From an uncultured virus (IMG/VR IMGVR_UViG_3300005364_000001) (Duplodnaviria > Heunggongvirae > Uroviricota > Caudoviricetes), in IMG/VR virus record IMGVR_UViG_3300005364_000001: a DNA stretch of 20,000 nt. The stretch is one strand, 5' to 3'. Within the stretch, counting starts at the first letter, position 1. Each line of letters begins with the position of its first letter. A program made the translations under genes and the position numbers. The notes beneath the pieces are model-generated. The model was given only the letters and a program-made list of their open reading frames with translations. It had not been told where the DNA came from and did not search any database. This document shows positions 1 to 20,000 of this stretch, in pieces.

Positions 1-1785
1 ATGCGATCGGTGCTCGGGTTCGGCGCCGCCTACGTCGGGATCAACGCGCTGACGGGGGCCTTCCGCGGGCTCGTCGGCGCGGCCTTCGCTTTCCAGTCGA
101 TCAACGACAAGAACGCCGTGTCGATCCAGGCGGTGCTCGCGGCCAGTCACCAGTTCGGCTCGATCGCGGATCCGGTCGAGCGCATGGCGGCCGCGGGGCG
201 TGTGGGCGCTGCCGTGTTCCGTGAGCTCCAGGACGACGCGCTGCGCAGCGTGGCGACGTCGCAGGAGCTCGCGTCGATCTACACGCAGGTCAGCGGCCCC
301 CTGATCGGCGCGGGCGCGCGCCTGAGCGAGGTCCGTCAGATCACGAACGACACGGTGGCCGCTGCGAGCGTGCTCGGCGTCGACTTCGCGCAGGCCGCGC
401 GCGACGTCAACCTCATGGCCACCGGCGTCGCAGGCCAGGACACGGCGCTCTTTCGCATGCTCAAGGCCACCAACGCGATCACGCAATCGACTGAGCAGTG
501 GAACGCGATGTTGCCGCAAAAGCGCGTCGAGGCGATGAAGGAGGCCCTCAGCAAGTTCGGCCCCGCGGGTAAGGAGTTCGAGAAATCGCTGCCTGGGATC
601 ACCTCGAGCTTCGTCGACTTCGTGCAGCGCTTCCGCGGCGCAGTCATGGCAGGTCCACTCGAATCGGTGCGCAAGCTGCTTGTGCGCATGGTGGGCGTCT
701 TTCAGCAGCACCAGACGCGGATCCTGGCGCTGCTGAGCGTGGTTGGCAGCAAGCTGGCAAGCTGGATGGACCCCGCGGTCGATCGCATCGTGTCGGCCAC
801 CGAGTGGTTCGTCATGCACTGGGATGTCGTCGCCTCGCGCATGGAGGTCGCGTGGAAGCGCCTCCAGGCGCTCGGCAGCATGGCGGCCCACTACGCGCCG
901 AGCCTCGCCGCGGGTGCCAAGACGGGCGGCGCGGCGATGCTGCTCGGCAAGATCGCGCCGGGCGCCGTCGGCGGCGCGGCGAGCGCTGTTAGCGCAGGCT
1001 GGGGCGGCGGCGCCGTGGCAGGCGCGGGTGCCCTCAGCACAGGGATCAGTCAGATCACGACGCTCATCTCCGTGGTCGCGGCGATGGGCGGCACCTTCAC
1101 GATCCTGCTGCCGATCCTCGCGGTGGTGATCGGGCTGGTCGCGCTGTTCGCGGACACGTGGTCGCACTTCGTGCCGATCCTCGGGATCGTGTGGTCGATG
1201 GCGCAGCTCTTTTTCGGCGGCCTGTGGGAGATCGTGTCGAGCTTGTTCGGGGCGCTCATGCCGCTGCTCAAGATCGTCGGCGTGATCGTGGGCTCCGTGA
1301 TCGCGCTCGGGGCCGTACTCGCGTTCGTGTTCCTGCGCGTGTTTTTGGCCGTCTTCGGCGTCGTGGTCGCCATCCTGACGGGCATCTTCAACTTCCTGCG
1401 CGACGTCTTCACGTGGATCTATGAGCACATCGTCGGGCTTTTCACGGGGCTGCTCGACCTGATCGGCTCGGCGCACAAGGACCTCCTGCCGCAAGGGCGC
1501 GCGCCCACGGGCTTCGTCGACGACATGCGCAAGCAGCTCGCGAGCGTCATGGACCGCTTCAGCGGGCAGGCGGCCGAGGACAAGACGATCCTCGGGCAGG
1601 CCGACGCCGGCGCCCCTGGCACGCGCAAGACCACGATCAACGACTTCCGCGGGTCGAAGATCGAGGTCAAGCAGGACTTCCGCGACGCCAACCCCGATCG
1701 CGTGTGGCTCCAGATGCTCGACGGCGTCAACGCTGCGGCCGATCAGCGGCTCGGCTCGGCGCTCGTGCCTGAGTTCACGAGGTAA
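1..1785 (+). CDS. Tail tape measure protein (probably 5'-truncated by the window edge)
   Basis: Ala/Gly/Leu-rich helical ORF with a long hydrophobic segment (about aa 345-485) and a C-terminal TTINDFRGSKIEVKQDF segment; lies directly upstream of LysM/hub/spike genes. Confidence 0.8.
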   Translation: MRSVLGFGAAYVGINALTGAFRGLVGAAFAFQSINDKNAVSIQAVLAASHQFGSIADPVERMAAAGRVGAAVFRELQDDALRSVATSQELASIYTQVSGPLIGAGARLSEVRQITNDTVAAASVLGVDFAQAARDVNLMATGVAGQDTALFRMLKATNAITQSTEQWNAMLPQKRVEAMKEALSKFGPAGKEFEKSLPGITSSFVDFVQRFRGAVMAGPLESVRKLLVRMVGVFQQHQTRILALLSVVGSKLASWMDPAVDRIVSATEWFVMHWDVVASRMEVAWKRLQALGSMAAHYAPSLAAGAKTGGAAMLLGKIAPGAVGGAASAVSAGWGGGAVAGAGALSTGISQITTLISVVAAMGGTFTILLPILAVVIGLVALFADTWSHFVPILGIVWSMAQLFFGGLWEIVSSLFGALMPLLKIVGVIVGSVIALGAVLAFVFLRVFLAVFGVVVAILTGIFNFLRDVFTWIYEHIVGLFTGLLDLIGSAHKDLLPQGRAPTGFVDDMRKQLASVMDRFSGQAAEDKTILGQADAGAPGTRKTTINDFRGSKIEVKQDFRDANPDRVWLQMLDGVNAAADQRLGSALVPEFTR

Positions 1786-1790
1786 GGGCG

Positions 1791-2864
1791 ATGGAGGGCG
1801 CGCCGATCACGATCACCGAGCGCAGCGGCCGCCAGCGCTCGATCACGCTCAGCAGCCGCGCGAGCTCGTTCCGCGGGCAGGCCAGCTTCGCGATCGGCCA
1901 GCGCGCGAAGGTCACGTACTACAGCGGTAACCCCGTCGGCACCATGCAGCTGTTCGGCCCGACCTTCGACTTCCCCACGACGCTGACCGGCATCTGGCGC
2001 GATCGCTACCTCGGCGAGGACGGCGCGCAGCTGGTCACCGTGCAGGGCTTCCCGCCGCCCAAGACCGCCGAGGACCTCGAGGGGTGCTTCGCCGACCTGA
2101 TCAAGTCGGGCTCCGATCTGGTCGTGCAATACAGCCACTGGCGGCGCTACGGGGTGCTCAAGACCTTTACCGCCAAGCCCGACCGCACCGAGGACGTGCA
2201 TTGGGAAGCGGAGTTCATGTGGTACGCCGACGGCGTCACCAAGGCGCCGCGCTCGAGCTCGCCGGCGCAGTTCGACCCGGCCAAGGTCAAGGCGCGCATG
2301 AGCGAGCTCAGCGACCACGCCACCTTCGACCCGCTCGACACGCTGGTGGCCTTCCAGGCCAAGGTCTTTCAGGCGATCGCGGACACGGAGGGCCGGGTCA
2401 ACGACCTGCTCGAGCAGGGGCGCACGCTGGCGGGCCTTCTGACCCTGCCCGCGCGGGTCGTGCAGGGCGTACGCGCCGCGGCGACCTCGATCGCGTTTTC
2501 AGCGGGGCAGCTGATCGAGGAGGTCGCCGGCGTCCCGTACACCTACGCGCAGGTCGTCGACGACGTCGGCAGCCTGCTCCAGGCCGAGGCCTGGCGGCGC
2601 GAGGCGGCGTTTTTGGCGGGGCAGCTACGTGCGGCCGCGCTCGACGCCGCCCGGGCGCTCGAGAAGCGCCAGGAGCCTGAGGGCGTGCGGGTCGTGACCG
2701 TCGACGGCACCGGGTCGCTGCGCGCCGTGGCGCTGCGCGAGTACGGCTCGGCCGACGCTTGGGGCCAGATCGCCGACGCCAACGGCTTCGACGGCCCCTT
2801 CGTCGAGCCCGGGACCGAGGTGTTCGTGCCCCCTGCGCGGCCCGCCAGCACGGGCTCGACCTAA
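1791..2864 (+). CDS. Tail/baseplate protein with C-terminal LysM / tail-X-like domain
   Basis: C-terminal GSLRAVALREYGSADAWGQIADANGFDGPFVEPGTEVFVP fits the LysM/tail-X pattern; canonical position after the tape measure; AAGGG upstream of ATG. Confidence 0.75.
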   Translation: MEGAPITITERSGRQRSITLSSRASSFRGQASFAIGQRAKVTYYSGNPVGTMQLFGPTFDFPTTLTGIWRDRYLGEDGAQLVTVQGFPPPKTAEDLEGCFADLIKSGSDLVVQYSHWRRYGVLKTFTAKPDRTEDVHWEAEFMWYADGVTKAPRSSSPAQFDPAKVKARMSELSDHATFDPLDTLVAFQAKVFQAIADTEGRVNDLLEQGRTLAGLLTLPARVVQGVRAAATSIAFSAGQLIEEVAGVPYTYAQVVDDVGSLLQAEAWRREAAFLAGQLRAAALDAARALEKRQEPEGVRVVTVDGTGSLRAVALREYGSADAWGQIADANGFDGPFVEPGTEVFVPPARPASTGST

Positions 2865-4802
2865 GTGCCGGTCTACCGCCCCAGCGCCGCGCTACGGCTG
2901 TCTGTACGCCTCGACGAGGGGCGCCAGACCGCCGAGCTGCTCGCGCGGCTCGAGCCCCCGAGGCAGGCGGACACGAGCGCGATCGGCAAGCCCGAGAGCG
3001 GGGTGCAGACCGAGGCGCCGCGGGAGATCCGCGCCTCAGCCCAGCAGATCAGCACCCTGGCCAAGCTCGACGAGGCCACCGGCGGCGCCGACCCCGCGCT
3101 CAAGCGCGAGCTCGAGCGCGTGCTTCAGAAGCGGCGCGAGCTCGAGCTCATCGCCGCACCGAGCGACCAGCCCGAGGCACTCGCGGGCAGCGCCCCCGAC
3201 GGGCTCTCGATCACGATCGGCTCGCTGCCGGTGGTGCGCTGCTCGATCGCGCGCGCCAGCTTCCGCACGGGCGACAAAGCCAGCTTCGAGCTGAGCTACT
3301 ACGACGCCCCCTTCAACCCGGTGCTCATGCGCTCGGCGGGCGTCGAGCTCAGCCTCGACGTGATCAGCGCCGAGGAGTTCGACGCCGGCGTGCACGGCAT
3401 GCGGCGCGAGGACGGCAGCCGCTACAGCACCGTCGAGGACCTGCCAGGCGTCACGCGCGCGACGCGCTTTCTCGGCTTCGTGTCGAAGTGGAACCTCGAG
3501 TTCGGCGACGACGGCCCGCGCGTGATCGCCGAGGCGCAGGACATGATGAGCCTGCTCCGCGACACGCCGCTGCCGGCGGATCTCGAGATCGACCACGACC
3601 TGCCGATCGAGCAGGGGATCAAGGCGATGCTCGAGAGCTTCCCCGCAACGAGGGGGATCAAGGTCGTCTTCGGCCCGCCAGGCGAGGGGCGCACCGGCCC
3701 GATCCCCGACACGGCGGCCGCGCGCCGAAAGAAGACGGTCAAGAAGGGTAAGCGCCGGGTCCGGCGTAACGCCGAGAATACGAACATCTGGGATCACGTC
3801 ACCGACGTCTGTGTGGGCGTGGCGTGCATCCCGTGCGTCGACGGGCTGGTGCTGCGCATCGACTACGCGCGCACGCTGTACGGCACGCAGCCCAAGGTCC
3901 CGCGCATGGTCTGGGGTCGTAACCTCGAGAACCTGCGCTTTTCGCGGGCGATGGCGGGCGCCAAGACGCCCACCGTCGAGGCGCGCAGCTACTCGAGCGA
4001 TCTCAAGCGCACGATCGCAGCGCGCTACCCCGACCCCGATGGCTTCGGGGTGGCCGTGATCGGCGTGCGCGAGTTCCCCGCCAAGCCGCCGCGCGCGACG
4101 CGCGTGCTGCCCTCGGGCAAGCCCGACCAGACGATCCGCGTGGTGGGCGTGTCGGGCATCTCGAGCGGCCCGCTGCTGCAAGACATCGCGCGCGGCATCT
4201 ACGAGGAGACCGCGCGCCAGGAGATCGAGGGCAGCTTCACAACGAAGGATCCCTCGAGCTACGAGGTCGACTTCGCCGCGGCCAACCTGCTCGACCTCAA
4301 GGCGGGGCAGCCGATCCGCATCGAGATCGACGCGCGCGGGCAGGGCGAGATCGGCGACGCAGTCACGGCGCTCCAGGGCATGACGCTCCCTGAGCGGGTG
4401 GCGCGGCTCGAGCAGGCGGGCTTTCGGCGCCAGGTCGCGAGCGCGTACGCGGTGCTGCTCGACGCGCAGAACCTCCAGACCGTGTTCTGCGTGAGCACGG
4501 TCGACCTCGACTTCGACCAGGACGACGGGCTGAAGGTCGAGGTGAATTTCCAAAACTACATCGTGGTGCGCGAGGAGGCGCAGGCCTCGGCGGCCGCGGC
4601 GCCGACCAAGCGCGCCAGCGCCCGCACGGCAGGCCAGAAGGGGCCCGCGGCGGCGCGCGTGCGCGCCAACAGCGAGCAGCGCGCCAAGGGCGAGCAGAAC
4701 CCGCAAGCGCCGAAGTACGTCGACCTACGCGACCGCGCGCGCGAGGGGGCAGACGCCGACTACTACGACGAGCTTTTCGCGGACCCGCAGACCCGGTTCT
4801 GA
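2865..4802 (+). CDS. Putative baseplate hub protein (gpD/gp27-like)
   Basis: 645 aa, GTG start abutting the previous stop; lies between the LysM protein and the spike; hub-like C-terminal segment (LLDLKAGQPIRIEI...FCVSTVDLDFDQDDGLKVEVNF). Confidence 0.65.
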   Translation: MPVYRPSAALRLSVRLDEGRQTAELLARLEPPRQADTSAIGKPESGVQTEAPREIRASAQQISTLAKLDEATGGADPALKRELERVLQKRRELELIAAPSDQPEALAGSAPDGLSITIGSLPVVRCSIARASFRTGDKASFELSYYDAPFNPVLMRSAGVELSLDVISAEEFDAGVHGMRREDGSRYSTVEDLPGVTRATRFLGFVSKWNLEFGDDGPRVIAEAQDMMSLLRDTPLPADLEIDHDLPIEQGIKAMLESFPATRGIKVVFGPPGEGRTGPIPDTAAARRKKTVKKGKRRVRRNAENTNIWDHVTDVCVGVACIPCVDGLVLRIDYARTLYGTQPKVPRMVWGRNLENLRFSRAMAGAKTPTVEARSYSSDLKRTIAARYPDPDGFGVAVIGVREFPAKPPRATRVLPSGKPDQTIRVVGVSGISSGPLLQDIARGIYEETARQEIEGSFTTKDPSSYEVDFAAANLLDLKAGQPIRIEIDARGQGEIGDAVTALQGMTLPERVARLEQAGFRRQVASAYAVLLDAQNLQTVFCVSTVDLDFDQDDGLKVEVNFQNYIVVREEAQASAAAAPTKRASARTAGQKGPAAARVRANSEQRAKGEQNPQAPKYVDLRDRAREGADADYYDELFADPQTRF

Positions 4803-4806
4803 GAGG

Positions 4807-5040
4807 ATGGCCCTCATGGATCAGCCCAGCCCCGACACGCCCCAGCCCATCACGCGGGCCCCGCTGAGCGCGGGCTTTCGTCGCGACGAGGTCGAGCTCG
4901 CCTGCGTGATCTTCGAGAAGCTCAGCGTGGGCGCCGACGTGGCGATCATGGCGCGCTCAGCCGCGGGGGTGCGCCTGCATCGCCGGTTCCTCGTCCTGCG
5001 CGAGCAGCTGCGCGGCGCCAGCGCCGAGGGCGGTATCTAA
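4807..5040 (+). CDS. Small hypothetical protein
   Basis: 77 aa ORF filling the gap between hub and spike; TAATG overlap with the next gene; alternative start at ATG 4816 behind GAGG. Confidence 0.55.
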   Translation: MALMDQPSPDTPQPITRAPLSAGFRRDEVELACVIFEKLSVGADVAIMARSAAGVRLHRRFLVLREQLRGASAEGGI

Positions 5041-5783
5041 TGCCAGGGCGCACGGCACGCTCGCTGCGGGGGATCGACGCGACCAGGCTCGGCCAGGCGG
5101 CCGCGCGGCCGGGCATCGATCCGCGCACGTGGGTGGTGCTCGGGCGCGTAGTCGAGGTCGAGCTCGAGGGCGGCGATCAGATCGTGGTCGTGCGTGCCGA
5201 CGAGGGGGCGCTCGCGGGCGAAACGATCGTGTGCGAGGTCGGGGTGCACGTGGCGAGCTCGGGCGCATTCGCGAGCTCGCCGATCCGCGTGGGCGACTTC
5301 GCCGCCGTGATCGTGCAGGGCGGCGACGCCAACAACCTGCCGCTGGTGGTGGCGTTCAGCCACACCGCCGACACGCCACCGCCCAAGGCGGTCAATGGCG
5401 TGGCGATCGATGCGGCGCTGCTCGCGGGCTCGTACGTGCTGGCCGACACGGAGCGCCGGGTCGAGCTCGAGCTCAAGGGCCTGCGCCTGGTCGCGGAGAA
5501 GGTCGAGCTCGGGCCCGACCCGACGCCGACGCAGCCCTTCGTGCGCGGCCAGGCCTTCGCCGATGCCCTCAGCGCGTGGCTCGACGGCTGCGATTCGTTC
5601 GGCTCGATCATCGAGATGCAGTTCGGGGTGCTCTCGCAGGCGGCGATCGGCCCGCTCGCGCCCTTGAAGGTGCCATTCGAGGCGATCAAGGCGGGCGCGA
5701 CCATGTGGCGCTCGAGCATTGCGACGCTCAAGAGTCATCTCGTCGCGGGCGACATGCTGTCCACGACCATCACGGGGGAGTAG
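5040..5783 (+). CDS. Putative baseplate spike / assembly protein V-like
   Basis: N-terminal OB-like region with SPIRVGDFAAVIVQGGDANNLPLVV (gpV-like P..GD.V.V...GD...P pattern); position after the hub. Confidence 0.65.
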   Translation: MPGRTARSLRGIDATRLGQAAARPGIDPRTWVVLGRVVEVELEGGDQIVVVRADEGALAGETIVCEVGVHVASSGAFASSPIRVGDFAAVIVQGGDANNLPLVVAFSHTADTPPPKAVNGVAIDAALLAGSYVLADTERRVELELKGLRLVAEKVELGPDPTPTQPFVRGQAFADALSAWLDGCDSFGSIIEMQFGVLSQAAIGPLAPLKVPFEAIKAGATMWRSSIATLKSHLVAGDMLSTTITGE

Positions 5784-5788
5784 GGCGC

Positions 5789-6856
5789 ATGAGCCTCGTC
5801 TTCACGACCAACGTCTTGCTCCCCGCACTCGGCGACAAGTTCGGGCAGCTCCTGATCGCGCTCAAGACCGCGCTCGTCGCGAGCGGTCGCTGGCGCGTGC
5901 GCGGCTCAGGCGATGGCAAGGCGGCGTTTCAGCTCATGGGGCAGACGGGGGGCATCGCCGGCTCGTTCGACGTGTTCACGGCGAGCCCCGCGTGGTCGCA
6001 GGACACGTCCGCCTACAACGCTGCGCGTAACAACAGCATCACGCAGCCGCGTGCGTGGCTCCTGCTCGAGGAGATCGCGAGTGGGCGCGTCCTGCTGGCC
6101 CAGCGAGTCGCGTACAACGGCGGCGCCAACGAATCCATCTCGGGCACCGTCGCGGTTGCTACCGCCGTCGCGAGCAGCGGGGCGACCGCGAACACCCCGC
6201 CCGTACTGACGGGCAACTCCGCCTTTCTGGCCGGCAACGCTTGGAACGATAACGGCAACAACTCGCCGCAGTTCTGCGATGGCGCGTTCGGCGACTTCGC
6301 CATCGGCTCGACCCACCAAGGGTGGCTTCAGATCGGCGTTGAGACTGCCGCGCGCGCGGGCAACGTGTCGCCGTGGTATTTCGCCGTCTGGAATCGCACC
6401 ACCGGAACGCGCGCGATGGGCGCGATCTGGGAGTCGCTGACGGATGTCGACGTCGGGCAGACGCACCCACTGGCGTGCGCCTTCGGCGCCTGGTCGCGCG
6501 TGTTCGGCACGATCGGCAACGGCAGCACCGGGCCTATTCACGCAGGCTCAGCATGGCGCGGTGGCGATACGCTCGCGCTCTGCACGCTCGGCTATCAGCA
6601 GCTCGTCGGCATCGGCGCAACGCCGCCCGCCTACCAGCAAGCGGGCAACGACGGGAAGTTCAGAACAGAGAGACCCTGGGTGCTCGTGCCGAGCATCGGG
6701 AGCCGCCTGCTCGGCCGCCTCGAGCACGCCTACCTGAATAAGGTCAGCCGCGAGTACCCGACGACGTACAACGTGCTCGATGCAGAAGCACGGCTCACGC
6801 TCGGCCATCTGATCGTGCCGTGGCAGACGGGCATCATTCCCTCGAGCTCGCCGTAG
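5789..6856 (+). CDS. Putative tail fibre / receptor-binding-associated protein (355 aa)
   Basis: Start taken at ATG 5789 (MSLVFTTNV...), 5 nt after the previous stop; rich in G/S/T/N/W; codon usage less GC-biased than neighbours. Confidence 0.55.
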   Translation: MSLVFTTNVLLPALGDKFGQLLIALKTALVASGRWRVRGSGDGKAAFQLMGQTGGIAGSFDVFTASPAWSQDTSAYNAARNNSITQPRAWLLLEEIASGRVLLAQRVAYNGGANESISGTVAVATAVASSGATANTPPVLTGNSAFLAGNAWNDNGNNSPQFCDGAFGDFAIGSTHQGWLQIGVETAARAGNVSPWYFAVWNRTTGTRAMGAIWESLTDVDVGQTHPLACAFGAWSRVFGTIGNGSTGPIHAGSAWRGGDTLALCTLGYQQLVGIGATPPAYQQAGNDGKFRTERPWVLVPSIGSRLLGRLEHAYLNKVSREYPTTYNVLDAEARLTLGHLIVPWQTGIIPSSSP

Positions 6857-6858
6857 TC

Positions 6859-8025
6859 ATGGCCGACTTTACAGACGCGATCTTCGACGACGTCAGCGAC
6901 GCGCTGCTGCTCTGGCCAGACGATGCGATGAGCGGGGCCGATCTTCAGCCGCCGCTGCTTTCGATCTTGCCCGCGAGCGGCGCGCCGCTGCTGGCCGCCG
7001 ACGCGATCACGATCGAGGCGACCGACGACCGCGTGATCGCGATCGTGACGATCTACTCGGGCGATCGCGTGGTCTACGACGGCGACCACTTCACCGCGGA
7101 CTATGCAGGGTCGAGCTCGCGGGCGTACCTGACCAACGGCGTGCGCTTGGGCGTGCGCCGGACCGGCGGCTGGGTGGCGGGGCCCCTGATCATCGACTCG
7201 GTCGTGATCGATACGGGCGGCAACGTCCAACGCATCACCGCGCAGTTCGAGGTACCGGCGACGCCGATCGAGCTGCCGCCCCCGATCGAGCCGCCCCCGC
7301 CGGGCACGGGCACGTTGCCCGCCAGCGCCATCGAGCAGATCGCCACCAACGCGATCCGGGTGCGCATCGACGGCGACGTGCCCATCTCGAACCCGGGCGA
7401 CGTGCACGATGCGCTCTACGATCGCGGCTGGTGGCTCGATGCGCCCTACGACCCCGAGGCGCATGTGCCGCGCGTCATCTGGGCCCAGCGCGACACGAGC
7501 GAGACCGTGATCCTGTACCTCGACGCCGAGCTCGACGGGCCCGGGTGCCAGTATCGGCTGATCGGCAGCACGGAGGTCTTTGGCCAGGTGCCGATCGAGG
7601 CCCGCTCGCGCACCTTCCGCACGTTTGGCCCGCCGGCGTCGAACGTGGTCGCCAAGCGCAGGCAGCGCAGCTTCGACCTCGCCAACGAGGCGCCCGGGCA
7701 GCTCCAGCTCGACGCCGACGGCGACTACCGCACCGACGCGGACTTCGAGACACGGCGCAAGCGCGTCGCGCGCCGGCTCAACACCCCTCGGGGCACCTTC
7801 GCCCACCTGCCGGACTACGGCTTGGCGCTGCCGCTCAAGCGCTTGCTCCGGGTGGGCGACTTGCGTCGGCTTCAGGGCGACGCGCTCGAGCAGATCGAGC
7901 TCGAGGGCATCGTGGGCGCCGAGGTCTCGATCCAGCAGCCCGAGGCGGGGATCGTGCGCCTGACGGTGCGCGGCCAGGGCCTCGGGAACGAGGGCGTCAC
8001 CGTGGAGTGCGAGACAGGCGAGTAG
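6859..8025 (+). CDS. Baseplate wedge protein with C-terminal gp25/GPW-like domain and N-terminal beta-rich domains
   Basis: Start ATG 6859; C-terminal DADGDY...RRLNTPRGTFAHLPDYG fits the gp25/W pattern; Pro linker PPPIEPPPPG; directly upstream of baseplate J. Confidence 0.7.
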   Translation: MADFTDAIFDDVSDALLLWPDDAMSGADLQPPLLSILPASGAPLLAADAITIEATDDRVIAIVTIYSGDRVVYDGDHFTADYAGSSSRAYLTNGVRLGVRRTGGWVAGPLIIDSVVIDTGGNVQRITAQFEVPATPIELPPPIEPPPPGTGTLPASAIEQIATNAIRVRIDGDVPISNPGDVHDALYDRGWWLDAPYDPEAHVPRVIWAQRDTSETVILYLDAELDGPGCQYRLIGSTEVFGQVPIEARSRTFRTFGPPASNVVAKRRQRSFDLANEAPGQLQLDADGDYRTDADFETRRKRVARRLNTPRGTFAHLPDYGLALPLKRLLRVGDLRRLQGDALEQIELEGIVGAEVSIQQPEAGIVRLTVRGQGLGNEGVTVECETGE

Positions 8026-8035
8026 GATTGAGCGC

Positions 8036-9166
8036 ATGGACCTGCCGACCCGAAATGACCTGTTCGACGCGGCCGCGCGCGAGGTGATCGCCCGCTCGGA
8101 GGCCCGCGCGCCGGGTAAGCGCATCGCCCCGGCGGCGATCTACACCGAGGGCTCCGACGTCAACGTGCTGCTGGCCGGCGGCTCGGCGATGGCCGAGGAG
8201 GTGCTGCGCCAGGCCGCCAAGGCCGATGCCGACAAGTGGCTCGACTCAGCCCGCGGCGAGGCGCTCGACCGGCTCGTGCTCGACCGGACCAGCCGCGAGG
8301 TGATCCGCAAGGGGGCCGCTCCCGCCTACGTGGTGGTCAGCCTCGAGCGGCACGCCGGCCCGCTCGAGGCGATCACGCTCCCCGCCGGCAAGCGCCTGCG
8401 CACGGCGGGGCAGATCGAGTTCGAGCTCCTGACGCAGGTCTCACTAGGCGCCGGCGTCACGGGGCCGCTCTCGGCGACGGCGAGGGCGGTCCTGGCCGGC
8501 ACCGCGGCCAACATCGCCCCGGGCACGCTGGTCGAGATCGTCGCCACGCCCGATCGCGAGCTCACCGTGCAGAACCCCGGGCCGGCGACGGGCGGCTACG
8601 ACCGCGAGCCGGACGCGGCCTACCGCGGCCGCGCGCGGGCCTTTTACCGCACTGCCCGGCGGGGCACGATCCCCGCGATCGAGTTCGGGGCCATCTCGAC
8701 GCCGGGGGTGGCGTTCGCGACGGTCGAGGAGGGCCTCGACGAGCTCGGCGACCCGAACGGGTTTGTGTACGTGTACGTCGGCGACGTGACGGGGCAGGCG
8801 AACGCCCCGCTCGTGTCGCGGGTCAAGCAGGAGCTACGCGAGTACCGCTGCGGCGGCATCCCGCCCGTAATCGTCGGGGCGACGCCCGAGTACATCGAGG
8901 TCCGCTACCGCCCGAGCGTGCTCGCGGGCTACGACCCCGAGACCGTGCTCGAGCAGCTGCGCTTCGCGACGGTGGCGCTCGTGAACCAGGTGGCGCCGAA
9001 CAAGCCGCTCGAGCGCTCGCTGCTCTACTCGATCGCGCGCCGGGTACCGGGCCTCATCGTGCGCGATGAGCTGATCGCCTCGCCCACGGGCGACATCTAC
9101 CCAAGCGCACCGGGGCGGGTGCTGCGCACGACGCCCGATCGGGTGCAGCTCGAGGCGAGCGCGTGA
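8036..9166 (+). CDS. Baseplate J-like (gpJ/gp47) protein
   Basis: Motifs DSARGEALDRL, LPAGKRL, ARAVLAGTAANIAPGTL, NPGPATGGYDREPDAAYRGRAR...RGT. Confidence 0.9.
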   Translation: MDLPTRNDLFDAAAREVIARSEARAPGKRIAPAAIYTEGSDVNVLLAGGSAMAEEVLRQAAKADADKWLDSARGEALDRLVLDRTSREVIRKGAAPAYVVVSLERHAGPLEAITLPAGKRLRTAGQIEFELLTQVSLGAGVTGPLSATARAVLAGTAANIAPGTLVEIVATPDRELTVQNPGPATGGYDREPDAAYRGRARAFYRTARRGTIPAIEFGAISTPGVAFATVEEGLDELGDPNGFVYVYVGDVTGQANAPLVSRVKQELREYRCGGIPPVIVGATPEYIEVRYRPSVLAGYDPETVLEQLRFATVALVNQVAPNKPLERSLLYSIARRVPGLIVRDELIASPTGDIYPSAPGRVLRTTPDRVQLEASA

Positions 9167-9438
9167 CCAAGGTCATCGACCTTGAGCGCGCGCGCAATCG
9201 GCGCCTGCCGCTGCGCCAGTGCGCGATCGTGTCGCAAGTGCCCGGCGACGCCTTTGTCGACGTGAATGAGATCTTCGACCGCGAGGGCAACCCGGTCGCG
9301 GGGCGCGTGCTGACCTTCCACTTCGATCGCGAGGACTGGAATCAAGCGGTCCCGCCCATCGTGATCAGCGGCGCGCAGCTGCGCCTTCTGGCCGACGCAC
9401 TGCTCAAGGCCGCGCTGCCCGAGCCCGAGGACCCATGA
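9163..9438 (+). CDS. Hypothetical protein (91 aa)
   Basis: GTGA and ATGA overlaps at both ends indicate translational coupling; N-terminus MTKVIDLERARNRR. Confidence 0.65.
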   Translation: MTKVIDLERARNRRLPLRQCAIVSQVPGDAFVDVNEIFDREGNPVAGRVLTFHFDREDWNQAVPPIVISGAQLRLLADALLKAALPEPEDP

Positions 9439-9656
9439 GAGCCCCGCTGCGGCAGTTCATCGACGACGTCAAGGCATGGTGCGCTGAGCATGACGCCGAT
9501 TTCGTGAGCGCCGGCCAGGTGCTCTGGCATGACGAGCCGAGCTATCAGGCCGAGATCCAGTTCGCCAACGGGCGCAGCTTCTCAGCGCTCGCGCCGACCC
9601 CGAAGGAGGCCCTCGAGGACCTGGCGCGGCTCGGTCCGATCGTAGGTGGCACATGA
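9435..9656 (+). CDS. Hypothetical protein (73 aa), weak HicB-like motif
   Basis: ATGA-coupled at both ends; GAGGA upstream; C-terminal YQAEIQF...SALAPTPKEALEDL. Confidence 0.6.
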   Translation: MRAPLRQFIDDVKAWCAEHDADFVSAGQVLWHDEPSYQAEIQFANGRSFSALAPTPKEALEDLARLGPIVGGT

Positions 9657-11203
9657 GCGACGCAGCCAAGACCCAGGGCGAGCTCGAGCGCACCTTCCGC
9701 GACGTCACGGACCCCGGCTATCACCTGCCGCTCGAGGAGGACCCGCTCAGCTGGGATCCGATCGCGGCGATGGCCACGACGGCCGCACGCGCCTCGCGCG
9801 CCGTGCACACCAACAGCCAGTCCTTCTACCTGCTGCCGCACTCGCGCCAGACCGGCGAGAGCGCCAGCGGGGCGCGCCGCGCCGAGGCCTGGCACCAGGT
9901 GCGGCGCCGCGGGCACGCGGGGCAGGCGCTCTTTGTCCCCGCGGGGAAGCGGGTCGAGTACTTCCTGCGCGACTCACGCGGGCAGCCCGCGCGGCTCGAG
10001 GCCTACGAGCTGGCCGAAGACGTCGTCTTCGCGGCCGGCGAGGTGGGCCCTGTGGCGGTGCGCGTGCGTGCGGTGCGGCCCGGCGATCAAGCCAACCTGC
10101 CGATCGCCGATCGCGCTGCGCTGGTGGCCGAGGGCGTGCGCACGGTCGCGCTCAGCGCGTACGGCGGCGTCTCGCTGACCGACACGGGTAACCCCGACGT
10201 CTTCACGGCGGCGGATGTGGGACGCTACCTGCGCCTTCAGGGCGAGGCGCCGCGGCGGGTGAAGGCCTACTCGCAGGACGCGCTCGGGCGGGGCCAGGTC
10301 GAGCTCGAGGGCGACTCGATCACCGGCACGGGGCCGGCGGTGCTGCTCGAGTGGAGCGAGCTCGGCGTCGAGCTCGAGCAGCTCGAGGCCTTCAGCGGCG
10401 GCCGGCACGCGATGCTCGACCAGATCGGGCTCGAGCGCGACATGCCGCGGGGCCCGGGCGAGGGCGACGAGGACTTCGCGTATCGGATCTCGAGCCTGCC
10501 CGACGTGATCACGCCGGCGGCGCTCGAGCGGATCTGCGCGCGCATCCTGAGCCCGCTCGGGATCTCGTACGCGCTGCACGAGGTGCGCGACCCGGAGCTG
10601 CGGGGCTTCGTGCTCGACCTGACCCCGCTCGACGCCGGCGGCATGTGCTCAGACAGCTCCTGGGCGGGTGGGGTGCTGCTCAGCGATAGCGCGAGCAAGC
10701 GCCTGTTCGTGGTCTGCATCGAGCGCGCGATCAACGTCGGCTACGAGGGCGGCCTCGCGTTCGACTCGATGAGCTCAGGGGTCAACGCCTACGACGTCGG
10801 CTCGAGCTCGGGCGACGGGCGGCCGACGGGCTACCTCAACGCGCTGCGCGCGCTGCTGGTCGACCTCAACGCGGCGCGGGGCGGTGGCACCGCGTTCCGG
10901 GTGGTCGAGCGCACCGCCGTCGAGCCCTACGGGCTGCACGCGGTCACGCTCGAGGTGGGGATAGCTGCCGGTACGCCCGAGTACCTGGCGGCCCGGGACG
11001 AGGCGCTGGCGGCGCTGGTGCAGCAGCTCAGGCCTGGCGAGCGCACCAGCGAGGTCGAGCTCGCCGAGGCGATCGCCGGCCAGCTGCTCATGCGGGGCCT
11101 CGACGCGACCGGCGTAACCGTGCTCGTCACCGGGGGCGACCTGGTGCCCGGCCCGCTCGAGGTGCTCAACATCGCGCCCCTGGGCGGCGGCGGTGGCAGC
11201 TAA
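9653..11203 (+). CDS. Second J-like / wedge (gpI-like) multidomain baseplate protein
   Basis: N-terminal PAGKRV..YEL..GPVAVRVRAVRPGDQANLP and C-terminal ALVQQLRPGE..GGDLVPGP align by eye with the J protein at 8036; central LDQIGLERDMPRGPGEGDEDFAYRI wedge motif. Confidence 0.7.
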   Translation: MSDAAKTQGELERTFRDVTDPGYHLPLEEDPLSWDPIAAMATTAARASRAVHTNSQSFYLLPHSRQTGESASGARRAEAWHQVRRRGHAGQALFVPAGKRVEYFLRDSRGQPARLEAYELAEDVVFAAGEVGPVAVRVRAVRPGDQANLPIADRAALVAEGVRTVALSAYGGVSLTDTGNPDVFTAADVGRYLRLQGEAPRRVKAYSQDALGRGQVELEGDSITGTGPAVLLEWSELGVELEQLEAFSGGRHAMLDQIGLERDMPRGPGEGDEDFAYRISSLPDVITPAALERICARILSPLGISYALHEVRDPELRGFVLDLTPLDAGGMCSDSSWAGGVLLSDSASKRLFVVCIERAINVGYEGGLAFDSMSSGVNAYDVGSSSGDGRPTGYLNALRALLVDLNAARGGGTAFRVVERTAVEPYGLHAVTLEVGIAAGTPEYLAARDEALAALVQQLRPGERTSEVELAEAIAGQLLMRGLDATGVTVLVTGGDLVPGPLEVLNIAPLGGGGGS

Positions 11204-11409
11204 GGGCAGGGGGGGCCTTCCCTGAGAACACGGGCTCTTAGGGGGATCCCCACCTGGTAGATCGCGCCCCCGGGGCATGTCAGCAGGTGTCCGTCGCCGG
11301 ATTCGCCTGTGACTCCGTGTGCGACGGGGTAGGTACGACTCCCGTCAGGGCGCAAGGACTTGCGCAGATAGTGCTGTCTGTCTTACAGACGGATCACATC
11401 AAGCAGCAG

Positions 11410-11501
11410 ACAAGCAACAAATAGCACGAAGCCCCAGCATCGCGGTCAAAGGTCCTGCAAGACCTACGCGACACAAGGGCTTCGGATCGAGCACCAATGT
11501 T
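11410..11501 (-). ncRNA. Predicted counter-transcribed antisense RNA (ctRNA) upstream of the rep gene; ends approximate
   Basis: Bulged hairpin 11427-11484 (CGAAGCCC/GGGCTTCG, TCGCG/CGCGA, AGGTC/GACCT, 6-nt loop) followed on the minus strand by U-rich GTGCTATTTGTTGCTT; correctly spaced promoter just upstream. Confidence 0.55.
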
Positions 11502-11613
11502 CGAGGAATCTAACGCGTTTCTGCGCCGCAAGCAAGCATGCGGCGCAGAAAGCGGTAACGTACGGATCTCATTTAGGTATACGGCGAAACGGCAAGGCGG
11601 TGTGCCTTGTTGA
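11497..11613 (+). CDS. Putative rep leader peptide (38 aa, MFEESNAFLRRKQACGAESGNVRISFRYTAKRQGGVPC)
   Basis: Open frame from ATG 11497 to TGA 11611-11613, which overlaps TTG 11610 of the rep frame (TTGA); too short for the supplied ORF track; RBS weak. Confidence 0.45.
   Translation: MFEESNAFLRRKQACGAESGNVRISFRYTAKRQGGVPC
11507..11535 (-). promoter_or_regulatory. Sigma70-type promoter for the antisense RNA
   Basis: -35 TTGCTT (11535-11530), 17-bp spacer, -10 TAGATT (11512-11507). Confidence 0.6.
11518..11551. repeat. Perfect 13-bp inverted repeat
   Basis: TTTCTGCGCCGCA-agcaagca-TGCGGCGCAGAAA. Confidence 0.95.
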
Positions 11614-11618
11614 GATCC
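11564..11618 (+). promoter_or_regulatory. Stem-loop sequestering the rep ribosome-binding site and start codon
   Basis: GGATCTCA (11564-11571) pairs with TGAGATCC (11611-11618); inner CAAGGC/GCCTTG pairs the SD-like AAGGCGG with the TTG at 11607. Confidence 0.55.
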
Positions 11619-12986
11619 AGCTGTCCACGGTCGGACAACGACAACGCCGCCCCGCCGCCGGCGTTCGACGCGAAAGAGCTGCGCGCGGCCCGCGCCGCCT
11701 GGCGCCTGAAGGCTCGCCAGCGGCGCCTGTCACCGAGGGCGAGGCTGCTCGTCGACTACCTCGCGACGCTGAAGAGCTTCCCCCACGCATTCTTTCGCGT
11801 GAGCAAGCTGGCTGAGGAGCTCTGCTGCTCGTCGGCGCAGGCGAGGCGCACGGTGCGCGAGGTCGAGCGTGCGGGCCTTCTGGCGCATGCCCCGTACTAC
11901 GGCTCGATCGGCGAGCAGCGGGCCAACGACTACCTAGCGTGCGACGGCGAGCGCTGGTGCTGGCGGCTGCTCGGCGGCGACGAGCTCGGGCGCGCCGAGG
12001 GCCGCCTGCTCGTGAGCTCGCTGCTGAGCGCGACCTGGCGCTGGCGCGATGAGGATCTGGCCACGTCGCCCGCCGTGCTCGAGGCGCTGCTGCGCGCGAC
12101 TGGCGCCTGGGGACTCGCGGCTCGTAAGTGCAAGCCCCCCCTTGCAGATATGACCCCCCCCCCTTGCATGGATGCCACCCATAGTCTTAACGCTGAGTCT
12201 GCGGACGGGGAGGCAGATCAGCAGCAGCAAGCAGAGCCGCCGCCTGTGGATAACCCACCGAGTGACGAGAGCGACGAGCCGGACCTCGACGCCGACGACC
12301 GCGACCTCAAGCCCGACAACCCCGAGATGGAGCTCGACGAGGCGCAGCTCCAGGAGCAGCTCGACCGACTGGCGGCCCAGCTCGAGCTCGAGGACGCCGA
12401 GGTTGCGCAGCCCGACCTCACGCCCGACACTGCGGCCGCACCCTTCGGCGCGCGGGCATCGTCACCCGCTGCGGGCGACGCGAGGTTCGGGTCTCGCGCA
12501 GCTCCTGCGCCGAGGGGGGCTTCTCGGGGCCCGGGCCCGAGCAAGGTCTTCGCGCTGCCGCTCGAGCTGCGCGCTAGGCTGGTGGGGCGCTTTGACGAGA
12601 CCCGGGTGCGGGCTCTCGAGCGGGCGCTCGGGCAGGCCAAGCGATCGCCCGAGGTGATGATCGCCGCCGCGCACATGCTGCTCGAGCGCAACGCGCTCAC
12701 CCCCGCGAGCTACGTGCACAGCTTGTTCGACGACGCGGCCGAGCAGCTCGAGCGGGCGCTGCACGAGCCGCCGCCAGCGAATGCCCCTACGAGCGGCCAG
12801 GCGCCGCCCAGGGCGCGCGCGGCACCGAAGCCGCCTGACCCCTTGCTCATGCAGGTCCAGACCGCCCGTGAGCGCCTCGAGGCGCTGCCCAGGCACGATC
12901 CCCGACGGCCCCAGCACGAGCAGCGGCTCAAGGAGCTGCTCGACCAGGTGGCAGCCCGCGACCTTGGGCGGACGGCGGCCTCGTGA
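11607..12986 (+). CDS. Winged-HTH replication initiator-like protein (phage/plasmid Rep; start TTG 11607 or 11610)
   Basis: N-terminal LSPRARLLVDYL...FFRVSKLAEELCCSSAQARRTVREVERAGLL...GEQRANDY resembles HTH_36-type initiators; internal repeats and DnaA box; acidic/Pro-rich linker; helical C-terminal domain; in-frame stop at 11574 limits the start. Confidence 0.7.
   Translation: MLRSSCPRSDNDNAAPPPAFDAKELRAARAAWRLKARQRRLSPRARLLVDYLATLKSFPHAFFRVSKLAEELCCSSAQARRTVREVERAGLLAHAPYYGSIGEQRANDYLACDGERWCWRLLGGDELGRAEGRLLVSSLLSATWRWRDEDLATSPAVLEALLRATGAWGLAARKCKPPLADMTPPPCMDATHSLNAESADGEADQQQQAEPPPVDNPPSDESDEPDLDADDRDLKPDNPEMELDEAQLQEQLDRLAAQLELEDAEVAQPDLTPDTAAAPFGARASSPAAGDARFGSRAAPAPRGASRGPGPSKVFALPLELRARLVGRFDETRVRALERALGQAKRSPEVMIAAAHMLLERNALTPASYVHSLFDDAAEQLERALHEPPPANAPTSGQAPPRARAAPKPPDPLLMQVQTARERLEALPRHDPRRPQHEQRLKELLDQVAARDLGRTAAS
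12129..12253. other. Putative replication origin inside the rep gene: 22-bp-period iteron-like units and a DnaA box
   Basis: TGCAAGCCCCCCCTTGCAGATA / TGACCCCCCCCCCTTGCATGGA / TGCCACCC..., then relatively AT-rich ATAGTCTTAAC, and TGTGGATAA (reverse complement TTATCCACA) at 12245-12253. Confidence 0.6.
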
Positions 12987-12999
12987 GAGCATCGGCCCC

Positions 13000-13113
13000 G
13001 AGAGCGCCCTCGCTGCCGGGGCGAGATCCTCACGTCCCCAAAACGTTGCGGCGCGATCGAGGGGCCTCCCCCGGTCGCGCCCTGAGAATCTCGGCAAGGG
13101 ACAGGGCGCTCTC
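13000..13113. other. Branched secondary-structure element between rep and the first fibre-like gene
   Basis: GAGAGCGCCCT/AGGGCGCTCTC (11 bp perfect), CGAGATCCTCA/TGAGAATCTCG (10 of 11), GGCGCGATCG/CGGTCGCGCC (one wobble), GGGG/CCCC tip. Confidence 0.7.
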
Positions 13114-13133
13114 ACACGCAAGGGAGATCCAAG

Positions 13134-14456
13134 GTGGCCGGACTATCGCGCGCGACGTTTGCCCTACTTCAGCTGCTCACCAGCGACGATCTCCAGGCCG
13201 CCTTGCGCCTCATGGGGCGCGACGTGCTCGAGCTCGCGCGCTACCTGGTCGGCGATCGCCCGGTCGTGGTGGGCGGCCTCGAGGCGCGCCCGCTCTCGAC
13301 CGGCGTCGAGGTGCAGCCCGGCGTCCTGCTCCAGCCCTACGCCGGCGTCATCTCGGCGCCGCGCCCCGATGACTCGAGCTTCGTGCTGGGGCGGCTCGGC
13401 GATCCCGCCGCCGTGGCGATCCCCGCGCTAGGGGTGAACACCTGGTACCTGATCGAGGCGCGCGCGGGCGAGCTCGACTCATTCGGCGAGCGCCTGGTCC
13501 ACAACCAGACGCTCGACACGGAGACGCCCAAGCAGGTCCTCACGCGCCGCGAGGCCTCGATGGTGCTGCGGGCGCGCGCGGGCACGGCGAGCGCGATGCC
13601 CGCGCAGGTCGGCGGCTGGCTGCCGATCGCGGCGGTCCTGCGCCGCACGTCGGGCGCCGTGCTGGCAGGCGACGTCTACGACCTGCGACCCCTGCTCAAT
13701 CGGCCGCCGGCGGCGGGGGGCGAGCTCAGCGAGGCCTTCGTGCGGCAGGACTACGTCGTCCACTGGCGCACGCTCAAGTTCTCGATCGACGTCGAGCTCG
13801 TCGATCGCTTCGGGCAGCGCCTGAGCGCCAAGGCCGACAAGGTCGACGTCCCCACGCTGCACGAGCCCGGCTACACGCCGGTCGCCAACGCCTGGCGGTA
13901 TCTCTACCTCTGCAACCCGGGCGAGGGCGAGGCGCCGGCGACTGCGACGGGCAAGGGCGTGCTGGTCGTGAGCGGCACCAAGCCGATCGCGCAGGGCAGC
14001 CGCATCCCGAGCGCGGCGATCGCGCTGCCGGCGCCGTGGTCGCCGACGCTGCGCGCGACGTGCGTCGGGGCGATCTACAGCGCGCTCCTCGACCCGATGG
14101 CGCAGAGCTGCGTGCGCGGGCGTCATTTCGCGGGCGGCGCAGTCGCAAGTCAGACCGGGCCGATCCCGGCTGAGATGTTCCCGGGCAACGCTCGGCGCGT
14201 GACCTTTCGTGCGCGCTACAACGCAGCCGACGGCGACGATAAGGCGGTGCGGATCTACTCGCCGGCGCTGGCAACGTTCGACTCCGCGCAGGTCAACTTC
14301 TATGGCGCCGCCGCGCTCAACGGTCAGACCAACGTCTTGGAGTTCGACATGTTCGTGCAGGGCATCAACGTCGCCGACACGAAGCTCGACCTCACTGAGG
14401 TGCGACCGATGACACTGCCGAAGGAGTACGTGGCATTGATTCGCAGCGAGTTCTGA
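13134..14456 (+). CDS. Putative baseplate-attached tail fibre / receptor-binding protein, paralog 1
   Basis: GTG start with AGGGAG upstream; N-terminal LTSDDLQ...VVGGLEA..VEVQPG..WLPIAAV..DLRP pattern as in fibre-attachment domains; paralogous to 15208-16581. Confidence 0.6.
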   Translation: MAGLSRATFALLQLLTSDDLQAALRLMGRDVLELARYLVGDRPVVVGGLEARPLSTGVEVQPGVLLQPYAGVISAPRPDDSSFVLGRLGDPAAVAIPALGVNTWYLIEARAGELDSFGERLVHNQTLDTETPKQVLTRREASMVLRARAGTASAMPAQVGGWLPIAAVLRRTSGAVLAGDVYDLRPLLNRPPAAGGELSEAFVRQDYVVHWRTLKFSIDVELVDRFGQRLSAKADKVDVPTLHEPGYTPVANAWRYLYLCNPGEGEAPATATGKGVLVVSGTKPIAQGSRIPSAAIALPAPWSPTLRATCVGAIYSALLDPMAQSCVRGRHFAGGAVASQTGPIPAEMFPGNARRVTFRARYNAADGDDKAVRIYSPALATFDSAQVNFYGAAALNGQTNVLEFDMFVQGINVADTKLDLTEVRPMTLPKEYVALIRSEF

Positions 14457-15089
14457 TCACTGCCCTGCCGGCGCAGTCGCGAAGTAGATGTAGGGATCGA
14501 GGTCCGTGCCCTTGTACTCGGCGAATCCACCTGCGACGCGCTGGCGCGTGTAGTCGAAGATGATCGCGTAGCTGTAGCCGTCACCCGCCCCGGCGATCGT
14601 CCACTGGTTGACGGTTGTCTGAGTGGCCCACGCGCCGAGAAGCTGCGTCTTGGCCTTGTTGTCGTAGCGCTCGACCGTGGCGTTTGCGGGGTTTTCGGGG
14701 AGCACGTGCAGCGTCAGCACATGCCAGACATCGCCAAGGCCGGGCGCCTCGCCGCGCACCGAGATCGGGCGACCATCGAAGAACGACAAGGGCGCGGGCA
14801 GAGGCTCAGGATCGGTCATGCCTGAGTCGACCACGGGGGCGCCTGCATCGGCAACGACGGGGGGCAGGGCCGCGTCGACCACGGCGATCGCGCCGGCGTC
14901 GACCTCGGGGGCGATCGCGGCGGCGTCTGCCTCGGGGGTGACGGGCGCGGGCTCGAGCGGCGCCGCGGCGTCCTTTTCGCGTGCCCGCTTGGCCAGGTCC
15001 TCGGCGCCGTCGAGCTCGGCGCCCTCGGCGCCCACATCGGCGCAGCCCACAACCAGAACGACCGCCAGCAGCGCGAACACCTTACGCAT
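14457..15089 (-). CDS. Lipoprotein (210 aa) with DAG/DAA Pro-Ala-rich linker; moron-like
   Basis: GAGGAG SD, signal peptide and lipobox MRKVFALLAVVLVVG-C, linker VDAGAIAVVDAALPPVVADAGAPVVDSG, beta-rich C-terminal domain; opposite strand to the tail genes. Confidence 0.8.
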   Translation of the reverse strand: MRKVFALLAVVLVVGCADVGAEGAELDGAEDLAKRAREKDAAAPLEPAPVTPEADAAAIAPEVDAGAIAVVDAALPPVVADAGAPVVDSGMTDPEPLPAPLSFFDGRPISVRGEAPGLGDVWHVLTLHVLPENPANATVERYDNKAKTQLLGAWATQTTVNQWTIAGAGDGYSYAIIFDYTRQRVAGGFAEYKGTDLDPYIYFATAPAGQ

Positions 15090-15207
15090 GACCCGAATCT
15101 CCTCTGCCGCGACGCGGCGATACCGGGCTGATCTTCGGGCGGTCTGGGCGCGAGGTTGAGCGCGAAACGCAGGTTTCGGTGTGGGACCATGCGGTACCCT
15201 CGGCGGC

Positions 15208-16581
15208 ATGCCGAGCGACCGTGTCCCGTACTACCTCAACGAGCAGTTTTCGAGCGCGGACCTCAACGCGCAGCAGCTCGCGCTCGAGCGCACGGTCGAG
15301 GACCTGCTCGGCTTCTCGCTGTGGGCGCCGCGCCTTCAGCCGATCGGCGAGCCGCCGGCCAGCGGCGAGGCGCCGGCGCAGGGGGCCGTGATCGGGGGCC
15401 TACGTGCGACCACGTCAGGCGGCACCCTCACGGTGGGCCCGGGCGCGCTGCTGAGCACGGGCGTCGCGAGCCCAGGTAGCCCCCCGAACCACGGCGGCGT
15501 CTGCGCGGCCGCGGTGGGCGGCGCCAGCATCCTTGTCCCCGCGCCCGTCTCGGACACCTGGTACCTCGTGAGCGGGCGGCCCGCGCTGATCGACCAGGCC
15601 GCCGTCTCGCGCAACGTGCGCAACGGCGAGGCCTGGGTGCCGACCCCGCTGGTCAAGCTACGCCAGGCGTCGCTAGAGCTCATCGTCACGGCCGGCACGG
15701 CGACCGACCTACCTGCGACCTCACCGGCGACCTATACGCCGCTCTGGGGCGTGTTCCGGCCCGGCGGCGGGGGCGCCATCGTGTCCGCGACCCAGGTGGT
15801 CGACGTGCGGCCCTTCGCCGGCCCGCGGCGGCCGAGCAACAACGGCGCCGTGATCTTGCAGAACGAGTTCAGCATGCGGACCGGGCTGACCCTCAATGCC
15901 CGCGTGCAGCTCGACGAGCTCGACCTGCATGCCTGCACGGACACCCCCTTCGACCCGCTGCTGCTGCTCGACACGGCGGCCGCCGCGCCTGCAACCAATC
16001 AGTGGGCGTACCTGTACCTCGCGCGCTGGCGGGGCCTCTCGACGCTCTGCGCGCCGCGGCATGCTCAGGCCAAGATCGCGGGGCTCAGTCAGCAGGGGCT
16101 GCTCATTCTGAGCACCGTGCCCCCGACCCCGTCAGGCCCGCACGGCCGGCGCAACAGCGCCGCGCTACGGCCCCCGGCCCCATATTCGGCGGGCATCGTG
16201 CCCGAGGGCGACGCGCTCGCGCTCGGCGCGCTCTTGAAGACGGCCTCGACCTGGCAGCCCGCCAACTGCGTGCAGGACCGGGTCTACGTCCCGGTCTACG
16301 GGGGCGGCATCCCCGATTTCACCGCCACGGGCGACTTCACCTTTGCGCGGCACCCGCGGGGCGCGCGCAGCGTGCATTTCTACATCACGCGAGACGACCC
16401 CTACGGCGGGGTCACGATCCAAAGCCCGAGCGGCCGGCTCTTCTATCAATCCGACGAGCAGGCCGAGCACTCGACCGTCGACACGGGCGAGTTCCCCATC
16501 GATCCAAGCGAGACCACGCTGAGGTTGGCCTCCGCGGGCTCGGCCAACTGGACCGTCACGCTGCGCAGCTATCGCCTCTAG
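15208..16581 (+). CDS. Putative baseplate-attached tail fibre / receptor-binding protein, paralog 2
   Basis: Start at ATG 15208 (MPSDRVPYYLNEQFSSADLN); collinear motifs shared with 13134-14456 (VIGGL, TWYL, AGTA, D.RP, W.YLYL, PAP.S, P..AR.V.F). Confidence 0.6.
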   Translation: MPSDRVPYYLNEQFSSADLNAQQLALERTVEDLLGFSLWAPRLQPIGEPPASGEAPAQGAVIGGLRATTSGGTLTVGPGALLSTGVASPGSPPNHGGVCAAAVGGASILVPAPVSDTWYLVSGRPALIDQAAVSRNVRNGEAWVPTPLVKLRQASLELIVTAGTATDLPATSPATYTPLWGVFRPGGGGAIVSATQVVDVRPFAGPRRPSNNGAVILQNEFSMRTGLTLNARVQLDELDLHACTDTPFDPLLLLDTAAAAPATNQWAYLYLARWRGLSTLCAPRHAQAKIAGLSQQGLLILSTVPPTPSGPHGRRNSAALRPPAPYSAGIVPEGDALALGALLKTASTWQPANCVQDRVYVPVYGGGIPDFTATGDFTFARHPRGARSVHFYITRDDPYGGVTIQSPSGRLFYQSDEQAEHSTVDTGEFPIDPSETTLRLASAGSANWTVTLRSYRL

Positions 16582-16611
16582 ATCGGGCGATCAAGCGTAG
16601 AATCGGGCCCC

Positions 16612-17301
16612 ATGGGGCCCATTCTCGCGTTCGCACCCGATGCAGACACGCCGGGCAGGCACGACGTCAGCGGCGCCTTTCTGCCCGAGGCGCTCCAGTT
16701 CCTGCGCCTGCATGACCCGAGCTCGCTGCCCGTGCGCCGCTTCCCCGCGGCGGGGCCACTCGACGAGCGCCGCGTCGCCGTCAAGCACGCGCTACGCGAG
16801 CGCGCCGAGCAAGGGGCGCCCCTGCTCAAGACGCTGGCGTTCTTCAGCCACGGCTTTCGCACGGGGCTCCAGTGCGGCTATCTGAGCTCGAACGCGCTCA
16901 AGCTCGCGCAGCTCGTGAAGCTGTACTGCAAGCCCGGCGGCTACGTGGTGCTCTATGCCTGCGACACGGGGCGCGATAGCGACATGGACACCGAGGACGA
17001 TCGCATGCCCGGCCCAGGCGGCGAGGGCGGCTTCGCCGACGCGCTGCGCGACGCTTGCGACGCGCTCAACTGTCAGACCTCCGTCGTAGCTCACGCCACG
17101 CGGGGCCACTGCACTATGAATCCTCACGTGCGGATCTTCCGGCCCGGCGGGTACGGCGGCGAGTGGTACGTCGACCCGGGAGACGCGGCGCTCTTTCTGC
17201 GCTGGCGCAAGGCGCTGCACTCGATCTCGACCTTGCGCTTTCGGTTCCCGTTCATGACCTCGGAGGCGATCCGCGACGAGCTCACGCCGCGCGTAGCGTG
17301 A
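16612..17301 (+). CDS. Putative cysteine peptidase of the caspase/hemoglobinase-like fold
   Basis: Strand-His-Gly (LAFFSHG) and strand-Ala-Cys (VVLYACDTG) followed by GGFADAL helix, the His/Cys dyad layout of clan CD-like proteases. Confidence 0.55.
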   Translation: MGPILAFAPDADTPGRHDVSGAFLPEALQFLRLHDPSSLPVRRFPAAGPLDERRVAVKHALRERAEQGAPLLKTLAFFSHGFRTGLQCGYLSSNALKLAQLVKLYCKPGGYVVLYACDTGRDSDMDTEDDRMPGPGGEGGFADALRDACDALNCQTSVVAHATRGHCTMNPHVRIFRPGGYGGEWYVDPGDAALFLRWRKALHSISTLRFRFPFMTSEAIRDELTPRVA

Positions 17302-17307
17302 TCGCCG

Positions 17308-17940
17308 ATGCAGGACCCCGGCATGGTCAACACGATGCTGGGCTTCTTCGGAACGATCGCGGCGTCGGTCGGCGCCTACATCGCTGTGATCAAGGTCAAG
17401 GCGAACGCCGCGCTCAAGCAGGCCGAGGCCGATGCGACGCAGGCGCTGGCGGTGCAAGAGGCGCTGCGCGCGACCAACACGCGCCTCGACATGCTCGAGA
17501 CGCTGCGCGAGAAAGACCGCAAGGCGGCCGAGGAATGGCGCACGGTAGCGCTCGAGGCCAAGCGCGAGCTGCTCGAGCACGAGAAGCGATTTCGCGAGCT
17601 CGAGCGCCACGCGCGCCAGCTGCGCGACGAGTACGAGCTCAAGCTCAGGGAGGGGATGAGTCATGCAGACAGCACAGACAGCCATCGACTGGATCGGGAT
17701 GCTCGACGTGATCGCGAAGCTGGCGTTGATCCCTATCCTGGCCGCGGCACTGGTACTCGCGGCCAAGCACCTCGGGATCAAGCTGAGCGCCCAGCAGGAG
17801 ATCGACCTCCAGCGCTCGCTCGAGCGCGGCCTGCTCCTGGCCGAGGAGCAGGGGACCAAGTGGCTGAAAGACCATGGTCAAAAGATCCCGGGGCACGAAA
17901 AGCTGGCGATCGCGGTCCAGGAGGCACGGGAGGCCAGTAA
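17308..17940 (+). CDS. Membrane-anchored coiled-coil protein (lysis-associated?)
   Basis: N-terminal TM (MLGFFGTIAASVGAYIAVIKV) then heptad-like E/R/L-rich region to about aa 115; the rest overlaps the holin gene and is low-complexity, so the 3' end is uncertain. Confidence 0.6.
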   Translation: MQDPGMVNTMLGFFGTIAASVGAYIAVIKVKANAALKQAEADATQALAVQEALRATNTRLDMLETLREKDRKAAEEWRTVALEAKRELLEHEKRFRELERHARQLRDEYELKLREGMSHADSTDSHRLDRDARRDREAGVDPYPGRGTGTRGQAPRDQAERPAGDRPPALARARPAPGRGAGDQVAERPWSKDPGARKAGDRGPGGTGGQ

Positions 17941-18118
17941 GACCGGGCTGAGCCAGTTCCCCACCGACCCGCCCGTCGAGAAGCTGATCGAGGCCGAGCT
18001 CGTGCGCTTTCGGCCGCTGCTGAGCAGCCCCCCGCCGCCGTCGTACTCGCTGAGCCCGCCGCGCGCGCCGAGCATGGTGCCCCTCACGCCACACGAGGTC
18101 CTGCCGCGCGAGGTCTAG
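17663..18118 (+). CDS. Putative holin, LL-H-like family
   Basis: Strong SD GGAGGGG; single N-terminal TM; motifs LLLAEEQ...GHEKLAIA...VEKLIEAEL similar to LL-H holins. Confidence 0.65.
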   Translation: MQTAQTAIDWIGMLDVIAKLALIPILAAALVLAAKHLGIKLSAQQEIDLQRSLERGLLLAEEQGTKWLKDHGQKIPGHEKLAIAVQEAREASKTGLSQFPTDPPVEKLIEAELVRFRPLLSSPPPPSYSLSPPRAPSMVPLTPHEVLPREV

Positions 18119-18387
18119 CGCAGCCGCCCGGCCCGGATGTCGTTGATCGCGCTCACCAGCGCCGCCGGCGTGCCCGTGAGCTGCGCCTGCGCAAGCCGCC
18201 CGAGGATCTGCTCGCGGTAGGCGTAGAAGGCCTGGGCGAAGTCGGGCGCCTTGACGCCCCTGAGCGCCAAGAGCGCCAGCTTGTGGCCGAGCAGCATCTC
18301 GAGCGCGTTCCACTCGGCTTGATTGAGCGTCGAGGCCGCCGGGGGCAGCCGCTGCATCACGTCGGGGTGGCGGTCGTCCTTGGGCAT
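18115..18387 (-). CDS. Hypothetical protein (about 90 aa)
   Basis: TGATG coupling to the ERF gene (alternative GTG at 18390); convergent CTAG stop overlap with the holin. Confidence 0.6.
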   Translation of the reverse strand: MPKDDRHPDVMQRLPPAASTLNQAEWNALEMLLGHKLALLALRGVKAPDFAQAFYAYREQILGRLAQAQLTGTPAALVSAINDIRAGRLR

Positions 18388-19379
18388 CACAGCAGCGTGC
18401 CATCCCGCCGGTCGTGCATGTCGCCGGTCGCGGCGTCGACGATCACCTCGCCAAAGGGCAGGGGGCCAAGCTCCTTGACGTCGCGGCGCAGGTCATCGGG
18501 CTTGAGCCCGAGCTCCTCGCAGCGCGTGATCCACGCGGCCCCGACCAGCTTGCGCTCGGGCTCGGGTAGCTTGTGCGCGCTCGCGATGCGCGACCAGGTC
18601 ACGAGCCGCGCCGACGTGGTCGTGGTCTTGATATCGCTGACCAGCTGCTCGGCCCGCGCGTGCGCCTCGGCGAGCTCAGCCTCCGTGAAGTCGCGGTGCT
18701 TGGGCTGCTGCTGCTGTGGCTGCTGCGCCGGCGGGCTCACCTGCGCCGGGCCCTGGCTCGGGCGCTGCGCGTTGCGCGGCGCTGCATCGCGGCCGCCGCC
18801 GCGCCAGCTGCGCGCGTCAGGATCGTTGTGCTGCTCGCCCTGCATGTCTTCATCGCGGCCGCCGCCGGCGATGCGCATGAGCGACGTCAGCAGCAGCCGA
18901 TCGGCCGACGTGCGCGCGATGCCCGAGGCCTTGTTTCCCGGCATGGTGATCGGGCGGATCACGCGCACGACCGCCGCGCCGCTCGTGTGCGTCACGAGGC
19001 ACACGACCCGCCACTTCCAGATCGTTTGGGCGCCGCGGCCACTCGAGTAGTGGATCTCCTCCTCGAGGTCGGCGGACACCTGCTCGACACTCAGGCCCTC
19101 GCTCGCCATCGCCTCGCGCACCGACTCGAGGATCGAGGCCATCCCCGTATAGGAATATCCCTGCTCCTGGTTGCGCTCGGACTTGGCCAGGACCCCTTTG
19201 CTCTTGAGGATCGCGCGGCAAATCGCCTCGCGCAGCTCGGGCAGCTTGTCGCGCCCCGCGGCGAGCTCGTCGCGCAGCCAGTCGGGCAGTGGCTCCGTGT
19301 GCTGGACCGGCGTGTGCGCGGGCGGCTGGGTGGGCGTGGCGAAGTGCGTCGTCGAGGCGGGCGGGTCGGGGTACGTCAT
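18387..19379 (-). CDS. erf: ERF-superfamily single-strand annealing protein
   Basis: AKSERNQEQGYSYTGMASILESVREAMASEGLSVEQ...LVTHTSG...KASGIARTSADRLLLTSLMRIAGGGRDED corresponds to the ERF core (K...N....Y.Y..L..I; H.SGE; G.A.TYA.RY.L.....I...DDD), then a Q/P-rich linker. Confidence 0.8.
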   Translation of the reverse strand: MTYPDPPASTTHFATPTQPPAHTPVQHTEPLPDWLRDELAAGRDKLPELREAICRAILKSKGVLAKSERNQEQGYSYTGMASILESVREAMASEGLSVEQVSADLEEEIHYSSGRGAQTIWKWRVVCLVTHTSGAAVVRVIRPITMPGNKASGIARTSADRLLLTSLMRIAGGGRDEDMQGEQHNDPDARSWRGGGRDAAPRNAQRPSQGPAQVSPPAQQPQQQQPKHRDFTEAELAEAHARAEQLVSDIKTTTTSARLVTWSRIASAHKLPEPERKLVGAAWITRCEELGLKPDDLRRDVKELGPLPFGEVIVDAATGDMHDRRDGTLL

Positions 19380-19455
19380 GCGCCGGATCTTACCATTCGT
19401 TTTGGAAAAATGGTTGCCAAGTTCACGCCTGCGTGATCAGGTGCGGCGCATGACG
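19374..19455. promoter_or_regulatory. Divergent promoter region bounded by a 12-bp inverted repeat
   Basis: AT-rich 70-bp gap; minus-strand extended -10 TGGTAAGAT 7 nt before the erf ATG; plus-strand TTGCCA-17-TCAGGT; CGTCATGCGCCG / CGGCGCATGACG overlap both start codons. Confidence 0.6.
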
Positions 19456-19668
19456 CTCGACGAGTGGGTGCGTCGCCGGGGCTGGGGCGCGCTGTCTGAG
19501 CTTGCGCGAGAGACCCAGGTGTCACGACCCACGATCAGAAAGATGCTCAGGCGCGAGGCCGTGCGCGCCGACGCAGCGCTCAAGGTGGCCGAGTTTATCG
19601 GCTGCGACTATCGCCTCCTCAGTAACCCCAAGCCGCGGCGCAAGCTCGCGAGAAAGGCCCGCGCGTGA
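19450..19668 (+). CDS. Cro/XRE-like HTH transcriptional regulator (72 aa)
   Basis: MTLDEWV...LSELARETQVSRPTIRKML...AALKVAEFIG is a typical Cro-like HTH; first gene of the divergent unit. Confidence 0.8.
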   Translation: MTLDEWVRRRGWGALSELARETQVSRPTIRKMLRREAVRADAALKVAEFIGCDYRLLSNPKPRRKLARKARA

Positions 19669-19955
19669 GACTGCTCGATGGGCTTGAGCGTGCACAAGTG
19701 CGCGCGCTGATCGTCTGCTCGCTGCGCACTCAAGGCTACGACTCACGGATCCGGCTCGTGTGGGGCGAGGGCGGCCAGCTCGAGATGATCTCGATCGGCC
19801 TCGTGCTCGAGCCGTGGTCGTTCAAGCGGCTGCGCTTTTGGTGGTACGGCGAGAAGGCCTTCGCGCCGATCGAGCGCTACGTGCAGCGCGTGCTGATCGA
19901 GGCGGGGCTCCCGTCCGCCGCGGTGTACCTCGTGCTCGAGGACCCCGCGCCATGA
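19665..19955 (+). CDS. Hypothetical protein (96 aa)
   Basis: GTGA overlap with the Cro-like gene and ATGA overlap with the next ORF. Confidence 0.6.
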   Translation: MRLLDGLERAQVRALIVCSLRTQGYDSRIRLVWGEGGQLEMISIGLVLEPWSFKRLRFWWYGEKAFAPIERYVQRVLIEAGLPSAAVYLVLEDPAP

Positions 19956-20000
19956 GGGCGCCGCCTAAGCGCTTCGCGGCGCCGGTGGTGCTCGCGGCCG
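19952..20000 (+). CDS. 5' end of a hypothetical gene running off the window
   Basis: ATGA coupling, GAGGA upstream, open to the window end (MRAPPKRFAAPVVLAA). Confidence 0.4.
   Translation, partial: MRAPPKRFAAPVVLAA

Follow-up and report, generated by a model that had tools for sequence, protein, structure and literature searches.

The cassette at positions 11204-13133 of the window, i.e., of the whole 20,000-nucleotide stretch analyzed here, is best explained as a self-contained theta-type plasmid replicon, by which a tailed soil phage of ~64 kb would persist as a low-copy plasmid prophage (estimated probability, roughly 0.7). The replicon is supported by a homolog of its initiator encoded beside ParA in the related phage G003, by a conserved antisense promoter, and by conservation of a repeat at the DNA level, and the copy-number-controlled, plasmid-type replicon that the initial annotation had proposed for a tailed phage is upheld by these comparisons. 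The elements listed in that annotation, from the structured leader to the downstream structure, are each found where it had placed them. The phage is probably a phage-plasmid, as judged from 38,451 bases of its ~64.2-kb genome (25.8 kb, or 40%, unseen), and its virion genes encode tape measure, baseplate, sheath, and head proteins. The features of the cassette and its flanks are as follows.

9653-11203, plus strand: upstream flanking gene, outside the cassette; baseplate-related, some homologs with Baseplate_J
11204-11345, no strand: G+C-rich spacer with hairpins
11350-11389, plus strand: candidate rep promoter; -35 TTGCGC (11360-11365) in the palindrome GCGCAA-N4-TTGCGC, weak -10
11410-11501, minus strand: predicted antisense RNA, ~90 nt
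11427-11484, plus strand: stem-loop H1 of the mRNA leader, the antisense target; CUGCAA loop at 11455-11460
11497-11613, plus strand: leader ORF, 38 aa, carrying the antisense promoter
11507-11535, minus strand: antisense promoter inside the leader ORF; -35 TTGCTT, 17 bp, -10 TAGATT
11518-11551, no strand: inverted repeat H3, internal to the leader ORF; 16-nt arms (94%), antisense -35 in the loop
11564-11618, plus strand: hairpin H4; arms 11564-11585 and 11597-11618, holding the rep Shine-Dalgarno sequence (SD) and TTG 11607/11610
11607-12986, plus strand: rep, for a putative replication initiator (Rep) of 458-459 aa
12129-12178, no strand: putative iterons, with TTGCA-N4-TG[A/C]C in two 22-bp copies (12142 and 12164) and an inverted TGCAA at 12129
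12245-12253, minus strand: DnaA box TTATCCACA, one perfect match
12987-13133, plus strand: branched downstream structure closed by arms 13000-13010 and 13103-13113
13134-14456, plus strand: downstream flanking tail-module gene, outside the cassette

Position of the cassette among the tail genes

The cassette is enclosed by phage tail genes, with the stop codon of the baseplate-related gene on one side and the start of the gene at 13134-14456 on the other. In three syntenic phages (L012, L022, and L023), orthologs of the downstream gene directly follow those of the upstream gene at a distance of 12-13 bp, so that, judging from this synteny, the cassette is an insertion between two tail genes. 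Comparison with related phages, which the initial annotation had suggested, found the cassette missing at the junction in all three syntenic relatives readable there; L025 stops short of the junction, and G005 (L013), where synteny is unclear, was left out of the count and has no rep match. Both ends of the cassette carry CCCTGAGAA. Their similarity does not exceed chance in either direct (39% of shuffles as good) or inverted (13%) orientation, and no joint skipping the cassette is present among the read matches listed; for these two reasons, IS- or attC-like mobility was rejected as unsupported. The G+C-rich spacer folds, but not above shuffles in 120-nt windows, and is possibly an insulator or processing region. 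At the opposite end, the region 12987-13140 folds with z = -3.28, a value of lesser weight given that z falls below -3 in 17 of the 199 windows of a 120-nt scan.

Predicted antisense RNA and coupled leader

The leader (11204-11640) is structured as a whole (z = -5.98; 0 of 100 shuffles as good), with the minimum of the 120-nt scan in the window starting at 11501 (z = -5.8/-6.1; n = 199 windows) and folding no better than chance in the windows at 11201 and 11301 (initial ~140 nt). Aligned over its entire length with L003, the corresponding locus of G003, its DNA shows no significant similarity (24% of shuffles as good), and blastn against plasmids and phages returned only fragments with E of 0.4; conservation with L003 lies in layout and short motifs. 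The motif ACTTGCGC occupies the same place 5' of the hairpin in L003 and occurs once in the window and six times in G003. A small inverted repeat (11377-11389), possibly an operator, overlaps the candidate rep promoter, the -10 of which is poor. The palindrome GCGCAA..TTGCGC was considered as a repressor operator and this role set aside as unsupported; it is not repeated near cro.

A consensus promoter/terminator scanner, which requires 9 of 12 matches, reported 0 sites, the antisense promoter having 7. This promoter is the sole TTG-N20-TANNNT site in the 20-kb window and the only one in the 38,451 bases examined, and its counterpart at the same place in G003 is the sole such site in 61,296 bases. 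Because 0.36 sites are expected per window by chance, presence alone is not significant, and the significance of the promoter resides in its position and conservation. Among further homologs whose N-terminus is full, 4 of 4 have a codon footprint of the promoter, compared with 7 of 172 ORFs in the background (shuffle p for the individual proteins, 0.069, 0.042, 0.016, and 0.009); the footprint denotes compatibility with a promoter only (Gln could be CAG). Of the 7 homologs that fall outside the G003 cluster, 3 lack it (P0004, P0009, and P0005), the called starts of the first two falling inside the winged helix-turn-helix (wHTH). The promoter footprint and frame of the leader ORF match the first rep codons in homologs. 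A match to the promoter pattern in G004 was discarded as belonging to a divergent gene pair and not to rep.

The antisense RNA predicted by folding, with its start set from the promoter, comprises a 5' tail spanning the AUG and SD of the leader, a long stem-loop, and a U-rich 3' tail; at the sequence level, there is thus a counter-oriented promoter, with a predicted RNA that covers the rep leader and ends at a hairpin and U-tract. In folding, the complement of H1 forms the terminator hairpin of the antisense RNA, and L003 contains a hairpin equivalent to H1 with the loop UUGGCG. H3 is not terminator-oriented, and a terminator scan found none there.

The TGA of the leader ORF overlaps the TTG at 11610 (TTGA, 11610-11613), and the rep SD, AAGGCGGTG (11594-11602), lies within H4, with mean unpaired probabilities of 0.44 for the SD and 0.47 for the TTGs. 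In an equilibrium model, blocking the 5' arm of H4 lowered accessibility from 0.44 to 0.22 at the SD and from 0.47 to 0.03 at the TTG, so that simple unmasking of H4 is unsupported. A -1 programmed frameshift between leader and rep was rejected (no slippery heptamer seen by eye from the in-frame stop at 11574 to 11613). The leader architecture, claimed on the basis of this phage, holds for it and does not extend to the one homolog with DNA at hand, that of G003, which has the antisense promoter and no separate leader ORF.

A putative initiator with a putative internal origin

Rep is the putative initiator of a small, unnamed winged-helix (HTH_36-like) family. AlphaFold/VIA places a winged helix at residues ~20-119, followed by a disordered linker, a helical domain (~315-386), and a C-terminal helical hairpin, with low confidence (pLDDT 61, pTM 0.31) and a poor single-sequence model. 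The HTH_36 match is borderline relative to the cut-off of 25 bits (E = 4e-5 and 23.7 bits in one search, 27.9 bits in another). No known initiator was matched in the PDB fold search at E ≤ 0.001, nor did a named initiator stand out in PDB sequence and fold searches; the best PDB matches are MarR-type, Fur, and other generic wHTH proteins, with RctB domain 1 (Z = 6.4) level with the generic ones. Matches in BFVD include "replisome organizer" and "replication initiator" proteins with weak E-values, and for the C-terminal domain, helical in the model, Atlas gave leads for residues 310-390 to RepA/RepB C-terminal families (0.85-0.87, below 0.9 and thus leads only). Word-indexed homolog searches recovered only Rep itself and P0008, which matches PHROG 270, replication initiation protein (E = 7e-5). 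Rep has no match in plasmid or phage collections, no RepA_N domain in Pfam, no RP-C match, and no homology to IncFII RepA in Pfam/NCBIfam and plasmid tblastn searches; one homolog has a very weak RP-C_C match (E = 0.098), and homologs show weak GntR matches. In the protein comparison proposed in the initial annotation, the wHTH-linker-helical layout and P0008 speak for a replication protein, and the lack of an initiator among the PDB matches speaks against one.

Tandem 22-nt repeats at 12135 and 12157 fall in the linker-coding part of rep. P0002 matches the repeat DNA in the +2 frame (score 48; the highest of 200 shuffles scored 40), no significant off-frame match being found for P0004; the repeat is conserved across a change of reading frame, as expected for an internal origin. 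A DnaA box is expected 0.05 times and arose in 10 of 200 shuffles; the rep of G003 has none.

In G003, a complete 61-kb phage, ParA (CbiA, E = 3e-14) and a small partner are encoded divergently from the rep homolog, and the early region has, after cro, a DnaD-like loader as a separate lytic initiator; G003 also has a tyrosine recombinase and could therefore integrate. In the studied phage, no second initiator was seen in the 38.5 kb examined, and par genes neither adjoin the cassette nor occur in the 27.5-kb record G002, which contains no partition system or integrase.

Proposed mechanism and alternative explanations

In the proposed scheme, a weak promoter near 11360 would make the leader-rep mRNA, and the conserved counter-promoter in the leader ORF would make the ~90-nt antisense RNA at a level tracking copy number. 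The antisense RNA, complementary to H1 by geometry, would pair with it and cover the leader AUG and SD, presumably blocking them. Because the rep SD and TTG sit in H4, Rep would be made mainly by ribosomes that have translated the leader to its end and reinitiate at the overlapping TTGA. By analogy with pSK41, and in keeping with the constraint on the repeats, the winged helix of Rep may bind the 22-bp repeats located in the part of rep that encodes the linker, with host DnaA assisting at 12245 and the C-terminal helical domain recruiting host replication proteins. In G003, the same antisense arrangement overlaps the rep start directly, without a leader.

The cassette could instead be a passenger: a replicon, functional now or in the past, that was acquired from a plasmid or another phage-plasmid and is not used for stable prophage maintenance. 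Its absence from the three syntenic relatives and the lack of par genes beside it are compatible with this, as are the complete relatives of the receiving lineage (G006 and G007; 99%-100% complete), which lack this rep and have no tyrosine integrase and no ParA above the cut-off, such that the lineage can do without the cassette. We nevertheless regard a passenger as unlikely: the cassette retains its ORF, promoter, coupling, and repeats intact, and rep codon usage agrees with that of the phage structural genes (RSCU r = 0.95). Furthermore, P0005, which shares the C-terminal half of Rep (43% over 124 aa), and P0016, which matches the flanking gene at 60%, both occur in two contigs, the longest of 65,751 bases, which hints at retention of a related rep in a sister phage.

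Two further readings concern the function of Rep. That it is an antisense-controlled transcription regulator or antirepressor moron would suit the MarR- and Fur-like top PDB matches and the weak GntR matches of homologs; these span only the generic winged helix, and such a role, which we deem very unlikely, leaves unexplained the DNA-level conservation of the in-gene repeat, the DnaA box, the RepA/RepB-like C-terminal leads, and the position next to parA. HTH_36 and in-gene repeats would equally fit a lytic initiator of the lambda O/DnaD kind moved to the late region and damped by the antisense RNA during late transcription, as would the BFVD matches and the single initiator in the 38.5 kb examined. 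Yet G003 keeps its rep homolog beside parA in addition to its own early-region loader, the family is wholly absent from complete relatives, and a dosage-sensing antisense RNA, as established for plasmids, would fit maintenance and not runaway replication; we give a lytic initiator very little credence. A plasmid replicon is the preferred reading. Its more ambitious version, namely, a portable one-gene replicon with its own promoter, copy-number sensor, and origin that made a phage-plasmid by inserting into the tail operon of a lineage whose complete relatives have no such rep, tyrosine integrase, or ParA, and that represents an initiator family not described before, with exchangeable DNA-binding heads, is offered tentatively and seems doubtful in full.

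Comparison with known replicons

The regulatory logic itself is not new, the leader-coupled design being known in R1, IncI2, and Pseudomonas REx-C/RepJ. The origin of R1 lies downstream of repA. The combination of antisense control, coupled leader, and in-gene origin, proposed as a hybrid, is supported; its novelty does not stand, given the pPR9/pSK41 and repABC precedents. What is new is the initiator family and its stand-alone place in a tail operon.

Antisense control with an in-gene origin was already known for pPR9/pSK41, the pPR9 initiator having an HTH_36 domain (PMC5703833). As described there, these plasmids share with the cassette an N-terminal winged helix (pfam13730 in pPR9) and a C-terminal domain that is helical (in the model, for the phage Rep), origin boxes (putative in the phage) where rep encodes the linker, a counter-transcribed RNA (~83 nt; predicted, ~90 nt, in the phage), and N-terminal swaps that leave the C-terminus in place, a pattern that P0005 seems to follow. 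In contrast, no sequence match to pSK41 was found, the phage cassette has a DnaA box and two repeat copies in place of four Rep boxes, and pSK41 is a conjugative plasmid of Gram-positive staphylococci, not a phage, with no leader peptide described in the portion of the report used here (PMC5703833). The Pseudomonas RepJ replicon (REx-C/REx-R, pPsv48C) resembles the cassette in its stem-loops, putative antisense RNA, DNA structure beyond the stop codon, coupled leader (123 nt in repI, 117 nt in the phage), and SD (AAGGcGGTGA; phage, AAGGCGGTG), and some REx modules are without a leader, as in G003; RepJ, according to the excerpted account, has no iterons and resides on plasmids, not phages (PMC5304414), and no DNA or protein similarity was found.

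In R1 (CopA/tap/repA) and IncI2 (AS RNA/repR/repA), an antisense RNA likewise blocks a rep-coupled leader peptide, and IncI2 additionally has the antisense -35 within the leader gene and, in the text consulted, no pseudoknot (PMC8053102); the phage Rep is unrelated to theirs, and an Rfam search gave only chance-level matches, none to CopA or Inc. The order hairpin-leader-rep is that of IncI1/IncB (Inc RNA-repY-repZ), the target loop of which, UUGGCG, known from ColIb-P9 (PMC10724649), is present in G003 and replaced by CUGCAA in the cassette. An IncI/IncB-type pseudoknot is unsupported, no good complement of the H1 loop being seen by eye in 11560-11606, before the rep SD. The repC gene of repABC also combines an antisense ctRNA in the leader with an origin inside the initiator gene; in the passages available, that of p42d has neither iterons nor a DnaA box, works by way of termination, and shares its transcript with par genes (PMC3155836). 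The phage rep has no par genes upstream. Finally, in mycobacteriophages with RepA/parABS plasmid prophages, a replication cassette occurs in some group members near the end of the virion genes, as described in part of that work, and there takes the place of the integration cassette jointly with parABS (PMC7157519); the phage cassette instead lies within the tail operon, shares its strand, and has no adjacent par genes.

The initiator family is without a match in curated plasmid or phage collections, and the cassette suggests that a phage lineage can gain plasmid maintenance via a single 1.9-kb insertion. Its control circuit is testable, with promoter, RNA, leader, and origin each placed to the base. 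The phage DNA has 70% G+C and an excess of CTCGAG, features reminiscent of the Polyangiales; genome-contig scans gave no match, and ParA and methylase searches provided no informative host clue. If the host were a myxobacterium, the cassette would be a new native replicon and a candidate shuttle-vector origin for a group with very few known plasmids, described in the consulted part of one source as known in two organisms only (PMC11705834), a scarcity softened by a 2026 preprint with 5,770 computationally predicted myxobacterial plasmids.

Predicted antisense control in the leader of the rep gene

The cassette at 11204-13133 has the layout of an antisense-controlled replicon, which is well supported as real at the sequence level, and its most probable role is that of plasmid replicon in a phage-plasmid (probability about two in three). 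The initiator family is new, whereas the control design is of an already known kind. All elements listed in the initial annotation were found. The leader of rep (11607-12986), the putative replication initiator gene, folds far better than shuffled sequences (z = -5.98; signal located in 11400-11620) and contains the following features:

11427-11484, long hairpin H1
11497-11613, leader ORF of 38 codons, its TGA overlapping the second TTG
inside the leader ORF, minus strand, candidate antisense promoter TTGCTT-17-TAGATT
in the leader, inverted repeat H3
hairpin H4, spanning the SD and both TTGs (11607 and 11610)

In an equilibrium calculation, blocking the 5' arm of H4 reduced SD accessibility, so that mere unmasking of the SD is not favoured; ribosomes would more probably reach rep by re-initiating at the TTGA overlap. 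The structure downstream of rep is also real (z = -3.28) but less exceptional, 17 of 199 windows having z < -3.

The predicted antisense RNA would run from ~11501 to ~11410; its 5' tail would cover the leader start and be followed by a stem-loop and a terminal U-rich stretch. The target hairpin loop reads CUGCAA, differing from the UUGGCG of G003 (a 61-kb phage with a rep homolog), which the title of a cited reference gives as the ColIb-P9 motif. The promoter pattern TTG-N20-TANNNT, defined from the window and G003 sites, was counted 7 times in the 257,996 bases of six phage sets, including once in the 38,451 bases of the window phage and once in the 61,296 bases of G003, there in the first rep codons just beyond the equivalent hairpin; because it was written after both sites were known, this match is not blind. 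The blind test was the promoter footprint in reading frame, with Gln seven codons on at its end. At the protein level, P0002, P0003, P0007, and P0008 show it among their first 8 residues; these are 4 of the 7 homologs that do not belong to the G003 cluster, and all 4 of those with full N-termini (background, 7/172 ORFs). The footprint is missing from P0005 and from P0004 and P0009, both called from inside the wHTH. The expectation that homologs share the leader architecture held for the hairpin and promoter layout, present in G003, but not for the leader ORF, which is the counterpart of the rep start in relatives, so that the family includes both leader-coupled and direct forms. The cassette has only 4 copies of the word TTGCA: three belong to the repeat region (including 12141-12147) and the fourth to the antisense strand of the H1 loop (11454-11461), a distribution that may be due to chance.

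In published systems, antisense control is combined with an origin inside the HTH_36 initiator gene in pPR9/pSK41 (PMC5703833) and with an in-gene origin in repABC (PMC3155836), and leader-coupled control operates in IncI2 and R1 (PMC8053102) and in Pseudomonas REx-C/RepJ, where the leader is present or absent, a 3' structure occurs, and the SD is similar to that of the window rep (PMC5304414). The cassette would work like these systems but does not belong to IncFII, RepA_N, or repABC.

A new family of putative initiators

A HMMER search of 1.84 billion representatives recovered 9 proteins, query included, and Rep had no match in plasmid or phage collections. Its members have an N-terminal winged helix, also seen in the predicted structure, which a variable linker joins to a small helical domain. 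The winged helix matches HTH_36 at a borderline level, one homolog matches a PHROG of replication initiators, and for residues 310-390 the Atlas names RepA/RepB C-terminal families as neighbours, which serve as leads only. The fold search put forward in the initial annotation to identify the protein gave only generic wHTH entries. P0005 has the C-terminal half in common but carries a different wHTH, a replacement resembling the pPR9 domain swap. Searches of titles and abstract starts, in a collection with few subscription papers, turned up no publication on the family or on a phage-plasmid from myxobacteria.

Two 22-bp repeats lie within rep, as does the only DnaA box of the window (0.05 expected). 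Two copies of the motif TTGCA-N4-TG[A/C]C, spaced by 22 bases, are present in the window, and none in the 18.5 kb of flank covered. A P0002 linker peptide matches the repeat DNA in the +2 frame (7/8 residues; score 48 versus a maximum of 40 in 200 shuffles), which points to conservation of DNA rather than protein; the off-frame comparison of P0004 was below significance. The G003 rep has different repeats at the equivalent position, followed by a purine-rich run, and no DnaA box. A 10-C run (12154-12163) separates the two repeats; since P0002 reads the second in another frame, slippage there has shifted the frame locally among family members, and it could turn rep off. In P0005, residues 66-73 (PVDSPVEN), right after the wHTH, could be encoded by two tandem DnaA-like boxes.

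The cassette as an insertion

In the three syntenic phages with sequence across the junction (G004, G006, and G007), orthologs of the flanking genes lie 12-13 bases apart. The presence/absence comparison suggested in the initial annotation thus found the cassette missing in 3/3, and, judging from these junctions, it is an insertion between two tail genes. The rep profile had no match in G004-G007, and in G006 and G007, both 99-100% complete, neither a tyrosine integrase nor a ParA above the cut-off was seen. No significant repeats were found at the cassette ends, and codon usage of rep agrees with that of the carrier phage, so the insertion was not recent or the donor genome was similar. Some members of a mycobacteriophage group are known to carry rep cassettes (PMC7157519), and for many phage-plasmid families tests are still pending (PMC12282955).

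G003, a complete phage of 61,296 bases with terminal repeats, carries the sole homolog with DNA sequence. Its rep is divergent from a gene pair, parA and a small partner, and short repeats separate the two sides. The phage also encodes a tyrosine recombinase and, after cro, a separate DnaD-like loader. The repeats between parA and rep are tandem TGTAC/GTACA (L003 9485-9545), likely a centromere site, and a 101-aa gene follows parA. Downstream of rep, three short paralogous-looking ORFs (65-75 aa; L006 5979-7255) had no family match and possibly encode small DNA-binding proteins; ParB_N-like, ABC/GNAT, and formyltransferase genes in series (L006 1427-4136) are possibly a DNA-modification cluster. 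A divergent promoter region with TTGCGCAA palindromes was seen in G004 (L014 10270-10320), and TTGCGC recurs as -35 in this phage group.

Genome map and possible host

The window phage is myovirus-like: genes for the tape measure, the baseplate hub, and Baseplate_J lie upstream, Erf and a cro-like gene downstream, and G002, a record that overlaps the window, adds sheath and head genes; the sequence covered is 38,451 bases of ~64.1 kb. Its G+C content and word usage are reminiscent of Polyangiales. The source contig has 64,239 bases and other assemblies 64,139 and 64,250. The window is preceded by 11,493 bases in the contig, by 6,368 in run X1, and by 15,468 in G002, which is shorter. Because the start points differ, the genome maps as a circle of ~64.1 kb; the check for circularity put forward in the initial annotation thus gave a circular map, which is compatible with a plasmid state and headful packaging alike. 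The premise that few plasmids are known from myxobacteria is supported by PMC11705834; a 2026 preprint lists thousands of predicted myxobacterial plasmids.

Two short ORFs (9163-9656) and a minus-strand lipoprotein-like ORF (14457-15209) in the tail module have no ortholog in G004, which suggests that the tail region gathers morons. Run X2 differs from the window at many positions in 14334-14441, the 3' part of gene 13134. The G004 orthologs of proteins 13134-14456 and 15181-16581 each match both, so these two look like paralogs over their N-terminal 350 aa.

Follow-up and report, generated by a model that had tools for sequence, protein, structure and literature searches.

A predicted antisense RNA over the leader of an initiator-like gene in an uncultured soil phage, with counterparts at related loci

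The locus and the phage that carries it

The stretch of DNA analysed here, hereafter the window, comprises 20,000 nt and forms the final 20 kb of the 64,189-bp record of an uncultured soil phage (G000), whose genome has 70% GC and, as indicated by an 80-bp terminal repeat, is circular. The window genes are those of the tail and baseplate, and the genes for terminase, portal, capsid and ParA lie elsewhere in the genome. Between two tail genes there is a 400-nt gap of ~56% GC, followed by a 459-aa ORF that we call the rep-like gene; the replication-like module as a whole (11204-13133) is flanked by tail genes and is 34 kb away from parA. The baseplate genes, too, are interrupted, by two small ORFs (9163-9656). 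The features of the module are collected in Table 1.

Table 1. Features of the gap, the leader and the rep-like gene (window coordinates)
Feature	Positions	Strand	Remarks
Candidate promoter of leader/rep mRNA	11360-11389	+	TTGCGC-18-TACAGA; start ~11396
Predicted antisense RNA, ~82-88 nt	11413-11500	-	16-nt unpaired 5' tail, long hairpin, U-rich 3' end; ends predicted
Three-segment bulged hairpin	11427-11484	-	Loop 11455-11460; likely terminator, possible contact loop
Weak mRNA hairpin over leader AUG	11487-11504	+	-6.4 kcal/mol
Leader ORF, 38 codons	11497-11613	+	TGA overlaps TTG at 11610 (TTGA)
Antisense promoter-like site	11507-11535	-	-35 TTGCTT 11535-11530, 17-nt spacer, -10 TAGATT 11512-11507
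Inverted repeat, 16-17 bp	11514-11555		Overlaps antisense -35 and spacer; -29 kcal/mol as RNA
mRNA hairpin over rep starts	11564-11618	+	-27.7 kcal/mol; holds 11607 and 11610 and part of the SD
Rep-like gene, 459 aa	11607-12986	+	N-terminal winged HTH (HTH_36); sole HTH_36 match in the genome
Two 22-nt direct repeats	12135-12178		Within rep-like gene; C-runs, GC dip; possible origin boxes

The candidate start codons of the rep-like gene are at 11607 and 11610 (TTG). Pfam searches of its product returned only HTH_36 and a weak Fe_dep_repress match, with no match to RepA_N, and a sequence search of solved structures gave no match to the protein. The N-terminal domain is predicted to be a winged HTH (mean pLDDT 87), and a fold search placed the staphylococcal initiator 4pql (Z 8.0, rmsd 2.9, 79 aligned) in a tie with PerR, Fur and LexA; look-alikes at the cluster level include RP-C and DnaD_N. 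The protein also contains a low-complexity linker and internal direct repeats. It has eight relatives at E<=0.001 among 1.84 billion representatives and no match at E<=1 in 72,556 plasmids; the full protein has no match in curated phage records, and identity with the RepA/RepZ-family initiators of IncFII and I-complex plasmids was not found. In the literature covered, with subscription journals and supplements outside its scope, we found nothing on an HTH_36 rep-like family. A search of the genome found no initiator other than the rep-like gene. The 459-aa ORF is therefore best described as the genome's leading initiator candidate, and a Rep function is probable, with a domain that is a generic winged HTH.

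The parA gene is flanked on both sides by CCCCGCGGGG palindromes, with 14 matches against 4.8 expected. These parS-like repeats occupy L004:1408-1513 and 2572-2846 (G000 C1 ~21.4-22.85 kb) at a spacing of ~24 and ~48 bp, and some fall within a small ORF after parA. The genome search returned no tyrosine recombinase, no serine recombinase/resolvase and no DnaB, and no integrase was found. The element thus shows what defines a phage-plasmid, namely complete virion genes and a partition system, with integrase absent in the search. On the basis of the virion genes, parA, the parS-like repeats and the lack of any recombinase in that search, the element is most likely a phage kept as a plasmid in its prophage state. 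Searches with the capsid, ParA and baseplate proteins for a host yielded only 26-34% identities in mixed taxa; a myxobacterial host was a guess from GC content that nothing here supports.

Promoter-like site, hairpin and leader in the window and at related loci

An earlier note on this DNA had proposed that a minus-strand TTGCTT-17-TAGATT promoter starts, near 11500, a cis-antisense RNA that would cover the leader ATG (11497), fold into a three-segment bulged hairpin with a 6-nt loop and end in a U-rich run, and that was not recognised as a named Rfam family and showed no clear YUNR in its loop. All of these sequence details were recovered. The boxes are present at 11535-11507, and counting +7 from the -10 TAGATT gives a predicted minus-strand start at 11500, with the leader ATG at +2 to +4 and, in the predicted fold, the 16-nt unpaired 5' tail covering the leader AUG. 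The hairpin (11484-11427) consists of 9 bp, a 1x1 loop, 8 bp, a 1x5 loop and 5-6 bp, closed by the 6-nt loop UUGCAG, or by the 4-nt loop UGCA if the closing U-G pair is formed. The stem is followed by UGCUAUUUGUUGCUUG, with 5 U among the first 8 nt, and the RNA is therefore predicted to be 82-88 nt long. A covariance-model search of the window gave 0 Rfam matches at gathering score, and 11150-11700 gave just two unrelated chance hits (E 2.5 and 8.8). The sense loop, CUGCAA, is without a YUNR U-turn; on the antisense strand, CUUG overlaps the closing pair of the loop.

By folding energy the predicted hairpin is well beyond chance (-34.6 kcal/mol and z -5.4 alone; z -3.1 to -3.4 with flanks). 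The minus-strand form has 23 bp, 4 of them G-U, at -34.6 kcal/mol, and the plus-strand form 19 bp, with 0 G-U, at -26.2 kcal/mol. Of the 12 sigma70 consensus positions the promoter-like site matches only 7, below the 9 that the promoter scanner needs, and no promoter was called; no terminator was called at the site either. The pattern TTG-N3-N17-TA-N3-T has two matches in the whole 64-kb genome (both strands), of which this site is one, and it arises with P=0.073 in 1000 shuffles of the local 300 nt, so the box taken by itself is no more than suggestive. The inverted repeat over the -35 and spacer may serve as an operator at which Rep or some other protein adjusts production of the RNA, or else form an mRNA hairpin; no such repeat was noticed at the equivalent place in the relatives. 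The only other match to the box pattern in the genome lies at C1:15386 (+), and ~60 nt after it L003:15477-15521 (G000 C1, +) is the best match in the genome to the model built from the relatives' hairpins that is described below (E 0.009); the two possibly form a second small promoter-to-terminator unit.

Relatives were sought in several ways. Single-protein scans of viral contigs either came back empty or recovered no more than a near-identical copy. Searching with a degenerate HTH-domain pattern brought up 75 loci, 2 of them viral, 46 from metagenomes and 27 from genomes; five of these carry the HTH domain, namely two copies of this genome and three distinct relatives, with none among the 27 loci of named genomes. 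These three relatives, L006, L035 and L043, were found via the protein alone. A fourth relative, L082, was the one new locus of the two returned by a hairpin-plus-promoter (-10 box) pattern, and it was partly selected on TATCAGC; its first ORF is weakly related (E 1e-4 in a local search) and gave no genome-wide match. A looser hairpin/promoter pattern returned 21 loci, and the 19 without an HTH domain were dropped. A ParA scan gave 37 loci, one of them L006; it also gave L117 (E 7e-5), in which an HTH gene without a leader overlaps the parA operon, and a weak match at L133 (E 0.007). In L082:1491-3045 (minus strand), the antisense unit precedes the diverged HTH ORF, after which comes a second HTH ORF with the look of a further initiator candidate. 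The diverged ORF presumably carries a C-terminal HNH-like motif.

The window and the four relatives make up the five loci compared below; the relatives are kin and the motif was defined after the sequences had been seen, so the shuffle P values given here are not to be multiplied as independent. The antisense strand of all five loci carries TTG-N3-17-TA-N3-T just within the first ORF, pointing away from rep (TTGCTT/TAGATT, TTGCGC/TAGCTT, TTGCGC/TAGTTT, TTGCGC/TAGCGT and TTGTCG/TACGTT), and the four relatives additionally have TG one base before the -10. The pattern matches once in each of the four relative loci (1.9-6.5 kb), with a shuffle P per 300 nt of 0.008 in L006, 0.009 in L082, 0.007 in L043 and 0.035 in L035. 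On the coding strand, the -35 reads CAA at all five loci (in nine genes of the window, CAA accounts for 6% of Gln codons), and at four of them the -10 requires the rare codons TCT, GCT or ACT (2-3%). In L035 a TAA stop falls within the -10 box in the matching frame, and the protein therefore cannot explain the box there. The same footprint, x-I-S-x5-Q, appears in the protein sequences P0002, P0006, P0007 and P0008; P0013 is L006's own protein. As far as sequence comparison can speak, the conservation of the box together with the rare codons and this footprint is the strongest evidence in our analysis.

A hairpin follows the box at all five loci (antisense z -3.9 to -5.6). Box and hairpin thus recur in the same orientation at 4/4 related loci, and this conservation lends good support to the note's proposal of an antisense RNA with its own promoter. 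Pair comparisons were made from single-sequence folds because the hairpin of the window, which is longer, was misregistered in the MAFFT alignments. The stems share a run near the base (G-C, C-G, C-G, (C-G), U-G), in which the conserved U-G pair is specific to the antisense strand and becomes an A-C mismatch on the sense strand, and at three positions above it both partners differ between L006/L082 and L043/L035, possibly through few events. A U-rich tail is found on the antisense strand at four loci (L043 is without it) and on the sense strand at none of the five, and the fold advantage of the antisense strand over shuffles is 1.3-1.7 SD at four loci and close to none in L006. As to covariation, which the note had named as a check, the RNAalifold terms are unfavourable (+0.92, +0.19), on alignments that misregister some rows. 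A covariance model built from the hairpins of the four relatives finds the window hairpin in the right place and strand at E=4.7 (rank 72 of 75); at this E value the window hairpin is equivalent in position, and sequence homology is not proven. The sense loops contain UUGGCG in L006 and L082 and CUGA in L035, and they read CUGCAC in L043 and CUGCAA in the window, and a YUNR U-turn is present in three of the four relatives, the loops of L043 and the window being without one.

The first start codon falls at +2 to +13 of the predicted RNA at all five loci. The ORF to which it belongs differs. A leader ORF overlapping the rep start is present in the window and in L035, where 31 codons end over the rep GTG (the gene-called start of P0014 agrees), and it is absent from L006, L043 and L082. 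The window leader runs over the promoter (EESNAFLRRKQ) in the same frame as the N-terminus of the L006 Rep (AEAISHDRRAQ), and because of this shared frame it looks like a split-off Rep N-terminus. Across the leader, contigs from three DNA runs match the window and contain the leader/rep frame break, so the break is not peculiar to one assembly, although the source itself may be among these runs or all of them may come from a single campaign.

Proposed control of the rep-like gene and alternative explanations

Given the candidate sense promoter upstream of the hairpin, the predicted antisense RNA would lie wholly opposite the mRNA leader; a TT(G/C)-18/19-TA site also lies 34-49 nt before the hairpin in 3/4 relatives. 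The leader of this mRNA is predicted to be structured throughout, with four hairpins, the last of which holds both candidate rep starts. The SD of rep (AAGGCGG, 11595-11601) is partly inside that last hairpin, and the leader SD is weak. Blocking 11415-11500 in silico left the unpaired probabilities of SD and start unchanged (0.43 and 0.47) in what is an equilibrium model only. This stability of hairpin 11564-11618 argues against refolding of the pSK41 type. When only the 5' arm of this hairpin was forced open, in a test that ignores a terminating ribosome, the rep start stayed unfree and re-paired downstream. No sense terminator before the rep start was called by the scanner, and the sense hairpins are without U runs after them; attenuation of the pT181/pIP501 type was therefore set aside, a sense-strand hairpin with a U run just before the rep start being what it requires. 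An activating pseudoknot of the I-complex type was searched for in silico and not found: no run of at least 6 pairs joins the loop 11455-11460 to 11500-11660, and one 6-bp run to that region uses the upper stem and one loop base. With attenuation, pseudoknot and refolding not found, action through the leader ORF remains.

Since box and hairpin recur at four related loci, a small antisense RNA is very probably made. What it does is less certain, and we consider it rather likely that this 82-88-nt cis-antisense RNA limits the initiator by blocking translation initiation and thereby sets copy number. The rep start would be locked in the hairpin 11564-11618 and be reached only by ribosomes that finish the 38-codon leader and reinitiate at the TTGA overlap. 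Pairing of the antisense RNA with the mRNA leader would begin at the RNA's free 5' tail, possibly with the loop as a second point of contact, and would cover the leader SD and AUG; leader translation would then stop and Rep would be shut off, so that limited Rep synthesis would set the copy number of the likely plasmid prophage. In L006, L043 and L082, which are without the leader ORF, the RNA would lie directly over the first HTH gene's start codon, and the position of the predicted 5' end over the first start codon at every locus points to a block of translation initiation. Control of a rep-like gene fits the context of parA, parS-like repeats and a genome in which no integrase was found. 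The note's claim that Rep is controlled is therefore in keeping with the context, but the kissing of the CopA/Inc type that it envisaged is unsupported for the window copy, which has neither a U-turn nor a loop-to-SD pseudoknot.

It is unlikely that the antisense promoter acts by transcriptional interference with the convergent rep promoter (~120 bp) or by decay of the mRNA duplex, with the hairpin as terminator only. Such action would suit the convergent sense promoter candidates 34-49 nt before the hairpin at 4/5 loci and the wide variation of upper stems and loops between loci, the window lacking a U-turn, but it is opposed by the constant placing of the predicted 5' end over the first start codon and by the UUGGCG loops (2 loci) and coupled leader ORFs (2 loci), which are marks of translational RNA-RNA control. 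Translation might also be blocked while the target is a transcription regulator or another HTH protein, as with the immunity or anti-immunity RNAs of temperate phages. We regard this as quite improbable: the length of the HTH_36 protein, its low-complexity linker and internal direct repeats, the divergent parA in 3/4 relatives, the RP-C and DnaD_N look-alike clusters and a search of G000 that found no other initiator speak for an initiator, against a fold search that cannot separate the domain from PerR, Fur, LexA and MarR, one source that labels a relative a GntR-family regulator, and the tyrosine recombinases of two relatives, G001 (C1:37143-37640) and G002 (C1:44689-45222), of which none was found in G000.

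Two further explanations concern the transcript itself. In L006, L035 and L082 the box points to parA, 310-415 nt away, and in L043 the U tail is missing and minus-strand ORFs lie downstream, as would be expected if the box drove a longer divergent transcript, in the relatives towards parA, and the hairpin were a 5' structure or leaky terminator. The window box faces the non-coding strand of a tail gene, with box and hairpin kept, and L035 has a separate TTGACT-17-TATTGG nearer parA, which makes a long transcript very unlikely in our judgement. That no antisense transcript exists at all, with hairpins that work within the mRNA or serve as DNA operators and a box that arises by chance or as a by-product of the protein, is scarcely credible: the 7/12 match, the local chance probability, the structured mRNA leader and the strong inverted repeat over the -35 would agree with it, but the exact 17-nt spacing and the rare codons recur at 5/5 loci, in one of which the frame is closed by a stop, and the conserved U-G pair and the U tail are found on the antisense strand only.

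Relation to known systems and the wider family

In plasmid R1, CopA binds just upstream of tap. The predicted window RNA, unlike CopA, overlaps the leader AUG itself. The window otherwise resembles the CopA/tap/repA system of R1 (IncFII) as described in the available part of PMC4393325, with a small cis-antisense RNA whose predicted effect is exerted by way of leader translation, with coupling between a leader ORF and rep, and with a rep ribosome site held in a hairpin. Of the R1-type features, a counter-transcript promoter, an overlapping leader ORF and a sequestered rep site are all predicted in the window; it differs from R1 in having no Rfam match, a different Rep family and a target loop without a YUNR U-turn.

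In shape, the predicted RNA is closer to RNAII of pMV158/pLS1, as outlined in parts of PMC4485353 and PMC5703833, which has an unpaired 5' tail of 16-17 nt, one hairpin, a loop of ~6 nt and a U-rich end, and whose promoter lies inside the 5' end of a coding sequence; the unpaired tail, single hairpin and U-rich end are all found in the predicted fold of the window RNA. According to the same accounts, the tail of pMV158 RNAII blocks initiation and kissing is unneeded (PMC4485353; PMC5703833). That RNA is of 48 nt and belongs to a rolling-circle Rep_2 system with CopG (PMC4485353; PMC5703833, in the parts available), whereas the window RNA is of ~85 nt, with a three-segment hairpin and a leader ORF as its first target.

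A single bulged stem-loop with a coupled leader peptide is likewise described for the Inc RNA/RNAI of the I-complex plasmids (ColIb-P9, IncB/O, IncK) in the portion of PMC10724649 available to us. The title of the paper on ColIb-P9 Inc RNA, as cited in the accessible parts of PMC9977716 and PMC3753616, names the motif UUGGCG, and this target loop of I-complex Inc RNA occurs in L006 and L082 only. The window, unlike the I-complex, has the loop CUGCAA, no Rfam match, an unrelated Rep and no loop-to-SD pseudoknot in our search. The ~83-nt RNAI of pSK41, which pairs ~100 nt upstream of the rep start and represses translation, is similar in size and placing, and the initiators of pSK41 and pPR9, with an N-terminal HTH and origin boxes inside the gene, resemble the rep-like gene with its HTH and its possible origin boxes; in pPR9 an HTH_36 domain (pfam13730) heads a working initiator (PMC5703833, in part). 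RNAI of pSK41 induces an inhibitory hairpin (PMC5703833, same part), whereas the window hairpin is predicted with or without the RNA. The parABS mycobacteriophages Miko and Jeeves are temperate and are kept as plasmids by an HTH RepA and par, not by an integrase; there is no sequence match to them, and the available excerpt of PMC7157519 describes no antisense control of repA. The window system as predicted thus follows the logic of R1 CopA/tap in the shape of pMV158 RNAII, and it is a member of none of the systems compared.

Antisense copy control is textbook knowledge for plasmids, and the mechanism is therefore no surprise. What is new is a family of HTH_36 initiator-like proteins without a match in curated plasmid or phage records; if the module replicates, its host group would have a compact replicon that brings its own copy-number dial. 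Our more far-reaching suggestion is tentative: the loci may represent an undescribed family of high-GC phage-plasmid replicons in which the antisense promoter is fixed in the old 5' end of rep and its target changes. Three members would block the first start codon directly. In the other two, a rep-coupled leader ORF would have been split away separately, through a frame break downstream of the former N-terminus in the window and through a stop plus a new frame in L035; the enterobacterial UUGGCG kissing loop would have been reached by two members. If this is true, the family offers a natural series from direct start-codon blocking to leader-peptide coupling and shows how tap-type leader control arises from simple occlusion.

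The phages of the family are of 61-66 kb and high GC, and their capsids do not match each other; the G000 capsid protein, in particular, has no match in G001 or G002. The tyrosine recombinase of G001 and G002 would be an integrase or a dimer resolvase. In L006, L035 and L082 the rep homologue is divergent from parA and a small ORF, and this back-to-back arrangement of rep and parA in three relatives is unlike the 34-kb separation in the present genome. Upstream of parA, L035:1810-1925 and L006:3690-3750 carry short repeats (GCTATC/TAGC and GTACAC types) that resemble centromere-and-promoter regions. The predicted antisense RNA of L035 (L035:1996-2100) is longer, at ~130 nt, and has two extra hairpins, one of them with a UUUGGA loop.
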